This document shows, one piece after another, positions 1 to 64,000 of a DNA stretch of 64,000 nt; positions within the stretch are counted from its first letter, which is position 1, and each line of letters starts with the position of its first letter. Source of the DNA: Candidatus Peregrinibacteria bacterium (GTDB lineage Bacteria > Patescibacteriota > Gracilibacteria > Peribacterales > Peribacteraceae). The stretch is taken from the NCBI GenBank assembly GCA_016196225.1, contig JACPXZ010000029.1, forward strand, positions 24,849 to 88,848. The letters are read 5' to 3'. The notes under the pieces were generated by a model, which worked only from the letters and a program-made list of their open reading frames with translations, searched no databases and was not told where the DNA came from. The position numbers and the translations under genes are program-made.

Positions 1-782
1 TCCGCATCGTAGGCATGCTGAAATGCTTCAGAGATATTTTTGTGGGAGGCAACCCCGCAGGGTGTGGCATGTTTGATACACACGGCGGTTGGTTTTTGAA
101 CATCGCTCGCGAGTGACCACGCCGCATCGGCATCAATGATATTGCAATAGCTTAAGGGTTTTCCTTGGAGGAGATTCCATCCTTTCTTTTGATAAAACCA
201 TCCTTGCTGATGAGGATTTTCCCCATAGCGAAGTTCCGCCACAGTCGAGAGAACTCTCGCAATCTTGGCGTCGTATGATGCCGTGAGAGAGAACGCTTTT
301 GCCGCCAAAGTTTTGCGGGTTTGTAGGGAGGTATTTCCTTTTTTTTTAATTTCTTTGATAACATGCTGATAATCATCCGGGTCGGAGACAACCGTGACCG
401 CGTCGTAATTTTTGGCAGCGGCACGGAGCAAGGTTACACCGCCGATATCGATGTTCTCGATGGTGGGTTTTTCTGCGAATGGATAGAGATTGACGATGAC
501 AAGATCGATCGGAGGGATGGCGCGTTCATGTGCCTCCCTCTTATGTTTTGTACGATGAAACAGGATCCCGCCGAGGAGGCGGGGATGGAGGGTTTTGACG
601 CGTCCGCCAAAAAGCGCCGGTGTGCCTGTAAATGTTTCTACAGGAGTAAAGAGAATACGGTTTTTGCGCAGGATCTTCCCTGTACCGGTCGTGGCGATGA
701 TCGTATAGCCTGCCTTTGTTAATCCTCGTGCGACTGGAATAAACCCTGTAGCATCGGAGACAGAGACAAGGGCATATTTCAT
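1..782 (-). CDS. purH: Bifunctional AICAR transformylase/IMP cyclohydrolase PurH, N-terminal part (continues beyond position 1)
   Basis: I translated the minus strand by hand from the ATG at 782-780. It reads MKYALVSVSDATGFIPVARGLTKAGYTIIATTGTGKIL..GGRVKTLHPRLLGGIL..VIVNLYPF..IDIGGVTLLRAAAKNY..ELRYGENPHQ..KHATPCGVA, which are the PurH hallmark blocks. It is absent from the ORF track because it has no in-window stop. Confidence 0.9.
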   Translation of the reverse strand, partial: MKYALVSVSDATGFIPVARGLTKAGYTIIATTGTGKILRKNRILFTPVETFTGTPALFGGRVKTLHPRLLGGILFHRTKHKREAHERAIPPIDLVIVNLYPFAEKPTIENIDIGGVTLLRAAAKNYDAVTVVSDPDDYQHVIKEIKKKGNTSLQTRKTLAAKAFSLTASYDAKIARVLSTVAELRYGENPHQQGWFYQKKGWNLLQGKPLSYCNIIDADAAWSLASDVQKPTAVCIKHATPCGVASHKNISEAFQHAYDA

Positions 783-837
783 CACAAATAGAATAGCAGG
801 GATTACGCGGTTGGTGAGTATGGTATATTTTCTTCCT

Positions 838-1263
838 ATGGAACGCACAAATTTTTCACTCATCGAACTTCTGCTCGTTATTGGGATTATCGCGATCTTG
901 GTGTCGATTGTCATCGTCGCGATTAATCCGACAAAGCAAATGGGTTCTGCACGAGATGCGGAACGTCAGGCTCATCTTGATGAAATCCTAACGGCGGTAT
1001 ACCAGTATGCTGTGGATCATAATGGAGATTTCCCTCCAGAGCTTTTATCAGATGAGAAGGAGATTTGTGTCTATGACATGTCCTGTGATGGGGTTGTCCT
1101 TTCCTCCTTAAAAGAAAAATACCTGTCCGAAGTTGTACGGGATCCTTTGGCGGATCGTGATAACGGTGGAACAAATTACTTTATCTCTCTTGGAGATGAC
1201 CGACGGGTGACCGTGACTGCGCCCGGAGCGGAGAAGGATCCCCCGCTGCGGATGGTGCGTTAG
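838..1263 (+). CDS. Type IV pilin-like protein (prepilin-type N-terminal methylation domain)
   Basis: The sequence MERTN-FSLIELLLVIGIIAILVSIVIVAI is the class III signal peptide/hydrophobic helix with Glu at +5. ATG 838 lies in frame within ORF 811..1263. Confidence 0.8.
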   Translation: MERTNFSLIELLLVIGIIAILVSIVIVAINPTKQMGSARDAERQAHLDEILTAVYQYAVDHNGDFPPELLSDEKEICVYDMSCDGVVLSSLKEKYLSEVVRDPLADRDNGGTNYFISLGDDRRVTVTAPGAEKDPPLRMVR

Positions 1264-1270
1264 TTCATTT

Positions 1271-1295
1271 AAAAAATGGCCCTCTGAAGGGGCCA
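1271..1295. terminator. Bidirectional intrinsic terminator between the pilin gene and rnpB
   Basis: The hairpin is tGGCCC-tctgaag-GGGCCa (1277-1295). It is preceded by A6 on the + strand, which is a U6 tail for the minus-strand RNase P RNA. Confidence 0.6.
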
Positions 1296-1878
1296 CTTTG
1301 TCCTGCTCTTCTGTACTCCGGGTTCTGTGGTACCGTGTAGCGACGCGAAGCGTCTGCTACTGCGGTCCGATGGTCATCTATCTGGGGCACCGATTGCTCG
1401 TATGCCTCGACCCCGGTAGCAGACCGAAGGTCGCTACGGGGCACTGTGCGGAGGAGCGCGTGGATCCCCGGAACCAGGGATATTCCCACACACCCAAACC
1501 CTCCTTGCATCACCATGAGTTTACCAGCCTCCGCCAAGGCTACGGCCGGCAAGCCGATCGTAGTTTGGTAGCAGATGCCCTCGGTTCCCGAGGCGTTTCA
1601 TTCCCATACTTGGTCATCCGATGTGGACGATGGAGTGGTACGGGCTTCGTCTCTGTGGCACTGGTCCTACTGCACGTTTACCTGATATATCGTACAGCGA
1701 CGGGTGTTACCCGCATGGCGTTCCGATGATGCCCGGATGTTCCTCCCACCTGCGCTCCTCACTTCGTTCGGAGCTTCAGTGGGCAGGCCCTCGGTTTATA
1801 GTACGGGGCTTGCCCGCCGTAGCTCTTTGCGAAGCAAAGAGCGAAGGTGGGCGACCATCCAAAGAGCAGGATCTGTAT
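1296..1878 (-). ncRNA. rnpB: RNase P RNA, bacterial type A, unusually long (about 580 nt; ends approximate)
   Basis: The minus strand carries the conserved blocks in order: GGGAGGAACAUCCGGGC, CAGUGCCACAGAGACGAAGCC, GGUAAACUCAUGGUGAUGCAAGG, CCCAGAUAGAUGACCAUCGGAC and ACAGAACCCGGAGUAC. A P1 pairing is possible between 1859-1873 and 1300-1312, and a terminator follows directly. Confidence 0.85.
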
Positions 1879-1952
1879 TATTGGCTTTACGGAAGGAAGA
1901 ATCAAGTTTTAATGGCCTGCCAGCCGTAGCTCCTCTACAGAGGAGCGAAGGC

Positions 1953-2028
1953 TGGAGCCGCTGGCCGGACTCGAACCGGCGACCTGCTCATTACAAGTGA
2001 GCTGCTCTACCAACTGAGCTACAGCGGC
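1953..2028 (-). tRNA. tRNA-Thr (anticodon UGU), CCA encoded
   Basis: A manual cloverleaf fits: GCCGCUG-UA-GCUC-AGUUGGUA-GAGC-A-GCUCA-CUUGUAA-UGAGC-AGGUC-GCCGG-UUCGAGU-CCGGC-CAGCGGC-U-CCA (76 nt). Confidence 0.95.
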
Positions 2029-2062
2029 CTAAACAGAAGTATATCGTAGTACACTATTGCCA

Positions 2063-3457
2063 ATGAAAAAGTCCGAGATCCTTTTCGGTCTCCTCAAGAT
2101 CCCAACGGATGCGCTGGCGGTCTTTGTTGCATTGATCTTGAGTTATAACTTACGTTTGGAGCAGATTGATTTAATCCCGGGATTACAATTACTGGAGCCG
2201 GCGCAGACCCTTCCCGATCCGATGATGTATATAACGACATTCGTTGTTCCCGGTGTTTGTTTATTTGTGATCGCCGCCGCTTTACTACATTTGTATGGAC
2301 TCCGGGTAACGGGGAGTGTCTGGAGGGAGATCGAGAGCATCATCGTAAGCGCGTTTGTATGGGTTGTTTGGGTGATGGCATGGTACTTCCTGGTCCGCAA
2401 AGAACTCTTTTATTCACGTATTCTTCTCGTGCATTCGGTTTTTTTGATTGTTGTGTTTGTCACGGTGATGCGGTTGTCACTGGTTTTTCTTCAGCGGGAA
2501 CTTCTGCGGATGGGAGTGGGCGTACGCACCGTCTTGTCCGTCGGGAATATGGCCCTGTCGCACCAGGCACGTCGTGTTTTGGAGGGAGATATTCGGTATC
2601 GGTATCTCGGTCATTATCACGATTTGCAGGAGGTGCGCAAATATCAGCATCGTTCTACTGTTGATCTTATGGTGCAGACCGATCCCAATCCGGATAGTTC
2701 TGGGACGCGGGATCTTGTAAACTTTTGCCGTAATAACCACATTGGATATGCGTTTCTTCCGCCGATCTTTGCCGACGCTCCGCATCAACTGCGGATCGAG
2801 CGTCTGGGGCTTGTTCCGATGCTGCGTTTTCAGCCCACTCCATTGGATGGGTGGGGGCGTGTGTGGAAGAGGCTATTTGATATGATCGGGAGCGGTGTTC
2901 TTTTGATAGTTTTGTTTCCGCTAGTCATCTTGATTGCGTGCGGCATTGTGATCGATAGCGGGTGGCCGGTTTTCTATACAAGTGTGCGGATTGGTGAACA
3001 AGGGAAGCGCAAGATTCCGGTTTTGAAATTTCGCACAATGATTCAGGGTGCAGATAAAATGAAGGCGGGGTTGCAGGATCAAAACCATCGTTTTAGTGGA
3101 CCTCTGTTTAAAATACACCGCGATCCGCGTGTAACATCGTTTGGCAAAATTCTTCGAAGGTGGTCTCTCGATGAGCTACCTCAACTTTTGAATGTTCTGT
3201 ATGGGGAGATGTCACTTGTGGGTCCACGGCCGCATCTTCCCGGTGAGGTGAAACAGTACCAACCTCAAGAACATAGAGTATTTGCAATCAAGCCCGGCAT
3301 TACGGGTTTTGCTCAAGTGATGGGGCGGAGTGATCTCACGTTCGAGGATGAAGTGCGTCTGGATCTTCAGTATATCGAAGAATGGTCCCCTCTCTTTGAT
3401 TGCTGGATATTGGCACGAACTCTCATCGTCGTATTGGGGAGAAGAGGAGCAGACTGA
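2063..3457 (+). CDS. Polyprenyl-phosphate sugar phosphotransferase (WbaP/bacterial sugar transferase family)
   Basis: The N-terminus is multi-TM. The C-terminus has KRLFDMIGSGVLLIVLFPLVIL..PVFYTSVRIGEQGK..KFRTM..PLFKIHRDPRVTSFGKILRRWSLDELPQLLNVLYGEMSLVGPRP..KPGITGFAQV. ATG 2063 is in frame with the TTG at 2057. Confidence 0.88.
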   Translation: MKKSEILFGLLKIPTDALAVFVALILSYNLRLEQIDLIPGLQLLEPAQTLPDPMMYITTFVVPGVCLFVIAAALLHLYGLRVTGSVWREIESIIVSAFVWVVWVMAWYFLVRKELFYSRILLVHSVFLIVVFVTVMRLSLVFLQRELLRMGVGVRTVLSVGNMALSHQARRVLEGDIRYRYLGHYHDLQEVRKYQHRSTVDLMVQTDPNPDSSGTRDLVNFCRNNHIGYAFLPPIFADAPHQLRIERLGLVPMLRFQPTPLDGWGRVWKRLFDMIGSGVLLIVLFPLVILIACGIVIDSGWPVFYTSVRIGEQGKRKIPVLKFRTMIQGADKMKAGLQDQNHRFSGPLFKIHRDPRVTSFGKILRRWSLDELPQLLNVLYGEMSLVGPRPHLPGEVKQYQPQEHRVFAIKPGITGFAQVMGRSDLTFEDEVRLDLQYIEEWSPLFDCWILARTLIVVLGRRGAD

Positions 3458-3508
3458 TTCGGGTTTTAGATATTGTGGTGTAGTAAGTCTCCGTGTACGC
3501 TGCCACCC

Positions 3509-3856
3509 ATGAAAAAAAAGAGGTCATCATCGCACGGATGGGAGAAGGGCGTTGTTGTTTTTTTGATTATTGTTCTGCTCATCGTGTTTCGGCAATCCTT
3601 GTCACGATCGTCCCTTCAATTGAACGATGTCGCTCCACCTGTTTGCGAAGGGTTGCCGCTGCCGGTGTCGTACCCGTATGCGGGAGGGTTCCTTGAGCCG
3701 CACGCGTGCGCGATCCAGTGTCAGGATCATCAACAACGGTATATTGTGTACAGTAATGGGTTTTCCACGCAGTGTGAAAAACTTCCGGGGTGCCGGGATT
3801 TGGGGGAGGATCGGGGGGTGATTTGTTTGCTGGCAGAAAGTTCTCTCTCCCGTTGA
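3509..3856 (+). CDS. Hypothetical membrane-anchored Cys-rich protein
   Basis: It starts MKKKRSSSHGWEKGVVVFLIIVLLIVF (N-terminal TM), followed by a domain with six Cys. I recognise no family. Confidence 0.5.
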   Translation: MKKKRSSSHGWEKGVVVFLIIVLLIVFRQSLSRSSLQLNDVAPPVCEGLPLPVSYPYAGGFLEPHACAIQCQDHQQRYIVYSNGFSTQCEKLPGCRDLGEDRGVICLLAESSLSR

Positions 3857-3880
3857 AGGGAGAGAGGGGAGAAATTTTTT
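3842..3880 (+). terminator. Putative intrinsic terminator
   Basis: The stem is tctctctccc / gggagagag(g) with loop gttgaa, which contains the stop codon. A T6 run lies at 3875-3880. Confidence 0.45.
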
Positions 3881-6158
3881 AGAACAACTCCATCTGGTTC
3901 TTTTTGTCAGACGAAGAAGGGATGAGGGACTGCAAATATTTTTTTACTTCTTTCCCATATTTTTTGGTTTCAAGACGTTCATCGGTCACCGTGATGATGC
4001 TTTCCGGTCTGGCAAACTGACAGAAGGTTCGGATAATCCGGAACAGTCTTTGTTCCAGTCGCGGAAGAGCATAATCGAGAAAAGGATTCTTATAATGGAG
4101 TGAGCGTCGTGCAATCGTGGGGTAGAGCGGACTATCAAACGGAAGAGTGGTGATCACGAGATGGTCGAGGGAGTCCGGAGGGAGCTCCAGTCCCTCGAAG
4201 ATCCATGGAGTGATGAGGAGAAGAGCAGGAGGACGACAAGCAGCGAATTCTGACTGGAAGCGCCCTTGTCCGCCACTGAATCCCTGGCAAAAAAGTGTGA
4301 CGCCTTTTTCTTCGAGAGATTCGGCATGAGTAATAAATACTTGTTCGATGGCATGTTTTCCGGGCATGAGAATGATTGTTTTCCCCTTGGGCGGGTTGGT
4401 AAGCGTGTGTTCAAGAGTATCCGGAGATGAAAATGAAAGAGTGCATGACTGGAGCAGAGATTCTGCCCGATGGATGCGAGAAGATGTTTGTGGGGGAAGA
4501 ACTTCTCGGAGGGGTCCGGCGCTTTCTGGAGGAATGAAAAGAGTGGTGGCAAACTTTTCATATAATGAAGAGCGGAGAATCTTATCAATGCATTCGGGAA
4601 CGGAGTGAATGATTTGTCCCCCATCCTGTCGACATTCGATCCATTCAATTCGCTGTGGCAGACCTTCTATCTCAAGGAAGTGGTGGAGATTTTTGAGTGT
4701 GGATGATAGTTGAGGAGAGAGGGTTTTTTTAATGAGGTGTAACAACTGTTCCACAAGACCATGAACATCGGGAGTGGTAAGGTTTTTTTGTGTAATAATG
4801 AATGTATCCTTCATGGCACGCGTTTTCTCGATCCAGAGTTGTAGGAGATCAGTAAACTGGATAAGGGTTGCATCTCCTATGGCAGCGGCGCGGAGATCAT
4901 CGAGGTTCAGCGACCAGCCGTATGCTTTGGTCGCCGTCTCTTCCAGTACGGATGCATCATCAATAATGATATGTGTTTTTTCATTCAAGGCATTATGTGC
5001 GGCATGCGCCGGATCGGCGAGGAACGCGAGGAGTTGACGATGATCAATGATCAATGTGTGGGGAAGTTCCGTGAACTGTTGAATATAGGGCAAAGAAGTA
5101 TCCGTACAGGCGGTTTTTCCGTTCCAGACGAATCGTTCATTGCCATGGATGGGCAAATCAGCGCGAGAACGGGGTTCGTACCATGCAAGTTTGATCGCAA
5201 GTGTTGTCTCATCAGCAGTAAAAGACTCCTGGTGAGCAAAATCTCCGGCAATACGTGTATCGGGTAGAAGGAACGGGGGCCAGAGAATACGAGCGTGTTT
5301 CGGGATATGAAGAGTACGGACGGTGCGTTCGAGGTTTTTTACAGCAATCCAGTGGATGGTATCCGGATCTTCGCTGCACGCGTTGATGACTCCCTGCAAG
5401 AATCCCGGTTCAAGAGGTTCCTCAACCAAATCGACAACTCCCCTCTCGGGTTTTTGTAATTTGTAATTTGCCGAAGGCCCTGCCGCAGGCCCTGAGCCCG
5501 TCGAACGGGAGCTTGCCGAATGGGGAATTTTTAACCAAGCCGGTTGTTTTTTTTTGGTCGAAACTGGAATAGAAGAAAAGAATAGTTTATATGCCGGTGC
5601 GCTTCTTTTCCCAGTATTTCTTGCAATACCGAGCAGTTCCTCCGGTACTTCCTGTAAACGTTTCCAGCATCGCTCGATAAGTTCGAGTGTTGCATGAACA
5701 TCGCCGAGCGCTCGGTGCACCGGTTCGTGATGAAGCCCCAGAAGAGTACTGACATAGCCGAGGGAGTAGCTATCGAGTTCAGGGAAAACAAGAGACGAAA
5801 TCATGGAGGTATCGATCCATGGACGATCGGAGATATCAAGGCCTGCGCCTTTGAGCATGGCAATATCGAAGCCGACATTTTGTCCCATGATGAGCGTATC
5901 GGTTCCGATATGTGAGAGTATCGTCTCTCTCTTGTCGAGAAATGTGGGCTGACCAGTAAGATCGTTCTGGTGAATACGAGTGAGGGCTTTGGTCACTGCA
6001 GGAAGTTCTTCGGCAATGGAAAAAAGCTGAGTATATTCGTCCACAATCTTCCCGTTCTCTATGCGTACGCTGGCAAATTCGATAACCGTATGTACACGGG
6101 GAATGAGCCCGGTGGTCTCGGTATCAAGAACGGTGAAGGGAAAGGTGGGGAGGTTCAT
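3879..6158 (-). CDS. dinG: DinG-like protein: DEDDh 3'-5' exonuclease domain fused to a degenerate DinG/Rad3-type helicase-like domain
   Basis: Exonuclease motifs are present: VLDTETTGL, GQNVGFDIAML, HRALGDVHAT. The C-terminus has helicase_C_2-like blocks (GKTIILMPG.., LLLITPWIFEGLELP, LVITTLPFDSP). I found no canonical Walker A, and the DEAH box reads IIDDAS. Confidence 0.8.
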   Translation of the reverse strand: MNLPTFPFTVLDTETTGLIPRVHTVIEFASVRIENGKIVDEYTQLFSIAEELPAVTKALTRIHQNDLTGQPTFLDKRETILSHIGTDTLIMGQNVGFDIAMLKGAGLDISDRPWIDTSMISSLVFPELDSYSLGYVSTLLGLHHEPVHRALGDVHATLELIERCWKRLQEVPEELLGIARNTGKRSAPAYKLFFSSIPVSTKKKQPAWLKIPHSASSRSTGSGPAAGPSANYKLQKPERGVVDLVEEPLEPGFLQGVINACSEDPDTIHWIAVKNLERTVRTLHIPKHARILWPPFLLPDTRIAGDFAHQESFTADETTLAIKLAWYEPRSRADLPIHGNERFVWNGKTACTDTSLPYIQQFTELPHTLIIDHRQLLAFLADPAHAAHNALNEKTHIIIDDASVLEETATKAYGWSLNLDDLRAAAIGDATLIQFTDLLQLWIEKTRAMKDTFIITQKNLTTPDVHGLVEQLLHLIKKTLSPQLSSTLKNLHHFLEIEGLPQRIEWIECRQDGGQIIHSVPECIDKILRSSLYEKFATTLFIPPESAGPLREVLPPQTSSRIHRAESLLQSCTLSFSSPDTLEHTLTNPPKGKTIILMPGKHAIEQVFITHAESLEEKGVTLFCQGFSGGQGRFQSEFAACRPPALLLITPWIFEGLELPPDSLDHLVITTLPFDSPLYPTIARRSLHYKNPFLDYALPRLEQRLFRIIRTFCQFARPESIITVTDERLETKKYGKEVKKYLQSLIPSSSDKKNQMELF

Positions 6159-7387
6159 TCGGACGTCGCAGGCACGGAGTCCTCCACGGATTTCTTCTTG
6201 GTCCGCTTTTTTGGAGGCTCTGGGGCCGCTGGGGGCTGCTGCTCTATCGAAGAATGTTCTTCCGAAGGCGCACTGTTGGTCGCTTCTCCGCGGAGTTCTG
6301 CCAGTTTTGTTTTGAAAACAGGGAGCTCATCGTAGTTGTACATATCCAGTTCAAAACCAGTCAGGTCCGTTGCAAGACGGATATTTTGGCCCTTTTTACC
6401 GATTGCCATGGGTCGTTGGGCTTCTTCGACAAATACCGCCGCACGTTTTTTGATCCGCCGGTTTTCTTCATCGAAGTATTCATGATCGTTCACGATGATC
6501 ACGGCCGAAACGGAAGCGGGTTGCAAAGCGGTAGAGATAAGTTTGATGGGATCATCCGACCATTCGATCATATCGACACGTTCTCCGTTGATCTCTTCCA
6601 TGACGGCTTGGATACGGACGCCTTTTTGTCCGACACATGCACCAATGGGATCAATACGCGGGTCACGGCTGCGAACCGCGACTTTGCTCCGAAAACCCGA
6701 GTCTCGTGAAATAGCCATGATTTCGACATCCCCGTTGCGGACTTCGGGGATTTCGAGTTCCAGGAGTTTACGGACAAGATTGGGGTGCGTTCGAGAAATC
6801 CGGAGTTGCGGCCCTTTGCCGGTGCGTTCCACACGATCAAGGTATACGCGGATCCGTTTGCCGGTGTAGTAGTGTTCGCCGGGGATTTGTTCTCTCCAGG
6901 GGAGGGAGACCGTCATCCCTTCGATCTCGAGGGTCACCCAGTTTGGGTCGGCCTTGGTCACCGTCGCCGTAAGGAGTTCGTTTTCCCGATCTTTGAACAT
7001 GTCGTACAAACTTTCTTTTTCGGCTTCCTGGAGTTTTTGGAGGATGACCTGTTTGGCCGCTTGGGCTGCGATACGACCGTAGCCCTCGGGCGTGACATCG
7101 ATTTCGATTTCGTCGCCCACATCGGCATCCGGTTTCACTTTTTTGGCGTCCTTGAGTGCGATCTCAAAATTTTCATTGGTGATCTCTTCGACCACTTCCT
7201 TGACGACGAGAATCGTCGGCATGTCTTTGCCTTCTTCCAATCTTACCCGTATTTCCTGCTCTTTATTGCCGTAATCTTTGCGGTAGGCAGTGGCAATTGC
7301 CTGCTGGACCGCTTCGAGGACTTGCTCCGGGCTGACGTTCTTCTCGGAACAGATTTGATTAATCGCTGCGACAAAGGATGCTTTCAT
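6155..7387 (-). CDS. nusA: Transcription termination/antitermination factor NusA
   Basis: The N-terminal domain, S1 and KH-KH blocks are present (IGACVGQKGVRIQAVMEE.., AIGKKGQNIRLA). It has a Lys/Pro-rich C-terminal tail. Its stop overlaps the dinG start by 4 nt. Confidence 0.93.
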   Translation of the reverse strand: MKASFVAAINQICSEKNVSPEQVLEAVQQAIATAYRKDYGNKEQEIRVRLEEGKDMPTILVVKEVVEEITNENFEIALKDAKKVKPDADVGDEIEIDVTPEGYGRIAAQAAKQVILQKLQEAEKESLYDMFKDRENELLTATVTKADPNWVTLEIEGMTVSLPWREQIPGEHYYTGKRIRVYLDRVERTGKGPQLRISRTHPNLVRKLLELEIPEVRNGDVEIMAISRDSGFRSKVAVRSRDPRIDPIGACVGQKGVRIQAVMEEINGERVDMIEWSDDPIKLISTALQPASVSAVIIVNDHEYFDEENRRIKKRAAVFVEEAQRPMAIGKKGQNIRLATDLTGFELDMYNYDELPVFKTKLAELRGEATNSAPSEEHSSIEQQPPAAPEPPKKRTKKKSVEDSVPATSE

Positions 7388-7545
7388 AGTTGATAATGGT
7401 TATGAAAAACACACCGTTTCTCATTAAGAGAACAGTGAAAATCCAGCCGAAGTATAGATGATTTTCCTTGATATACAAGGAGAAGTGGTTAAGCTCTTGG
7501 CGAGATTTGCCAATGGTCAGTTCTTTCACAAAGGAAGGTGTTTTT

Positions 7546-8244
7546 ATGTTACGCACCAAGACAGTTGTTCTGACTCTTTTCGTCGTCGCTTTGTGGTCGG
7601 GCGTTACCTACGGGGAGGAGGCCAAAAAGGACCCCGTTCTCATTTCGGTGACGAGTGAGAGTACATCGTCGGTAGCACCGGACTGCGCAGAGATTCACGT
7701 TGGGGTTTCTCTTAAGAAGGCGACCCCCTCCGATGCGCTTCGGTCTCTCATGACGGATATGGAGCGCACCGTGGCTGCTCTCAAAAAGAGCAACATTGAC
7801 GAGAAGGATATTCGGACCGATGCTATTTCTCTCCGCGAGAACGTTATCTACAAGGGGAATGAGTCAGTGCCCGATGGATACGCTGCGGCGCAGTCCCTGC
7901 GCGTCACAATCCGGGATCGGAGTGCGGTGGCGAGTACCTTGCAGGTCGCCGTCGACAATGGCGCCAACCGTTTTTACGGTTTGGTATGGCATGTCGATGC
8001 TGCCAAACAGGAAGAATGGCGGGAAAAAGCGTTGCCCGATGCTATCGCGAAAGCCAAGGAAAGGGCGAAAGTCCTTGCCAGGCTCCTCGGGAAGGAACTC
8101 GGGGATCTCCGCGCCTTCTCGGAACGTGCGAGTGCTCCACAGCAGCAGCGGGAGTACGCACGTGCAGCAAACAGTGCCGATGCTGTTCCTGTGGGTGAGC
8201 AGGAACTCAAGGTCACCGTTACCCTGACGTACGAACTGAAGTGA
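7546..8244 (+). CDS. SIMPL/DUF541 (BP26-like) secreted protein
   Basis: It has a signal peptide (MLRTKTVVLTLFVVALWSGVTYG). The SIMPL-like pattern is VAPDCAEIHVGV..DIRTDAISL..GYAAAQSLRVTIRD..ALPDAIAKAKERAKVLA. The SD aaggaagg lies upstream of ATG 7546. Confidence 0.7.
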   Translation: MLRTKTVVLTLFVVALWSGVTYGEEAKKDPVLISVTSESTSSVAPDCAEIHVGVSLKKATPSDALRSLMTDMERTVAALKKSNIDEKDIRTDAISLRENVIYKGNESVPDGYAAAQSLRVTIRDRSAVASTLQVAVDNGANRFYGLVWHVDAAKQEEWREKALPDAIAKAKERAKVLARLLGKELGDLRAFSERASAPQQQREYARAANSADAVPVGEQELKVTVTLTYELK

Positions 8245-8266
8245 TGTGATTCCCGGCAAATCTCAT

Positions 8267-8294
8267 GCCCGCTCTTGTAGAGCGGGCTATTTTG
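8267..8294 (+). terminator. Intrinsic terminator after the SIMPL gene
   Basis: The hairpin is gcccgctc-ttgta-gagcgggc followed by tatttt. Confidence 0.6.
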
Positions 8295-9135
8295 TTAGTC
8301 CTTTCATTAGTGCGTGGCAATGACGCCCACGCATGGTGGGGAGAAAACTGATTACACGGTACGCATACCATTTCCACCCCCGTGGGATGCGATCGAATGC
8401 GGGGATGAGGGTTTCCATATGTCGAAGTGATGTGCCGATGGTTTGCATACGCGTGAGGGAATCGTTGAGTTCAATCCGATGGTGATGAAGGGAGCGGGCA
8501 TCGGGTTGATAAAAAAGGTGAATACCGGCATCTCTCAAACGTATCCCCCATTCGGTATCTTCCCACCCATAGAGAGTCATATCTTCACGGAACGGGAAAC
8601 GATTGGCGACCTTCCACGGGAGGCTTAAGTGACTTGCATAGGTGAAGCGATGCTGAAGAGATGGAGGAATAAAGTCGTGAGCATGCTTTTTGATTTTTGA
8701 ATACCCAAACTGCCAACCGGTCTCCTCGAGCCACCTCATGACGGGAGTAATGCCTACATGGGGATCCCACATAGTGGAACCCAATATTGCGCATTCACCA
8801 TTTTTCATTCTACATTCTTCATTCGTACGTAAATGCTTTTCACACGCATCCTTCTGTAGAAAAATATCATCTCCAATAAAAAGAACGATCTTCCCTCGTG
8901 CCTTTTGAACTCCCGCGTTCCGGGCAGCGCCTTGTTGTGATTTAGGGATGGAAAAATATTGCAGGGGGAAGGACCAGGAGAGATTCTGAATCATTTCGGC
9001 CGTGCGGTCGTCCGGGCCGTCACTCACTACCACGACCTCCAGTTTTTCCCGAACGGTTTGTTTTTCAATATGATCGAGCGTGCGTCGGAGGATTTGGGGG
9101 CGGTGGTGGGTGGGGATCACAATGCTCAAGTCCAT
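8287..9135 (-). CDS. Glycosyltransferase family 2
   Basis: The sequence reads MDLSIVIPTHHRPQILRRTLDHIEKQT..EVVVVSDGPDD..ARNAGVQKARGKIVLFIGDDI. Confidence 0.85.
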   Translation of the reverse strand: MDLSIVIPTHHRPQILRRTLDHIEKQTVREKLEVVVVSDGPDDRTAEMIQNLSWSFPLQYFSIPKSQQGAARNAGVQKARGKIVLFIGDDIFLQKDACEKHLRTNEECRMKNGECAILGSTMWDPHVGITPVMRWLEETGWQFGYSKIKKHAHDFIPPSLQHRFTYASHLSLPWKVANRFPFREDMTLYGWEDTEWGIRLRDAGIHLFYQPDARSLHHHRIELNDSLTRMQTIGTSLRHMETLIPAFDRIPRGWKWYAYRVISFLPTMRGRHCHALMKGLTK

Positions 9136-9162
9136 AGCGATAGTTTATGCTACCGTTTCGGC

Positions 9163-9762
9163 ATGCGCATTCTCTTTATCGATGTGGCATCTCATGATGG
9201 GTTGATCGCTCTTTGCACGGAGGAGGCCATTATTGCATTGAAAAACGTCGATCATCGGATCCAGGATGATGAACTGGTAACGTTTTTTGAGGAGATTCTT
9301 AAGAAAACGAAGTGGAAACCCGAAACGTTGACGCATATTGCCTGTGTGATTGGCCCCGGCGGATTCACGAGTCTGCGGGTGGGGGTGGCATTTGCGAATG
9401 CGCTTTCGTGGGCTCTGGAGATCCCGATTGTCGGGATTCATCTGTCGGATATTTATAGAGAGCGGCAAGCGGTAAGCAGCAAGAAAGAAGCAAATTTCCT
9501 CTGGCTTCATTCCACAAAAAAACACGAACTCTTTGTCCGTGGATTTGGTTCGTATCAAAAAAATTGGCCAAAACCAATTCATGTTCGGTTGGAAGAAGTT
9601 CCAAATGACATTTGTTGGGTCGGTGAGCTTTTGCCGGAACATATACAGAAAGGATGGCTCAATGTTCCCCTTAAAGATATCAGGGATGTTTTACCGGGGT
9701 TTCTTTCGCATCAGCATTATACAAACCAGACAGTCGCTGCGTGGTATGGCAGGGAGGGGTAG
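9163..9762 (+). CDS. tsaB: tRNA threonylcarbamoyladenosine biosynthesis protein TsaB (YeaZ)
   Basis: The sequence reads MRILFIDVASHDGLIALC..IACVIGPGGFTSLRVGVAFANALSWALEIPIVGI. ATG 9163 is in frame within ORF 8959..9762. Confidence 0.85.
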   Translation: MRILFIDVASHDGLIALCTEEAIIALKNVDHRIQDDELVTFFEEILKKTKWKPETLTHIACVIGPGGFTSLRVGVAFANALSWALEIPIVGIHLSDIYRERQAVSSKKEANFLWLHSTKKHELFVRGFGSYQKNWPKPIHVRLEEVPNDICWVGELLPEHIQKGWLNVPLKDIRDVLPGFLSHQHYTNQTVAAWYGREG

Positions 9763-9776
9763 CCTATACTTCCCTC

Positions 9777-12440
9777 GTGTCTTTTATCGATACCCTTAAT
9801 CGGCTGCTTGGAGACCCGAACGAGAAGGAGCTGCGGGCGATTCGCCGGTTGGTTCCGGCGATCCGCGAGTGGGAGAAGTCTGATGCATTCCAAAACCTTA
9901 CCCTTGATGTGATCCCTCGCAAAACTCAGGAATTCCGCGATCGTATTGCTGCGGGGACAGAGCTTGATGATCTTCTGCCGGAGGCCTTTGCATTGGTGTG
10001 CCGGACATGTGCCCTGATTCAGGGAAAGACCGTTTTGGTTGGCGCACAAGAATTTGTATGGGATATGGTGCCGTTTGATGTGCAGCTTGTGGGAGGAGTC
10101 GTGCTCCATCGCGGGGCCATTGCGGAGATGAAGACCGGAGAAGGGAAAACATTGGTGTGTACGATGCCGGTATATCTTAACGCGCTTATGGAGAAAGGCG
10201 TGCATGTGGTGACGGTGAACGATTATCTCGCACGCCGTGATGCCGCGTGGATGGGGATGCTTTACGAAGCATTGGGACTCACGATTGGGACTGTTCGGCA
10301 TGGCATGGGGACCAATGAGCGACAAGCGGCATATGGATGTGATGTAACGTATGGGACGAATAATGAATTTGGTTTTGACTATCTGCGCGATAACATGGCG
10401 CCGGCTCTGGAACATCAAGTTCAGCAAGGGGCAAATCCGCTCAAACCGAAGGGGCTCACGTATGCCATTGTGGACGAAGTGGATTCGATCCTTGTCGATG
10501 AAGCGCGGACTCCATTGATTATTTCGCAACCGGCTGACGAATCGACCGAAAAGTATGTGCGGTATGCATCTCTTGTCCGTGAGTTACGGGAGAACAGAGA
10601 TTTTAACAAGGATGAAAAGCAGCGAGCGGTCACATTAACCGAAGAGGGTGTTAAAAAAATGGAGTCTTTACTCGGGGTGGAGAACATTTATACGGAACGG
10701 GGTTTTCAGGAAGTGCATCATATTGAACAGGCGCTTCGTGCGCATGGCATTTATCAACGCGATACCGATTATGTGATAAAGGATGGAGAAGTGATCATTG
10801 TCGATGAGTTTACGGGTCGCCTTATGCCGGGGCGGCGTTTTGGTCATGGTCTTCATCAGGCGATCGAAGCTAAGGAAGGAGTACCGGTTCAACGTGAGAG
10901 TAAAACACTTGCGACGATCACGTTCCAAAATTATTTTCGTCTTTATAAAAAACTTGCCGGCATGACGGGGACGGCTAAAACAGAAGAAGAAGAATTCGAG
11001 TCGATTTACCGTCTCCGGGTGGTTGTCATCCCTACGCACAAGACATGCGTACGCAGTGATAAACCGGATGCGGTATATCGGACGGTTGCCGCTAAGTTCG
11101 CGGCTGCCGCACGTATTGCGAAAGAGAAGCATGCTAAAGGTCAACCGGTTCTTATCGGGACGACATCCATTGAAAAGTCAGAAGCGATGAGTGCACTTCT
11201 TACCAAAGAAGAGATTCCGCATCAGGTTCTCAATGCCAAACACCACGAACAAGAAGCGGAAATCGTGGCAAAAGCCGGAACACGTGGTGCGGTGACGATT
11301 GCAACCAACATGGCGGGTCGCGGGACGGATATTAAATTGGGTTCGGAGGTGGCGGAGCTTGGGGGGTTATGCGTGCTCGGGACGGAACGGCACGAAGCGC
11401 GTCGTATTGATAACCAATTGCGGGGCCGATCCGGCCGTCAGGGGGATCTAGGAGAGAGTCAGTTTTTTGTATCCATGGAAGACGAATTGATGCGATTATT
11501 CGGCGGAGATCGTCTGAAGAGCATGATGGAACGGTTACAAGTGCCGGATGATGTGCCCCTTGAAAATCGAATCGTATCCCGATCGATCGAGAGCGCACAA
11601 AAAAAGGTGGAAGGGCGGAATTTCGATCTGCGACGGCATGTGCTGCAGTATGACAATGTCATGAACAAACACCGAGAAATTATTTATCGCAGGCGGCAGA
11701 ATATTTTGGAAAAAATAGGACATGTTGGAGACAGTGATGGAGAGGATCATCCATTGCATGACAATATTGAGCGGGCCATGGCAAAAGAAATGCAGATTCT
11801 TGTAGGCATCCATGGTCGGGATATTGATCCGGAAAAATGGAACATACAGGAAATGGAGGAACACATGCATGCATTGCATCCGGATCTTGGAAAGAAATGT
11901 ACGCGCGAATATATTCAGTCTTTTGATGATCCGGATCGTCTTACAGATATGCTTCGGGAAGCAGTCCGATGTTTTTATCGCGACAAATGCATGACATATC
12001 CCAAGGAGATCGTGAACCGCGCAGAAGAATTGATAACACTCAGAGCAATCGATACCCACTGGATGTCTCATATCGATGACATGGCGCATTTGCGCGAACA
12101 GGTGGCATTTGCCGGATTTGCCCAGCGCGATCCGCTTATCGAGTACCAGGATCAGGGATTCCGGAGGTTTGAACAGCTGCTTGCTGCGACTGATGGCACG
12201 GTTGTTCGGGCGCTTTTGCAGGTGGATTTTGGACAGTTCATGACGCACGCATTTACCGATCGCACGGAGGATGAAGTGAAAAATGTGGAGACAAATGAAG
12301 GGGAGATCGAAGCTGGTTTAACAGCAAAAATCCCCCGTCCGACCGCGGCCGGGAAGGCAAATTCCAATCGAAAGGTAGGACGTAACGATCCTTGTCCCTG
12401 TGGATCGGGAAAGAAACATAAGAAGTGTCATGGTCTATGA
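9777..12440 (+). CDS. secA: Preprotein translocase ATPase SecA
   Basis: The sequence is SecA throughout (MKTGEGKTLV.., GRRFGHGLHQAIEAKEG, TNMAGRGTDIKLG, C-terminal Zn motif CPCGSGKKHKKCHG). I chose the GTG at 9777 because it follows the tsaB stop and has aGGGAGGGG upstream. The GTG at 9741 is also possible. Confidence 0.95.
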   Translation: MSFIDTLNRLLGDPNEKELRAIRRLVPAIREWEKSDAFQNLTLDVIPRKTQEFRDRIAAGTELDDLLPEAFALVCRTCALIQGKTVLVGAQEFVWDMVPFDVQLVGGVVLHRGAIAEMKTGEGKTLVCTMPVYLNALMEKGVHVVTVNDYLARRDAAWMGMLYEALGLTIGTVRHGMGTNERQAAYGCDVTYGTNNEFGFDYLRDNMAPALEHQVQQGANPLKPKGLTYAIVDEVDSILVDEARTPLIISQPADESTEKYVRYASLVRELRENRDFNKDEKQRAVTLTEEGVKKMESLLGVENIYTERGFQEVHHIEQALRAHGIYQRDTDYVIKDGEVIIVDEFTGRLMPGRRFGHGLHQAIEAKEGVPVQRESKTLATITFQNYFRLYKKLAGMTGTAKTEEEEFESIYRLRVVVIPTHKTCVRSDKPDAVYRTVAAKFAAAARIAKEKHAKGQPVLIGTTSIEKSEAMSALLTKEEIPHQVLNAKHHEQEAEIVAKAGTRGAVTIATNMAGRGTDIKLGSEVAELGGLCVLGTERHEARRIDNQLRGRSGRQGDLGESQFFVSMEDELMRLFGGDRLKSMMERLQVPDDVPLENRIVSRSIESAQKKVEGRNFDLRRHVLQYDNVMNKHREIIYRRRQNILEKIGHVGDSDGEDHPLHDNIERAMAKEMQILVGIHGRDIDPEKWNIQEMEEHMHALHPDLGKKCTREYIQSFDDPDRLTDMLREAVRCFYRDKCMTYPKEIVNRAEELITLRAIDTHWMSHIDDMAHLREQVAFAGFAQRDPLIEYQDQGFRRFEQLLAATDGTVVRALLQVDFGQFMTHAFTDRTEDEVKNVETNEGEIEAGLTAKIPRPTAAGKANSNRKVGRNDPCPCGSGKKHKKCHGL

Positions 12441-13405
12441 GTATTGTCGGTCACACAGAACAACTGGCACAACTGGAACAGGATATTGTGACGAACAACA
12501 TTGCTCATGCATATCTCTTTAGCGGGCCGCGACATATCGGGAAACTTACCATTGCCAAATGGTTTGGAAAAAAAATTCTCTCCATAGGTCAATCTGTGGA
12601 GGAAGCGAGATATACGGAAAAACAATGTGATCGCCTGATTCATCCGGATTTTCTTTTGCTGGATATGTTGTGGGTGCAGAAACTATCAGAAGACTGGGAT
12701 ACCATCGCCCGTTTTTCCAATGTACCCCAGCAACATCGTGCCAAACCGAAGCCAAAGACGACCGATACCATAAGCATCGAAGACATTCGCGCCATTCAGG
12801 AACGGCTACCTGATACTGCTATCGGAGAATTCCGCATATGCATCATTCGCTCTGCAGAGCGAATGCAGGAAGCCGCTGCCAGCGCGCTCCTTAAAATGTT
12901 AGAGGAACCGTTGCCCGGCAGAATATTTATTCTGACGACAGAGTCGATCGGTTCGCTTTTACCGACAGTAGAGTCAAGGGTTCGTCGATTACATTTTGGG
13001 CGCGTATGCGCGAAGAATATGTTGCCTCTTGTTGATGGGATGACGGAGGATGAGCAACGCTTTCTCCTATATCTTGCACAGGGGGCCCCCGGTGTTCTTA
13101 CCTGTTATCGGGAAAATCCGGATGCTTTGCGTGATGCGCGCATGCTCCATGAGCGGGCTCGTTCTTTTTGGAAGACGGTGTCTTGCCAAGAACGAATGAA
13201 ACTGCTCGATATATTGGCAGAGCGTTCCAGCATCTCCAATGAATTTCTCATCTCCATCGGTCTTGCACTTCGTGAAACACGACCACCGTTCTTTGTTCGG
13301 GCAGCAAAAGCATATTCCAAACTCGTTTTTGGGTTACAAAGTAATACGAATCGGCCGCTTCTCCTCCAACAGTTTGCACTGGGAGTTTCGCAAGAATTAC
13401 AGTAG
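12437..13405 (+). CDS. holB: DNA polymerase III delta-prime subunit
   Basis: The sequence reads MSIVGHTEQLAQLEQDIVTNNIAHAYLFSGPRHIGKLTIA..ALLKMLEEP. Its start overlaps the secA stop as ATGA. Confidence 0.85.
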   Translation: MSIVGHTEQLAQLEQDIVTNNIAHAYLFSGPRHIGKLTIAKWFGKKILSIGQSVEEARYTEKQCDRLIHPDFLLLDMLWVQKLSEDWDTIARFSNVPQQHRAKPKPKTTDTISIEDIRAIQERLPDTAIGEFRICIIRSAERMQEAAASALLKMLEEPLPGRIFILTTESIGSLLPTVESRVRRLHFGRVCAKNMLPLVDGMTEDEQRFLLYLAQGAPGVLTCYRENPDALRDARMLHERARSFWKTVSCQERMKLLDILAERSSISNEFLISIGLALRETRPPFFVRAAKAYSKLVFGLQSNTNRPLLLQQFALGVSQELQ

Positions 13406-13406
13406 C

Positions 13407-14741
13407 ATGGGTATTATGGACGTACGGTACAAGATATGTGGTGGTATCCCCTTGCAGGGAGAAGTGACGGTTAGCGGATCCAAGAATGCGGCGCTTCCGC
13501 TCATTGCCGCTACGCTCCTCATCACAGAAGAGGAAACGGTTTTCACAAACGTTCCGGACATTCGCGACGTCCGGTCGATGATCAATATTTTGGAGTTTTT
13601 GGGTGCTGATGTTACTTTCGAAGCAGGGACGCTCCGTATATCAGCACGGGATATAAAAAATCGTCCGTTGCCCGGTGATCTTGTATCCCGATTCCGGGCA
13701 TCGATCCTCCTCCTCGGTCCCCTTTTGGCACGTTTTGGTGTTGTCAGCATGGCGTATCCGGGTGGTTGTGTCCTTGGCAAGCGTTCCATTGATGCCCATA
13801 TCGCGGTCTTTGAACAACTGGGTGCACGAAATATGAGTACGGAGGATACGTTGCACTTGCAGGGAACACTGACACCAACACACATCACGTTACCGGAGTT
13901 TTCAGTTACCGCGACGGAGAATGCCATTCTTGCGGCATCTATTCTCCCGGGTGAGACTCGGATCGATCTTGCCGCATGTGAGCCGCATGTACAGGATCTC
14001 TGCCGTTTTTTGGTCAAACGAGGAGTCACTATCGCCGGTACGGGATCGCATGTGTTATGTGTACGAGGGGTGCCATCACTTTTTTCTTCATCTCCTCACC
14101 GCATCATTCCGGATGATTTGGAAATCGGTGTCATGGTGGCGGCGGCACTCACCACACGAGGAACGATTGTTCTCCAGGATGTGTGCAAAGAGCATCTGGT
14201 CAGTTTTCTCGAAGTCGTGCGTCGTATAGGAGGACAGTTTTCCTATGATGAAAACACGAAGAAGCTCCGGGTAGACGGTGCGGAGTCCCGACTTAAGAGT
14301 GTGCACATTAAAACGAATATATTCCCCGGTTTTCCAACGGATCTTCTGCCCCCGATGGGTGTGGTATTGACCCAGGCGCTGGGAGTGACCCGATTATTTG
14401 AGCGACTCTACGAAGGACGGATGGCCTATCTTTATGAGCTCGAAAAGATGGGTGCTCATGTCGAGTTTTTGAATGTGCACCAAGCGTTGATCATAGGACC
14501 GACAGAGCTGCGCGGGCGCATCGTTGCCAGTAACGATATCCGAGCCGGAGCGGCAATGGTTGTGGCTGGGTTAACGGCGGATGGAGAGACAGTCATCACC
14601 GATGTTCAGTACATTGAGCGAGGATATGATCGGCTGCATGAGAAGTTGCAAAAGCTGGGAGCAAATATTGAGCGCCAAGAGGGAGAATCCCAAGGAAAAA
14701 ATCGCAATATCAGACCTGTCCCCTTGATTCTTCGGTCATAA
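13407..14741 (+). CDS. murA: UDP-N-acetylglucosamine 1-carboxyvinyltransferase MurA
   Basis: The sequence reads ..GGIPLQGEVTVSGSKNAALPLIAATLL..AYPGGCVLGKRSIDAHI..FPGFPTDLLPPM..IRAGAAMVVAGLTADGETV. An alternative ATG lies 9 nt downstream. Confidence 0.93.
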   Translation: MGIMDVRYKICGGIPLQGEVTVSGSKNAALPLIAATLLITEEETVFTNVPDIRDVRSMINILEFLGADVTFEAGTLRISARDIKNRPLPGDLVSRFRASILLLGPLLARFGVVSMAYPGGCVLGKRSIDAHIAVFEQLGARNMSTEDTLHLQGTLTPTHITLPEFSVTATENAILAASILPGETRIDLAACEPHVQDLCRFLVKRGVTIAGTGSHVLCVRGVPSLFSSSPHRIIPDDLEIGVMVAAALTTRGTIVLQDVCKEHLVSFLEVVRRIGGQFSYDENTKKLRVDGAESRLKSVHIKTNIFPGFPTDLLPPMGVVLTQALGVTRLFERLYEGRMAYLYELEKMGAHVEFLNVHQALIIGPTELRGRIVASNDIRAGAAMVVAGLTADGETVITDVQYIERGYDRLHEKLQKLGANIERQEGESQGKNRNIRPVPLILRS

Positions 14742-14757
14742 TTCTTAATCTGTTCGT

Positions 14758-15288
14758 ATGCTTGTCTTTGCCGCTCAAAAAGATGCCGGGATCCAGTGTA
14801 CCGGTGGCCAGCAGCCACTTTTGGTATACCCCTCCGGGAGCAGCGATCCCAAAGGGGTGACTCTCCTTGGGATTCCGGAGGAGCAGCCACGAGCGAAGGT
14901 ATTTTCGTGGCCGGGAGAATATAACAGTGCGGGGATGACTTTGCGGGGGATTGGTCACACCGAGGGGCGGCAGGTATCTTTTGTAGCCGTGATCAATAGC
15001 GTCCGGTGTGCGTTTATTTCTTCTCCCCTCCATGAGTGGACTGATCACGAACTGGAGCTTCTGGGAGATATTGCGGTTCTCGTTGTTCCCGCTGAAAAAC
15101 CGAAGATACTTCAAAAAATCATTGATGAGGTGGATCCGCGGGTGTTGGTGTTGGTCCCGGCAGGAGGCAAGATGGATCCGGAAGTGTTGAGTGTCTGCGG
15201 AGCAAAGACCGTCGATCCGGTTTCGGAATATAAATTGAAAGGAGCACTGCCGGCCGAAGGACGGGAAGTGGTGATATTGAAGAACTAG
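14758..15288 (+). CDS. Hypothetical protein (weak resemblance to MBL-fold/Lactamase_B_3-like proteins; no HxHxDH motif seen)
   Basis: The + strand ORF has plausible composition (..VFSWPGEYNSAGMTLRGIG..). The overlapping minus-strand ORF 14710..15291 looks like a shadow ORF. Confidence 0.45.
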   Translation: MLVFAAQKDAGIQCTGGQQPLLVYPSGSSDPKGVTLLGIPEEQPRAKVFSWPGEYNSAGMTLRGIGHTEGRQVSFVAVINSVRCAFISSPLHEWTDHELELLGDIAVLVVPAEKPKILQKIIDEVDPRVLVLVPAGGKMDPEVLSVCGAKTVDPVSEYKLKGALPAEGREVVILKN

Positions 15289-15331
15289 CATATAGCATCA
15301 TTGGTATCGTTCACCTAAGCTCTGAGGGAGC

Positions 15332-15406
15332 GGTCCCATAGTTCAACGGATAGAACGACCCTCTCCTAAGGGGTAAATGTAGGTTCAATTCCTACTGGGA
15401 CCACCA
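15332..15406 (+). tRNA. tRNA-Arg (anticodon CCU), CCA encoded
   Basis: A manual cloverleaf fits: GGUCCCA-UA-GUUC-AACGGAUA-GAAC-G-ACCCU-CUCCUAA-GGGGU-AAAU-GUAGG-UUCAAUU-CCUAC-UGGGACC-A-CCA. Confidence 0.92.
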
Positions 15407-15439
15407 TTTCTTAAAGAGAGTTGGTGATATCGCTCCCAT

Positions 15440-15473
15440 AAAAAATCCCGACTCCTCTTTGCAGAGGAGCCGG
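15440..15473 (-). terminator. Intrinsic terminator of the 15500..16063 gene
   Basis: The minus strand reads ccggctcctct-gcaa-agaggagtcggg followed by attttttat. Confidence 0.65.
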
Positions 15474-15499
15474 ATGAAGAGAGAGTTCCCGTGGACAAG

Positions 15500-16063
15500 T
15501 TAGAAGGTCTGAGATTGAGGGACCAACTCGGCGGGTGAGAGCACCGTCGGGGCTGGTGCGATCTCCTGTTTTGCAAGGAGAGTGCGGATCGCAGGGAGGA
15601 GCTCTTCCCCATCCTCGACGCCGAGGAGTTCGCACGCCGTTTCGAAATCTTCGCAACAGATGACGGCGTAGGCGAGTTGGTCCTGCATCGAGTAGCCGGG
15701 GACGTCGATCAGCGCCTTTATGACCGACAAGTGAACTTGAGCCAGATCCTCTCCCCTTTGCCATGCCGATCGCTCCCTCTCTACGAGGTCAGAGACCATG
15801 CGCGATCGGTGGAGGAGGAGAAGGGAGGCGGAACAGTATGTCCCGACGATGAGCAACGGCAGGACGTAGTCGGCGGCGTTCGGAGAGAGGACGAACATCG
15901 GCTCTGCCCCGAATTTATGAGCGACCGCGACGATGACGGCGTTCCCGACGCTCACGGGCCCGCGGCTCAACGAAGTAGCGATGTCGGGGGCGATCCAGAA
16001 CAGGAAGCCCAACGAGCTGCACAATCCCGTGAGGATCCACAGAAAAATCTTGAGTTTTTGCAT
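15500..16063 (-). CDS. Hypothetical membrane protein
   Basis: It starts MQKLKIFLWILTGLCSSLGFLFWI.., has about 3 TM segments and an acidic soluble C-terminus. It looks more GC-rich than its neighbours by eye. The start could instead be at 16162. Confidence 0.5.
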   Translation of the reverse strand: MQKLKIFLWILTGLCSSLGFLFWIAPDIATSLSRGPVSVGNAVIVAVAHKFGAEPMFVLSPNAADYVLPLLIVGTYCSASLLLLHRSRMVSDLVERERSAWQRGEDLAQVHLSVIKALIDVPGYSMQDQLAYAVICCEDFETACELLGVEDGEELLPAIRTLLAKQEIAPAPTVLSPAELVPQSQTF

Positions 16064-16197
16064 GACGTTTTCCCTTACCTTTCTTGTGAAGGACCATTGG
16101 ATTCTCCCAGAAGTGGGAACTCTCTTTACAAGCTTTATATCATCTAATTGTTGTTTGGTCAAATTACAGCAATCCTCTCTTTTGGTAGTATATATTC

Positions 16198-17883
16198 GTG
16201 CGTTATCCCTTTCTTCTCATTACCGTACTCCTTACGGCAGGGGTGTATACGGCGAGTGTGCTTTTAACGGATGATTCCCGACTTGATTTTACCGACCGGT
16301 CAGCTCTGTATACGGACGCGCCATTTGTAGGCCGTGAGCGTGCGGCAATCAATGTTCTTACCAACTTGGGTGTTATTGCAGGTAATCCCGATGGGAGTTT
16401 TCGGCCCCGTCGCCTCCTCAATCGGGCAGAATTTGTGAAGGTCGCGCTCTTAAGTCACCCGTCCTCCTCTTCTTTTATCTGGGGGCCGATCACGTGTTTC
16501 CCGGACACCCTTCATCAAGATTGGTTTAGTCCATATGTGTGTGCCGCCAAAGAAAAAGGGATTGTCGAAGGATACAGAGACGGATTGTTTCGCCCGGCAC
16601 AACCGGTGACGTACGGTGAAGCGGTAAAAATTCTCACCGTGCTTTATGAATACAGGATTGGACAAACCCACGCGGCTACCGGTCCATGGTACGCGCAATA
16701 TGTCGATGGAGCAGAAACTCGCGGAGTTTTGCTATCCGAATCGCTGCCATACATGAGCTCCCTCACGCGTGGACAAATGGCCCGGTTGGCTGCGGCATTC
16801 CGTGCAGAGTATGAGGGGGAGTTGGATGTATATCGATCAATGGAAAGTGGGGAATCACCAATCACGAAAGATATAAATCACCAATCACCAATCACACAAT
16901 CACCAAATAATTCCCAATCACCAATCATCAATTCTCAGGAATTACCCACTACAAACGAGTCACTACAAACTCTATCTCAAAGCCATTTCCTCCTCCTCGG
17001 TCAGGAGTCTCCTCCCATTGCCGATGGAGTTTTTCGCAGTCCCGGTGAAGATTCGGATATGGTGATCGTACAGGTGATCCTTGATCGAGAGGTCAAGTCC
17101 ATCAACGAACTCGTTATTGTGGATGAGGACGGGGTGGAACTCTCATGGCCGCTCCGGCTGTATGGATTTGACATATACAATAAGACGTTTCGATGGGAAT
17201 TTGAGCAGGGGACGGAGTACATTCTTCCGGCAAATATCGATCGGCGATTTTTTGTGAAGGCAAAATTCTGGGAATTAGGAAATCGTGGTATCTCGGAAGA
17301 GTTGATCGAAATACGCGAGTTTTCCATTGTGCTTCGGGGTCGGGTTTCCAATCAATCTCTACAGCTCTTTGCAAAGGATGCACATTTTCCATTCCATCAG
17401 ACCGTACAGTCACGTATTGATTCGGTGGTTCATGTGGGAGGAGAAACAGGCTCACTGACGGAGGGACGAGGACAGCTCCTCACGTCATTCCAGTTTATCG
17501 TTGCTGATCCGGATCGAGTTGGTGTTCATCTCCGTCACCTGACATTGAGCGTAGATCAATTAGGATTCCGCATGTTGCGTCCGGAACTTGGGCGTGAGGG
17601 GCGACCGGAACGAATCTCCTGCTTTATAGATGGTCTTGATGACGAACTGATTCTTTGTCCAAACCTTCCGGAAGAAATGGGACTTATAAAAGAAGATAAT
17701 ATTATTCTGTCTTTGTTTGCAGATATCGAACGATTACCAGTCTCCGATCGTTATCTTCAAGTACGACTCCATGATCCAGGGGCTGTGGGAAAGATGGGGG
17801 CGATCCAGTGGAGTGATCGGGTGGGGCAATTGACGTGGGTGGAGGGAGAAGCGCCATTGGCTGTGGGGACGATGTGGAAATGA
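16198..17883 (+). CDS. SLH-domain surface protein
   Basis: It has a signal/TM segment and three SLH-like repeats (..GNPDGSFRPRRLLNRAEFVKVAL; ..GYRDGLFRPAQPVTYGEAVKIL; ..LTRGQMARLAAAF). A (Q)SPI linker follows, then a beta-rich C-terminus. The start is GTG. Confidence 0.75.
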   Translation: MRYPFLLITVLLTAGVYTASVLLTDDSRLDFTDRSALYTDAPFVGRERAAINVLTNLGVIAGNPDGSFRPRRLLNRAEFVKVALLSHPSSSSFIWGPITCFPDTLHQDWFSPYVCAAKEKGIVEGYRDGLFRPAQPVTYGEAVKILTVLYEYRIGQTHAATGPWYAQYVDGAETRGVLLSESLPYMSSLTRGQMARLAAAFRAEYEGELDVYRSMESGESPITKDINHQSPITQSPNNSQSPIINSQELPTTNESLQTLSQSHFLLLGQESPPIADGVFRSPGEDSDMVIVQVILDREVKSINELVIVDEDGVELSWPLRLYGFDIYNKTFRWEFEQGTEYILPANIDRRFFVKAKFWELGNRGISEELIEIREFSIVLRGRVSNQSLQLFAKDAHFPFHQTVQSRIDSVVHVGGETGSLTEGRGQLLTSFQFIVADPDRVGVHLRHLTLSVDQLGFRMLRPELGREGRPERISCFIDGLDDELILCPNLPEEMGLIKEDNIILSLFADIERLPVSDRYLQVRLHDPGAVGKMGAIQWSDRVGQLTWVEGEAPLAVGTMWK

Positions 17884-17920
17884 TAAGGGAGACCCTGAAA
17901 AACAACTGCACTTCGATACA

Positions 17921-18014
17921 ATTCCACAAAATTATTCCTACGTCATCCTGAGTGATTTTTCGCTCCAGAGAGCGAAAAATAGTATCGAAGGATCATAGAA
18001 AAATTTTGTGGAAT
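17921..18014. repeat. 94-bp palindromic intergenic element (13-bp terminal inverted repeats around a GTCATCCTG...GTATCGAAGGATCAT core)
   Basis: The arm ATTCCACAAAATT (17921-17933) pairs with AATTTTGTGGAAT (18002-18014). The core spans 17942-17996 and contains the inner hairpin tttttcgctc-caga-gagcgaaaaa. Confidence 0.7.
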
Positions 18015-18017
18015 CAC

Positions 18018-18869
18018 TCAGTGTGACGTGTTTTTCAGAGCTCCTTTAATCTCCTCCGCCATCTTTTCGGCTGCTTTCGTCGCCGCTTCCTTCCAATCCT
18101 TTCCACTCGAAGCATAGATAATCGAGCGGGAGGCATTGACGATTGCACCGGTGCCATTTGGAATAAATCCATATTTCACGTTCTGTGCAGTGCCTCCTTG
18201 TGTTCCATATCCCGGAATAAGAAAAGGGATATGAGGCATGAGGGTACGAAGATATTTGAGTTCTTCCGGATATGTTGCGCCGATCACTGCGCCTACGCAT
18301 GAAAGATTGCTCCCCCCTAAGTGATGCATGCCCCAACTCTCAGTGAGTTGTGCGATGTGTTCGTGGACACATTCATCCCCTGTGGGGAGATCCTGCAGCT
18401 CTCCGGATGATGGATTGCTTGTTTTGATGAGGACGAATATCCCCTTCTCTGTCTTTGTACATTGTTCGATGAATGGAGTAATTCCATCGGAACCGAGATA
18501 GGGATTGACCGTCAGCGAATCGACAGGACTCCCTTCATATAAATATGCTTCAGCATAAGCCGAGGCCGTCGGACCAATGTCATTGCGCTTACCATCGGCG
18601 ATCACGAGGAGGTTTTGATCTTTGGCATACGAACACGTTTCCCAAAAAACCTTCATCCCCTCCCATCCAAGGAGTTCGTAGTATGCGAGTTGCGGTTTGA
18701 TACATGCGGCAATATTTTTGACTGCGTCAATAATTCCTTTATTGAACGCGAGGACGCCAGCTGGATCTTTTGAGAGATGAAGGGGGAGTTTTTCGAGGAG
18801 AGGATCTAAACCCACACACACGGGAGATTTTTTTTGTGTGGCCTGCATGAGAGCATCCGCAAAATGCAC
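18018..18869 (-). CDS. pyrF: Orotidine 5'-phosphate decarboxylase (type 2)
   Basis: The sequence reads ..PVCVGLDP..IKPQLAYYE..LVIADGKRNDIGPTA..VNPYLGSDG..FVLIKTSNP..IPGYGTQGG. The start is GTG. Confidence 0.88.
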   Translation of the reverse strand: MHFADALMQATQKKSPVCVGLDPLLEKLPLHLSKDPAGVLAFNKGIIDAVKNIAACIKPQLAYYELLGWEGMKVFWETCSYAKDQNLLVIADGKRNDIGPTASAYAEAYLYEGSPVDSLTVNPYLGSDGITPFIEQCTKTEKGIFVLIKTSNPSSGELQDLPTGDECVHEHIAQLTESWGMHHLGGSNLSCVGAVIGATYPEELKYLRTLMPHIPFLIPGYGTQGGTAQNVKYGFIPNGTGAIVNASRSIIYASSGKDWKEAATKAAEKMAEEIKGALKNTSH

Positions 18870-18962
18870 GAATAGAGTATAAAGGTGTACGTTCGTCCAT
18901 TCAAATGAGTTGCAAAGAGGGTGTACGTAAGTACACTCATCATATATTTCCTATTTCCCCTC

Positions 18963-20462
18963 ATGCTGACGCGTCTTACATCCTTTGCAAGTCTGGGTCT
19001 CGAGACGAAGAGGATCACTGTTGAGGTTGGAGCGGCGCCGGGCGAAGGAGGGATCGCGATTGTCGGTCTCGGCGATACGGCAGTACAGGAAAGCAAGCAA
19101 CGTGTCCGACTTGCCTTACGTCACAGTGGATATCGTATTTCGACGGGACAGGCGATCACCGTGAATCTTGCACCCGCCGACATACGTAAGGTTGGTCCTC
19201 GCTATGATTTGCCGATGTCGCTTGGGATTCTTATGGTGAACGGTTTGGTCCCCATCGCGGAGGAACAAATACAAGGCATCGCGTTTTTGGGAGAATTGGC
19301 GCTCGATGGAGGTCTTCGTCATGTGAGTGGGGTACTGCCAGCGGCAATTGCCTGCAAGCAGTATGGGATCCATACGTTGGTCGTTCCCGCGAGTAACGGA
19401 CCGGAAGCGGCGTTGGTCCCTGGACTTAAGGTTATTGCCGCAAGTTCCATTATCGAACTCATTGATATTTTACGCGGGGAGCGTGCGATCCCTGCCATTG
19501 ATCCGCCGGCAGCAAGTCCGGTTCATCATGCGGCAGATATAGATTTTGCGGATGTCCGGGGGCAGATGCATGCCAAGCGTGCACTCGAAATCGCGGCAGC
19601 AGGGGGTCATAACGTGCTTTTGAGCGGGGCACCCGGTGCCGGCAAAACTCTCCTTGCGCAGGCCATGCGGGGGATTTTGCCCCCGCTCAAGAGGAATGAA
19701 TCGCTCGAAGTGACGCAGATTTATTCCGTTGCGAATCTTCTGCCGGATCATACCCCGCTGGTGACTTCTCGACCGTTCCGTGCAGTGCATCACACGGCGA
19801 GCGGCGTGAGTATTGTGGGAGGAGGACAGATCCCCGGTCCCGGCGAAATCAGTTTGGCGCATCGGGGCGTTCTCTTTTTGGACGAACTTTCGGAGTTCCC
19901 GCCGCATGTGCTGGAAGTTCTCCGTCAACCATTGGAGGATCGTACCGTGACGATTACCCGCGCGCAGGGGACGGTAACCTTCCCGGCGGACTTTATCCTG
20001 ATTGCGGCGATGAATCCGCCGGAATTTAGTACCGGGAGTACAAGGCGAATCCGTCGGCGGATCAGTCCCCCACTCCTCGACCGCATCGATCTCACGATTG
20101 ATGTCCAACCGGTGCCGATCGAAGACCTGAGAGGCACTGACCATGGTGGTGAACTATCCGCGACGATACTCGATCGTGTTCTCAAAGCGCGGGAGCGACA
20201 GGAGTATCGTTTTAAAGAGCATGGTATCTGTACTAATGCAGAGATGTCGGTGCGACAACTTAATGAAATATGTCCATTGGATGACGCAACGGAGCAACTC
20301 CTCTCCAAAGCAGCCGATCGACTCCGGCTTTCGGCACGGGGATATCACCGGACGATCAAGGTGGCGCGGACAATTGCCGATCTTTGCGATGCTGATGCGA
20401 TTGGAGTGGCACATGTGGCAGAGGCTCTTCAGTACCGACAGAAGATCGGGATCGAAGAGTAG
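18963..20462 (+). CDS. comM: Mg-chelatase-like ATPase ComM/YifB
   Basis: The sequence reads MLTRLTSFASLGLE..IVGLGDTAVQESKQRVRLAL..DLPMSLGIL..LLSGAPGAGKTLLA..GVLFLDELSEF. Confidence 0.9.
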   Translation: MLTRLTSFASLGLETKRITVEVGAAPGEGGIAIVGLGDTAVQESKQRVRLALRHSGYRISTGQAITVNLAPADIRKVGPRYDLPMSLGILMVNGLVPIAEEQIQGIAFLGELALDGGLRHVSGVLPAAIACKQYGIHTLVVPASNGPEAALVPGLKVIAASSIIELIDILRGERAIPAIDPPAASPVHHAADIDFADVRGQMHAKRALEIAAAGGHNVLLSGAPGAGKTLLAQAMRGILPPLKRNESLEVTQIYSVANLLPDHTPLVTSRPFRAVHHTASGVSIVGGGQIPGPGEISLAHRGVLFLDELSEFPPHVLEVLRQPLEDRTVTITRAQGTVTFPADFILIAAMNPPEFSTGSTRRIRRRISPPLLDRIDLTIDVQPVPIEDLRGTDHGGELSATILDRVLKARERQEYRFKEHGICTNAEMSVRQLNEICPLDDATEQLLSKAADRLRLSARGYHRTIKVARTIADLCDADAIGVAHVAEALQYRQKIGIEE

Positions 20463-20463
20463 T

Positions 20464-20853
20464 ATGTTTTGGTGGCGTGATCCATTTGCGGGAGAAGCGG
20501 AGCATATCGCAACGGGAAAACGCGGGGAAAACATAGCGGAGAAGTATCTCCGAAAACTGGGGTATCCCATTTGGGATAAAAATATGCGCATTGGGCGAAG
20601 AGATGAGATTGATTTGATTGCTTATGATAATAAAGAGCGCGTTCTGGTATTTATCGAAGTCAAAACACGATCAACTCCAAACGAGGATTTTCATCCGCTC
20701 CTTAATTTTACGTACAAAAAGAGACAATCCTTTCAGCGTGCCGTCCGGCGATGGATTGCGCGTCAGGAATATGAGGGGGGATACCGAATGGATGTTATTT
20801 GCGTGATGGGGGGAGAGGTTGCTGAACACATTCGGGAGGTCGCATGGCTCTAA
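20464..20853 (+). CDS. yraN: YraN family (UPF0102) endonuclease-like protein
   Basis: The sequence reads GENIAEKYLRKLGYPIWDKNMRIGRRDEIDLIAYDNKERVLVFIEVKTRS. ATG 20464 is in frame within ORF 20143..20853. Confidence 0.85.
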   Translation: MFWWRDPFAGEAEHIATGKRGENIAEKYLRKLGYPIWDKNMRIGRRDEIDLIAYDNKERVLVFIEVKTRSTPNEDFHPLLNFTYKKRQSFQRAVRRWIARQEYEGGYRMDVICVMGGEVAEHIREVAWL

Positions 20854-20863
20854 TTCTTTTCAT

Positions 20864-20946
20864 GTCATCCTGCCTGTCGGCCGTAGCTTGTAGAGCGAAG
20901 GCTGGAGGAGCTCTGACGAAGGACGGAGCGCGTATCGAAGGATCAT
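20864..20946. repeat. Second copy of the GTCATCCTG...GTATCGAAGGATCAT element, carrying a nested GC-rich hairpin repeat
   Basis: It has the same 9-nt and 15-nt ends as the 17942-17996 copy. Its interior (20869-20905) matches the CCnGCCGTAGC..GCGAAGGCTGG family seen at 1807-1850 and 1914-1955. Confidence 0.7.
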
Positions 20947-21626
20947 TAATGAATATTCCTTATAACGGTGACGTCGGATTGCTCAAGAACCGCCTTCATC
21001 GGCCATGAGGATTCTCCACCGGAACTTTTCAGCATCTTGTCCCATGTTTTCTTTTTGTCCCTGCCCCTTAAGAGGAGGATGTGGGAAGTTGCTGCGAGGA
21101 TGGGATTGAGGGTGAGGGTAATACGGTCGGGAATATCGAATGTATCAGTGTGGGTGTGTGCAATGAGCAGGGAATCATCACGGAGGTTTGGAGGGAGAGG
21201 GGGGAAGAGTGAGGCAATATGGCCGTCTGTGCCCATGCCGAGGACGATGATATCGGGGAGGTGTTTGGCCCAAAGTTCTTTGAGATCTTTTACATATTTT
21301 TGTATACATGTCTTGATGGGGAGAGAGGAATCGGGAACAGTGAGAGAAATATTGGGCAGAGTTTTGCGGATAAGATACTGATTGCTCTTGGGATCATCTG
21401 GCGGAACATACCGTTCGTCGATGAGGAATCCCGATATTTTTGACCAATTCATTTTCTCTTTTTCCAATGCTTGGTATATCGGTCGTGGTGTAGAACCGCC
21501 GGAGAATCCAATGATGCAATGATCACGTTGGACAATTGAGTCTTCAATTTTTTGTTTCAGGAACGTAACTGATTTTTGAACGAATTCTTGTTCGGATGCC
21601 GTCTCAATAAGTTGGTAATTTTTCAT
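20946..21626 (-). CDS. pgl: 6-phosphogluconolactonase
   Basis: The sequence reads MKNYQLIE..IGFSGGSTPRPIY..FLIDERYVPPDDPKSN..LGMGTDGHIASLFP. ATG 21626 is in frame within ORF 20946..21800. Confidence 0.85.
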   Translation of the reverse strand: MKNYQLIETASEQEFVQKSVTFLKQKIEDSIVQRDHCIIGFSGGSTPRPIYQALEKEKMNWSKISGFLIDERYVPPDDPKSNQYLIRKTLPNISLTVPDSSLPIKTCIQKYVKDLKELWAKHLPDIIVLGMGTDGHIASLFPPLPPNLRDDSLLIAHTHTDTFDIPDRITLTLNPILAATSHILLLRGRDKKKTWDKMLKSSGGESSWPMKAVLEQSDVTVIRNIH

Positions 21627-21634
21627 TCTGTTTC

Positions 21635-23047
21635 CTAAAACCACCCAATTCCCTCTTTTGCAATCCATGCATCCGCTTCTGCCGGTCCTGAGGTCCCCTT
21701 TTTGTACGTGGAGAGAGGTGTTTTTTTCTTCTCGAAATGCGCTTGTAGCGGGTCGATGAGTTTCCAGGCAGCTCGTACTTCGTCGAAGGTGAGATACCAA
21801 ACTTGCTTTCCATAAATGGCTTCGAGGAGGAGGAGGCCGTGTTCCGGGAGACAGTCTCCAACGCAGACGAGAGGATCTTCGAGGATCAGTGGTCGAAATG
21901 CCGGTTCCGTCCCCCCCAATTTTGTTTGGAGATGCATGCGCATGCCGGCTTCTCCTTGGAGGATAATATCGAGGCGGTTACAGGAAGAACCGGAGCCGAT
22001 GGGATTTGGGGCCTGGAACTGAATGGAGATGCGCGTTTCTTTTTTGTTGAGGTATTTACCGGAACGGAGGTAAAAGGGTACCCCTTCCCAGCGCGAGATC
22101 CGGGTCATGAGCTTGAGACAGGCGAAGGTATTGGTTCGGGAGTTTGCGGAAACTTTGTCTTCTTCACGATACTTCTCACATTGCGCCTGCAGGACAATGT
22201 CCCGTAAGTCGGTTGCCGGGGGGATGTAGAACTGTTCGAGCGCATTCAGGCGGCTGTTTTGAATTGAATCTTCTCCATGCAGACGCATGGTGAGGAGGGA
22301 CGCAATTTCGAGCAAGTGCGATTGGAACATATCGCGAAACGTCCCCACTTGATCAAAGTATCCCGCGCGTCCTTCGAGTCCTGATGTTTCCAATGCGGTA
22401 ATTTCGACATGATGGATCAGTGTATTTTTGAAGAGACGCTCAAGGAGAGGATTGGCATAACGCAGATAGTAAACGTTCCGTACCGCTTCTTTGCCAAGAT
22501 AATGATCGAGGAGGTAAATCTCTTCGCTGCGAAAACATTGCGTAAGGGATGTATAAATCTTCTCCGCACTTTGACCGTCATGCCCGACCGGTTTTTCGAC
22601 AATACAGCGGAAGTCCCCTTTCCGCGTATGGCAGTGAATCCCTCCTTTACAGAGGTTTTGGAGAATCGGTGGGAACATCGTTGGGGGAACGGAAAGGTAG
22701 GCCAGACGGACCCATGATTTACTTTTTTCTATCGCAGAGAGTCGTTGGTTGAGTGTGTCGAAATCCTTTTGTTCCTGATACTCACCACGGTGATAAACGC
22801 AGTGGTGTAAAAAATCGTTTAGCACACTCTTATTTACCTCGGGGAGGTCTCGGTGAATCGAAACCGAAATAAGTTCGCGGAATGAATCGTCCGTCATTGG
22901 GGATCGTGCGAATCCCACAATGGCATACTCTTTGGGGAGGCGTTTTTTAAGGGCAAGAATGTAGAGTGCAGGATAAAGTTTGAGCACCGCTAAGTGCCCG
23001 GAGGCACCGAAGAGAATCAAACTGAAAGGATTGGATGTGGCCAGCAC
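21635..23047 (-). CDS. zwf: Glucose-6-phosphate 1-dehydrogenase
   Basis: The sequence reads [45 protein letters not shown]. The start is GTG. Confidence 0.92.
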
Positions 23048-23096
23048 AGCGGCTACTATAGCATTTAGGCTGCGGTCGCGTATACTTCCTCTTTCT

Positions 23097-24293
23097 ATGT
23101 CTTATCTTTTTACATCAGAGTCGGTAACAGAAGGGCATCCTGACAAAGTTTGCGATCAGATCAGTGACGCGGTTCTCGATGCGGCGCTCCGGGGAGATCC
23201 GCAGAGTCGGGTGGCGTGCGAGTGTTTTGTAAATGAGGGCATTACTGTCGGAGGCGAAATGACGAGCAAGGCACGACTGGGCCCTAGGCGTATTGAGGCA
23301 ATTGTTCGGGAAGTGTTACGAGATATTGGGTATACCGATCGGAGTTTTGGTATTGATGCCAATTCGTGCACAGTTGGTATCGAGATGGGACAACAAAGCC
23401 CCGATATTGCGATGGGAGTGAATGGAACGGTGACGCATGAGCAGGGGGCCGGAGATCAGGGGATGATGTTTGGGTACGCTTGCGATGACACGCCGGAGTG
23501 CATGCCACTGCCTATTCAATTGGCACATCGACTCACCAGGCGTCTCGCGGATGTTCGTAAAAGCGGTCTTATCCCCTTCCTTCGGCCGGACGGGAAGAGT
23601 CAAGTGACGGTGCAATATGGTGATAATGGTAGGCCCGAGCGTGTTGATACGGTTGTCGTGTCCACACAACATCAGGAAAATATTCCCCATGCACGGATTT
23701 GTGAGGAGGTGCGACGTCATGTGATTGATACGATCTGTGGACAGTACATGGATGACGCGACCAAGGTGCATATTAATCCCACCGGACAGTTTGTGTTGGG
23801 GGGTCCCGCCGCAGATTGCGGACTGACCGGACGTAAGATCATTGTGGATACGTATGGCGGAGCGGGACGACACGGGGGCGGAGCCTTCTCCGGCAAAGAC
23901 CCGAGCAAAGTTGATCGTAGTGGAGCGTATGCGGCGAGATGGATTGCCAAACATATGGTGAAAGGAGGTCTGGCCAGACGATGTGAAGTACAGGTTGCGT
24001 ATGCGATCGGGATTGCGCGTCCGGTCTCCATCCACGTCGATACGTTTGGATCGGCCATGGTGAGTGATCGTATGCTGGAAGAAGCGATTATCGAGGTTTT
24101 TGACTTGCGACCGGCGGCGATCATCTCTGCGCTCGATCTTCGGCGTCCGCAATACCAGCAGCTTGCATCGTATGGGCATATGGGACGCGAAGATCTCGGG
24201 GTAAAGTGGGAGGAGACGCCGCATATCGCAGCACTACAGCAGACCATCCAAAAAAAAGGATCCCTCCTGAACTTGACAAGGGTCGGCGTGTAA
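23097..24293 (+). CDS. metK: S-adenosylmethionine synthase
   Basis: The sequence reads [60 protein letters not shown]. Confidence 0.96.
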
Positions 24294-24310
24294 AGTAGAA
24301 TTGTCGTTTA

Positions 24311-24787
24311 ATGACTGCCGAGCAATCGTCACCATCTGCAGAAGAGCAGGTTGAAGCGCACCGTATTCTTGGGAAAACGTTTACAAAAAATGAGGCAAAA
24401 GCAGTCGATCCCGATCGAATCTTTTATGGTTTATTTACGGATCCTGCCGATACCAATCGTGTACAGTGTGACCAGAAATGTTTGATCGGACGGGTGCAAG
24501 AACTTTGTTGTGGTGAGCCGACACCGGAGCAACTTTTGTGTATTGTCGAAGTAAGCAGGGTTCCTGGATTGGAACCTGTACGAAGAATTGTTTACGCTCT
24601 TCTGGCGCGGGGTACGTTGGATCAAAAGAAGAAAGCAGCTCGTGCACTTGCGAGCCTAGACCCTGCCGCCGCAGCGATTGTGAATGGGTTGGATCAATTA
24701 GTGGATAAACCGACTCCAAAGCCGGAAGAAAAAAAACCAGAATCTCCCCGATTTGTCTGCGGGACGGAATTAGTAAGTGGAAGATAG
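24311..24787 (+). CDS. Hypothetical protein
   Basis: It is an ATG-initiated ORF with plausible composition. I recognise no family. It overlaps the 3' end of the convergent amidase gene by 18 nt. Confidence 0.45.
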   Translation: MTAEQSSPSAEEQVEAHRILGKTFTKNEAKAVDPDRIFYGLFTDPADTNRVQCDQKCLIGRVQELCCGEPTPEQLLCIVEVSRVPGLEPVRRIVYALLARGTLDQKKKAARALASLDPAAAAIVNGLDQLVDKPTPKPEEKKPESPRFVCGTELVSGR

Positions 24788-26635
24788 AGGTGAGATACTT
24801 GTTCCGGGGTAATAGTACCGCAGGATTTGTTCCGCGGTTCTTCCTTCTTCCACTTGCCCCCGAGCTCCGCAGCCGGACATTCCCACGCCATGGCCTTTTA
24901 ACGGAAGTCCTTGGCACCAAGGATCTGGTTTGCTTATGAATACTTCTGCAAAGGGGAAGTTCATCCATCCTCGCTCTAAAGGCGTTCGAGTCCGGCCGTC
25001 ATCCGTTGAAAAATATGCCGCTTTCACGATACCGCCATTTTTTTTCAGTACTTGTGAGGTAGTACGTTGGACTGCTTGCACCCATTGTGGATTTTTTCGT
25101 TCGAATGCGACGCCTCCATACGCTTGGAATTCACCGGGATCATCGGAGCCGTCATAGGGCATACCGGGGAACTTTCTGTGCCCTGTAGCGAGCTCCGCTC
25201 TGCTACTGGGGCGGTTTAAAGATTCCATATAAAATGCCGCGTAACTCCGTGCCGCGATCGCGAACGCACGTTGCTTTTCGTAGGGCTCGGTGTCGGGCTC
25301 TTCAGCAAGACCTTTGAGATAGTCTTCCAGTGGGAGAGCGTTGATGAGTGTGAGACGATTATCAATGACGCGACATTCGATGACTCCGCGGAACTGATTG
25401 GCTCTGCGATCCCAACTGGTGATGGTGATGATCCCTTCCCCCGCATCAACATGCGGAATGTTGCACGAGTCGTTTTCGTTTTTGAGTAGCACTTCTCCAA
25501 TAGTTGGAGCTGCAAGCGTTGCCGCCTGTGCCGTGTACGAGAGACGGATGCGGATACTAGGGGGTAGTTTCTTGTTTGTAGTGATGACGGGTTGCGGGGA
25601 CGCAGTTGTGTCACGGGTGACACGTTCCACCGCTCTTGCGACCATTCGACGGGAGCGGGTAGTGCGGCGGGAGTAGCGCGGCTGCGGGACGGTCTCGATA
25701 CTCCCACTACGTATTTTTTTCCGCGCGTCTGCCCGTTCCGTGAGATGTTGGGTGATGCGGATGGCGGGGAAGGTCACACCCGTCGTGAGTGTTCCTCGTG
25801 CGACGTGACTTCGAATTTGTGAGAGAACTCCATCAAGAAAGTACCCCGGGCATACCGTGGAATTCAAATCGTTGTGGCCGACGATGGTTGAGATATCTTT
25901 TCCATGAAACCGCACTCGTCCATTGGGATCGATGCCGTATTTCTTTGTAAGATCGTCGAGAAGCCACTGCAATCCCTGGATTTGTTCTTGCGAAGGCTTC
26001 TCCTGCTCAAAATTGCCGAGGAGGGCGATGCCAAGGGATCCGACATTATAACAATAGGCATGCCCGCCAACCGCATAATCCCCTCCCACGCGCCCCTCAT
26101 AGATCCGTCCACTCTCTCCAATAACGAAGTTATAACCGATATCGCCCCATCCGAGACTATTCGCATGGTATGTGTACAGGGCGCGGACGCGTTCTTCTTC
26201 TGTCCTCGTTTCACCGTTCACCTCTAGGGCAGTGTGATGGACGACGAGGAGTTGTATATCGCTCGAGTATTGCAGCGCCCATCGGTAACGGCGTCCTTGC
26301 GGATCGTTGCCAATCGTGCGAGCCGCTACGAATTCAGTCGGGAAATCGTTCTGGAGGGTATCGCAATCTTTTTCGCGGTCGGATGATTCTTTACGTTGCA
26401 CAACACGATCCGAATGTTTTTGTGGAGATTCTCTTTGTTGAAAGAGGAAAGAGGGATCTGCTCCCCATTGTTCACGAGAGACGACGCGAGAGGTAAATGA
26501 CAGCGGAATATCCCGGCGAACTAACAACGTCGTTTCGTGCGTCGGTGAAACATTCGTGAGGTCTAAAAAAGTGTCTGTGTGTTCTGCTAAAGCAGGCCGG
26601 ATAGTGAAGAAAAAGATGAAGAGGATGATTTTCAT
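24770..26635 (-). CDS. Secreted peptidoglycan hydrolase: N-acetylmuramoyl-L-alanine amidase (Amidase_2/PGRP) fused to a SpoIID/LytB-like domain
   Basis: It has a signal peptide (MKIILFIFFFTIRPALA). The amidase_2 blocks are VVHHTA..YHANSLGWGDIGYNFVIG..VGHNDLNSTVCPG. The SpoIID-like C-terminus reads LEDYLKGLAEEP..QRAFAIAARSYA..AAYFSTDDGRT..GHGVGMSGCGA. Confidence 0.8.
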   Translation of the reverse strand: MKIILFIFFFTIRPALAEHTDTFLDLTNVSPTHETTLLVRRDIPLSFTSRVVSREQWGADPSFLFQQRESPQKHSDRVVQRKESSDREKDCDTLQNDFPTEFVAARTIGNDPQGRRYRWALQYSSDIQLLVVHHTALEVNGETRTEEERVRALYTYHANSLGWGDIGYNFVIGESGRIYEGRVGGDYAVGGHAYCYNVGSLGIALLGNFEQEKPSQEQIQGLQWLLDDLTKKYGIDPNGRVRFHGKDISTIVGHNDLNSTVCPGYFLDGVLSQIRSHVARGTLTTGVTFPAIRITQHLTERADARKKIRSGSIETVPQPRYSRRTTRSRRMVARAVERVTRDTTASPQPVITTNKKLPPSIRIRLSYTAQAATLAAPTIGEVLLKNENDSCNIPHVDAGEGIITITSWDRRANQFRGVIECRVIDNRLTLINALPLEDYLKGLAEEPDTEPYEKQRAFAIAARSYAAFYMESLNRPSSRAELATGHRKFPGMPYDGSDDPGEFQAYGGVAFERKNPQWVQAVQRTTSQVLKKNGGIVKAAYFSTDDGRTRTPLERGWMNFPFAEVFISKPDPWCQGLPLKGHGVGMSGCGARGQVEEGRTAEQILRYYYPGTSISPLSSTY

Positions 26636-26638
26636 GAT

Positions 26639-27751
26639 TCAAGATGAGGATCGCAGGAGTTTTTCATATGCATCCACCATATTCCCCACAGAAAATTTCT
26701 CTTTTACTGTTTTTCTTGCGTGGTCTGAAAGCCGATGTTTAAAATCGCCCGTCTTGATTTTTAAAATGGCTTCCTTTAGGGCTAAAGATGAATTTTCCGG
26801 AACAACAATCGCATCAACTCCATCATGGAGGTATCCGGCAATACCGCACGCTTGCGTTACAATAACCGGTACTCCGCAGCACATTGCTTCTGCCACAACC
26901 ATTCCAAACGGATCGTGTTCTCTGGACGGAAGAGCAAGGACATCGATCGAAGAGTAGAAGTCGCGAGTATCATCGATCCAGCTCTGCAGGCGTATCCGAT
27001 GCGAGAGATTGCGTTCGTCGATGATTTTTCGAAAGTATGACTCCTCTGGACCACGACCCAAAATCGTAAGTTCCACTTCTGGAGTATCGGTCACCGCATC
27101 AATAAGGAGATCCACTCCCTTATCGGGAGTAAGTCGGGCAATGCAGCCGATATGGAGCATGTCACCCTGAGCCCGATGAAAGGTGTCATGGTTCGCCCTG
27201 CTCACCATGACATTACATACTCCATTTGGAATGGCGATAATTTTTTCCTCATCCCATCCCAACTCTCTGTACATTTTTTTACTTAAATCCGATACGACGA
27301 TCGTCGTTACATTTTTCGAGAGTTTGCGGAGAGTGGGGAGCCACGGGTTCCATGTGAGGGAGGGGCTAATGCGATCGTGTTCGATCCAAAAAACCCTGAT
27401 GTCGTGCTCGAGAGCCCAGGAGGTGAGGAGGAGTTTTTCTGAGAGACTGATCATGAAGATAGCTTCCGGGAGCGATTTCCTAGTCTCTAGGAATTCGACG
27501 AGGATTTTTTGCATGCCATTTTTTCTCCAAAGAAAATTCACTGCACCCCATTTTTTGACGGGCGGGGGACCAATGTCTAATATTCTACATTCGATATTCT
27601 GCGTTCTACATTTTTGTAAAAGCGTTGGGCAACTTCCCATAAATATCACGTCATGGCCCCTCTGTTTGAGCTCCTTCATCAGGCTCAACGTTTGCACCTC
27701 CGCGCCTCCATAGGCGCTTTCGAGCGGGAACCGAGTGAAGAGGATGTTCAT
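26639..27751 (-). CDS. Glycosyltransferase family 4 (GT-B)
   Basis: The sequence reads GGAEVQTLSLMKELKQRGHDV..PSREHDPFGMVVAEAMCCGVPVIV. Confidence 0.85.
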   Translation of the reverse strand: MNILFTRFPLESAYGGAEVQTLSLMKELKQRGHDVIFMGSCPTLLQKCRTQNIECRILDIGPPPVKKWGAVNFLWRKNGMQKILVEFLETRKSLPEAIFMISLSEKLLLTSWALEHDIRVFWIEHDRISPSLTWNPWLPTLRKLSKNVTTIVVSDLSKKMYRELGWDEEKIIAIPNGVCNVMVSRANHDTFHRAQGDMLHIGCIARLTPDKGVDLLIDAVTDTPEVELTILGRGPEESYFRKIIDERNLSHRIRLQSWIDDTRDFYSSIDVLALPSREHDPFGMVVAEAMCCGVPVIVTQACGIAGYLHDGVDAIVVPENSSLALKEAILKIKTGDFKHRLSDHARKTVKEKFSVGNMVDAYEKLLRSSS

Positions 27752-28152
27752 GCGGAAAGGATGATCTTTTGGACTATCTGATACAAGTCGTTCACGGATT
27801 CTCCTTTTGCGGGGAGGAGATGGTCATGTCCGGACGGCGCAGGGCCGTCGCAATGGAGAAACATGGAGATGAAGTCTGCCCCGAGTTCGGACCGCATGTC
27901 AGCGAGGAACGGCGTCGCGTCCTGATACGAGAGGAGAACATGGGTATTCTTCGCATGCATTTCTTTTGCCAAGTGAATGGCGAGCATGAGGAGGAGATCC
28001 TCGCTTGGTTCCACGGGGATTGCTTCCCGGAAGATTTCTGTTTCGCTCAGACCCTCGATAGGGAGATGGCGCCACGTTGAGTGTTCTTTGATTATTTTTT
28101 CGGCCAGTGCCACACGAGCAAGATCACTCGAGCCTTGTAACAGGAGGATCAT
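27748..28152 (-). CDS. Hypothetical protein (kinase-like fold with a degenerate P-loop?)
   Basis: The N-terminus MILLLQGSSDLARVALAEKI resembles a small-kinase N-terminus, but GxxxxGK[ST] is replaced. It is translationally coupled by 4-nt overlaps on both sides. Confidence 0.5.
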   Translation of the reverse strand: MILLLQGSSDLARVALAEKIIKEHSTWRHLPIEGLSETEIFREAIPVEPSEDLLLMLAIHLAKEMHAKNTHVLLSYQDATPFLADMRSELGADFISMFLHCDGPAPSGHDHLLPAKGESVNDLYQIVQKIILSA

Positions 28153-29456
28153 AGAGGATGAGCGGTTATTTTTTCCTGGTTCCCCATGTATGGTCTTAAA
28201 ACCTTTGGAATGATGATGCTGCCGTCTTTTTGTTGATAGAGCTCAAGGAGGGGAATAAGGATTCGGGGAGAGGCGATGCAGGTGTTATTGAGGGTGTAAA
28301 CATACTTTTTTTTGCCCTCCTCCGTTTCATACTTGATACCGAGGCGGCGGGCCTGAAAATCATAAAAGCTGGAGCAGCTGTGAGTCTCACCGTAGGTTTT
28401 GCGGCTTGGCATCCACGTCTCGATATCATTTTTGTAGACCTGGCCGTGCCCCATGTCGCCTGTACAAACATTGACGATGCGATAAGGAAGTTCGAGCGCT
28501 TGGAGCACCTCTTCTGCGTTCTTCAGGATCTCCTTGTGCATTTGCATACTTATCATGGGATCAGCTTCGCAAAGAATAACCTGTTCAACTTTTTGAAATT
28601 GATGGATGCGATAAAGGCCATGGGTATCTTTGCCGTAGGTACCGGCCTCTCGTCGAAAACAGTTTGAAATACCGCAGTAGCGTTTTGGCAAATCGGAAAA
28701 TTTCAGTGTCTCATCGGTGTGATAGCTTGCAACGGAGACTTCGGATGTTCCGACGAGATAGAGATTGTCTGGCTCGATGGGCCCATTCTTGTCACGTTGT
28801 ACGCCGACAGCGTAGGCCATTTCTTCTCCTCCCGGAAAGTAACTCGTTCCCATCATTGCTTCCCAGTTTGCGAGGACCGGAGGAGTGAACGGCGTGAACC
28901 CTTTTTGTATCAGTGTATCGAGAGTGTACATAAGGACGGCCATCTCCAATCGTACACCGTTACCCTTAAGGAAGTAGCTGCGGCTTCCGGCGATTTTTAC
29001 GCCGCGGGGGATATCGATGATATCCAGGAGGGTGCCAAGAGCGATGTGATCTAAAGGGTCGAAGGAAAACTTCGGGATCTTCCCCCATGTGCGGATTTCC
29101 CTGTTTTCTGATTCATCCTTTCCTATCGGGACCTCTGGCAACGGGATTGCGGGGATACGTAGTTGCATCCACTCCCAATGGCGTTCTACGGCGGCAAGGG
29201 CTTCCTCTTTTGCTTTCAATTGATCAGAGAACGACCGCATTTCTGCAATCAGTTTTTTCTTTGCTGTCCCTTCCATTGTTGGAACACGTTTGCTGATGTC
29301 ATTCTTTTGTGCGCGCATCTCCTCGACCTCTTTGAGCATTTGTCGATGTTCTTCATCGAGTTTCAGGAATGTGTGCACATCAAATCCTGTTTGCTTGTTA
29401 CGAGCAGCATCCTCATAGGTCTTAGGCCGTTTTCGGAGATCCTCCAAATCAATCAT
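28149..29456 (-). CDS. serS: Seryl-tRNA synthetase
   Basis: It has an N-terminal coiled coil and the class II core (..GSRSYFLKG..YHTDE..CFRREAGTYGKDTHGLYRIHQF.KVE..). Confidence 0.94.
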   Translation of the reverse strand: MIDLEDLRKRPKTYEDAARNKQTGFDVHTFLKLDEEHRQMLKEVEEMRAQKNDISKRVPTMEGTAKKKLIAEMRSFSDQLKAKEEALAAVERHWEWMQLRIPAIPLPEVPIGKDESENREIRTWGKIPKFSFDPLDHIALGTLLDIIDIPRGVKIAGSRSYFLKGNGVRLEMAVLMYTLDTLIQKGFTPFTPPVLANWEAMMGTSYFPGGEEMAYAVGVQRDKNGPIEPDNLYLVGTSEVSVASYHTDETLKFSDLPKRYCGISNCFRREAGTYGKDTHGLYRIHQFQKVEQVILCEADPMISMQMHKEILKNAEEVLQALELPYRIVNVCTGDMGHGQVYKNDIETWMPSRKTYGETHSCSSFYDFQARRLGIKYETEEGKKKYVYTLNNTCIASPRILIPLLELYQQKDGSIIIPKVLRPYMGNQEKITAHPL

Positions 29457-29509
29457 CGCTCCCAGCTTAGCCTTTCTCGTCCTTGGCTTCTATGATATTC
29501 TCTCACGAC

Positions 29510-31492
29510 ATGTTGCAGAAGCAGTTTCGTCTTGTTGCCGATTTTAAACCGTGCGGCGACCAGCCGAAGGCCATTAAAAGCCTTACGGAAGGTATTCGAC
29601 GGGGGCAGCGCCATCAGACGCTTCTTGGAGCGACGGGAACGGGCAAAACATTTACGATGGCGAATATTGTTGCCGAGTTGCAGCGCCCGGCGATCGTCAT
29701 TGCCCATAACAAAACACTGGCCGCGCAACTATGCAGCGAGTTTCAGAGTTTTTTCCCGGACAATGCGGTGTCCTACTTTGTCTCGTACTACGATTATTAC
29801 CAGCCAGAAGCGTACATTCCCCATACCGATACGTATATTGAGAAAGATGCCTCTATTAATGAAGAAATCGCTAAATTTCGGCATGCAGCAACGCATAATC
29901 TCCTCACGCGTCGCGATGTACTGATTGTGGCATCGGTCTCATGCATCTACGGTTTGGGGAATGTGGAAGATTATGAAGCGCTCGCCATCCATCTTACGCG
30001 TGATATGGCGATGAAACGCGATACGCTGCTCAGACGACTGACGGATATTCAGTACAAGCGGAGTCATATGGAGTTCAAACAAGGCATGGTGCATGTACTG
30101 GGAGATACTCTGGAGATTTTTCCTCCCGGGCAGGATACGGTGATCCGTGTTGAGATGCCTTTTGATGAGATCGAAACGATTCAAGAGGTGGATAGCTTTA
30201 CCGGTGAACTGGTGCAGGATTATCAGGAGGTGAGTATTTTTCCAGCTGCACATAATGTCACAACGAAGGAGAAAATCGATCGGGCGGTGGATGGCATTAA
30301 GGAAGAGTTGGCAAAACGTGAAAAGGAGCTACTGGATGCGGGGGAGCTTGCCAAGGCGGAGCGGATCAAAATGCGTACGGAATATGATATCGAAATGCTC
30401 AAAGAGACAGGATATTGTACCGGGATTGAAAACTATGTCCGGTATTTGGAGGGATCCCGCGAAGCGCGGAGTCCATCCACTCTTCTGGATTACTTCCCAG
30501 AGGACGGTCTTGTCTTTATCGATGAGTCGCATATGACGATTCCTCAAATCGGAGGAATGTACGAGGGGAACCGTTCCCGCAAACAGACATTGATAGACTA
30601 CGGGTTTCGACTTGAGAGTTCTCATGATAACCGCCCCCTTATTTTTGAAGAATTCGAAGAACGTACGCCACAGCGTATTTATATTTCGGCAACGCCGGGA
30701 AAATATGAATATGGCAGTACGCCGAAAGAATGTCTCGTGGAGCAGATCATTCGTCCAACAGGGTTGCTTGATCCGCAGGTTTCTGTAAAGGATGCAAAAG
30801 GTCAGATCGACGATATCCAGAAAGAAATTGATGCTGCCATCAAGCGCAAAGAACGCGTACTTTTGACAACACTGACGAAGAAACTAGCGGAGCAGCTCAC
30901 TCAATTTTTACAGGATAGGGGATATCGCGTCCGTTATCTTCATAGTGACATTGAGACGCTTGAGCGTATTGAGGTTTTACGACAGTTACGAAGTGGCGAT
31001 ATTGATATCATCGTAGGGATTAATTTGCTGCGGGAGGGGTTGGATCTCCCGGAAGTGAGTTTTATCGGGATTCTTGATGCCGATAAGCAAGGTTTCCTCC
31101 GATCGCGTGATGCGCTTATTCAGACGATTGGACGCGCTGCACGCAATATTCATGGTCATGTAACGCTTTATGCAGACAAGATGACGGATGCGATGACGGC
31201 GGCGATTGCCGAAACCAACCGTCGGCGGATTGTCCAGGATGCATATAACAAGGAACATGGGATCACACCCCGCACAATCGAAAAGGCTATCCGCGATATT
31301 GCGCAGGAAAAACAAAAACTCGAACTTCGCCGCCCGAAACACAATCATCAGAGGATCCCGAAGGACGAAAAGAAACGTCTCATAGAAGAATTGGAGAATC
31401 AAATGGCGCTTGCTGCGGAGAATCTCGAATTCGAACGCGCCGCGGATCTGCGAGATGAGATTGAACTTTTGCAAAGAGAGTTGAGAGGGTAG
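29510..31492 (+). CDS. uvrB: Excinuclease ABC subunit B
   Basis: The sequence reads MLQKQFRLVADFKPCGDQPKAI..LLGATGTGKTFTMA.., with a UVR motif at the C-terminus. I preferred ATG 29510 by alignment with the E. coli N-terminus. In-frame ATG 29492 and TTG 29483 are also possible. Confidence 0.94.
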   Translation: MLQKQFRLVADFKPCGDQPKAIKSLTEGIRRGQRHQTLLGATGTGKTFTMANIVAELQRPAIVIAHNKTLAAQLCSEFQSFFPDNAVSYFVSYYDYYQPEAYIPHTDTYIEKDASINEEIAKFRHAATHNLLTRRDVLIVASVSCIYGLGNVEDYEALAIHLTRDMAMKRDTLLRRLTDIQYKRSHMEFKQGMVHVLGDTLEIFPPGQDTVIRVEMPFDEIETIQEVDSFTGELVQDYQEVSIFPAAHNVTTKEKIDRAVDGIKEELAKREKELLDAGELAKAERIKMRTEYDIEMLKETGYCTGIENYVRYLEGSREARSPSTLLDYFPEDGLVFIDESHMTIPQIGGMYEGNRSRKQTLIDYGFRLESSHDNRPLIFEEFEERTPQRIYISATPGKYEYGSTPKECLVEQIIRPTGLLDPQVSVKDAKGQIDDIQKEIDAAIKRKERVLLTTLTKKLAEQLTQFLQDRGYRVRYLHSDIETLERIEVLRQLRSGDIDIIVGINLLREGLDLPEVSFIGILDADKQGFLRSRDALIQTIGRAARNIHGHVTLYADKMTDAMTAAIAETNRRRIVQDAYNKEHGITPRTIEKAIRDIAQEKQKLELRRPKHNHQRIPKDEKKRLIEELENQMALAAENLEFERAADLRDEIELLQRELRG

Positions 31493-31500
31493 ACATCTCT

Positions 31501-31534
31501 AAAAAAACGGCGGGGGTTTGCCCGCCGTTTTTTT
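31501..31534. terminator. Bidirectional intrinsic terminator
   Basis: The sequence is aaaaaaACGGCGGG-ggtttg-CCCGCCGTttttttt, lying between convergent uvrB and the Gly/Met-rich gene. Confidence 0.8.
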
Positions 31535-31550
31535 ATGTTCCTTTTTTACT

Positions 31551-32528
31551 TCAAAATCCTTCATCAAAATCATCAAAGCCTTCTTCCTGACTTTCTTCAA
31601 GAAGATCATTGAGCTCTTCGAGTCCATCTTGGATTTCCTCAAGTTTTTCTTGCAGTCCTTCGATTTGTTCCTGATATCTCTCGATCTTCATTTCAATTTT
31701 TTCCTTCTTTTTTTCGTTTGTTGCCTTTGCGAGTTTTTTCTCTTCACTTGCAATCTTTTTCTCTGTCTTGGCAATGAGTTTTTCCACCTTCACTTCTGCC
31801 TTTTCTAGCTGCGCGATCTGTCGTTCGATCTGTGAAGTATCCATATGATCTCCTTCACCCCCCATCATCCCGCCACCCATTCTTCCTCCTTCACCCCCCA
31901 TCATCCCGCCACCCATTCTTCCTCCTTCACCCCCCATCATCCCGCCACCCATTCTTCCTCCTTCACCCCCCATCATCCCGCCACCCATTCTTCCCCCTTC
32001 ACCACCCATCATCCCCCCTTCTCTTCCCATACCACCACCTTCTTTTTTAAATCCTCCTCCTACACTAATTCCCCGTTTATCCTGCGGCTCACCAAATCTC
32101 CCACCCTGTCCAAATCCACGATTACCTTCCCTCCCTTCTCCCATTCCCCCTTCTCTCCCCCCCTGTGGCTCACCAAATCTTCCACCCTGTCCAAATCCAC
32201 GATTCCCCTGCTGATTACCTGCTCCATGCATCATATCCCCCTGTTCCCCTCCCTGCATCATCCCCCCATGTCCCCCTCCCTGATAACCACCGAAGTCCGA
32301 ACCATCGTGCATTTGAGTGCCACCACCATCGTATCCACCTCCCGCGCCACCTGATGCTGGATACTCCATGGATCCAGTGGGACTCCCTGATCCTTCGGTA
32401 TGTTGTCCGGTATCCATGCTGCCCGTTTGATCTTGGGCAAGCGACAGAGTCGAGGCCGCGACAGCCCCGGATACAGCGGCTGCAACTAAACTTAAAACAG
32501 ACAGACTATTTTTCCCAAAAACTGACAT
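31551..32528 (-). CDS. Secreted Gly/Met-rich low-complexity repeat protein with C-terminal coiled coil and acidic tail
   Basis: It has a signal peptide (MSVFGKNSLSVLSLVAAAVSGAVAASTLSLA/QD) and a long G/M/E/R/Q low-complexity region. That region includes 4x GGEGGRMGGGMM and 2x NRGFGQGGRFGEPQ. A Lys/Glu heptad-like region follows, ending ..EEGFDDFDEGF. Confidence 0.75.
   Translation of the reverse strand: MSVFGKNSLSVLSLVAAAVSGAVAASTLSLAQDQTGSMDTGQHTEGSGSPTGSMEYPASGGAGGGYDGGGTQMHDGSDFGGYQGGGHGGMMQGGEQGDMMHGAGNQQGNRGFGQGGRFGEPQGGREGGMGEGREGNRGFGQGGRFGEPQDKRGISVGGGFKKEGGGMGREGGMMGGEGGRMGGGMMGGEGGRMGGGMMGGEGGRMGGGMMGGEGGRMGGGMMGGEGDHMDTSQIERQIAQLEKAEVKVEKLIAKTEKKIASEEKKLAKATNEKKKEKIEMKIERYQEQIEGLQEKLEEIQDGLEELNDLLEESQEEGFDDFDEGF
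31851..31994 (-). repeat. Four identical in-frame 36-bp tandem repeats (plus degenerate flanking copies)
   Basis: The unit tccttcaccccccatcatcccgccacccattcttcc starts at 31851, 31887, 31923 and 31959. It encodes GGEGGRMGGGMM on the minus strand. Confidence 0.95.
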
Positions 32529-32613
32529 AGAACGTATTGGTATGTATATAAAAGATAACATGTATATTATACATAAAATACATATTTATTGCAATATGCT
32601 CGTATTCCTTTTT

Positions 32614-33438
32614 CTATGTCAATATTTGAACGGCTTTCCGGTACCCCTCCGGCGTCCCGGTATCGATACGTGTTCCCTCACATTCGTATCCGTATATGGG
32701 GATCGTTCCCAGCTGTTTTATGAGTACATTGATGAGGCGGATTTCGTCACCGCTTTTGGATGTTATGGTTGGAAGCAGATCAATGGTCTCTTTTGGAATG
32801 AGATACCGCCCGACAATGCCGAAGGTGGACGGGGCGACCTTCGGGTCTGGCTTTTCCACGAGTCCTTTAAGACGCTTAAGGCGGGGATGATCGGGATGAT
32901 TATGTTCGATGTCGACAATCCCATAGTGGGACGTTTCTTCTTTAGGGATGTTTTCGAGTGCGATGATGACGCTATTTTTTTCGCTCCCAAGCAGATGCCG
33001 TGCATGAAGGAGTTGGGCAATACCGCTCTCCTTCCCTGTAAAGTAGTCATCTCCAAAGAGAATGGCGACGGGTCCTTCCTGTACCCAATCTGCGGCTTGT
33101 AGAATCGCATGACCATCGCCGCATTGATCGTATTGATAGACGGTGTGGAATCGAATGGCATCATAGCGGGCCATGTCAGCTATCTTGTCGGCTTTGCCGC
33201 ATGCGTACAGTCCCTCCTCCCACCTTTTATTCTTTTTGAAATATTCCGGGATGATTTCTTTACCGGGGCTAATGACAAAGCAAATATCCGTGATCCCCGC
33301 ATCGATGCATTCTTCAACAAGGAGTGCAATCATGGGTTTAGGACCGATGGGGAGGAATTCCTTAGGGACGACTTTTGTCCACGGGAGAAAACGTGTTCCC
33401 AAACCCGCAACAGGAAGAATAGCTTGTGTTATGGACAT
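32614..33438 (-). CDS. galU: UTP--glucose-1-phosphate uridylyltransferase
   Basis: The sequence reads AILPVAGLGTRFLPWTKVVPKEFLPIGPKPMI..VYQYDQCGDGHA.. Confidence 0.88.
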   Translation of the reverse strand: MSITQAILPVAGLGTRFLPWTKVVPKEFLPIGPKPMIALLVEECIDAGITDICFVISPGKEIIPEYFKKNKRWEEGLYACGKADKIADMARYDAIRFHTVYQYDQCGDGHAILQAADWVQEGPVAILFGDDYFTGKESGIAQLLHARHLLGSEKNSVIIALENIPKEETSHYGIVDIEHNHPDHPRLKRLKGLVEKPDPKVAPSTFGIVGRYLIPKETIDLLPTITSKSGDEIRLINVLIKQLGTIPIYGYECEGTRIDTGTPEGYRKAVQILT

Positions 33439-33532
33439 GATGCATACGGTACCACAAACTTGGTTTTTGACAAACCTCCTTTTATGCGGTAGAATACTTT
33501 ACTGAACAAATATATTTCATCGAAGGGTTCCT

Positions 33533-33787
33533 ATGGATAACACTTCCCCCGCTTCGCTTCAACAGGTATGGCAATTGTATGATTTGCAGAATGAATTCAT
33601 TTTAGCCCTTGGTAAGCGTTCTTGGACGAGGAAATTTAAAGAACAGGTACGTGAAAAGGTGGGGATAATGGCTCGGCTGTTGTCAAAAGTACGGGAACAT
33701 TCTTATGGGTATATAGGTGGAGAAGATGTCCTTCAGGCGATTGAAGAGATCCAAGGAGATGTCAAACGCCGAATCGACGACCTATAG
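33533..33787 (+). CDS. Hypothetical small protein (84 aa)
   Basis: It is an ATG ORF with gaaggg 8 nt upstream. I recognise no family. Confidence 0.45.
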   Translation: MDNTSPASLQQVWQLYDLQNEFILALGKRSWTRKFKEQVREKVGIMARLLSKVREHSYGYIGGEDVLQAIEEIQGDVKRRIDDL

Positions 33788-33794
33788 TTAGGTT

Positions 33795-34232
33795 TTACCC
33801 CTCACTGATTCGAACAATTTTCACCTTCTCTTCTTTTGGAATAATGATCTTGAGGATCCCCTCTTTATTAAAACTTGCACGGACGCGTTTTTGGTCAATA
33901 ACGGTCGGGAGCGTAATACTGCGAGTGAATTCCCCCCAAAAACATTCCTGAATGTAGTATTGGTCCGAGGAAACGGAATCGGCCTGATGCCGGTGACCAC
34001 GAATGGTGAGAACGTTATCATTAACTTCGATATCAAGGTCCTGCAGTCGTACGCCGGCAATAGGGGCTTTCACAACGTAATAGCCATCCTGTTCAAAAAT
34101 ATCGAGAGCAACTTGTCCAAGAGATTCCGTGGGAGAGGGGCTGGGGAGAGGTACTGGCCGGGGAGAACCCAGACGTGGGGTTCCACTCGTTGAGAGTGTG
34201 CTGAAAATACCGTGGAAGGGGGAAGGGGTCAT
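33795..34232 (-). CDS. Small heat-shock protein (Hsp20/alpha-crystallin)
   Basis: The sequence reads ..ALDIFEQDGYYVVKAPIAGVRLQDLDIEVNDNVLTIRGHR..GEFTRSITLP..ASFNKEGILKIIIPK. Confidence 0.88.
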   Translation of the reverse strand: MTPSPFHGIFSTLSTSGTPRLGSPRPVPLPSPSPTESLGQVALDIFEQDGYYVVKAPIAGVRLQDLDIEVNDNVLTIRGHRHQADSVSSDQYYIQECFWGEFTRSITLPTVIDQKRVRASFNKEGILKIIIPKEEKVKIVRISEG

Positions 34233-34243
34233 TTAGGGAGATC

Positions 34244-34273
34244 ATTATATTGCTTCTGTGTGTGTTTTGGCAA
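34244..34273 (-). promoter_or_regulatory. Putative sigma-70-type promoter of hsp20
   Basis: The minus strand reads TTGCCA-18 nt-TATAAT, with the -10 element 11 nt upstream of the ATG. Confidence 0.4.
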
Positions 34274-34299
34274 TGATTGAAGTAATTTATATACCGACG

Positions 34300-35076
34300 A
34301 TGACTTTTCTTCAGGCTGCCACCCTTGGGGCGTTACAGGGAATCACGGAATTTTTACCGATCTCCAGCTCGGGTCATTTGGTTTTTGCAGAAGCGTTGTT
34401 CGGTATTCAGGCTTCTGCTATGGATCTTTTGGGATTCGATGTTCTTCTTCACGCGGGGTCGCTCGTCGCGCTCCTTGTGTATTACGCGCGGACATGGTGG
34501 CAACTTTTTCGGAAGGAACATCGTCGTCTGTTCATGATCCTTGTCGGGACCGTGCCGGGAGGGGTCGCGGGGGTTTTCCTCTCGGATGCTATTGGACATA
34601 CTTTTCACGCGTTGCTGCCAACGTCGATTTGGTTGGGGGTTACCGGATGTATCCTTCTGCGTATTGATCAATGGCGAGGGAAACCGCGGGAAGGGGTGAA
34701 TGTTGGGTGGCGGGATACCATAATCATCGGTACCGCGCAAGCCTTTGCGCTCGTCCCGGGGTTATCGCGGTCGGGATTGACGATTGCGGCCGGATACATT
34801 TGTGGTCTGAATAAAAAGGACGCTGTGGATTTTTCTTTTCTTCTTGCCGCCCCTATTATCGCGGGCGCTTCCATCGAAGTCGCGCGACTCTGGTGGACCG
34901 GTACGGTATCGTTGCCGTCGCCTTCGATCGGTATCGTCGGCGTGGTCGTTTCATTTTTGACCAGTATCATGGCGATCCATTCCATGCGATGGTGGGTCAC
35001 GAAGAAATCTCTTACGCCGTTTGGCATTTACCTTTTGATTCTTTCGGGCATTGGGATTGTTATTACGTTGTCATAA
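34300..35076 (+). CDS. uppP: Undecaprenyl-diphosphatase
   Basis: The sequence reads MTFLQAATLGALQGITEFLPISSSGHLVF..GLSRSGLTIAAG... In-frame upstream starts at 34273 and 34258 are possible. Confidence 0.9.
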   Translation: MTFLQAATLGALQGITEFLPISSSGHLVFAEALFGIQASAMDLLGFDVLLHAGSLVALLVYYARTWWQLFRKEHRRLFMILVGTVPGGVAGVFLSDAIGHTFHALLPTSIWLGVTGCILLRIDQWRGKPREGVNVGWRDTIIIGTAQAFALVPGLSRSGLTIAAGYICGLNKKDAVDFSFLLAAPIIAGASIEVARLWWTGTVSLPSPSIGIVGVVVSFLTSIMAIHSMRWWVTKKSLTPFGIYLLILSGIGIVITLS

Positions 35077-35084
35077 AAAATACC

Positions 35085-35112
35085 TTGCTTGTTTTTAGGA
35101 GGTGGGTAGAAT
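35085..35112 (+). promoter_or_regulatory. Putative promoter upstream of the XRE gene
   Basis: The elements are TTGCTT-16 nt-TAGAAT. Confidence 0.35.
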
Positions 35113-35168
35113 CCATCGGCCTGGGGTCATCCAGGTATCACATATTTCGTCTTTTTCTCTTTGATATT

Positions 35169-35390
35169 GTGAACGCGATCATCCGCAACAACATTCGACG
35201 CCTTCGTTTTGATCATAGTATGACGCAAGAAGAACTCGCGCTGCGTACCGGCGTCAGTCGTCAGACGGTTATGAGTATTGAGCGTGGACAGACGAATCCC
35301 TCCATTCTCCTTGCTTGTAAGATCGCGATGGTGTTTGGGGTGCCGGTGACTGATGTGTTTTTTATAGAGGGCAAGCTTGCTCCTGTCTAA
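35169..35390 (+). CDS. XRE-family helix-turn-helix transcriptional regulator (about 73 aa)
   Basis: The sequence (V)NAIIRNNIRRLRFDHSMTQEELALRTGVSRQTVMSIERGQTNPSILLACKIAMVFGVPVTDVFF is a canonical HTH_3. The GTG start is inferred, because there is no ATG upstream of the first helix. Confidence 0.75.
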   Translation: MNAIIRNNIRRLRFDHSMTQEELALRTGVSRQTVMSIERGQTNPSILLACKIAMVFGVPVTDVFFIEGKLAPV

Positions 35391-36984
35391 AACACGCGGA
35401 AGAAGCCTCGCGGAGGTCTTCGATGGTGATTTGTGGCGTCCGTACTCCTCGCCAATTATTGATCCCTATGTGACAAACAATATCCAGAGCGCGGAGGGTG
35501 TATGGGAGGAATTTCCCCAGGCCGAATCCGATGGACGCGGTGTTGTTGATGTGCAGTTGCAGATGTTGTCCATCGGATCCCACTTGTCGTCTTTGGAGTG
35601 CAGAGATATCGCGGAGGAGAAAATGAGGTTCGGGATTTCCCTGTCCAAAGGGCTCAAGGCGCCGAAGGTCTTCACAAAATTCCAGTGTCACGTCGCGTGG
35701 TGAGAGTTCGGCATCAATGGTCAGGCTCGGAACAAGCGCGGAGGGAGGGAGGGTTTGAGAAGCATATTGCGAGAGTTGTTGTTGGAGAAGAACAAAGTTC
35801 TTGTATTCGAATGTGCATCCTGCCGCCTGCGCATGTCCTCCAAAATGAATGAGAAGCTCCTTCGACATTTCGAGTGCATGGACAACGTTGAACGCAGGGA
35901 TACTGCGGAGAGAAGCCGTGCATATATCATTTAAGATGTGCGCAACGAGACTGGGTCGATGAAAACGTTCCGTCAGTTTTCCGGCCAGAAGACCGATGAT
36001 TCCCGGATGGTATGTTTTATGTGCGAGACAGATAAAAGGAGCTAAAGGGACATCGGGGAGCCCTGCATATATGTTCTTCACGTATGTCTGTCGTTGAGTG
36101 TTTAGTTCCTCAAGTATACGGATTGGTGCGCCACCATGGAGAAGAGCCGCGAGAGCCACTGATGGATCATCCATTCTCCCGGGAGCATTGACTCGGGGCG
36201 CAATCCGAAAAGCGATATCGGTACTGGAGACATGGCCTTGCAAGCCGATGGATATTTTCAATTCTTTCAGTGCGCCATTGGGAAGATTATTCCACGCCTG
36301 TAGTCCTGCTTTTGCGATTGTTCGATTAAACCCTTTTAACTCTACGAGGTCCGCAATTGTTCCGAGACACGCCAGTGCAAGGTCCGTACGGTGATCCTCC
36401 CATTCCTTTTTTTCCAGCAAACGAACAAGGAGATAGCACAATCCTGCGGCTGCGGGTGACGGTGTCAGAGGGGAGTCCGCGAGGAGCGGGTGGATAATCG
36501 CGTATGCAGGAGGAAGAGATGCAGGGAGAATATGGTGATCGACGATGATGACATTGATATTATGTGCATTCGCATATTCAATGGCATGATTGGCGGTGAT
36601 CCCCGTGTCGAGGGTGACAAGGAGAGATACGTTCTTGGCACGGAACACATCCACATGCTCTTTGCGCAGGCCATACCCTTCACTGCGCAGCGGCAAGCGG
36701 ATGAACGGACGGATCCCCCTTCGCTCAAAAAAACGGCTCATCATCGCGCTGGATGTGATGCCATCACAGTCATAGTCACCAAAAATGCCAATATGTTCAT
36801 GATGCTCTATGGCGTTTTCTATGCGCATCGTGGCGCGTACTCCCGCGTGAAAGGCGGGTTGAATGTTGAGGGCAGGGGGACAGGAAAGGTTGCGTTTTTC
36901 AATCAATGCGTCTGTAAACGCAGAAAAACCATCATAGGAGTATGTTGGAGAGGACCATCGTTTACCGGTGAGCGAAAGGGGCAT
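35362..36984 (-). CDS. recJ: Single-stranded-DNA-specific exonuclease RecJ
   Basis: The DHH motifs are IGIFGDYDCDGITS.., ..TLDTG.., VIIVDHH, and a DHHA1 block GGHAQAAG is present. Confidence 0.9.
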   Translation of the reverse strand: MPLSLTGKRWSSPTYSYDGFSAFTDALIEKRNLSCPPALNIQPAFHAGVRATMRIENAIEHHEHIGIFGDYDCDGITSSAMMSRFFERRGIRPFIRLPLRSEGYGLRKEHVDVFRAKNVSLLVTLDTGITANHAIEYANAHNINVIIVDHHILPASLPPAYAIIHPLLADSPLTPSPAAAGLCYLLVRLLEKKEWEDHRTDLALACLGTIADLVELKGFNRTIAKAGLQAWNNLPNGALKELKISIGLQGHVSSTDIAFRIAPRVNAPGRMDDPSVALAALLHGGAPIRILEELNTQRQTYVKNIYAGLPDVPLAPFICLAHKTYHPGIIGLLAGKLTERFHRPSLVAHILNDICTASLRSIPAFNVVHALEMSKELLIHFGGHAQAAGCTFEYKNFVLLQQQLSQYASQTLPPSALVPSLTIDAELSPRDVTLEFCEDLRRLEPFGQGNPEPHFLLRDISALQRRQVGSDGQHLQLHINNTASIGFGLGKFLPYTLRALDIVCHIGINNWRGVRTPQITIEDLREASSACFRQEQACPL

Positions 36985-36996
36985 GAGGGGGATATA

Positions 36997-37473
36997 TTAC
37001 TCCCCTTGCATGCGGCGTGCGCGCCGGAGTGTCCACAGTGCAGCGGCAACGATAGTCCCTGTTGCGATGAACGTTCCCGTGCCGGTCGGTGCGAGTGGGG
37101 CTCCGCTATTGAGAGTTTGAGGGACGGACGCTTGTCGGCGCTCAATGCGGTCGAGGACGCGGACATCCCGTTTTTCATCGGGACTTGCCGTTCGGTTATC
37201 GATGGATTCGATGGCATCTGCAAGAGAAGCGAGCACTTCTTCTAATGAAGGAGATTTCGTAGGGTTGCGCTCGGCAAGATCTTTCTGTTGTCTCTGTGAA
37301 AGATTTTCCAGACGTTCCTCTTCCCGCGCGCGCGCCCGTTCATCGGCATTACGATTGGTGGGGGGGAAAAAGAAGTCATTTTGAAAAAGTACCTCTTCCG
37401 GCGTGACGTATGCGTAGGTCGTTACCGGATGAAGAGTGATAAGCGCCGTGACCGTAAGGAGAAGGATGGACAT
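36997..37473 (-). CDS. Secreted protein with a C-terminal LAXTG-type cell-wall sorting signal
   Basis: It has a signal peptide (MSILLLTVTALITLHPVTTYA). The C-terminus reads ..PLAPTG-TGTFIATGTIVAAALWTL-RRARR. The LAPTG codons are at 37081-37095, verified on the DNA. Confidence 0.6.
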   Translation of the reverse strand: MSILLLTVTALITLHPVTTYAYVTPEEVLFQNDFFFPPTNRNADERARAREEERLENLSQRQQKDLAERNPTKSPSLEEVLASLADAIESIDNRTASPDEKRDVRVLDRIERRQASVPQTLNSGAPLAPTGTGTFIATGTIVAAALWTLRRARRMQGE

Positions 37474-37505
37474 CGTACTATTGTACATGAAAATTAAAAT
37501 TTTGG

Positions 37506-38510
37506 CTACTTCTTGGGACATGTCGTTGATTGTCCAATTTGACATTGGATATATGCCGCAAAGTCAAGGATACCATCCCCATTGGTATCTTCTTTAAGAG
37601 GATCGGTTTCTCCATCATCCAAGATCCCGTTGAGATTGAGATCTTCTCCCAGGAGCGCTTCTTGACCGCTACCCAGTCGTACCCGGCAGAGACCGTCGCA
37701 GAGTCCGTCGCGGTCGGTGTCTTTTTTCCGTGGATCGGTTTCACCCGATTCGACAATGCCGTTCCAGTTTTTGTCTTCGAGACCATCGATAAGACCGTCA
37801 TTATCCGTATCGCGGATCAGGGGGGTTGTTTGAGTCAAGTATTCGACACCATCCCAAATACCATCCCGATCGGTGTCCGGGGACTCCGGGTCGGTCCCGA
37901 TATTTTTTTCCATCTTTGTATTGAAAAGATCGTTATCCGCATCCAGTCCGATGGACAGCGGTTCCTGTGTCATGATGTAGCAGAGGAGGCCTGGAGTGAA
38001 CATTTCGACTTCGTGACGGATGAGCATCGGTGTCCGGCGTTGCTTCTGGAGATCTTTTTTGGTGGGGAGCCGGTGAATCGAAAACGACGGTTTTTTTGCC
38101 TGTTCCTGTTCTTCCCGATATGTGCGTTCGGCTTCGGAGAGAAAGAGTTTCCCCGGGAGTCCGGTTCGTGCGGCAACCGTCTCGCTCGGGTAGTTTTCGG
38201 GGAGACAATATCCCCAATAACGGACGCGCTCTCCGCTATTACCCAAGAGAACGTCTCGTGCAATGCGGCGAAAGTTAAACGGAAGATGGATGACGGTGTG
38301 CGTATTGGCGGGGATGGTTGCTCCCTGTTCGATTTGTTCCGGTTCGATGAATTCCCACTGGGTCGGTCCTTTTTGATGTGGGAGGATTCGTGCCTCTGCT
38401 GAAGAGGGATGAGCGAGGATCAGTGCGTAGGCGATCATCCCGACGTTTGCGGCGCCAAGAATATAGGTGAGCCTCTTACTGATCTTGTATGCTGACCATT
38501 GCGCATGCAT
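37506..38510 (-). CDS. Membrane-anchored protein with thrombospondin type-3-like Ca-binding (DxDxDG) repeats
   Basis: It has an N-terminal TM segment. The C-terminus carries DTDRDGIWDG, DTDNDGLIDG, DTDRDGLCDG and DTNGDGILD. Tandem ATGs lie at 38513 and 38510. Confidence 0.7.
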   Translation of the reverse strand: MHAQWSAYKISKRLTYILGAANVGMIAYALILAHPSSAEARILPHQKGPTQWEFIEPEQIEQGATIPANTHTVIHLPFNFRRIARDVLLGNSGERVRYWGYCLPENYPSETVAARTGLPGKLFLSEAERTYREEQEQAKKPSFSIHRLPTKKDLQKQRRTPMLIRHEVEMFTPGLLCYIMTQEPLSIGLDADNDLFNTKMEKNIGTDPESPDTDRDGIWDGVEYLTQTTPLIRDTDNDGLIDGLEDKNWNGIVESGETDPRKKDTDRDGLCDGLCRVRLGSGQEALLGEDLNLNGILDDGETDPLKEDTNGDGILDFAAYIQCQIGQSTTCPKK

Positions 38511-38574
38511 CATGTCATTATACCAGATTTTGTGGATGTCTTCTAGGCGTGTTTTCGGTATGATTTAATGCGGT

Positions 38575-39630
38575 ATGACTAAGGATCTTTATGCTGTATT
38601 GGGATTGGAACGCAATGCGTCTATTGACGACATCAAGAAGGCATACCGCCGTTTAAGCAAAGAGTTGCATCCCGATCGACAAAAAGGAAACAAAGAAACC
38701 GAAAAGCGTTTTAAGGAGGTAAACGAAGCGTACGAAATCCTTTCGGATGCGAAAAAAAAAGAGTCGTATGATCGTTTTGGATACGATGCCCGGTCGAGTG
38801 GATTCCATGGGAGCCCCTTTGAGGGATTTTCTGCAGAGGGGTTTGGCGGTTTGGGGGACATCTTCGAACAATTTTTCGGAGGGGGCAAACGCACCGGATC
38901 GCAAGCGCGAGGAGAGGATCATGAAGTGCAGGTGCAGATTTCGTTTAAAGAATCGGCAGAAGGAATCGAAAAACCCATCACGTTTGCCCGAACTGTTTCT
39001 TGTGAAGAGTGCGGAGGGACCGGCGGACAGCGGGAAGCGCAGATGATTTCCTGTGAAAAATGCGGAGGGACCGGTCAAGTCCGACGCGCGACCCCGTCGT
39101 TTTTTGGTGAGATTTTGGAGCGTGTACTTTGCGAGGGGTGTCGGGGGTCCGGCCGTGTTCCCAATCGATTATGTACGCATTGTCGCGGGGAAGGACATGT
39201 CCGCGTATCTCAAGAGGAAAAAGTGCATATTCCCGCTGGTATTGCAGATGGGCAGACCATTCGTATTCAGGGTAAGGGGGATGTTGGATTTCGTGGAGGA
39301 AGCCCCGGTGATCTTTTTGTGACCGTTCGTGTTCTGAACGATAAGCGGTTTACGCGCGATGGGAATGACGTGCGTTCGACTGTACATGTTCCGCTTATCA
39401 CGGCACTTCTCGGTGGGGAGTGCCCGATTGATACAGTGCAAGATACTGCCACATTAAAGATTCCAGCCGGTACCCAATCGCATCAACTCTTTCGTCTCCG
39501 TGGTAAAGGGATGCCGGTAGTGGGGACATCTCGGTACGGTGATCATTATGCGACAGTGGTGGTGGACATTCCGACAAAACTTTCCCGGCGTGAGCAGGAA
39601 TTGATTGAAGAATGGCAATCACTAGCCTAA
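38575..39630 (+). CDS. dnaJ: Molecular chaperone DnaJ
   Basis: It has a J domain (..[12 protein letters not shown]..), a G/F region and four CxxCxGxG zinc-finger motifs. Confidence 0.94.
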
Positions 39631-40173
39631 TCAGACGTCTAGATTGTCTAATCCGGTATCCTCAATAATCGGCGCGAGTTCACCATCGGAGGATTCTTTT
39701 GCCTTTTGATCTTCTTTGAGTCGCAGGACCACTTGCCGGTAATCCCCTTCTCCCGTGCTCTCCGTGGTAAGATCTTGAAGAGTGGGAGACCCTGCGATGT
39801 GAAGGTGAACCATCCGACGTAAATAAGGATTCATGGGGGGGAGGGCGATGCGAGCGCCTGTACGGCGGACAAAATCAGCCTTTTGTTCGGCCATGCGGCA
39901 GACTTTTTCCTCCTGCAAGCGGCGATACCCGTCGACATCCAGAATGAGGAACGGGGCTCGGGACAATTGATTCGCCTCACGGACAATAGATTTGAGAAGG
40001 TGCTGAAGAGCATTGAGCGTTTCGCCATGCCATCCGATGAGGCGGCTAGCATGAGGAGAGTTAAGATCGATGCGAATAAAATCCTGTTCCTCGGTGATGG
40101 AAATATTTTCAAACGGGAGCGCAAGGGCAGTGAGGAGGCCGGAAAGAATTTCCTTGATCCTGTTATGGTCCAT
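39631..40173 (-). CDS. jag: Jag/KhpB-like RNA-binding protein (KH + R3H domains)
   Basis: The sequence reads ..LIGWHGETLNALQHLL.. (KH-like) and ..LPPMNPYLRRMVHLHI.. (R3H). Confidence 0.75.
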   Translation of the reverse strand: MDHNRIKEILSGLLTALALPFENISITEEQDFIRIDLNSPHASRLIGWHGETLNALQHLLKSIVREANQLSRAPFLILDVDGYRRLQEEKVCRMAEQKADFVRRTGARIALPPMNPYLRRMVHLHIAGSPTLQDLTTESTGEGDYRQVVLRLKEDQKAKESSDGELAPIIEDTGLDNLDV

Positions 40174-40200
40174 GAGGGTGAGAGGATAGCATAATTGATT

Positions 40201-40232
40201 AAAAAAACCCCCGACTTCACGGAGGTTTTTTT
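40201..40232. terminator. Intrinsic terminator (bidirectional A/T-flanked hairpin) downstream of HU
   Basis: The sequence is aaaaaaACCCCCG-acttca-CGGAGGTttttttt. Confidence 0.6.
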
Positions 40233-40251
40233 ATCCTACGAAGGAGGTTAA

Positions 40252-40533
40252 TTAACGAACGGCATCTTTAAGAGTCTTGCCTGCCTTGAAGGATGGAACC
40301 TTCATAGCAGGGATGGAGATACGCTCGGTGGGGTTGCGAGGATTGACACCCATGCGGGCAGCTCTCTTGGAAACACGGAAAGTACCAAAACCGGTGATCG
40401 TAACATTGTTGCCACGCTTCAACTCTTTCGTGACCGTCGAAGTAAGAGCTTCAAGAGCGAGGGCAGAGGCGCGCTTGGTGATGCCGGCAGCATCCGCCAG
40501 GAGAGCAATAAGATCCTGCTTGGACATAGACAT
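40252..40533 (-). CDS. hup: DNA-binding protein HU
   Basis: The sequence is MSMSKQDLIALLADAAGITKRASALALEALTSTVTKELKRGNNVTITGFGTFRVSKRAARMGVNPRNPTERISIPAMKVPSFKAGKTLKDAV. The rest of ORF 40252..41607 is antisense to topA. Confidence 0.92.
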   Translation of the reverse strand: MSMSKQDLIALLADAAGITKRASALALEALTSTVTKELKRGNNVTITGFGTFRVSKRAARMGVNPRNPTERISIPAMKVPSFKAGKTLKDAVR

Positions 40534-40704
40534 ACGTGAGAGGGGTAAAGAATTATAGAAACATTCGTGAGTGTACGCAGAGTTTAGCGCCTTGCAAGCT
40601 GCATAGGATGTTTTTAGGCTTGGTAAAGCGATACAAGATATGTAATTGGCTTTTTTTAGCCAAAAAGGTTGAGCAAAAAAGTTATTGTTCTCTGCGAACT
40701 CCTT

Positions 40705-40733
40705 TTGACATCTGGCGCGCGGATCCATACCCT
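40705..40733 (+). promoter_or_regulatory. Putative topA promoter
   Basis: The elements are TTGACA-17 nt-TACCCT, ending 10 nt upstream of the ATG. Confidence 0.4.
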
Positions 40734-40743
40734 TTGAGCCCGT

Positions 40744-43080
40744 ATGCCGCGTCATCTCGTCATTGTCGAAAGCCCCGCGAAGGCGAAAACGATTAAAAAA
40801 TTTCTCGGCAAAGACTATATCGTGGAAGCGAGCATGGGACACATTCGTGATCTGCCGAAAAGCGGGCTCGGGATCGATGTCGCAAACAATTTCGAACCGA
40901 CGTACGAAGTGTCCGAAGGAAAGGAATCGGTCGTGAAAAAATTGCAGGCGGCGCTGAAAAATTCCAATGACCTCTGGATCGCGACTGATGAAGATCGTGA
41001 AGGAGAAGCCATTGGGTGGCACCTGACCCAGGCGTTGAAGGTGAAAAAGGGTGATGCTGTAAAACGAATCGTCTTCCATGAAATCACGGAAAGCGCGATC
41101 CAGGAGGCGATCGCGCATCCGCGCACGATCGATCAAAAACTCGTCGACGCGCAAGCGGCGCGGCGCATTCTCGACAGACTCGTCGGGTACACGCTTTCCC
41201 CGTTCCTGTGGAAAAAGGTTTACTCGGGCTTGAGCGCGGGCCGTGTGCAATCGGTCGCGGTGCGGATCATCGTCGATCGCGATCGCGAAATCAAAGCGTT
41301 CAAAGTGCGCGAGTATTGGTCCATTGAGGCGCTTCTCGAAACCGGCAAGAAGGAAAATTTCTCCGCGTTCCTCTCGCAGAAAAACGGGGAAAAGCTGGAA
41401 CCCACAACGAAAGAAGAAACAGAGGAGATACTGAAAAATATCAAGGATAAACCTTTTGCGGTTGTGAGCGTGGAAGAGAAGGAGCTCACGCGCAATCCTG
41501 CGTCTCCTTTCACGACCTCTACGCTGCAGCAGGAAGCCGCGCGGAAACTCGGATTCTCCGTGAAGCAGACGATGGTCGTAGCGCAACAACTCTACGAAGC
41601 GGGCCATATCACCTACATGCGTACGGACTCCGTAAATTTGAGCAAGAAGGCGCTCAACGATGCCACGCAGGCGATCGAGAAATCATTTGGGCGCGAGTAC
41701 GTGCTGAGTAGCCCGCGCATATATAAGACGAAGGCGAAGGGCGCGCAGGAAGCGCACGAAGCGATCCGTCCAACGGAAATGGAGCGCACACCAAAGAGTG
41801 TGGAAGATACGCTCGATCATCAGCAACTCAAGCTCTATACGCTGATCTGGAATCGAACGATCGCGACCCAAATGCCAGCGGCGCAGTTTAAACGTATAGG
41901 AGCAGATATCACGGTGGATGCCTACACTTTTCGTGCCACTGGACAAACGGTGATCTTCGATGGATTTTTGCGCGCGTACAGTGAAGGGAAAGATGAAGAT
42001 GCGGGGCAAGACGAGGATGGGGAGAAATTTTTGCCACCCCTCGCCGTCGGCAATGCGCTTGTGTGTAATGAACTGAAGCCGGAGCAGCACTTTACCAAAC
42101 CCCCTGCGCGTTACACCGAAGCGTCGCTCGTAAAAAAATTGGAGGAGGAAGGCATTGGCCGTCCGAGCACCTACGCGCCGACGATCAGTACGATTCAGCA
42201 GCGCGGTTACATCCGTAAAGACGGCAGGAATCTTATTCCCGAAGATATTGCATTTACGGTGACGGATCTGCTCGCCGAGCACTTCCCCGATATCGTGAAT
42301 CTCGCTTTCACCGCGGAGATGGAGCAATCGCTCGATGACATTGCGGAAGGCGGTAACGAGAGCACGAAGTTTCTGCGCGGATTTTTCGGTCCGTTCAAAA
42401 AGCTTGTCGACAGCAAGACGAAGGAAATCAAAAAAACAGATGTACTGAAAGAACGTGTGCTCGGGACGGATCCCAAGACCGGTCTTGAGGTGCTCGTGCG
42501 CACGGGGCGCTTTGGACACTACGTGCAACTTGGTCGGCTGGAGCCAAAGGAGAAGAACCCCCCTTCGCCCCGAGGGCTTCGTGGGGCAAGAAAGAAAAAA
42601 GGTGAAGGGCCGAGGACAGCGGGCGTCCCCAAGCATTTGAGTATCGATGACGTGACGCTCCCGCAGGCACTCGGACTCCTGAGTTTTCCGCGCGTGCTTG
42701 GGCAGTACGGTGGCAATGACCTCTCGGTGATCCTTGGGCGCTTCGGCCCGTACATGAAGTGCGGCGATCTGACTGCTGCCCTCCCCAAGGAAGTGGAGCC
42801 GGCGAGCGTAGATCTTGCACAAGCGATCGAACTTTTCACCACTGCAGCAGAAAGAAAGAAGCAAGCGGCACTACCGCTCCGTACGCTTGGGAAGGATCCG
42901 ACAACGGGAGGAGAAATACTTGTCAAAGACGGTCGCTATGGACCGTATGTAACGGATGGGAAAACGAATGCATCGCTCGGTAAAAAGTTTGATCCCCTCT
43001 CCATAACCCTTGAGCAGGCCGTCGAGTTGCTTGTTAAAAAACGTGCGCGTCCTCCTCGCAAATGGGGGAATAAGAAGTGA
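40744..43080 (+). CDS. topA: DNA topoisomerase I
   Basis: It has a TOPRIM N-terminus (MPRHLVIVESPAKAKTIKKFLG..), an active-site region ..ITYMRTDS.. and a basic C-terminus. Confidence 0.95.
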   Translation: MPRHLVIVESPAKAKTIKKFLGKDYIVEASMGHIRDLPKSGLGIDVANNFEPTYEVSEGKESVVKKLQAALKNSNDLWIATDEDREGEAIGWHLTQALKVKKGDAVKRIVFHEITESAIQEAIAHPRTIDQKLVDAQAARRILDRLVGYTLSPFLWKKVYSGLSAGRVQSVAVRIIVDRDREIKAFKVREYWSIEALLETGKKENFSAFLSQKNGEKLEPTTKEETEEILKNIKDKPFAVVSVEEKELTRNPASPFTTSTLQQEAARKLGFSVKQTMVVAQQLYEAGHITYMRTDSVNLSKKALNDATQAIEKSFGREYVLSSPRIYKTKAKGAQEAHEAIRPTEMERTPKSVEDTLDHQQLKLYTLIWNRTIATQMPAAQFKRIGADITVDAYTFRATGQTVIFDGFLRAYSEGKDEDAGQDEDGEKFLPPLAVGNALVCNELKPEQHFTKPPARYTEASLVKKLEEEGIGRPSTYAPTISTIQQRGYIRKDGRNLIPEDIAFTVTDLLAEHFPDIVNLAFTAEMEQSLDDIAEGGNESTKFLRGFFGPFKKLVDSKTKEIKKTDVLKERVLGTDPKTGLEVLVRTGRFGHYVQLGRLEPKEKNPPSPRGLRGARKKKGEGPRTAGVPKHLSIDDVTLPQALGLLSFPRVLGQYGGNDLSVILGRFGPYMKCGDLTAALPKEVEPASVDLAQAIELFTTAAERKKQAALPLRTLGKDPTTGGEILVKDGRYGPYVTDGKTNASLGKKFDPLSITLEQAVELLVKKRARPPRKWGNKK

Positions 43081-43386
43081 TCACCCCATGATCATCCTAA
43101 TGATCAACCCCATTTTCCCTCGGTGATCATGAATACTCAAATGACTCATCATGATCATGATCATTTTATGTATCTATTTGAACACTCGATACTAAGGCAT
43201 GATGATTTTATCTATATTTAGGGCTAAAACGAAATTAAAAATAGTACATATCAATCCCCTCTCATTCGTGGGATGATCATGATCAGTGTATGATCACTGC
43301 CTGATCATCGGGTGATCACCGAGCGGAACGCCTGATGAGATTGACTAGTCATGATCACTTCATGATCAGTATCATGATCATGATCA
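43078..43386. repeat. Array of 15 TGATCA palindromes in two blocks (6 + 9) flanking an AT-rich core of about 107 bp
   Basis: Hexamer starts are 43078, 43089, 43101, 43124, 43152, 43158 | 43274, 43280, 43291, 43302, 43313, 43352, 43363, 43375, 43381. Most spacings are 11-12 bp, or 6 bp for abutting sites. Confidence 0.95.
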
Positions 43387-43895
43387 TGAAGGCTGAGTTT
43401 TTGACCATTAAAGAGGCGGCAGATCGATTTGGAAGGGCAGAGATCACCGTTCGTCGTCTGGTGCGACAGGTTGTGCAGAAGAAAAACACTCCCAATCGCC
43501 GTTTTATCCGCCCCGGCATCATGGACGCGGAGCGTTTCCAAAAAAAGAAGAAGCCCTACGCATATTCGATTAGCACGGATTTGCTCAAAAAAGCCTACGG
43601 TGCTGCATTAGAAAAAGTCGCAGAGGTTCTCACTGATAAACAATCGGATACCGAGATCTTCGAGGGGTCATTGGCACATGTCCTACGCAAGGCCAATGAG
43701 CAGCTGGAAAAGCAATTAAGTGTCAAAGATGAGCAAATCAAGGCACTTAATCAGACCTTAGAAGATCTTTCCGAGCGGCAGCGAGAGACCAATATTCTCA
43801 TGAAGGGATTACAGGAACGACTTCTTATCGAGTCGCCGCGTAGGCGGTGGTGGAGGTTTTGGAGGAAGGAGAGGACAAGGTTTGATGGACAATAA
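43386..43895 (+). CDS. Excisionase/MerR-superfamily HTH protein with coiled-coil and basic Trp/Arg C-terminus
   Basis: The sequence is MKAEFLTIKEAADRFGRAEITVRRLVRQVV.. (HTH_17-like), then ..QLEKQLSVKDEQIKALNQTLEDLSERQRE.. (coiled coil), ending RRRWWRFWRKERTR. The start is uncertain; the in-frame ATG at 43335 lies inside the repeat array. Confidence 0.65.
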   Translation: MKAEFLTIKEAADRFGRAEITVRRLVRQVVQKKNTPNRRFIRPGIMDAERFQKKKKPYAYSISTDLLKKAYGAALEKVAEVLTDKQSDTEIFEGSLAHVLRKANEQLEKQLSVKDEQIKALNQTLEDLSERQRETNILMKGLQERLLIESPRRRWWRFWRKERTRFDGQ

Positions 43896-44742
43896 AATCC
43901 AGTACCAGTTTTTGGGCATTGTCCGAGTATTGTGCGAGTTGCGATGGGGGATCATTCACTTGATCCCCTTTAAGACGGTCCAGAAGCACGGCGCAGACGA
44001 TGCCGGCAGGGATCCGGGCCCGCGAACAGAAGGCGGCAAACATCGTGGATTCCATCTCGATGTTGCGCACCCCTCGAAGATGAGCGAGTTTCCAAAAAAG
44101 TTCCCGTTCCTTGGGAGAATAGGGAGGATCGAGCGCTCCATCAAAGCGCGCCTGTCCTTCATAAAAATCGTCCGTTCCCATGGTTTTTCCGAGAACGACA
44201 GGGAAGGATTCTTTGATGTTCAGCAACTGCGCGGCAAGAAGGGCATCGACATTCGTAGAGCAATATTTACGTGATCCGAGCATAACATGCTCAAAGACGG
44301 GCTCGAGTTCGGCATTCACCGCTTGCTCTGTAACGACAACAGAACCGGGTTTGACCCCGATGCCTCCGGAGGTCCCGATGCGGATAAAGAGGGGATCGGC
44401 ACATTCGGCATAATGGAGGAGCTTGGTGATCTCATTGAGAAGGATCGACATCGATGGCATTCCCATGCCATGAGAGACGGAGATCACCGGCCCCACCTTG
44501 TAGAGAGAGAATCGATCAGTTTTTCCAATGGGTTTTAAGCCTCTATTGTGGGGGATAGAAAGACCAAGGACCTCTGCCGTTTTTTCTGCAAAATCTTTCG
44601 CGCGCTCATTGCTCCCCCCCATACAGACAAACTTCGTGTCCCCAAATATGCTCTTGAGGTCCATCGTCGAATCGAGTCCCAAGTGATAGAGGTAATCAAC
44701 GGGGAGGTCTTGGAGGTGGGGATTCAGTACAGAGATGTCCAT
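43825..44742 (-). CDS. udp: Uridine phosphorylase (long, UPP1-like form of the PNP/UDP_1 family)
   Basis: The sequence reads ..FVCMGGSNERAKDF..YKVGPVISVSHGMGMPSMSILLNEITKLL..IRIGTSGGIG..DFYEGQARFDGA..GVRNIEMESTMFAAF.. Confidence 0.85.
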   Translation of the reverse strand: MDISVLNPHLQDLPVDYLYHLGLDSTMDLKSIFGDTKFVCMGGSNERAKDFAEKTAEVLGLSIPHNRGLKPIGKTDRFSLYKVGPVISVSHGMGMPSMSILLNEITKLLHYAECADPLFIRIGTSGGIGVKPGSVVVTEQAVNAELEPVFEHVMLGSRKYCSTNVDALLAAQLLNIKESFPVVLGKTMGTDDFYEGQARFDGALDPPYSPKERELFWKLAHLRGVRNIEMESTMFAAFCSRARIPAGIVCAVLLDRLKGDQVNDPPSQLAQYSDNAQKLVLDFIVHQTLSSPSSKTSTTAYAATR

Positions 44743-44805
44743 AGCAAGCGGTCATTGTAGCATGGATATTTGTCGGTAAGATATTGATGAAATACGTCCG
44801 TTCAT

Positions 44806-44881
44806 AGGCGCTTAGCTCAGTTGGTAGAGCGTCGGTCTCCAAAACCGAAGGTCGTAGGTTCGATCCCTACAGCGCCTGCCA
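44806..44881 (+). tRNA. tRNA-Trp (anticodon CCA), CCA encoded
   Basis: A manual cloverleaf fits: AGGCGCU-UA-GCUC-AGUUGGUA-GAGC-G-UCGGU-CUCCAAA-ACCGA-AGGUC-GUAGG-UUCGAUC-CCUAC-AGCGCCU-G-CCA. Confidence 0.95.
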
Positions 44882-44919
44882 CTCTCGCCGCACAGGCAAA
44901 AATCCGCTATAATGTTCTG

Positions 44920-45864
44920 ATGGAGATCAAAATCAGTTTCGAGTACCCCCGACCGCTGACTATTCTTGTTCTCGTAGGGATCGTCGTTGCGTTTGTATTC
45001 TCAATAGATTCCGCAGAGGCTCCGATACAGGCGGATGTTCGTTTATCCGATGATACGGTGTTCTATCGTAACGGTGAGGAGATGCCGCGTGGGGGACCGG
45101 ACGGGATGGAGATGACATCGACGGAGTACGTGCGGCGGCTGCGGCTGGAGCAAACTGTTCTTGCACGAAAGACAACGATTCTTCGATACCAATTGTCCGT
45201 GTTAGAACGAAAAGCAAAAGAAGAACGTTCCCCCGAAATTCGCGACGCGCAGCGTCGCCTGGTGGCGCTTTTTCATGACGAGCGGGCACTGGAATCCGCA
45301 ATGCTCCAGTCTCTCCGGGAAATGCAGGTTGCCCGTGATCATGCGCAGATTATTGCCGAGAGGACGGTCTATCCCGTGCAATCGTCTGCAGCACTCGCAT
45401 GGCCCATAGAGCCGATATACGGAATTTCCGCCGGGTTTCACGATGACGGGTACACGGAGCGGTTTGGTTTTGAACATCAGGCAATCGATATTCCCGCTCT
45501 GCAAGGGTCGACGGTCTATGCGGCGGCGGATGGGATCGTCAAAGAAGTCTCCGATCACGGACTCGGATTTAATTCGGTCACTATCGCGCATAACGGGGGC
45601 ATGGCGACGTTGTACGGACATGTACGGGAATTCCTCGTGGAGGAGGGGCAACACGTTAAGGCGGGCGATCCTATAGCCCGTTCCGGCGGCATGCCGGGGA
45701 CGCCGGGAGCAGGGTTGATCTCCACCGGACCGCATCTGCACTTTGAAGTCATTGCTCGTGGAGAGCCGGTGGATCCTTTAGTGGTCCTTCCATCGCGTTT
45801 CTTTCATGGGACATTGGTGCGTGTTCCTACGGAGCTTGGCGCTCGGCCAGACTTTTCTGCATGA
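44920..45864 (+). CDS. M23 family metallopeptidase (membrane-anchored, coiled-coil linker)
   Basis: The sequence reads ..HQAIDIPALQGSTVYAAADGIV..TIAHNGGMATLYGHV..GPHLHFEV... ATG 44920 lies just after the tRNA, with TATAAT 6 nt upstream. Confidence 0.85.
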   Translation: MEIKISFEYPRPLTILVLVGIVVAFVFSIDSAEAPIQADVRLSDDTVFYRNGEEMPRGGPDGMEMTSTEYVRRLRLEQTVLARKTTILRYQLSVLERKAKEERSPEIRDAQRRLVALFHDERALESAMLQSLREMQVARDHAQIIAERTVYPVQSSAALAWPIEPIYGISAGFHDDGYTERFGFEHQAIDIPALQGSTVYAAADGIVKEVSDHGLGFNSVTIAHNGGMATLYGHVREFLVEEGQHVKAGDPIARSGGMPGTPGAGLISTGPHLHFEVIARGEPVDPLVVLPSRFFHGTLVRVPTELGARPDFSA

Positions 45865-46732
45865 TGATGTTGGCACCCTCCTCGTGGTGGGAGACCAATT
45901 TGTGCTCGATACGTCCTTCCTCTGCCGCCGTTTCGATGATGATGGATCCAAATCCGAGGAGATAGCTCATAATCCCGACGTGGCGCGGTTTGACGTTGAG
46001 AATGGCGCGAAAACTTATTTGATTGGTATTGCGTCCGAGGAGATGCCAGTTCTGGAAGATAAGGCGTTTGTTAGTTACATAGATCACGTCGTATCGATAA
46101 TCGAGCCAGGCCTTCCAGAGGAAAATAAGTGCGAACAGGAGAAGGGTGACTCCAATGGATGTACGGATGGTGCTCGGAGGGAAGGTGAGGAAAACCAATA
46201 GTCCTGCTGAGGTTGCGATCAGTGGCGGGACCAGACCGAAAAGCAAAAACAGCGGATGGCGGGCAATGACATGTTCGATGGATTCTCCCTCAAATAGCCC
46301 CACTTCGTCCCGAATTTTTTGGTCTTGTCCGCTTGCTGCAGCCGCTTCGATGCGGCTGACTTTCAGTAAGCGAATGAGACGTGTCATCCGCAGAACGCGC
46401 AGGTACTGTGTATCGAGCAGGCCCATATAAAACGGGAGAATGGAAAAGAGGTCGATGATACCGAAGAAGGATATGAGATAAACCAGCGGTCGGGGCGCTG
46501 TGTAGATGCGCAGGATGTACTCGATGGTAAAGAAGATCGTTACGATGATTTCGATAACGGCAATGGTAAAGTGAAATTCTTTGAAAAATGTCAGTAATTC
46601 GAGCGGGAGAATCGCGATAGACAAGATGATCAGACCGATTAGTCCTATCGTAAAAAGACGTCCCAATCGCCCCTTCCCGTGTTGAAGAATATCCCATAGT
46701 TGATCCCGCAGAAGCGATCGGTTTCCAAACAT
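45827..46732 (-). CDS. Voltage-sensor-domain (S1-S4) protein lacking a pore, fused to a 2-TM + bacterial PH (bPH_2/YdbS-like) module
   Basis: S2 is FTIAVIEIIVTIFFTIEYILRIY, S3 is FFGIIDLFSILPFYMGL and S4 is LRVLRMTRLIRLLKVSR. There is no GYG-type filter. Two TM segments follow, then ..YRYDVIYVTNKRLIFQNWHLLGR..FGSIIIETAAEEG. Confidence 0.75.
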   Translation of the reverse strand: MFGNRSLLRDQLWDILQHGKGRLGRLFTIGLIGLIILSIAILPLELLTFFKEFHFTIAVIEIIVTIFFTIEYILRIYTAPRPLVYLISFFGIIDLFSILPFYMGLLDTQYLRVLRMTRLIRLLKVSRIEAAAASGQDQKIRDEVGLFEGESIEHVIARHPLFLLFGLVPPLIATSAGLLVFLTFPPSTIRTSIGVTLLLFALIFLWKAWLDYRYDVIYVTNKRLIFQNWHLLGRNTNQISFRAILNVKPRHVGIMSYLLGFGSIIIETAAEEGRIEHKLVSHHEEGANIIMQKSLAERQAP

Positions 46733-46738
46733 GTGAGG

Positions 46739-47737
46739 TCACTCTACCGCAGAGAAACGATCGGCGACAGATCGGGCGTATGCGTCGGTCATGCCGGCGA
46801 CAAAATCTTTGACGGCCTCGAGGCGCGTGCTTTCGCTCCGCTCCTCAAGGGCATGTATTTTTGGAGACGGGGTTTCCATAAACCATTCGCAAAGTTTTGT
46901 GATCAGCATTGCCCCCTCCTGCGTTTTGGTTTTGACAACCGGATTATCGTAGAGATGTTCCCAAAAGAAGGCGCGGATCATGTCGAGAGAGGCGCGGAGG
47001 GGGGTCGAGAAGATGATCGTATCCTTTGTCGAAGAAGAGCAGAGGTCGTCGATGCAGTGCGTGATGATTGCGCCCCGGAGGGATGTCCCGCGGCGGGCAC
47101 GCGATTCATGGAGATCCCGGAGAAGGGGAATGGTCGTCAGATCCTCGATCGAAAATAATTTTTGATCCATACCGTCTTCGCAGTCATGGGCAATGTAGGC
47201 GATTTCGTCGGCGAGATTGACGATTTGGGCTTCGAGTGAGAGAGGATGACCGGTATGTTTTTGTAGGCCGAGAAGGATTTCGCGGTTAAGGTTGAGACCG
47301 GGATACTCCGAGCTGTGTGTTTCGAGGACGGTGACAATACGCAGAGATTGTTCGTTATGTTCAAAGTGTCCTCCGTATCGGCGCATCCATGTATTGAGCG
47401 CTGATTCTCCCATGTGTCCAAAAGGAGGGTGTCCAAGATCATGCGCGAGAGCGATGCATTCACAGAGGTCTTCGTTGAGACCGAGAAAGCGGGCAAGATT
47501 GCGACTGATGCCCGCGACATCAAGGGTATGGGTCAGGCGTGTCCGATAATGGTCATCCTGCCCGGTGACAAAGACCTGCGTTTTTCCTTGTAATCGTCGG
47601 AATGCTTGAGTGGAGATGATCCGGTCCCGGTCGCGTTGAAAAGGGAGGCGAAAAATATCATCGGGCTCTTCGATAATGCGTCCAAGAATACCGCGAGCGG
47701 GTGTTGCGGAATCGAAAAGAAATTTTTCTTTCTGCAT
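46739..47737 (-). CDS. dgt: dGTP triphosphohydrolase-like HD-domain protein
   Basis: The sequence reads ..FQRDRDRIISTQAFRRLQGKTQVF..YRTRLTHTLDVAGISR..ALAHDLGHPPFGHMGE. Confidence 0.88.
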   Translation of the reverse strand: MQKEKFLFDSATPARGILGRIIEEPDDIFRLPFQRDRDRIISTQAFRRLQGKTQVFVTGQDDHYRTRLTHTLDVAGISRNLARFLGLNEDLCECIALAHDLGHPPFGHMGESALNTWMRRYGGHFEHNEQSLRIVTVLETHSSEYPGLNLNREILLGLQKHTGHPLSLEAQIVNLADEIAYIAHDCEDGMDQKLFSIEDLTTIPLLRDLHESRARRGTSLRGAIITHCIDDLCSSSTKDTIIFSTPLRASLDMIRAFFWEHLYDNPVVKTKTQEGAMLITKLCEWFMETPSPKIHALEERSESTRLEAVKDFVAGMTDAYARSVADRFSAVE

Positions 47738-47871
47738 GTGATTCAGTATACTCGTGAGCGTCTAAGCGATCCGTGAGAGTAGTCACGTTTATCCTCAACG
47801 CTTACGAGGGAGGCCTAATCTCCATTGACCATTGGTCTCTGGATGCGGTCACCCACCTGGAGACACCAGGA

Positions 47872-48669
47872 TTAAGCGTCCCTACTCAACGGTCGCTTGG
47901 CAAACAACAATGTTGGGATCTGGCTGATGACGTCTCTTGTGGTGTACGCATACCCTTTTTGTGCATAGAGGAGTTCGCCTGCTTTTTTGATCGTGCGTGA
48001 GGCGAGGATGGCAGCTTCAAATGGTTCCATCTTTTGGGCGATAAGGCCGGCGATAAGGCCGGCAAGCGCGTCGCCGGTGCCGCCGACGGTGAGGCCGGCG
48101 TTGCCACCGGCAATTGTTTGGACCCTTCCATCAGGACTGACGACCGTATCATCGGGTCCTTTTAACAGGATCACTGCGCCGGATTCTTGAGCAGCATGTT
48201 TGAGGTCTTTTTGGGGACATCCCATGCGTTCCAACTCTCCGAGATGCGGGGTCAGTACTGTCTTTTTGCCTTTTACATGTCTTAATGTTTTTGGTTGGAG
48301 AGCAGTGGCATCCAAAACAAGTGAACAAGAAGATGCGCCGATGATATCCTGTACGGTTTTTATATTCTCTTTTCCGTGGGCAATACCAGGTCCGATAACG
48401 GCGATGTCCATCGTGGCGAGGATATTGAGAATGGTGTCGATGTGTTCCTCTTGGATACTTTCTCCGTTAAGAGGGATCACTTGAAAATTAAGAGAAGTTT
48501 CCTTGGCAACGTTTTCGTGCCAATCCGGCAGAAGAACGTAGATGAGATCAACGCCGGAGGCCTCCGCTGCCAATGCAGAGAATAATGGTGCGCCATGCTG
48601 ATGGCGGGAACCTCCAACCACCGCAACCTTTCCATTATCACCTTTGTGCGAATGAGGATCGCGATTCAT
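47872..48669 (-). CDS. nnrD: ADP-dependent NAD(P)H-hydrate dehydratase (YjeF C-terminal type)
   Basis: The sequence reads HKGDNGKVAVVGGS..GAPLFSALAAEASG..TPHLGELERM..GGTGDALAGLIAGLIAQ. Confidence 0.85.
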   Translation of the reverse strand: MNRDPHSHKGDNGKVAVVGGSRHQHGAPLFSALAAEASGVDLIYVLLPDWHENVAKETSLNFQVIPLNGESIQEEHIDTILNILATMDIAVIGPGIAHGKENIKTVQDIIGASSCSLVLDATALQPKTLRHVKGKKTVLTPHLGELERMGCPQKDLKHAAQESGAVILLKGPDDTVVSPDGRVQTIAGGNAGLTVGGTGDALAGLIAGLIAQKMEPFEAAILASRTIKKAGELLYAQKGYAYTTRDVISQIPTLLFAKRPLSRDA

Positions 48670-49762
48670 GCATGGATTGTACTATATGATCGATCTTTTC
48701 CCGGAATTTCTGCGCCGAAAAATTCCGCGCATGATGTTGGATGATTGAGGGATCAAACTGGATCTGCCCGAATCGGTGAAGGGCATCTTTGAGGGACGCA
48801 ATCGTTTGTTCCTGGAAAAATAATCCCGTTTGACCGTCGATAATGGTGTCGAGTGCTCCTCCTTTGCGATAGGCAATCACGGGAGTACCGCATGCTTGTG
48901 CTTCCAGGGGGACGACTCCGGCGTCCTCGAATGGGGGAAAGAGGAGGGCCTTTGCACCCGCGTAGAGTACGGGCAGATCCGTATCCGGAATATGTCCAAG
49001 AAATTCCACGGTTGGTCCTGCCAGCGCCCTCAATCGTTTTTCTTCCCGTCCTTCCCCGACAATTTTTAGATGCAGGTTGAGCGCATTCGCTGCGTGGATG
49101 AGCAGGTCAAATCGCTTATACGGTACCAATCGTCCTACGGCGAGATAGTAAGGAATTTTCCGTTCGATATTCTGCATTTGATTATCGTATGCGAAGAATT
49201 GCTCATCCACTGGTGGATGAATAATCACACTTTTCCGGTTATAAATTCGTTGAATGCGCTCTGCAGTTATTGAAGAATTTGCAATGAAAACGTCCGTACG
49301 TTTAGCGGTGGTAAGATCCCATCGCCGGATTTTTTTGAGCATTGCCCTTGCGATCGGTTTGCCTATATTCGGAATGCTGAAGTCATCGAGATATTGTTCC
49401 TCCATTTCCCATGCGTATCGCATGGGAGTGTGGCAATACGTAAGATGCTGGGCGTGGGATGGAGGGATAATGCCTTTCGCGATGGCATGGGAAGAGCTGA
49501 TAATGATGTCGTAGGGAGCAAGATCAATATTTTCCACCGCATGCGGGAGGAGTGGAAGAAGCAGTTGATGGCTATGGAGTAGACGATAGAAAGATTGCAA
49601 ACGGGTTGTCTCGATAGGGTGATCGAAAAATTTTTGGATAGGAGAGCCGCTTGCGACCGTCGTAAAAAGATGAGCATACGGGTAGATACGGAGGAGCTCG
49701 CGCACAACGTGCTCGGCACCACCGATCGTCGTCAACCAATCTGCCACAATGGCAATGCGCAT
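48638..49762 (-). CDS. Glycosyltransferase family 4 (GT-B)
   Basis: The sequence reads MRIAIVADWLTTIGGAEHVV..FPPFEDAGVVPLEAQACGTPVIAYRKGGALDTI. Confidence 0.85.
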   Translation of the reverse strand: MRIAIVADWLTTIGGAEHVVRELLRIYPYAHLFTTVASGSPIQKFFDHPIETTRLQSFYRLLHSHQLLLPLLPHAVENIDLAPYDIIISSSHAIAKGIIPPSHAQHLTYCHTPMRYAWEMEEQYLDDFSIPNIGKPIARAMLKKIRRWDLTTAKRTDVFIANSSITAERIQRIYNRKSVIIHPPVDEQFFAYDNQMQNIERKIPYYLAVGRLVPYKRFDLLIHAANALNLHLKIVGEGREEKRLRALAGPTVEFLGHIPDTDLPVLYAGAKALLFPPFEDAGVVPLEAQACGTPVIAYRKGGALDTIIDGQTGLFFQEQTIASLKDALHRFGQIQFDPSIIQHHARNFSAQKFREKIDHIVQSMHESRSSFAQR

Positions 49763-49807
49763 ATACGCAAGCGTACTCGATTCCTGTGTTATTCTCACGT
49801 TGTCCTT

Positions 49808-50731
49808 ATGACCTTACAGTCCCCGCAACCTCTACCGGCACGATTCCGCAGAGGCACGGGGCCTCTGACGCGGCGTATTGTCGAAAAAAATCATCCGTTT
49901 TCATGGCAATATCGTTCTGAACGCTGGGGACGGATCTTGGGAAGGCTGAAGGCTCAAATGCGGGGACTCAAGCGGTATTTCTGGATAGTCCTTTCGGGGC
50001 TCATGCTGATTGCCACGATAGGGACAGGGGGGATCATCTTTTTTTCGTCAGTGTTTTATGTGAGCGAAATTCGGGTGCATCGCAGTGATCTGCGTATGGA
50101 TATGGAACTCATTGAGCGGATCCTTCAGCCATTTTTCGGTCGACATCTCTTTTTTGTTCACTCATCAGAGTTGGAGACTCTTTTGAAGAATACGGTTCCG
50201 GATATCGATCGTGCTACTCTCACTAAAGAATACCCGAATCGTCTGGCAGTGAATGTTACCGTACGACCGCTTACCGCTCGTTTAATTCTTACAACGGTAG
50301 ACAACGACAAACATCGCTCCACTCAAACGGGAGGTACGTTGCAGGATTTTCTGACGGAGGACGGACGATATGTGCAGTACCGCGATGGGCAAGTCCCGGA
50401 TATTTCGGGGTTACCAATGATCCATCTTGTTGATTGGGGGATCAAACCAAAACCCGGTCGATTCCTTTTGGAGTCGAATTTTTTGCAACAGATGAGAGAA
50501 GCGGAGGAGATATTACGAGAGCGTTTTGGACGCAATGTCCGCACACGTACGGTTTTTTTACGTGCGCGGGAATTTCATATGACAGTGGATAAATACACGT
50601 TATGGTTTGATGGACAGAGCCCTCTCGCGGATCAATTTGGACGCTACACGCTTTTTCTTAAAACCGTCGGAGGTGAAACGGCATGGCAAGACATTGATTT
50701 ACGGCTCCGCGATCGAGTGGTATATCGCTAG
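49808..50731 (+). CDS. ftsQ: FtsQ/DivIB-like cell division protein (TM + POTRA)
   Basis: It has a TM segment (YFWIVLSGLMLIATIGTGGIIFF) and a POTRA-like block VSEIRVHRSDLRMDMELIERIL..FFVHSSELETLL..IDRATLTKEYPNRLAVNVTVRP. Confidence 0.65.
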   Translation: MTLQSPQPLPARFRRGTGPLTRRIVEKNHPFSWQYRSERWGRILGRLKAQMRGLKRYFWIVLSGLMLIATIGTGGIIFFSSVFYVSEIRVHRSDLRMDMELIERILQPFFGRHLFFVHSSELETLLKNTVPDIDRATLTKEYPNRLAVNVTVRPLTARLILTTVDNDKHRSTQTGGTLQDFLTEDGRYVQYRDGQVPDISGLPMIHLVDWGIKPKPGRFLLESNFLQQMREAEEILRERFGRNVRTRTVFLRAREFHMTVDKYTLWFDGQSPLADQFGRYTLFLKTVGGETAWQDIDLRLRDRVVYR

Positions 50732-50764
50732 GTCCTGATTTATAATGCCACCTTCCATTGTTTT

Positions 50765-51634
50765 ATGGTTGATTCTCTCTTGTCCGTTTTATTGATGGGA
50801 TTATTCCCTCTGCAAAGTGGGGTAAGGAGTACCGTGTCTCTCGAGCCCATGGAGATTGCTGTGGCGTCTCCGTATGTATATGAGATAAAAAAGAACGTTG
50901 ATCAATCCGGGTTGGCATCGGTATCGGCATCGGGGGTGCTCGTTTGGAATTTAACGAGCGGGCAGCGTTTGCATGAATATGCATCAGCTATTCCGCGTCC
51001 AATGGCAAGTTTGACGAAGCTCATGACTGCTCTGATTATTGCCGAAAATCACCCATTGGATGAATGGGGGACTGTCCCGGAACATATCGGGAATGTGGTA
51101 GGGAATACGGCATATCTTCCTCCGAGCGGGGTATTCACGATCGGAGATCTTTTATCGGCTCTTCTTGTCCAATCGGGGAATGACGCAGCATACACACTGG
51201 CGTTACTGCATAGTGGAAGTGAAGCAAAATTTGTGGATGAAATGAACACTCGTGCAAAGGAATTGGGATTACGGAATACTTCTTTTGCAAATGCCACAGG
51301 TTTGGATGCTTCGAATCATTGGTCTACACCGGAGGATCTGGCGTGGCTTGCGATGCATGTGCTCAGGAATCCTATTTTGCGGAATCGTATGAGTATGCGC
51401 GGGGTGCGGATTGTCAGTCGCAGTGGGAATATCATTTATCTCACTCATACGAATGCATTGATGCACGCCAATGTGGGGGTAATTGCGGGGAAAACCGGGA
51501 CGACAGGAGCCGCCCGTGAATGCCTTTTTTCGGTCGTGGAAAAAAATGGAAAAGAGTATGGAGTTGTCCTTTTACACTCTTTAGATCGGTATGCTGATAT
51601 GCGCAGAATCCTTGCGGTATTGGATACGTTGTAG
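50765..51634 (+). CDS. D-alanyl-D-alanine carboxypeptidase (peptidase S11, PBP5-like)
   Basis: The three motifs are present: SLTK, SGN and KTGTT. Confidence 0.85.
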   Translation: MVDSLLSVLLMGLFPLQSGVRSTVSLEPMEIAVASPYVYEIKKNVDQSGLASVSASGVLVWNLTSGQRLHEYASAIPRPMASLTKLMTALIIAENHPLDEWGTVPEHIGNVVGNTAYLPPSGVFTIGDLLSALLVQSGNDAAYTLALLHSGSEAKFVDEMNTRAKELGLRNTSFANATGLDASNHWSTPEDLAWLAMHVLRNPILRNRMSMRGVRIVSRSGNIIYLTHTNALMHANVGVIAGKTGTTGAARECLFSVVEKNGKEYGVVLLHSLDRYADMRRILAVLDTL

Positions 51635-51668
51635 GTTTTTTTTATCGGCATGAGTTCTTTCCGTCTCT

Positions 51669-52652
51669 ATGATGCATACTCCTCGTCATTGGCTGCAGAT
51701 TCGAATCCGTTGTTTATGTATCGGACTGGGATTTTTGGGGGCGGTTCTTCCTCCGTATATTCCCCCTTCGGCGGTAGCACTGCAGGATATGCTTATCGAA
51801 ACGCCGCAGTTTTTGCTCGTGGAGGAAGGTTTTTTGATGAAGCCATCATCACTCACGCGACAAGGGGCCCGTCGAGCGTATGCCGAAGGTATCATTCATA
51901 CGGTGGGAGAAGGGGATAGTATTGAGCGTATCGCGGAGCGTTATGGAATTGCAGCAGATACGATCCGATGGACCAATGTCTTGAGCAACAAGGGCATAAA
52001 TCCCGGTGATGAACTGTTAATTTTGCCGGTAGATGGAGTGATGCATACCGTTCATCGCGGACAAACGCTGATACAAATTGCAGAGCTCTACTCGGTCCCT
52101 GCGCGCGATATTGTGAGCCAAAATAAACTCAAAGATGGTTTGATCCTTATAGGGCAGGAATTGATTATTCCCGGGGGGCGTCCGGTGATTGTGGCATCCG
52201 CAAAGACGGTGGATAACAAGAAGACATCAGGAGGCACATCGACCAAAGGGATTCCTGTTACGGAAGTATCACCAACCGCTGGCGTGCTACAAAAACCTTG
52301 CAATAATTGTACGTATACGCAGTACTTCCATCCGGGGCATTACGCGGTGGATATGCAAACCAAAGGCGGCGGTCCGGTATTCGTCGCAGAAGACGGAGTG
52401 GTGATACGGGCGGAGGAGGGGTGGAACGGGGGCTATGGCAATGTGATAGAGGTTGACCACGGGAACGGACTGACGACACTCTACGCCCATAACAAGGAGC
52501 ATTTTGTAAAGATCGGAGACCGGATAAAGCGGGGACAGGTGATCGCGTGGATGGGGAACACGGGTCGCACGTACGGGCAGACGGGGATTCATGTCCATTT
52601 CGAGGTCCATGTAAATGGAGTGAAGCGGAACCCCCTTTTGTATCTTGATTAA
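51669..52652 (+). CDS. LysM-domain M23 peptidase
   Basis: It has two LysM repeats (HTVGEGDSIERIAERYGI..; HTVHRGQTLIQIAELYSV..) and M23 blocks HYAVDM..GNVIEVDHGNGLTTLYAH..GIHVHFEV. Confidence 0.88.
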   Translation: MMHTPRHWLQIRIRCLCIGLGFLGAVLPPYIPPSAVALQDMLIETPQFLLVEEGFLMKPSSLTRQGARRAYAEGIIHTVGEGDSIERIAERYGIAADTIRWTNVLSNKGINPGDELLILPVDGVMHTVHRGQTLIQIAELYSVPARDIVSQNKLKDGLILIGQELIIPGGRPVIVASAKTVDNKKTSGGTSTKGIPVTEVSPTAGVLQKPCNNCTYTQYFHPGHYAVDMQTKGGGPVFVAEDGVVIRAEEGWNGGYGNVIEVDHGNGLTTLYAHNKEHFVKIGDRIKRGQVIAWMGNTGRTYGQTGIHVHFEVHVNGVKRNPLLYLD

Positions 52653-52721
52653 GAAATTCGCTATCTCGACAAAGATCCCGACAAAGATTGCAAAACTTTT
52701 TTTTAATTTTGTAGTATTCTC

Positions 52722-52751
52722 ATACATCAATTAATTGATTAATTGATGTAT
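52722..52751. repeat. 30-bp AT-rich palindrome (14-bp arms, 2-bp centre)
   Basis: The sequence is ATACATCAATTAAT-TG-ATTAATTGATGTAT. Confidence 0.9.
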
Positions 52752-52811
52752 TTAAAGAATTTGTTTAATTAGTGCCATTTTATTAATGCCAGTGTGTCCG
52801 TTGTTTTAATA

Positions 52812-52839
52812 TTGATTAAAAGTATTTATATGTTATAAT
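52812..52839 (+). promoter_or_regulatory. Near-consensus sigma-70-type promoter upstream of a small ORF and tRNA-Asp
   Basis: The elements are TTGATT-16 nt-(tgt)TATAAT. Confidence 0.45.
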
Positions 52840-52862
52840 GGTAAATAGATACCAATACCTCC

Positions 52863-52973
52863 ATGCGCTTTTCTCTCGAAATCCGCCGCGAACTTATTGT
52901 TGTTGGGTGTGCGTGGGGGGTGATCGGGGGGGTGTTTGTGATTCTGGCACACGTGCTGGCGGCGAGTTTTTAA
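52863..52973 (+). CDS. Possible small hydrophobic peptide (36 aa)
   Basis: The peptide is MRFSLEIRRELIVVGCAWGVIGGVFVILAHVLAASF, with one predicted TM segment. It lies downstream of the promoter above and has no SD. It falls below the ORF-track length cut-off and is speculative. Confidence 0.25.
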   Translation: MRFSLEIRRELIVVGCAWGVIGGVFVILAHVLAASF

Positions 52974-53049
52974 GAGAAGGGCTGGACAGGTAAATGCCGG
53001 GAAATTGTTGTATTGAGTGGCGTTCCCTTTTATTCTCTCTATCACACAC

Positions 53050-53127
53050 GGGGTTGTAGCTCAGCTGGTTTAGAGCGCTCGCCTGTCACGCGAGAGGTCG
53101 CGGGTTCAAGTCCCGTCAGCCCCGCCA
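53050..53127 (+). tRNA. tRNA-Asp (anticodon GUC), CCA encoded
   Basis: A manual cloverleaf fits: GGGGUUG-UA-GCUC-AGCUGGUUUA-GAGC-G-CUCGC-CUGUCAC-GCGAG-AGGUC-GCGGG-UUCAAGU-CCCGU-CAGCCCC-G-CCA. Confidence 0.95.
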
Positions 53128-54018
53128 TTATTTCTCCCGCTCATCAATCTTGATCAGTCCCCCAATGTAGGGTTCGTGGAAGCGGCGATAGGCCGATTCG
53201 CGCAGGCGTTCTTCGCTGGATTCATCTGCAGGATCCCACTTGCGCAAAATTTCGATATTGCCTTCGTTTGGGTAGATGACAAGTTCATCCGGGTCGGCAT
53301 CGCGCAGAGAGGAAGTCAGACGGACACGTTTGCTGGTTTCACCAATAAAGATGCGGACGGATTTTTCACCGTGTCGGGCTTTATTTTGGAGTTCCGCCCA
53401 CGTTTTTTTGGGATTCTTGGTAAAGGTCACGAGGTTCCCAAAGCGATCCACGTAAGCAAGTTCCCACTGGTCTTCCGGATAATCCGGAATTGCATCGAGA
53501 GAGTCTTTATCGAGGGAGAGACCATGGTCGTTGCGCAGGAGCCATGCCGCGTAACTGGAACGAAACTGTTCGGTGGGGGAGTAGAGATTATTTTTGGTAT
53601 TGGGGAGGTGAGCGAGGGACTCAATTTTTTCTTTGACCGAAGCAAGAGCCGAAAGATCGGTCGTCACGATCCGAATATTTTTTGCAGTCGCGACGTAAAA
53701 CGGAATTCCGTTTTGTTTCCCGGTACGCGGAGCGGCATTAATGAAAATACCGGTCGTGGTTTTCCGGAATTCTTTTTTAATCGATGATGAAAGATAATCC
53801 GCAGAATCGATTTCTGCATGGAGTTGCATAATAAGGCGCAGAATATGTGCGGTGATCTTTTCACGACCGTAGATGTCAAAGTCACGGTCTTGTTCGTATA
53901 GAGGAAAAGAGCGGAAGTCTGTGGAGATACGCGCATCGGCATCATCTTGGAGAGGTGAGGTGCTTTGACCGTACGTATCGGAGAATTTATAGATGCGCCG
54001 GAGAGGGAAATCGCTCAT
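53128..54018 (-). CDS. Hypothetical protein, distant resemblance to the SAM hydrolase/halogenase family (DUF62)
   Basis: The sequence reads ..GIFINAAPRTG.. and ..AYVDRFGNLVTF.. (compare the DDFGN motif), then ..DELVIYPNEGNIEIL... I chose ATG 54018, which lies downstream of the gatA stop. Confidence 0.4.
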   Translation of the reverse strand: MSDFPLRRIYKFSDTYGQSTSPLQDDADARISTDFRSFPLYEQDRDFDIYGREKITAHILRLIMQLHAEIDSADYLSSSIKKEFRKTTTGIFINAAPRTGKQNGIPFYVATAKNIRIVTTDLSALASVKEKIESLAHLPNTKNNLYSPTEQFRSSYAAWLLRNDHGLSLDKDSLDAIPDYPEDQWELAYVDRFGNLVTFTKNPKKTWAELQNKARHGEKSVRIFIGETSKRVRLTSSLRDADPDELVIYPNEGNIEILRKWDPADESSEERLRESAYRRFHEPYIGGLIKIDEREK

Positions 54019-54028
54019 TGGGATATCA

Positions 54029-55483
54029 TCATAATGGTGGTTTGCGCGTATGCCAATCCGTTGCTTGCTGAAATGCATATCCGGCATTCAACATACGTCC
54101 TTCCTCCCAATGTGGACCCATAATCTGGAGGCCAATCGGGAGGTTTTTTTTAGAGAATCCGGATGGGATAGAAATGGCGGGAATCCCCGCAAGGTTTTGA
54201 GGGGTAAGGAGGATATCTTCGAGGTACATGGCAACAGGATCGTTTTGATGGGCACCTATGCCGAAAGGGGGATTTGGAGATGTGGGAGCGATGATGACAT
54301 CTACTGTTTTAAATGCTTCATCGAAATCATTTGTAATGAGCGTACGCACTTTTTGTGCTTTTCGGTAGTATGCCTCAAAGTATCCGGCCGACAGGAGGTA
54401 GGTCCCGATAATGATACGGCGTTTTATTTCATCTCCGAACCCCTCCGAGCGGACACGTTCGTAATAGTCGATGAGGTGTTTGGGGGTCTTGATGGAGTGA
54501 CCAAAGCGCACCCCATCATAGCGAGCCATGTTAGAACTTACTTCCGATGGGCAGATGATGTAGTACGTTGGGAGTGCGTACTCGGTATGCGGGAGTGAAA
54601 TATCGATTATCGTTGCCCCAAGCTTTTCGAATGTTTTCGCGGCATCCTTAGTTGCCTGCTCAATGTCCGTATGGAGTCCATCAATAAAGTATTCTCTTGG
54701 CAGTCCGATTTTCATCCCTTTTATGACCCCTGTGAGATGTTTAGGATAATCGGGAACGGGAATATTTCCTGTGGTTGCATCGTAAGGGTCATGTCCGGCG
54801 ATGGTTCTAAGAATGATTGCGATATCCTCAACATTTTTTGCAAGAGGACCAATCGTATCAAGCGAACTTGCCATGCTCATGACGCCGTATCGACTGGTGC
54901 GGCCATAGGTTACTTTCAGCCCTGTACATCCGCAAAAGCTTGCCGGTAGACGAATGGAACTCCCGGTGTCGGTACCGAGTCCAAACAGACATTCATCGGA
55001 TGCAACACCTGCGGCCGAACCTCCGGATGATCCACCGGCCACTCTTGTCGTATCCCATGGTGTACTCGTGGGTCCAAAGCAAGAGGTTTCTGTCGAACTC
55101 CCCATGGTGAATTCATCGGTATTCGACTTACCGATACTAATGGCACCAACATTCTTGAGTCTCTTCGTGGTCGTACAATCGAAAGGAGGAATGTACACAG
55201 GGTCTTGCAAAATCCGAGAGCAGGCAGTGGTGGGGACTCCGGCTTCGCAGAAATTATCTTTGGTAAGGTAGGGGATACCCGTCAGAGGGTGATCAAAAAT
55301 ACCGGAAGAATCTATTTTTTTGGCTTCTTTTAGGGCTGAATCAAAATTACGAAAAACGACTGCATTGATCGATGAATCGATCTTTTCGATGCGATCAATG
55401 CACGATTGCACAAGCTCCTCAGCAGAAATTTCTTTTTTCTTAAGTTTGCGATGTGCATCGGTGATGGAAAGAGAGGAAAGCAT
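54029..55483 (-). CDS. gatA: Glutamyl/aspartyl-tRNA amidotransferase subunit A
   Basis: It carries the amidase signature ..GGSSGGSAAGVASD..GTDTGSSIRLPASFCG... Confidence 0.94.
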   Translation of the reverse strand: MLSSLSITDAHRKLKKKEISAEELVQSCIDRIEKIDSSINAVVFRNFDSALKEAKKIDSSGIFDHPLTGIPYLTKDNFCEAGVPTTACSRILQDPVYIPPFDCTTTKRLKNVGAISIGKSNTDEFTMGSSTETSCFGPTSTPWDTTRVAGGSSGGSAAGVASDECLFGLGTDTGSSIRLPASFCGCTGLKVTYGRTSRYGVMSMASSLDTIGPLAKNVEDIAIILRTIAGHDPYDATTGNIPVPDYPKHLTGVIKGMKIGLPREYFIDGLHTDIEQATKDAAKTFEKLGATIIDISLPHTEYALPTYYIICPSEVSSNMARYDGVRFGHSIKTPKHLIDYYERVRSEGFGDEIKRRIIIGTYLLSAGYFEAYYRKAQKVRTLITNDFDEAFKTVDVIIAPTSPNPPFGIGAHQNDPVAMYLEDILLTPQNLAGIPAISIPSGFSKKNLPIGLQIMGPHWEEGRMLNAGYAFQQATDWHTRKPPL

Positions 55484-55496
55484 GGAAAATTACTTT

Positions 55497-55793
55497 TTAA
55501 CCATGAGCAGAAGGAGTTTGGATTTGATGCTCAATAATAGGGAGGGGGCTGCATGAAAGGATATCGTCCGGTTTTATGTGTTGTTGCTCTATCACATCCG
55601 GCCGATAGATGTTTTGTAATTGATTCATTTGGCTTGTCGGTTCTACCCCCTCCGTATTCACGTCCTGCAGTTTTTCAACATATTTGAGGATGTCGGTCAG
55701 TTCTTGCAAAAAACGTTTTTCTTCATCGCCAGTGAGGGTAAGGCGTGCCAGAGCTGCTAAATGTCGCACTTGGTCGAGTGTCAGCTTTGTCAT
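55497..55793 (-). CDS. gatC: Glutamyl/aspartyl-tRNA amidotransferase subunit C
   Basis: The sequence is MTKLTLDQVRHLAALARLTLTGDEEKRFLQELTDILKYVEKLQDVNTEGVEPT. Confidence 0.9.
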   Translation of the reverse strand: MTKLTLDQVRHLAALARLTLTGDEEKRFLQELTDILKYVEKLQDVNTEGVEPTSQMNQLQNIYRPDVIEQQHIKPDDILSCSPLPIIEHQIQTPSAHG

Positions 55794-55807
55794 ACGATGA
55801 GGATAGC

Positions 55808-56149
55808 ATGAAACTCTCTCATCTCACTGGGCGAAAAACCTGCGATCATATCCGAACAAAAGGGTGTGTATGGAGAGGAAAAACGATGGTGATCCGATGG
55901 ATAAAAGGAAAAGAGGAAGGGGTATATGTAGGAACGTATGCCCCAGGGACACTCCATAAATCCGCGGTAAAGCGCAACCGGATGCGTCGGCGATGTCGGG
56001 AGGCATTACGCATCACGATGCAGAAACACACCAAAGTTCCCCCAATGCAATTGTTGCTTTGTCCCAGAATCGCTAGTCTTGGTGCACCGTTTCCTGATAT
56101 TTGCGCGGATATCGATTCCTTTATTTCATCCCGGTCTTCTCATGTCTGA
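55808..56149 (+). CDS. rnpA: RNase P protein component
   Basis: It has the RNR motif ..KSAVKRNRMRRRCREAL... ATG 55808 is in frame within ORF 55745..56149. Confidence 0.85.
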   Translation: MKLSHLTGRKTCDHIRTKGCVWRGKTMVIRWIKGKEEGVYVGTYAPGTLHKSAVKRNRMRRRCREALRITMQKHTKVPPMQLLLCPRIASLGAPFPDICADIDSFISSRSSHV

Positions 56150-57308
56150 AAAACGTCATTCGAGGGCATTGCAGCTCCTGATTATTTTTGTTTTTGCCTA
56201 TCTGTTATCCGAGGGGTTGATGCGGATGTTCTTCCCCGATAAATATCAGGGCGTTCCCCAAAAGGGGATTATGCTTACGGCAGAGGATGCGACAATCAGG
56301 GGCGGTCATCATCCCATTATGCATGTGCGAAATGGTGCCGATGCTCCTTTTGTATTCAATAATCGCTGTCCGATGCCACCGGTGGATGTGCTCAGGAAGG
56401 AGGGAGAGACATTCAAAGAACTTCAAACGCGCGAGACGGTTCTGCCGTGCACAGCGCTACCCACGTTGCAACCGGGTGACGAGCAACGCATAGATCTTGC
56501 GCCGTGGAAGTATTCGCTCTTTGGGGAATACGGAACATATCAGATCCGGTTAAAGGGGGGGGATACATCGGTGGAGATCGAACTCTATGAGCCGGGAGGA
56601 CTTGTAAAAATGTTCCGCGTCTTTATTACCAAGCCATTCCTCAATGCTCTTATATGGTTCGCATCCTTGCTCCCTGATCATAGTCTCGGTATTGGGGTAA
56701 TTGTTCTTACGCTCCTCGTAAAGTTAGGGCTGTACTTTCCGACGCAGCACGCGCTCCAGGGACAAAAGCGGATGCAGCTCCTGCAGCCGAAGATCGAAGC
56801 GCTCAAAAAACGGTACGACTCTGACCGGGAAAAGCTCAATCAGGAGATGATGAAGCTCTGGAAGGCGGAGGGGATCAATCCGTTTTCATCCTTTTTGCCG
56901 ATGCTGCTCCAGTTCCCCATCCTGATCGGACTTTTCTTTGTCATTCGCGATGGAGCGATATTGGAGTTGTCGCAGCACCTTTTGTATGCCCCCTATAAGG
57001 ATCTCTCGTGGACATTCGGCACCACGTTTTTATGGATGGATCTCACGAAGCCCAATATTACTTTTTTTCCGCTTATGCTTGCGGCATTGCAGTTCATCCA
57101 AATGAAGTTGTCGTTTAGCCATGCCAAGGCCAAGCAAGAGGGGAAGACCGAGGGGCAGGAGCTGCAGCAGAAGGTGATGTTATATGCACTCCCTCTCATG
57201 ATCGGTTTCTTCGCGTTTCAATTTCCCGCGGCAGTGAGCTTATATTGGGGTGTCAGCACGCTCTTCGCGATAGGACAACAGATGGTGGTGAATCGAAAGA
57301 CTTCCTAG
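56142..57308 (+). CDS. yidC: Membrane protein insertase YidC
   Basis: The C-terminal 60-kDa-IMP core reads ..GIGVIVLTLLVKLGLYFPT..QPKIEALKKRY..GINPFSSFLPMLLQFPILIGLF... It overlaps the rnpA stop. Confidence 0.9.
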   Translation: MSEKRHSRALQLLIIFVFAYLLSEGLMRMFFPDKYQGVPQKGIMLTAEDATIRGGHHPIMHVRNGADAPFVFNNRCPMPPVDVLRKEGETFKELQTRETVLPCTALPTLQPGDEQRIDLAPWKYSLFGEYGTYQIRLKGGDTSVEIELYEPGGLVKMFRVFITKPFLNALIWFASLLPDHSLGIGVIVLTLLVKLGLYFPTQHALQGQKRMQLLQPKIEALKKRYDSDREKLNQEMMKLWKAEGINPFSSFLPMLLQFPILIGLFFVIRDGAILELSQHLLYAPYKDLSWTFGTTFLWMDLTKPNITFFPLMLAALQFIQMKLSFSHAKAKQEGKTEGQELQQKVMLYALPLMIGFFAFQFPAAVSLYWGVSTLFAIGQQMVVNRKTS

Positions 57309-57324
57309 AGCGTGTTCAGTGGTA

Positions 57325-57447
57325 CCCCTCCCTGGAGGGAGGGGAAGGGCACGTCGGTCGCGACCGACGTGCCAGGGGAGGGGGTAAAGAGTATCACCCC
57401 CCTCCTTTATCCTCCCCCGCGGGGGGAGGTGCCCAACCATTTTTTTA
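57325..57447. terminator. Cluster of four consecutive GC-rich hairpins between convergent yidC and fba, ending in a T-run
   Basis: The first hairpin is cccctccc-tgga-gggagggg. The second is the perfect 26-bp palindrome GGCACGTCGGTCGCGACCGACGTGCC (57348-57373). The third is ggaggggg..cccccctcc and the fourth is cctccccc-gc-ggggggagg. The run tttttt follows. Confidence 0.6.
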
Positions 57448-58473
57448 TTCCATTGTTTTCGCATACTCCCCCCTCTGTGCCAGTCCATTCAACCGTGCTC
57501 TCTTTAAGAATGCTTCTTGCGCCGCAGCAACGTTTTCATTCTTCCCTCCCCACGTTTTGAGAGCATCGTCCTGCAAGGCGCGGCCGTAGCTAAAGGTAAG
57601 GATCCAGGGGGCCTTCACTTTTTTGGCTTGGAGAGCGCATGCATTCAAATTCTCCGTTGCTTGCACGGAGCTCTGGCCACCGGAGAGGAAGACAATACCC
57701 GGCATCGAGGAAGGAAGAGATGCCTGAAAGGCCTTGAGAGTCGCAGTGCCCACGTCTTCCGGAGCATCTTTTTTTGTTTCTTTGCCGGAGAGGACCATAT
57801 TCGTTTTAAGAATCGTAAGAGCCGGATCAACCTGTTGAGCCTCCATACATGTATAGAGCATTTCGAGGGTTCGACTCGTGACCGACGCGCATTGATCCAA
57901 AGCATGACTGCCGTCCATGAGGATCTCCGGCTCGCAGATCGGGACATATCCCTCGCTTTGGGACCAGGCGGCCTGCTCGGCCATGATGTGCATCGCATAA
58001 TCGAGAAAGCTGACACTTGGAGTGGGATCAACCAAAATAACCTGTCGCCATTTGGTGAATCCAAGGGTGCCGTTGCTACGGTCGGTATATTCTTTAAGTC
58101 TCTTCCCTAAGCCATTTAATCCGCGGGTGAGGCTTTGTGGGTTCCAGAAGGGATGTTCCTCCTTCCCTTCGTCTGTTTTGATGCCGGGGATCACTCCCCG
58201 TGCAGCAATCGTTTCGGAAAAGGTCGGCCCCTTTCGACTTTTTTGGTCGACGGTCTCGTCGTAGAGAATGACTCCACTGATGAAGTTCTGGTACCCCTGT
58301 GTTGTGAGGAGCATATCGCGGTAGTCGCGGCGGGATTCCTCCGTACTCTCGAGCGCAATCGAGGCGAAGCGTTTTTTGATGGTCCCCGAAGACTCATCGG
58401 CGGCCAAAATACCCTTGCCGGGGGTAAGGAGAGTATGAATTGTCTTTTGCATTTTTTGAGCGTCGAGCGTCAT
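57445..58473 (-). CDS. fba: Fructose-bisphosphate aldolase, class I
   Basis: The sequence reads ..GKGILAADESSGTIKKRF..EESRRDYRDMLLTT..ISGVILYDETV..IPGIKTDEG... ATG 58473 is in frame within ORF 57445..58527. Confidence 0.9.
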   Translation of the reverse strand: MTLDAQKMQKTIHTLLTPGKGILAADESSGTIKKRFASIALESTEESRRDYRDMLLTTQGYQNFISGVILYDETVDQKSRKGPTFSETIAARGVIPGIKTDEGKEEHPFWNPQSLTRGLNGLGKRLKEYTDRSNGTLGFTKWRQVILVDPTPSVSFLDYAMHIMAEQAAWSQSEGYVPICEPEILMDGSHALDQCASVTSRTLEMLYTCMEAQQVDPALTILKTNMVLSGKETKKDAPEDVGTATLKAFQASLPSSMPGIVFLSGGQSSVQATENLNACALQAKKVKAPWILTFSYGRALQDDALKTWGGKNENVAAAQEAFLKRARLNGLAQRGEYAKTME

Positions 58474-58479
58474 AGGCGG

Positions 58480-58486
58480 TACACTA
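58480..58486. promoter_or_regulatory. Overlapping back-to-back -10-like hexamers in the 18-bp fba/cysS divergent spacer
   Basis: TACACT (+, 58480-58485) lies 6 nt before the cysS ATG. TAGTGT (-, 58486-58481) lies 7 nt before the fba ATG. Confidence 0.4.
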
Positions 58487-58491
58487 CTCTT

Positions 58492-59997
58492 ATGAGTCTG
58501 CGTTTGTACAACACATTGACCAAGCATGAAGAAGATTTTTCTTCTCTACAAAAAGGAAAAGTCACGATGTACACGTGTGGTCCAACGGTATACGGGCGGC
58601 CGCATATCGGGAACTACGCATCGTTCCTTATGGCCGATCTCCTCCGACGATGGCTGGAAGCAGGGCACGGGTACTCCGTGACACATGTGAAAAATATTAC
58701 CGATGTCGGTCATCTTCTTCATGATGCGGATCATGGAGACGACAAAATTCAGAAAGAAGCAGAAAAGGAGAAGCTCCATCCATTGAAAATCGCACGTCGC
58801 TATGAGCGGGAATTTTTGGAGGATGAACACGCGCTCAATATTCTCAATCCACATCATCGTCCCCGTGCGTCCGAATATATAAAAGAACAACTAGCAATGA
58901 TCAAGAAACTTCTCAAAAAGAAATGTGCATACGAAACAGACGATGGAATCTATTTCGATGTATCGACTTTTCCTCATTATGGAGACCTTTCTGGCAATAC
59001 TTTGGATAATATTGCGGCGGGAAAACGAGTACAGGTGAATGAAAAAAAACGTCATCCGGCGGACTTTGCATTGTGGAAGAAGTGTATCGGTGACAATGCC
59101 AAACATATTCTTCGATGGCATGTTGAGAGCGGAGAAGTGAGTACATCCGCAGGGGATGATCCGTGTTCCGGATTCCCCGGTTGGCACATCGAGTGTAGTG
59201 CGATGAGTAGTACGCTCCTTGGGAACCAAATCGATATTCATACGGGAGGAGAGGACAACATTTTTCCTCATCATGAATGTGAGATTGCCCAGTCCGAGTG
59301 TGCAACTCACAAAAAACCATTTGTACGGTACTGGCTCCATCGACGACGCATCAACATTGGTTCGACAAGCTCACCACAGGGGGTACAAAAAATGTCAAAA
59401 AGTCTTGGCAATGTGTTAAGTTTAGATGACATTATCGCGATGGGGTATTCTCCATTGGACCTTCGATACTATCTTCTCTCTGTTCATTATCGAACCAATT
59501 TGAAGTTTACGAAGAAGGGGTTGGAGGATGCACATATCGCACGACGGAGGATTGTTGAATGGATGAGAGAACAGGGACAACGTGAATTTGCGAGTCATGG
59601 ATCATCTCACGATATTAAAGATTTCTCTATACAGAAGATAAAAGGGTTCTATGAGGATTTTAAAAATTCGATGGATAACGATCTGACAACGCCGGCTGCT
59701 TTAGGAGCGGTATTCGAGTGTATGAACTATGTGAACAGCGCGTCGACGCCGGGAGACGACGGTCATACGTTATTGAAGGATTTTGTAACAATGATACAGC
59801 GTACTTTTGGCTGTTTTGATATCGAGGAGGAGAGTATTCCTCCCGTAGTACGGAGTCTTGTTCGTAAGCGGGAGGAGGCTCGCAGGGGGGGGGATTTTGC
59901 GAAAGCCGATGCGTTACGTAACGACGTTTTGGCTCTGGGATACGAAATTCGCGATGGAGAAGGGGGGTCGAAACTGCTAAAACAGGCAAAAAAGTGA
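58492..59997 (+). CDS. cysS: Cysteinyl-tRNA synthetase
   Basis: The sequence reads MSLRLYNTLTKHEE..MYTCGPTVYGRPHIGN (HIGH) ..KMSKSLGN. ATG 58492 is in frame within ORF 58135..59997. Confidence 0.94.
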   Translation: MSLRLYNTLTKHEEDFSSLQKGKVTMYTCGPTVYGRPHIGNYASFLMADLLRRWLEAGHGYSVTHVKNITDVGHLLHDADHGDDKIQKEAEKEKLHPLKIARRYEREFLEDEHALNILNPHHRPRASEYIKEQLAMIKKLLKKKCAYETDDGIYFDVSTFPHYGDLSGNTLDNIAAGKRVQVNEKKRHPADFALWKKCIGDNAKHILRWHVESGEVSTSAGDDPCSGFPGWHIECSAMSSTLLGNQIDIHTGGEDNIFPHHECEIAQSECATHKKPFVRYWLHRRRINIGSTSSPQGVQKMSKSLGNVLSLDDIIAMGYSPLDLRYYLLSVHYRTNLKFTKKGLEDAHIARRRIVEWMREQGQREFASHGSSHDIKDFSIQKIKGFYEDFKNSMDNDLTTPAALGAVFECMNYVNSASTPGDDGHTLLKDFVTMIQRTFGCFDIEEESIPPVVRSLVRKREEARRGGDFAKADALRNDVLALGYEIRDGEGGSKLLKQAKK

Positions 59998-60582
59998 ATA
60001 TTTCTTTACTTTTTGTTCAAAATTGTTACATCGATCGGCGGTTTGAGAGATGAATCACAAGAAAATCTTACAATTTCAAGAGTATTTATATGGATCAAAT
60101 TATTGTTCAAAATGACAAACAGAGCATAAATTTGTAGGGAGAAGAGGCAATAAATGCCTGAGTGGAGCGCAAAGGTATTTCTATGGTTTTGAGGAGTTTC
60201 TGTAACAGAAGGGGGGATGAGCCGTTTTTAAAGGCGCACAGGGATCTTTGAATCACTTGCGCTATGCGGTGTGTTCTCGTTAGCATCCCTCTGATCCCCC
60301 TCTCCCGAGGGGGAAGACCCTGCGTCATGGATCTTTTACAAGTCGGCACCTTGCCTTTGCATCCAGAGCGATCCAAAGACAAGACTCACATCCTCTTCCT
60401 TATATAGAGGGTCGTGCACTCACGTTGAAATATCGTTGCTCATGTCCTCTCTTTATATTTAAGGAGCATGAGGAAGAACAAGTGTTTTTCCTTCTCCTGT
60501 AGAACATCCGAGCGACGCATCAATAACAGAACAAATATTCATTTCATTCCTTTTGTTTTTATTTCTTTTTCCTTATGCAATT

Positions 60583-63500
60583 ATGGAAATTTCTCGTTTA
60601 AAGAGACTTGCTGCGGGAATCTCTGTTGCGGCAATCACCCTCACGCAAGTGGGGAGTGTCTTTGCAGCATACAAAGATGTTCCCTCAGGGGTTTGGTACG
60701 GGGATGCCGTTATGTCCTTTACGGATGCCGGTTACCTCGATGCCAGCCAAACACGATTCCGCGGTGGCGAGAACGCCAATCGCGCGGAGTTCGTCAAGCT
60801 TGTGGTCGAGTTGAATGGAGGGATACTCTCCGCTGCTCCCGCTGTCCGCAGTTTTGATGATGTGGATTCCGGCGCATGGTACTACGGGTACATGGAGGAG
60901 GCTGCTAAAGAAGGGTGGGTCAGAGGAGATGGCAACTGTTATGGCAGTCACCCCTGTTACGCTCGTCCCAGCGCCAACATTAACCGGGCAGAAGCCGCAG
61001 CCCTCATTGTTCGGGCCTTTGGGCTCGAATGGAGTGGGGACGCAGCACAATTTGTGGATAACCCATCCGGTCAGTGGTACACCGATTCTGTGCAGACAGC
61101 CGCAGATCACTGCGTCCTGCAGGGTGACGATGCCACGGGCCGTGTTCGTCCGAGTGACAACATGAACCGGGCGGAGATGGTGGTCATGCTCCACCGAGTG
61201 GATCAGGGTCTCGTCTATGGCGAGGACTGTGGGACCGGTGAAGCAGGAGGTGGTGGAGTATCGCTCCCGACACTGATGGGAGTGAATGCACTCTCGGCTT
61301 CGTCACTCGAAGTGGAATTCAATGTCCCACTCGATGCCGATACGGCAGAGGACGCAAGCCACTACACCGTCTCGGGTCCGGGGAACCTTTCTGTGGAATC
61401 AGCAACACTTGCCAATGGTTCCACTGTGGAACTCGTGTTGAGTGATGTCATGTCCGCGGGAGGGAACTACACCCTCACCGTTGATGACATGATGACAACG
61501 GATGAGGGAGTCTTCTCCGATGCGTTGTCCTTTAAGGGGTATAGCCCTGTTGTGGTGGGAGATGGCGTACTGGAACTCTCGGTTTCGGCCGCCAATCCCC
61601 GCGGGGATACCGTCCCGCAGGGTGCGGTCGGAGTGGTGATGCTCTCGGTGGACCTTACGGCGTCCTGTGACGATACCGTCACGGTGACCGATGTAACGTT
61701 GCTCCATGAGGGCTTTGGTAGCCAAAGTGATATCGGCGGTGTCTATGCTGCCATCGATGGCGCACGCGTCAGTCGCAAGCGCACCATTGATAGTGAAGAC
61801 CAGACTGCCGATCTTCGGTTCTCTTCTCCATTGGTCATTGCTCCTTGCGAATCGGTGACGGTCGATATCGTCGCGGACTACGGGACAAGCCTGACATCGG
61901 GTGCGGAGCACAACGTCACTGTTGAGCTCCCCACGGACGTTGCCGGGGATGCCAAGGAGGTCCGGGGGAATTTCCCGCTCAAGGGAGAGACCTTCCGTGC
62001 TGCGGCGGTCACAAGCGGTGTCATTACGATTGCATACCGCACGGTGTCGCCGGATGAGGTGGAAGTCGGCAATTTGGATACCGTTGTCGGGAAGTTCGAA
62101 ATTTCAACCAACTCCGTTGAAGACCAGACGTTCTACTCGATGACATTCGAACAGAACAGTTCTGCATCTGACGGAGATTTCCGCAATGTTCGCATCCGCC
62201 GGACGGATGGGACGATCCTAACAAATTCGGTCAGCCAAACGGTTGGCGACTTTGTGACGCTCGTCTTCGATCCGCCGTTTACGCTCCTTGAGGGGGACAA
62301 GATCACCCTTGAGGTGATTGCCGACGTCGTCGGTGGCGCGGGTGATGCGATTATCATGCATTTTGAAGAGTCATCCGATGTCTTTGCCGTCGGATCGCTC
62401 TACGGCTACGGAGTGAATGGTCAGCTCTATGGATCACAGATCACGCTCCCGACCGAAACCTCGACATTGCCGGATACCGTGAATATCGATGCAGGGGAGT
62501 TCACCATCGAAATCGATGGTCCTGCCCAGCAGAAGTACACACGGGATGACAAAGATGTTTCTTTGGCCAATATTCTCATCACGACCGGTGGTGAGGCCGT
62601 GGATATCAAGGATCTCTTCATTGCGATCCAGGGACAAACCGCGACCGGACACAATCTTTCGTTTACCAACGGAACGACATCCGATAACATCTCCGAAGTC
62701 TTGGAAGATGTGGAACTTCGCAACAAAGTAACCGGCCGCACGATCAGTGCGGTGCGGCTCACCGGTACATCCGAGTTTGGTCAGGCCAACAACACGAGTG
62801 GAACGGGATCATTCCAGATCTACCGCTTTGACGACTTTGTTGTGCAGGGCAAGGAAACATGGGAATTCCGCGTCGACTTTATTGATAACGGATCCGATAA
62901 GTCGCCAAGAAACGGCGATCAGTTCCGTATTCAGATCTGTGGCGAGCCGACCCACACGGGGACGCCGCCTGTTGCCAACACGACGACGTGTAGCTTTGCA
63001 GGTCTACTTGCAACGGCATCGACCTCGTACCAATTGAGTATCGAGGGGGTGAGCACCGGGGACCGAGTCGGTGATGTCCGCCCGCGCGGCAACATCTCCG
63101 GCAACTTCCATCGGATCGCCAATGCCTCGCTCACGGTTGCGGTCAAAGCCGGAATTGCCGGTGGAGACACCGCCGTTCAGAATAGCAAGAGCGTTAATCT
63201 CTTCCGGTTCGAAGCGCGCGCAGGAGAGGCGGAGGATATTCTCCTCACCAAGGGTGTCTTCGATACCCGCTCCGGTTCGCTCCTCAACGGGCAAAACTAT
63301 GCGCTGTGGGTGGATACCGACGGCGACACGGTTGTCGATACCATCCTTGAGGATGGTGTGGCAGCTCAGTCCAGTCTTGTGTCCTTCACGGATCTTGCCG
63401 GTGGCGGATACGTGATCCCGAAAGAAGACACGGTGATCTTCGAGGTGCATGCCGATATTGCGGCATCCCTGACCAATAACAGTCTGTACCTCAAGTTCGC

Positions 63501-64000
63501 AACCGGGACAACGACCCAGGCGACATATCTTGAGGCGGAAGAACTCGATGACGGATCCAACTTGTCGGGGATCAGCACCAACAGCAGCTGTCAGACGGAT
63601 AGCGACACGACCGCGGAAACCAATTGTGACGTGACGGTCACCACGGCGGATGCAACCCTCTGGGAGCTGACATCACAGGGAGACCTGTTTGTGAGTCGTG
63701 ATCAGAGCGGCGTGCGCGATCGCCAGCTCATCGCGGGAGAGCTTGGAGACGTAGTGCTGCACATGCAGTTCCGCGCAGTGAACGAAGACGTTGATGTCAC
63801 GGATATCGTGATCACATCGTCGGGTTCGAGTGCGTCATCCGTTGATCGTCTCGAACTCTACAAAATTGGTGCCACGACGCCATTTGCCAATGCCACCATC
63901 GGTGGATGCGGCGGTGACGATGTCGTGAAGGAAAACCCTGGTGCTGGGGGCGCAACGGTCTCCTCATTCTGTGCCAACATGGAGAGCCGACAGTTTGTCG
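60583..64000 (+). CDS. Very large SLH-domain surface (S-layer-like) protein, 5' part (more than 1139 codons, continues beyond the window)
   Basis: I translated it by hand. It has a signal peptide (MEISRLKRLAAGISVAAITLTQVGSVFA) and three SLH repeats (..FRGGENANRAEFVKLVVEL; ..ANINRAEAAALIVRAF; ..SDNMNRAEMVVMLHRV). A long Thr/Val/Asp/Gly-rich beta-type region follows with no stop to 64000. It is absent from the ORF track because no stop lies in the window. Confidence 0.85.
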   Translation, partial: MEISRLKRLAAGISVAAITLTQVGSVFAAYKDVPSGVWYGDAVMSFTDAGYLDASQTRFRGGENANRAEFVKLVVELNGGILSAAPAVRSFDDVDSGAWYYGYMEEAAKEGWVRGDGNCYGSHPCYARPSANINRAEAAALIVRAFGLEWSGDAAQFVDNPSGQWYTDSVQTAADHCVLQGDDATGRVRPSDNMNRAEMVVMLHRVDQGLVYGEDCGTGEAGGGGVSLPTLMGVNALSASSLEVEFNVPLDADTAEDASHYTVSGPGNLSVESATLANGSTVELVLSDVMSAGGNYTLTVDDMMTTDEGVFSDALSFKGYSPVVVGDGVLELSVSAANPRGDTVPQGAVGVVMLSVDLTASCDDTVTVTDVTLLHEGFGSQSDIGGVYAAIDGARVSRKRTIDSEDQTADLRFSSPLVIAPCESVTVDIVADYGTSLTSGAEHNVTVELPTDVAGDAKEVRGNFPLKGETFRAAAVTSGVITIAYRTVSPDEVEVGNLDTVVGKFEISTNSVEDQTFYSMTFEQNSSASDGDFRNVRIRRTDGTILTNSVSQTVGDFVTLVFDPPFTLLEGDKITLEVIADVVGGAGDAIIMHFEESSDVFAVGSLYGYGVNGQLYGSQITLPTETSTLPDTVNIDAGEFTIEIDGPAQQKYTRDDKDVSLANILITTGGEAVDIKDLFIAIQGQTATGHNLSFTNGTTSDNISEVLEDVELRNKVTGRTISAVRLTGTSEFGQANNTSGTGSFQIYRFDDFVVQGKETWEFRVDFIDNGSDKSPRNGDQFRIQICGEPTHTGTPPVANTTTCSFAGLLATASTSYQLSIEGVSTGDRVGDVRPRGNISGNFHRIANASLTVAVKAGIAGGDTAVQNSKSVNLFRFEARAGEAEDILLTKGVFDTRSGSLLNGQNYALWVDTDGDTVVDTILEDGVAAQSSLVSFTDLAGGGYVIPKEDTVIFEVHADIAASLTNNSLYLKFATGTTTQATYLEAEELDDGSNLSGISTNSSCQTDSDTTAETNCDVTVTTADATLWELTSQGDLFVSRDQSGVRDRQLIAGELGDVVLHMQFRAVNEDVDVTDIVITSSGSSASSVDRLELYKIGATTPFANATIGGCGGDDVVKENPGAGGATVSSFCANMESRQFV

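Follow-up and report, generated by a model that had tools for sequence, protein, structure and literature searches.

In an uncultivated bacterium of the CPR lineage Peribacteria, the array of TGATCA palindromes between topA and the gene downstream of it is, on sequence grounds, most likely a docking site for the protein that this gene (43386-43895) encodes. Within 309 bp (43078-43386), the hexamer occurs 15 times, compared with 26 times in the remaining 63.7 kb of the window, meaning the whole 64-kb stretch of DNA analyzed here. The array is probably centromere-like and self-regulating, with a single protein acting as the tether between DNA and membrane.

Organization and conservation of the TGATCA array

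At the background rate, 0.13 copies of TGATCA are expected per 309 bp (Poisson P for at least 15 copies in the array interval, 2e-26), and the whole-window count of 41 exceeds that of dinucleotide shuffles (mean 28, maximum 39). Outside the array, the hexamer is neutral in frequency, with 26 copies observed versus 29 expected from a Markov model, and GATC is neutral in the window as well (492 versus 503). A single array is found within the 64 kb; the remaining close pairs of TGATCA (5041/5048 and 14990/15042) fall within open reading frames (3879-6158 and 14710-15291, both on the minus strand).

The sites are arranged in two blocks, neither of which is assigned to a strand. The distal block (43078-43163) comprises six TGATCA, starting at 43078, 43089, 43101, 43124, 43152, and 43158, and a degenerate copy, TGACTCA, at 43142. 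Its first site shares bases with the stop codon of topA (TGA, 43078-43080). The proximal block (43274-43386) comprises nine, starting at 43274, 43280, 43291, 43302, 43313, 43352, 43363, 43375, and 43381, and also holds TGATGA (43333) and the palindrome TGACTAGTCA (43342); its last site overlaps the ATG at 43386. Successive starts are separated by 11, 12, 23, 28, and 6 bp in the distal block, by 116 bp from one block to the other, and by 6, 11, 11, 11, 39, 11, 12, and 6 bp in the proximal block. The abutting-site sequence ATGATCATGATCA is present three times (43151, 43273, and 43374). The same spacings peak in the histogram of 20 related loci, namely 11 (19 cases), 12 (9), and 6 bp (8), with harmonics at 22-24 and 33-36 bp. 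An earlier note on this DNA had listed all 15 start coordinates, every one of them exact. Its description of the density between the topA stop and the next gene, the 11-12-bp and 6-bp spacing, the triple abutting-site sequence, the two degenerate copies, the overlap with the ATG, and an AT-rich core between the blocks agrees with the values given here and below.

The array and the gene occur together across Peribacteria. The order DnaJ-KhpB-(HU)-topA-intergenic region-gene is kept in all 15 species representatives and in L001-L005, each of these loci carrying 2-12 TGATCA within 450 bp upstream of the gene; the search for the same array and gene in synteny, suggested by the earlier note, thus finds topA, TGATCA cluster, and gene in 15 of 15 representatives. 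In the window, KhpB/Jag, HU, and topA (DNA topoisomerase I, 40744-43080, plus strand) all lie upstream of the array, and the downstream neighbor of the gene is a convergent PNP_UDP_1 (nucleoside phosphorylase). For homologues on integrative elements, the region upstream of the gene accounts for 7 of 12 (L006) and 9 of 13 (L056) TGATCA, and in a Pirellulaceae MAG, for five of seven. N-terminal extensions introduced by gene callers (MISIMIM, SHDQ, and HDH) often are TGATCA repeats in translation. When the upstream 400 bp are pooled, 137 TGATCA are observed versus 6.5 expected (21-fold). The hexamers are also constrained: in the comparison of the window with L001 and L002, 81 of 90 hexamer columns (90%) are invariant versus 55 of 109 spacer columns (50%; Fisher p = 1e-9). 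The distal block is the same in L001/L002 and has a diverged form in L008, L011-L016, and L020. In L003, L009, and L021, the intergenic region measures just 109-136 bp with two to three TGATCA, and the core and distal block are missing. The distant CPR homologues L026/L027 have a different HTH sequence and a different upstream repeat, AGACAAGACAGG, which in L026 forms two inverted blocks flanking an AT-rich core. Homologue L057, which keeps the ITIRR helix yet has no TGATCA nearby, counts against the docking reading.

A scan of metagenome and viral collections for TGATCA-N5-TGATCA-N5-TGATCA yielded no family member among the matches listed (at least 137 loci). The retrieved loci are satellites and unrelated arrays; phased TGATCA occurs in unrelated contexts, the motif alone is therefore not diagnostic, and the scan has no bearing on Peribacteria. 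Secondary TGATCA clusters in L013, L015, and L020 were discarded, being GLITDQ codons inside an apparent YfiH-type gene (recognized by eye from motifs). A genuine ParM-linked TGATCA array is present on the unrelated viral contig L187.

Family members on integrative elements are accompanied by integrase, Replic_Relax, primase, PIN, and Fic genes, and alphaproteobacterial relatives adjoin tRNA genes. The locus might hence be read as the relic of a mobile-element maintenance module for partition or replication control, fixed beside topA and now decaying or neutral. This is very unlikely given the topA synteny across 15 species representatives, the lack of integrase or element genes nearby, and the conserved chromosomal context that the family has of its own in other CPR classes. 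Strong purifying selection moreover acts on the sites and on the protein, which has 11 invariant residues; protein identity across the 15 representatives is 42-83%. An integrase-linked excisionase was likewise ruled out as the identity of the 43386-43895 protein; an integrase is absent, a nucleoside phosphorylase follows downstream, and the tRNA-Trp is unrelated.

Every perfect site contains GATC, and RctB, SeqA, and Pap are known for methylation-sensitive binding to GATC-containing iterons. Such a role, one of three readings among which the earlier note did not decide, with the array as a GATC (Dam-type) or TGATCA (BclI-type) methylation switch or sequestration site and a SeqA-like reader or modulated binding, could coexist with docking. 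Its probability is nevertheless very small: an adenine methyltransferase was not found among the window open reading frames examined, and the frequencies of GATC and TGATCA outside the array are neutral, as given above. The conserved unit CATGATCATG furthermore exceeds GATC, its flank preference being confined to arrays, and the variants TGACCA, TGGTCA, TAGTCA, and ATGATTA, which lack GATC, are enriched in array regions along with the perfect sites.

The core and the promoter-like element

The two blocks enclose a core of 110 bp (43164-43273, plus strand) with 31% GC compared with 50% for the window. It contains the strand-specific conserved motif TAGGGCT (43219-43225) as well as ATCAATCCCCTC (43250-43261). 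Of 21 loci, 11 contain AGGGCTC and 10 contain TAGGGCT (0.4-0.5 expected), in every case 165-232 nt 5' of the start codon. A general promoter motif can be ruled out for TAGGGCT since the window holds six copies versus 3.3 expected; the nearby second copy (43552) lies within the HTH gene. Core GC contents of 26-34% occur only in genomes of ~50% GC, and in genomes of 59-63% GC, the core has 50-55% GC, so AT-richness is not a conserved property of it. In Rfam searches of the window, four tRNAs alone reach the gathering threshold, and 42950-43500 gives chance-level matches only, which rules out a known RNA in the core or array. The folding z-score of the 5' region (-2.5) is uninformative because TGATCA repeats, being self-complementary, would be expected to give such a value.

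Two repeat blocks around an AT-rich core beside the gene of a putative binder are also what a replication origin could look like, be it chromosomal or that of an integrated replicon, in which TGATCA would serve as iterons or GATC sequestration sites and the adjacent protein as initiator or accessory factor. Vibrio ori2 iterons have a GATC site inside, and element-borne homologues of the gene adjoin Replic_Relax and primase genes. The origin of Peribacter riflensis is not apparent from its genes, and short repeats lie nearby (PMC4736985). An origin at this locus is extremely unlikely all the same. The earlier note, which had raised the idea, had set GC skew as a test for it, and the idea fails this test: the skew does not switch, at +0.094 for the 43 kb left of the array and +0.099 for the 20 kb right of it, cumulative skew runs monotonically through the 64 kb, and a consistent switch is absent in 19 other loci. 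No DnaA box TTATCCACA is found between 41215 and 44379 at one mismatch or less. In agreement with the earlier note, which had placed Jag, HU, and topA just upstream, dnaA and dnaN are missing among the 40 larger open reading frames scanned in the window. Apart from its AT-richness not being conserved, the core is absent together with the distal block in several lineages, and the protein shows no initiator-like domain.

A promoter-like element is located in the proximal block (43346-43375, plus strand), where a consensus scan detects TAGTCA and TATCAT separated by 18 nt. The -10-like TATCAT ends 10 nt 5' of the ATG, leaving a short or absent leader without a Shine-Dalgarno sequence. Four TGATCA sites overlap the spacer of this element, its -10 hexamer, and the start. 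Among 21 loci, 12 have TATCATG and 6 have TAGCATG (0.2-0.3 expected); among 22 loci, 12 show a -10-like TAKCAT joined to a TGAYCA site.

The encoded protein and its relation to known tethers

The gene at 43386-43895 (plus strand) encodes a protein of 169 aa, the predicted binder of the array. It consists of a winged HTH (aa 1 to ~63), a variable linker, a long helix (aa 93-146), and a C-terminal helix (aa 154-168). The AF2 model has an overall pLDDT of 85.5. Herein, the winged HTH is formed by a strand, three helices, and a wing (aa 5-63, pLDDT above 90), and the long helix (pLDDT 91-94) has a heptad-like conserved sequence, which may mediate coiled-coil self-association. The C-terminal helix is amphipathic, basic, and aromatic (RRWWRFWRK); its hydrophobic moment of 1.12 compares with 0.48 for the MinD and 0.80 for the FtsA sequence. 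Three Gln residues (Q110, Q117, and Q143) are invariant in the family. HTH_17 exceeds its Pfam threshold among CPR relatives, and 26 of 144 family representatives contain it; together with the model, this confirms the label of an excisionase-type HTH with coiled coil that the earlier note had assigned.

The family is still unnamed and comprises 923 clusters at 50% identity, ranging over Peribacteria, other CPR lineages, planctomycetes, and integrative elements. In 30 of 36 members, the final 12 residues are net positive and include two or more aromatic ones; in the window protein itself, nine residues follow this patch. C-terminal tails of CPR relatives read KKGFWGGLFGK or KKGLFGRLFK, and GFFGKIFR is a further tail among relatives. 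Direct family assignment by sequence searches of Pfam, NCBIfam, PHROGs, and the PDB gave nothing significant. Foldseek finds no significant match in the PDB, with Tn916 Xis and RacA as the best, albeit weak, matches at the level of domains.

In the model, the architecture is that of the RocS/RicO/pSK1-Par type. RocS, RicO, and pSK1 Par are recent discoveries; proteins of this type attach DNA to the cell membrane for segregation in Gram-positive bacteria. Par, a DUF536 protein, is the single-protein partition factor of pSK1-type staphylococcal plasmids. Like the family, it starts with a winged HTH, continues with a coiled coil, and ends in a MinD-like amphipathic helix, and like the array locus, it has no NTPase partner. 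Its tail KKGFWSRLFGS is close to the KKGFWGGLFGK of CPR relatives and has been termed practically identical to the MinD helix in a published paper. In pSK62, TAGGTA-type repeats upstream of par abut its own start codon, as the array does here. Par differs in being plasmid-borne and from Firmicutes, as opposed to a chromosomal, class-wide locus in Peribacteria, and in its long acidic linker ahead of the helix. Its repeats have another sequence and are mostly direct, unlike the 6-bp palindromes of Peribacteria, and the layout of two blocks and a core is not seen in the par upstream region examined.

At the profile level, hhalign aligns the 144-member family with staphylococcal Par collinearly over 169 columns (91.4% probability, E 9e-7; reversed control 4%), the signal coming chiefly from the HTH start and the helix tail, with little added by the coiled-coil core. 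The tail by itself reaches 86.5%. The Par profile was built from eight staphylococcal plasmid proteins because a search with the pN315 Par protein gave near-identical sequences only. The three invariant Gln of the family remain unaligned to the NQQ...Q of Par, and the narrow Peribacteria profile alone finds nothing against Par. PF04394 (DUF536/RocS-like_C) gives sub-threshold matches only, in 6 of 36 (best E 0.0018) and 3 of 144 members (best E 7e-4), and no match for the window protein. A tblastn search with the coiled-coil segment matched an unrelated 542-aa protein.

RocS of Streptococcus pneumoniae closely resembles the window protein in size and layout (163 aa; winged HTH 1-55, coiled coil 68-146, and helix 153-163). 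Membrane binding by its helix needs multivalency, and Par has the same DUF536-helix module (PMC11500499). RicO of Staphylococcus aureus recognizes a specific motif at its binding sites and forms a bridge between DNA and membrane (bioRxiv 10.64898/2026.03.06.710092). RocS and RicO are chromosomal genes, as is 43386-43895. However, RocS binds DNA without a defined site, and RicO uses nine dispersed origin-proximal ricS sites as opposed to one dense array beside the gene. Both are described in Firmicutes only, and direct sequence comparison detects no similarity with the Peribacteria subfamily. The Peribacteria tail is Trp-rich (RRWWRFW, WWxxW) and differs from the MinD-type GFxxRLFG.

Three further systems share some of these traits. 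RacA has a MerR-like winged HTH and a coiled coil, with its chains among the weak Foldseek matches, and anchors the chromosome of Bacillus subtilis by binding palindromic centromere-like repeats, ram (PMC4914108). It differs by lacking an amphipathic helix and anchoring through DivIVA, by its GC-rich sites, which are 14 bp long and scattered near the origin, and by being sporulation-specific. Noc of Bacillus subtilis binds DNA sequence-specifically and recruits it to the membrane, as proposed here; its amphipathic helix is weak and attaches to the membrane only once Noc has multimerized on DNA (PMC4331003). It belongs to the ParB-family CTPases, its helix is N-terminal, its 16-bp sites (NBS) are dispersed and number ~70, and it has no homology to the window protein. 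R1 parC, of a type II partition system, consists of two blocks of helically phased short repeats around a promoter core and is centromere and operator of the downstream gene at once (PMC2241845), a layout that the two blocks (6 + 9 sites), the 11-12-bp phasing, and the 110-bp core resemble. However, its promoter is in the core, whereas the sole promoter-like match at the array is located within the proximal block. In contrast to the winged HTH of the window protein, ParR has a ribbon-helix-helix fold and needs the actin-like ParM, and neither ParM nor ParR is present beside the array, whose neighbors are topA and PNP_UDP_1. The parC-like centromere/operator of the earlier note is therefore supported with respect to the family-linked TGATCA clusters and their constraint but not with respect to a ParM/ParA partner or ParR homology, both of which are absent; the NTPase-less RocS/RicO/pSK1-Par type is the better match.

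Against this background, a plain autoregulatory operator, by which the protein represses its own promoter and perhaps topA read-through without any tethering or segregation role, is unlikely, if clearly worth considering. TGATCA sites sit on the -10-like element and the start codon, the short intergenic regions of L003, L009, and L021 resemble a simple operator, and the gene is oriented like topA, a terminator-like site having been sought between the two but not found. Fifteen phased sites in two blocks over 300 bp, though, are far beyond the needs of autorepression, the conserved amphipathic helix and coiled-coil segment would be pointless in a plain repressor, and architecture and tail fit known tether and partition proteins (PMC11500499).

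The proposed tether and its implications

For the array as docking site of a membrane tether, the following mechanism is proposed. Each TGATCA (extended consensus CATGATCATG) would be occupied by one winged HTH of coiled-coil dimers, and the 11-12-bp phasing would align neighboring proteins along the same side of the helix, leading to cooperative coating of each block, as in Xis, BldC, and ParR arrays. Since the four sites closest to the promoter coincide with the -10-like element and the start codon of the gene itself, their occupancy would repress it. The amphipathic helices gathered on the array would supply the multivalency for membrane binding, and the chromosomal locus would thus be tethered like a centromere or anchor for chromosome positioning or segregation. 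The array with its phasing, its occurrence together with the gene family, the constraint on the hexamers, and the domain architecture are observed here, whereas DNA binding by the 43386-43895 protein, autorepression, and membrane tethering are what we infer. Further points against the tether are the 6-bp palindrome, which is remarkably short as an HTH target, the presence of one array in 64 kb while RicO and RacA use several dispersed sites, and the conserved core motif TAGGGCTC, which is not accounted for.

The locus bears on the organization and segregation of chromosomes in CPR bacteria as well as on the RocS/RicO/Par mechanism, including the role of the conserved coiled-coil segment and a possible partner protein. 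A tether of this type would be the first outside Firmicutes, where the RicO preprint leaves its existence open (bioRxiv 10.64898/2026.03.06.710092). The Peribacteria branch offers a precisely defined cis site of high density, which RocS has not, and L026/L027 compared with the TGATCA loci provide a natural example in which protein and site have changed in concert. With a large family, a defined cis site, and this co-change, DNA recognition, cooperative assembly, and membrane tethering become directly testable. Annotators gain a name for a frequent "hypothetical protein."

More tentatively, Peribacteria and probably many other CPR bacteria may position or segregate their chromosome by an NTPase-less RocS/Par-type protein with the TGATCA array as centromere, such tethers being ancient and widespread. 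If this is true, the centromere would be readable from sequence as an array next to the gene, conserved beside topA and HU, in which up to 15 phased TGATCA form two blocks, and RocS/RicO/Par tethers would exist on chromosomes and mobile elements far beyond Firmicutes, each with a co-evolving repeat array.

The TGATCA array and its surroundings

The array consists of 15 TGATCA hexamers at 43078–43386, out of 41 in the window, and the earlier note's description of it is confirmed in all details, with every coordinate being exact. At the background rate, 0.13 TGATCA are expected per 309 bp (Poisson P ~2e-26). Outside the array, the hexamer occurs at expectation (26 observed versus 29 expected), as does GATC throughout the window (492 versus 503). 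CTAG is scarce across the window (20 observed versus 37 expected under a Markov model), with GTAC and CATG, like GATC, close to their expectation. Going from left to right, the site-to-site distances are 11, 12, 23, 28, and 6 bp in the first block and 6, 11, 11, 11, 39, 11, 12, and 6 bp in the second, with 116 bp between the blocks. At its two ends, the array runs into coding sequence: the topA stop codon is overlapped by the first site and the ATG at 43386 by the last.

Upstream lie the genes of DnaJ (38575–39630, +), KhpB/Jag (39631–40173, −), HU (about 40252–40536, −), and topA (40744–43080, +). The array is followed by the 169-aa gene (43386–43895, +), a convergent PNP_UDP_1 phosphorylase gene (43825–44742, −), tRNA-Trp (44806–44881, +), and an M23 peptidase gene (after 44881, +). 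The 3′ ends of the 169-aa and phosphorylase genes overlap by 71 bp (43825–43895), and by 47 bp in the close Peribacteria relatives L001 and L002. The remaining window genes are housekeeping genes, encoding NusA, SecA, a MurA-family enzyme, SerRS, UvrB, RecJ, GatA, CysRS, and glycosyltransferases; no integrase, ParA/ParM, dnaA/dnaN, or methyltransferase was found among the ORFs scanned. Elsewhere, a near-perfect 36-bp tandem repeat (31850–32015, 4.6 copies, 98% matches) coincides with the only local GC-skew inversion of the window. It lies within the ORF 31551–32561 (−), whose 336-aa product has no Pfam match.

The earlier note had considered a replication origin with a DNA-unwinding element. 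The core between the blocks (43164–43273) is indeed AT-rich in the window (31% GC), but this is not a conserved trait: it has 50–55% GC in Peribacteria with genomes of 59–63% GC, and in some lineages neither the core nor the distal block is present. For Ca. Peribacter riflensis, it is noted that gene content does not readily reveal the origin, which has short repeats close by (PMC4736985). Equating the array locus with the origin is argued against by the skew of the window, which is positive throughout (+0.094 over the 43 kb on the left versus +0.099 over the 20 kb on the right) and rises monotonically when cumulated. A consistent GC-skew switch at the array is absent among 19 related loci, and no DnaA box with up to one mismatch was found in or adjoining the array. 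On the unswitched skew, the missing DnaA boxes, and the unconserved AT-richness, this reading was rejected; the array is not an origin.

The array is phased, conserved, and accompanies the downstream gene

Homologues of the 169-aa protein number 36 by word-indexed search and 923 clusters at 50% identity by exhaustive profile search. The synteny comparison comprised 15 GTDB species representatives and the retrieved loci L001–L005, covering close and distant homologues. The pairing of array and HTH gene recurs in these relatives: every chromosomal Peribacteria locus compared shows the order topA–intergenic region–gene, with 2–12 TGATCA within the upstream 450 bp. Pooling 21 loci gives a 21-fold upstream enrichment of the hexamer (137 observed versus 6.5 expected). 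The spacing across related loci peaks at 11 bp, followed by 12 and 6 bp, with harmonics at 22–24 and 33–36 bp, and a flank preference for CATGATCATG around TGATCA is confined to the arrays. Among the window, L001, and L002, invariant columns make up 81/90 of the hexamers, as opposed to 55/109 of the spacers and 57/110 of the core (Fisher p = 1e-9).

The association extends to mobile and distant homologues. In the integrative elements L006 and L056, 7 of 12 and 9 of 13 TGATCA, respectively, are located in the intergenic region upstream of the homologue; these elements carry integrase, Replic_Relax, primase, and PIN genes. For a homologue from a Pirellulaceae MAG, five of seven lie upstream. The distant CPR homologues of L026 and L027 have a different HTH sequence and a different repeat, AGACAAGACAGG, likewise upstream of the gene. 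In L026 (5240–5640), repeats of this type form two inverted blocks that enclose a roughly 250-bp AT-rich core, and in L027 (about 5370–5460), they form a tandem array as far as readable, running into a run of Ns. These two homologues measure 292–309 aa and share the gene order CCA-adding enzyme, membrane protein, homologue.

Because synteny, site counts, enrichment, constraint, and co-variation combine, the adjacent protein is the best candidate binder, and it is likely that it binds the array. One homologue, L057, does not fit, since it keeps the recognition helix yet lacks TGATCA. Phased TGATCA arrays in unrelated contexts do not fit either, and therefore the motif alone is not diagnostic. 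On the IMG/VR viral contig L187 (4346–4641), a ParM-like (StbA_N) actin gene is immediately preceded by nine TGATCA, likely a type II centromere with the same hexamer, and locus L106 has 13 phased gTGATCAc sites at a distance of about 365 bp to an ORF with a BEN domain. Secondary mini-clusters in the loci L013 (10064–10449), L015 (6297–6480), and L020 (11312–11573) were rejected as binding arrays, being intragenic and encoding GLITDQ-type motifs, a coding coincidence; the gene holding them is YfiH/Cu-oxidase_4-like, as judged by eye only.

Two further motifs at these loci do not fit either. The strand-specific yTAGGGCTc occurs in the core of all two-block loci, 165–232 nt upstream of the start codon (window 43219–43225; also L001, L002, L008, L011–L020, and L022). 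AGGGCTC is present in 11/21 loci and TAGGGCT in 10/21, versus 0.4–0.5 expected; as a general promoter motif, yTAGGGCTc was rejected. The C-rich motif CACTCCCCT lies near arrays of chromosomal, mobile-element, and planctomycete loci. It is found in the window at 43250–43261 as ATCAATCCCCTC and, in CACTCCCCTAC-like form, upstream in L006, L008, L013, L018, L023, and L056. In addition, REP/MITE-type hairpin repeats (GTAGAGACGCAC-N5-GTGCGTCTCTAC) are inserted at varying places in the topA–gene intergenic regions of the Peribacteria loci L008, L011, L012, L013, L015, and L020.

The 169-aa protein and its likeness to RocS, RicO, and Par

The AF2 model (mean pLDDT 85.5) predicts a winged HTH (aa 5–63), a weakly predicted linker, a long helix (aa 93–146), and a terminal helix (aa 154–168). 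The family alignment shows the HTH motif FLTIKEAAxRYxKAEITIRRLVR, the near-invariant segment QLxVKDEQIxxLxxxLDxLSERQRETNILMKGLQERL with three invariant glutamines, and a basic, aromatic C-terminal consensus, KRxWWxxW. At least two aromatics and a net positive charge are found in the last 12 residues of 30/36 members; the window's protein continues for nine residues beyond this patch. The hydrophobic moment of the tail is 1.1–1.2 in eight members, the window's protein included. C termini in other CPR classes and planctomycetes read KKGFWGGLFGK, KKGLFGRLFK, GFFGKIFR, and GVFGRLFRR. The protein has no significant match among Pfam, NCBIfam, PHROG, and PDB sequence families, and HTH_17 is detected in 26 of 144 family representatives.

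Three alphaproteobacterial proteins (L035, L037, and L045) resemble the family in the conserved C-terminal coiled-coil segment only (VKDxQI...RETNxL...GLQ) and have no amphipathic tail. Those of L035 and L037 directly follow tRNA genes, and that of L045 is fused to an apparent integrase N terminus (judged by eye), a context that suggests integrative elements.

In architecture, the relatives of the 169-aa protein are RocS, RicO, and pSK1 Par. RocS (163 aa) combines a wHTH (1–55), a coiled coil with DUF536 (104–146), and a MinD-like amphipathic helix (153–163) that needs multivalency for membrane binding; pSK1 Par, a single-protein plasmid partition factor, has the DUF536–helix module in common with it (PMC11500499). 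RicO, which bridges DNA and membrane, has nine specific binding sites close to the origin, its distribution beyond Firmicutes being left open by its authors (bioRxiv 10.64898/2026.03.06.710092). The staphylococcal Par C terminus KKGFWSRLFGS resembles the KKGFWGGLFGK of family relatives, and at pSK62 par, TAGGTA-type repeats adjoin the start codon in the same arrangement as the window's array and gene.

A profile of eight retrieved staphylococcal Par (DUF536) proteins was aligned by hhalign with the 144-member family profile, giving a collinear match over 169 columns (91.4%, E 9e-7), versus 4% (E 0.0097, 11 columns) for the reversed Par control. The HTH halves alone give 41% (E 2.8e-4, 17 columns) and the C-terminal halves 86.5% (E 4.6e-6, 12 columns), the latter match being the helix tail; a narrow Peribacteria profile gives 1.3% (E 0.04, 16 columns). 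By region, the signal comes from the HTH start and the helix tail; Pfam PF04394 yields sub-threshold matches only. Neither result establishes the coiled-coil core as DUF536. With its core unsupported and PF04394 below threshold, the family is filed as RocS/RicO/Par-like in its presumed mode of action and as probably a distant relation of that kind, DUF536 membership not being demonstrated.

A putative centromere-like operator array

The favored explanation of the array is that it serves a RocS/Par-like tether protein both as a centromere-like site and as an operator. Coiled-coil dimers would set one winged HTH onto each TGATCA, whose palindromic nature makes site orientation irrelevant. The 11–12-bp phasing would place the proteins on one helix face and allow cooperative coating of each block. 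The proximal block contains a promoter-like element, TAGTCA-18-TATCAT (43346–43375), at a distance of 10 nt to the ATG and without a Shine–Dalgarno sequence. Most related loci have a −10-like TAKCAT close to the start, and in 12/22 loci it is fused to a TGAYCA site. Binding should therefore repress the gene. The clustered amphipathic helices may in turn provide the multivalency for membrane attachment and tether the locus. Moderate confidence attaches to the model as a whole, with autorepression and a RocS/Par-like role included; membrane tethering or segregation as the specific function is a tentative and rather doubtful assignment. No comparable system is known from this lineage, the RocS/Par-like kind itself having been recognized recently.

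Follow-up and report, generated by a model that had tools for sequence, protein, structure and literature searches.

How might a bacterium use a voltage sensor that has no pore of its own? The question is raised by a single gene within a 64,000-nucleotide stretch of DNA (the window) from an ultra-small uncultured CPR (Peribacteria-type) bacterium. The gene is an intact, single open reading frame of 301 amino acids, with exactly the length and coordinates assigned to it by a first-pass annotation, which had described the product as an S1–S4 voltage-sensor domain (VSD) fused to a bacterial PH (bPH) domain. All of the segments quoted in that annotation were located in the translation: S2 at residues 55–77, S3 at 89–105, S4 at 111–127, and the C-terminal stretches YRYDVIYVTNKRLIFQ... 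and ...IIIETAAEEG.

Voltage sensors detached from pores are established in eukaryotes. To the two cases that the annotation had named, Hv1 and the voltage-sensing phosphatases, reviews add TMEM266 and SLC9C1. The reviews consulted, from 2024 and 2025, give eukaryotic cases only and no prokaryotic example, and no description of a VSD–bPH architecture was found in the searchable literature on pore-less VSDs, bacterial PH domains or CPR voltage sensors. The features of the locus are collected in Table 1.

Table 1. Features of the VSD–bPH locus, with coordinates counted from the first nucleotide of the window.
Feature	Residues	Coordinates	Strand	Basis or remarks
VSD–bPH fusion CDS	301 aa + stop	45827..46732	(-)	ORF list, translation
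Voltage-sensor domain (VSD)	7-128	46349..46714	(-)	Ion_trans, AF2 helices, VIA alignment
S2	48-78	46499..46591	(-)	outer acidic E61; charge-transfer-centre F68, E71; R75
S3	82-104	46421..46489	(-)	invariant D94, P100; I98 87/98
S4	110-128	46349..46405	(-)	R112, R115, R118, R121, K124, R127
Fusion-specific linker	129-151	46280..46348	(-)	AF2; invariant E150
β1 strand of PH sandwich	152-158	46259..46279	(-)	before TM hairpin; AF2 models
TM5–TM6 hairpin	160-214	46091..46255	(-)	apolar, variable, no P-loop; AF2 helices 168-183, 188-214
Cytoplasmic bacterial PH domain	215-299	45836..46090	(-)	six β-strands + C-terminal helix
Upstream HD + HD_assoc (dGTPase-like) gene		46739..47737	(-)	Pfam matches; junction sequence
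Convergent M23 peptidase gene		44821..45864	(+)	ORF list; Pfam Peptidase_M23 7.1e-25

The N-terminal half as a predicted Kv-type voltage sensor

The Pfam profile Ion_trans (PF00520) matches residues 25–127 with E=1.2e-12 and 48 bits (curated cut-off, 25 bits). The match is limited to profile positions 2–110 of 241, and therefore the sensor half alone is matched; the same profile matches all 46 family members tested. When the family profile was compared to the PDB, Kv4.3 was recovered at E=1.4e-20 across S0–S4. The full-length AF2 model (pLDDT 90.9, pTM 0.82) places helices at residues 7–18 (S0), 21–46 (S1), 48–78 (S2), 82–104 (S3) and 110–128 (S4), and in VIA the modelled VSD superposes on the VSDs of Kv4.2, Kv4.3, Kv1.3, Kv2.1, Shaker and NavAb with Z 15–16 and rmsd 1.6–2.6 Å over 122–125 residues. 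With this AF2 prediction as query, the best 50 structural matches are all VSDs; alignments to the solved VSDs of Kv and Nav channels have Z 13–16 and rmsd 1.6–3 Å over 110–128 residues. A profile search with domain coordinates and a comparison of a predicted structure with channel VSDs were both suggested in the first-pass annotation; they bear out its reading of the N-terminal half as an S1–S4 module.

Conservation was counted over 98 non-redundant family members. F68 of S2 is invariant (98/98), E61 and E71 are E or D in 98/98 – so that the conserved acidic residue first ascribed to S2 stands – and R75 is kept in 91/98; the S2 motif FTxEYxLR lines up with FTVEYLLR of Kv4.3. S3 is the most conserved segment, with the lowest mean entropy of all (1.25 bits), and D94 and P100 each occur in 98/98 members. 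Further conserved VSD positions are S88 (98/98), I35 (96/98) and R115 (89/98). F68, E71 and D94 we take to be the counterpart of the Kv1.2-2.1 gating-charge transfer centre F233/E236/D259 (Tao et al. 2010 numbering). The hydrophobic plug formed by I35, F68 and I98 is intact, the countercharges E61, E71 and D94 are kept, and 4–6 charges are present in S4.

Read directly from the translation, S4 carries six basic residues, one at every third position. Across the family the number ranges from 3 to 6 (mode 4), and a run of at least four at every third position occurs in 78/98 members, which argues that the periodicity seen at the outset is not coincidental. A three-residue deletion, equivalent to one helical turn, removes R118 from the S4 of 37/98 members.

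It is conceivable that the VSD is a voltage-insensitive relic that merely scaffolds the bPH module in the membrane or helps it to oligomerise. Other channel families do include VSD-like folds that show no voltage dependence, and both the variable number of S4 charges and the lost S4 turn could be read in this way. Against this, the residues that matter only to charge translocation (F68, D94, E61, E71 and R115) are the most conserved, the in-register basic residues are kept by most members, and the conservation of S3 and S4 exceeds that of the TM hairpin. We consider a relic improbable. Sequence and model together indicate that residues ~7–128 are a genuine Kv-type S0–S4 VSD with intact gating-charge residues, for which voltage sensing is predicted.

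Absence of a pore

A pore domain with a re-entrant P-loop and selectivity filter was not found: the Ion_trans match ends at profile position 110, the Pfam profile Ion_trans_2 has no match in the 301-aa protein, and a K+-filter motif is missing from all six frames between positions 45000 and 47500. The loop between TM5 and TM6 consists of just 4–5 variable residues. The initial statement that the protein holds neither S5-P-loop-S6 nor a filter is thus upheld. The effectors known from eukaryotic pore-less sensors were also sought. The Hv1-type features, a mid-S1 Asp and a C-terminal coiled coil, are absent: S1 (residues 26–44) has no conserved acidic residue, position 38 is Ser in 96/98 family members, and the protein ends in a TM hairpin and a PH domain. 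A PTEN-like phosphatase and C2 domain following S4 gave no Pfam or NCBIfam match, and the fold of the C-terminal half is PH-like.

The missing pore could in principle be an artefact, the remnant of a Kv channel gene that a sequencing or assembly error has cut short or thrown out of frame, and the missing pore is the only observation that speaks for it. The convergent M23 gene shares 38 nt with the 3' end of the VSD–bPH coding sequence, overlapping its stop region, and so a pore exon could not fit downstream; since the PH domain, in addition, lies in the same reading frame as the VSD, a frameshift hiding a pore is impossible. The filter motif is absent from every frame. Most tellingly, the family signature was found in 61 species-level genomes, and 60/60 complete, independent loci consist of one uninterrupted ORF covering profile positions 3–305; more than 90 metagenomic proteins share the fusion layout. 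These homologous loci, the metagenomic proteins and the six-frame check refute an artefact, to which we attach practically no probability, and dispose of the concern, voiced in the first-pass annotation, that an error masks an S5–S6 pore.

The C-terminal half as a bPH_2 membrane module

What takes the place of the pore? Homology to Kv channels ends at approximately residue 127, and standalone bPH modules start to match at profile positions ~145–148. In the AF2 model the S4 helix (110–135) runs on past S4 and is followed by a short helix (137–144) and a strand (152–158); within this linker, E150 is found in 98/98 members. A Foldseek search of the PDB returned a bPH structure, 3dcx_B, first (TMt 0.70), followed by 3hsa (residues 138–301, TMt 0.70–0.71), and alignments to 3DCX and 3HSA extend across the TM hairpin, joining β1 to the PH sandwich. 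VIA gave 3hsa_A at Z 10.3 (rmsd 2.5 Å, 101 aligned residues), its leading matches all being PH-like folds with Z 10–11. Residues 136–301 also resemble ESM Atlas clusters with 65–100% bPH_2 content (TM 0.63–0.71, rmsd 2.3–3.0 Å, 158–170 residues). A search of the PDB with the sequence profile of the module found no relative; only the fold searches linked it to bPH structures.

For the query sequence alone the assignment is below threshold: bPH_3 scores 16 bits (cut-off 23), and bPH_2 (PF03703) is without a match at E<=1. It is confirmed at the level of the family, where relatives match these profiles: bPH_2 in 20/46 (E<=0.01) and bPH_3 in 17/46, with three relatives, P0152 (29.2 bits), P0165 (25.6) and P0172 (25), passing the 22-bit bPH_2 cut-off. 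The fold matches confirm it as well. BLASTP further detects a standalone β1–2TM–bPH protein encoded by the same genome (23% identity, E=3e-9). Together, profiles and models identify the C-terminal half as a bPH_2 membrane module comprising β1, a TM hairpin and a cytoplasmic PH sandwich, in agreement with the 2-TM plus bPH_2 (YdbS/YdbT-like) arrangement originally proposed. As to the function of such modules, the literature goes no further than hinting at bacteriocin immunity or export.

Two TM helices following S1–S4 recall the topology of 6TM channels, bacterial PH domains have been reported as oligomeric rings that might bundle the hairpins, and the database label of the family is 'ion transporter'. 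These observations would suit a non-canonical voltage-gated conductance, through either a P-loop-less pore built from an oligomer of TM5–TM6 hairpins or the VSD itself (Hv1-like or omega-type). Several features argue against a conductance. Nowhere is the protein more variable than in the hairpin loop (residues 184–187; entropy 3.0 bits). Both TM5 and the outer half of TM6 are apolar and show little conservation, and across the 98 members the TM5–TM6 membrane span holds no polar or charged residue that is conserved. Ion_trans_2 and the filter motif are both absent. Standalone bPH_2 proteins have the same hairpin, as do proteins in which it is fused to kinases or cNMP-binding domains. Finally, the S1 core has no Hv1-type conserved acidic residue, and the hydrophobic plug is intact. 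A conductance of either form is therefore unlikely in our estimation. Slightly less likely again is the specific arrangement in which a PH ring bundles the hairpins into a P-loop-less conduit that is opened and closed by the VSDs; if true, this would constitute a new class of voltage-gated permeation, a pathway that evolved independently of the S5-P-S6 pore, and would reveal the role of the bPH_2 module. A self-assembly prediction for four copies of residues 138–301 (ipSAE 0.02) bears neither way on oligomerisation. No larger fusion protein (528–2000 aa) containing the C-terminal module was recovered at E<=0.001, a result that carries little weight as evidence.

Distribution, gene neighborhood and origin

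Full-length homologues are 296–367 aa in length and were recovered with E-values from 1e-153 to 1e-43. The genomes that carry them are nearly all labelled Peribacteria, Peregrinibacteria or Gracilibacteria. The spread of the architecture, which the first-pass annotation had proposed to survey, leads us to infer from the sequences that the VSD–bPH fusion is a real, selected family. The protein appears to be confined to CPR bacteria, which are ultra-small and probably live as symbionts; the energetics of their membranes are little understood.

In the window, the HD gene lies on the same strand and its stop codon falls 6 nt ahead of the VSD–bPH start. An HD gene occupies the upstream position in 25/61 loci, all within a close Peribacteria subfamily, and the convergent M23 gene is present in 29/61, again in the close subfamily only; the neighbors of distant members are unrelated. 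We accordingly reject HD (dGTPase) and M23 as family-wide partners: the upstream HD gene is lineage-specific synteny, outside any family-wide unit. No gene neighbor conserved across the whole family, which might hint at a partner, was found. The protein sequence of P0272 (locus L077), which is the most distant member, matched nothing when used for a scan; the best full-length matches of the adjacent Obg are from Peribacteria/Patescibacteria, at only 41–42%.

A partner might instead be encoded elsewhere. The 1.09-Mb genome has exactly one VSD, that of the VSD–bPH gene. A different contig encodes a single 2-TM K+ channel, whose filter reads TSVGFGD and which lacks a VSD. This pairing would suit a fusion that works in trans, as a detachable sensor of voltage or an auxiliary subunit, on a pore-only K+ channel encoded by another gene. 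The two loci are, however, unlinked, and a search with this single channel as query found no homologue in the fusion carriers G182, G147, G214 and G314, yet found one in G105, which has no fusion. Given this lack of co-occurrence among the genomes compared with the single channel query, we rejected trans-pairing, which we hold to be very improbable.

Both parental modules of the fusion occur within the class. One is found in a canonical Kv channel (filter TVGYGD), the VSD of which aligns to that of the fusion over 120 aa without gaps and at 39% identity; the other, as standalone bPH modules, is encoded in approximately half of the 61 sampled genomes. In a tree of VSDs those of the fusions all fall on one side of a branch, although the support for this branch is weak (58). 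A single origin in the Peribacteria/Gracilibacteria lineage is most likely on these sequences, and the occurrence of both modules in the class counts toward its probable route: recombination between the sensor of a local 6TM Kv channel and a standalone bPH_2 module of a kind that is abundant locally.

A proposed non-conducting transducer of voltage

The reading that we favor, with somewhat more confidence than doubt, is that this six-TM protein of probably single origin, in which a bPH_2 module stands in place of S5-P-S6, is a non-conducting voltage sensor that relays the motion of S4 to its PH module. The most likely mechanism, based on the structural model, would begin with a change in membrane potential that moves S4. 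In the model the S4 helix continues without a break into a short linker, and this linker leads straight to PH β1; TM5 and TM6 would additionally clamp the PH domain to the membrane. With the PH domain tied to S4 through β1 and to the membrane through TM5 and TM6, a displaced S4 would shift both the PH domain and the hairpin or change their orientation. The output switched in this way would be non-conductive, and might lie in how the PH domains pack into oligomers or in their attachment to a partner or a lipid at the inner leaflet.

On this reading VSD–bPH extends to bacteria a kind of sensor, one that lacks a pore of its own, of which all earlier known cases are eukaryotic. The family, conserved and unstudied, may let bacteria convert membrane voltage into an output other than ion flow, and would show that non-channel electromechanical coupling exists in bacteria too. 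At ~300 aa and strongly conserved, it would offer a minimal system for S4 motion driving a soluble domain, as well as a first functional handle on the widespread, uncharacterised bPH_2 membrane modules.

Comparison with known systems

The S0–S4 fold of the fusion is that of NavAb and of Kv VSDs (the same-class 6TM Kv channel, Kv4, Kv2 and Kv1/Shaker); with these VSDs it also shares the charge-transfer motif (FTxEYxLR, IID...PFY) and the S4 arginine ladder. Unlike these channels, it has no S4–S5 linker, S5, pore helix, filter or S6. In this respect it resembles Ci-VSP/TPTE, Hv1, TMEM266 and SLC9C1, each of which has one S1–S4 sensor with S4 leading directly into a non-pore effector, cytoplasmic or in the membrane. 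These proteins are eukaryotic, whereas the fusion is bacterial and its effector is a bPH_2 membrane module rather than a phosphatase, coiled coil or transporter; it lacks the PTEN-like domain of the voltage-sensing phosphatases and the S1 Asp of Hv1.

The C-terminal half shares with the YdbS/YdbT-type bPH_2 proteins (PF03703, formerly DUF304) the order β1, TM hairpin, PH sandwich and C-terminal helix, and conserves the bPH_2 motif positions E150, H159-P160, W209xD211, D215, R223, G233, N246, G262 and T268; YdbS and YdbT differ in having no voltage sensor. The soluble bPH proteins 3DCX and 3HSA (bPH_1/DUF1696), which of all PDB folds match residues 138–301 best, differ in having no TM hairpin inserted after β1, and their sequence similarity to the fusion is undetectable: the likeness is one of fold.

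A single open frame without a channel pore

The VSD-bPH gene is an unbroken ORF of 301 codons and contains all the segments quoted in the first-pass annotation. Residues 25-127 match Pfam Ion_trans at 48 bits (cut-off 25), covering profile positions 2-110 of 241 only, that is, the S1-S4 sensor half; the only NCBIfam match, weak and partial, is to a voltage-gated K+ channel model and involves the same residues. The Pfam search gave no match to Ion_trans_2, none to bPH_2 when the protein was taken alone, and a sub-threshold match to bPH_3 (16 bits).

Four observations exclude a frameshifted or truncated Kv gene. The PH domain shares the reading frame of the sensor; 38 nt at the 3' end also belong to the M23 peptidase gene; none of the reading frames at the locus contains a filter motif; and in 60 of 60 complete loci one uninterrupted frame spans profile positions ~3-305. 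The first-pass concern that a frameshift might hide a pore domain is thereby answered, and the probability that the fusion is an artefact is negligible.

Coordinates of the VSD-bPH gene and of related or neighbouring features
Feature	Location	Strand	Remarks
VSD-bPH fusion	window 45827..46732	-	301 codons
S4 length polymorphism	window 46349-46405		
Interval before VSD-bPH start	window 46733-46741		stop codon TGA of HD/HD_assoc (dGTPase-like) gene; intergenic CCTCAC
M23 peptidase gene			convergent; 38-nt overlap
Two-TM K+ channel	L010:991-1962 (contig C33, host genome G000)	-	323 aa; Ion_trans_2; filter TSVGFGD
Standalone β1-2TM-bPH_2 protein	L011:1213-1854 (contig C37, G000)	+	213 aa; acidic tail
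6TM protein	L013:334-1161 (genome G292)	-	275 aa
Distant full-length member P0272	L077:8001-8942		about 31% identity
VSD-only sequence	G406:C62:2275-2664		162-aa stop-free frame; genome of host's class

The voltage sensor

The family profile matched Kv4.3 (7W6N; E=1.4e-20) across the pre-S1 helix and all of S1-S4, aligning FTxEYxLR with FTVEYLLR and IID...PFY with IID...PYY. In an AlphaFold model based on a 46-sequence alignment (pLDDT 90.9, pTM 0.82), residues 1 to ~130 superpose on solved VSDs (Kv4.2, Kv4.3, Kv1.3, Kv2.1, Shaker, NavAb); 110-128 residues align, with Z 13-16 and rmsd 1.6-3 Å, and the fifty best-ranked rows of the comparison are VSDs without exception. Together with the Ion_trans match, these results bear out the first-pass reading of the N-terminal half as an S1-S4 voltage-sensor module.

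Among 98 non-redundant members the most conserved residues are those of the gating-charge transfer centre and hydrophobic plug: F68 and D94 are invariant, E61 and E71 are E/D in all 98, and I35, R75 and I98 are retained in 96, 91 and 87 members, respectively. The proposal that the VSD is a voltage-insensitive scaffold, which we consider quite unlikely, has to be set beside this conservation. In S4, six basic residues lie in register in the VSD-bPH protein, and relatives have three to six (mode four). S4 is shorter by one helical turn in 37/98 members (exactly three residues, with the R118 position gone; alignment A1 of the family), and this polymorphism, by varying gating-charge number within the family, might tune voltage dependence. 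No Hv1-type acidic residue is found in the S1 core of the family.

Compared with the VSD of a canonical 6TM Kv channel (filter TVGYGD) from a genome of the same class, the sensor shows 39% identity in a gap-free stretch of 120 residues; homology stops at about residue 127. A 6TM protein from a different family within the phylum (L013) has a clear VSD and no TVGYG-type K+ filter in its pore region; it could be a divergent channel or one for ions other than K+.

The module in place of the pore

In the model, the S4 helix extends to about residue 135 and is followed by a short helix (137-144), the invariant E150, a β-strand (152-158), two TM helices (168-183 and 188-214) linked by a loop of 4-5 residues, and a C-terminus of six β-strands and a helix. 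This confidently predicted structure thus has all elements of the sensor, lacks a pore loop, and joins S4 directly to β1. Neither TM5 nor the outer half of TM6 is well conserved; both are apolar and contain no conserved polar residue, and no part of the protein varies more than the outer loop between the two helices (3.0 bits). Judged from its sequence, the hairpin does not resemble a pore; conductance without a P-loop or through a gating pore is unlikely.

Folded alone, residues 138-301 find their best matches among bacterial PH domains (3dcx_B, TMt 0.70; 3hsa_A, Z 10.3, rmsd 2.5 Å) and otherwise only PH-like folds. Matches to bPH_2 and bPH_3 were obtained for 20/46 and 17/46 family members, respectively, and some distant members pass the curated bPH cut-off along with Ion_trans. 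The 2-TM plus bPH_2 arrangement originally proposed is therefore upheld by fold and at the level of the family. Residues 136-301 also superpose on bPH_2-dominated ESM Atlas clusters (TM 0.63-0.71, rmsd 2.3-3.0 Å), and therefore strand, hairpin and PH domain constitute one recurrent module. In other bacteria represented in these clusters the module is joined to cNMP-binding, histidine-kinase (HATPase_c), PASTA, SHOCT and zinc-ribbon domains, and its role may therefore be a general one in transduction or assembly close to the membrane.

The host genome encodes a standalone bPH_2 module with 23% identity to that of the fusion (E=3e-9), and standalone modules are present in roughly half of the genomes sampled from the class; they align to the profile from position ~145-148 onwards, which is precisely at β1. 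The host's copy (L011), a paralogue of the fusion's C-terminal half, lies directly upstream of peptidyl-tRNA hydrolase.

Distribution and origin of the family

A search of 5.8 billion proteins recovered ~90 full-length relatives (296-367 aa; E 1e-153 to 1e-43), separated by a steep gap from ordinary Kv channels (E~1e-18). Named relatives, from Candidatus Peregrinibacteria, Uhrbacteria and Gracilibacteria, are labelled 'ion transporter', the name that the family also bears in public databases. Among 50%-identity representatives, which were searched exhaustively, 32 clusters fell below 1e-30 and ~50 had full-length coverage; when a single genome of each species was scanned for the C-terminal signature, 61 loci emerged, nearly all labelled Peribacteria, Peregrinibacteria, Gracilibacteria or Altimarinota. 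The host genome is 97.7% complete and, at 1.09 Mb, of a size typical of CPR bacteria. The family is real and conserved; it is lineage-restricted and patchy, since the full-length architecture occurs in 6 of 401 sampled genomes of the phylum, all in one class, and in 6 of 61 sampled from that class.

The distant member P0272 is neighboured by sortase, Obg, carbamoyl-phosphate synthase and ketoacyl synthase genes, a content unusual for CPR genomes. The search of 50%-identity representatives also recovered many short proteins (~120-190 aa; for example P0185, P0201 and P0208) consisting of a VSD only, and one such sequence is listed in the table; short contigs may have cut these genes, or bacteria may truly possess proteins made of a VSD alone.

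Both parental modules, the Kv-type VSD and the standalone bPH module, are common in the class. In a tree of 149 VSDs a branch of weak support (SH-aLRT 58; few alignment columns) divides 98 fusion VSDs from 51 of Kv type, and the simplest reading of these sequences would be a single fusion event.

Genomic neighbourhood

The upstream HD gene stops 6 nt before the VSD-bPH start, and this gap after its TGA suggests that the two may be co-transcribed. No obvious Shine-Dalgarno sequence precedes the ATG within the interval; initiation is possibly coupled or SD-independent. HD is present in 25 and M23 in 29 of the 61 loci, all within a close Peribacteria subfamily, and more distant members have unrelated neighbours; we read the arrangement as inherited synteny rather than a functional unit.

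The only other channel-like gene of the host genome, on a different contig, encodes a two-TM K+ channel. That the fusion acts in trans as sensor for a separate pore is very improbable: with this channel as query, no homologue turned up in four related genomes that carry the fusion, and one was found in a genome that lacks it. The channel is the host's sole pore and has no voltage sensor; its C-terminal domain, long and helical, belongs to no recognised family.

A possible mechanism and known systems

In the most likely reading, S4, moved by voltage, would act through the helical linker on the PH sandwich, itself kept against the inner leaflet by TM5 and TM6; this relay could alter the orientation of the sandwich, its oligomeric packing, or its binding of partners or lipids. 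Soluble bPH domains are reported to form rings, and the literature places YdbT-like proteins in leaderless-bacteriocin loci. No description of a VSD-bPH fusion was found in the searched literature. Recent reviews of voltage sensors list non-channel VSD proteins from eukaryotes only; according to them, bacteria and archaea have no Hv channels. We class the VSD-bPH protein with the VSD proteins that lack a pore of their own; its closest parallels in function are eukaryotic, namely the voltage-sensing phosphatases and Hv1, in which S4 likewise runs straight into a cytoplasmic element.
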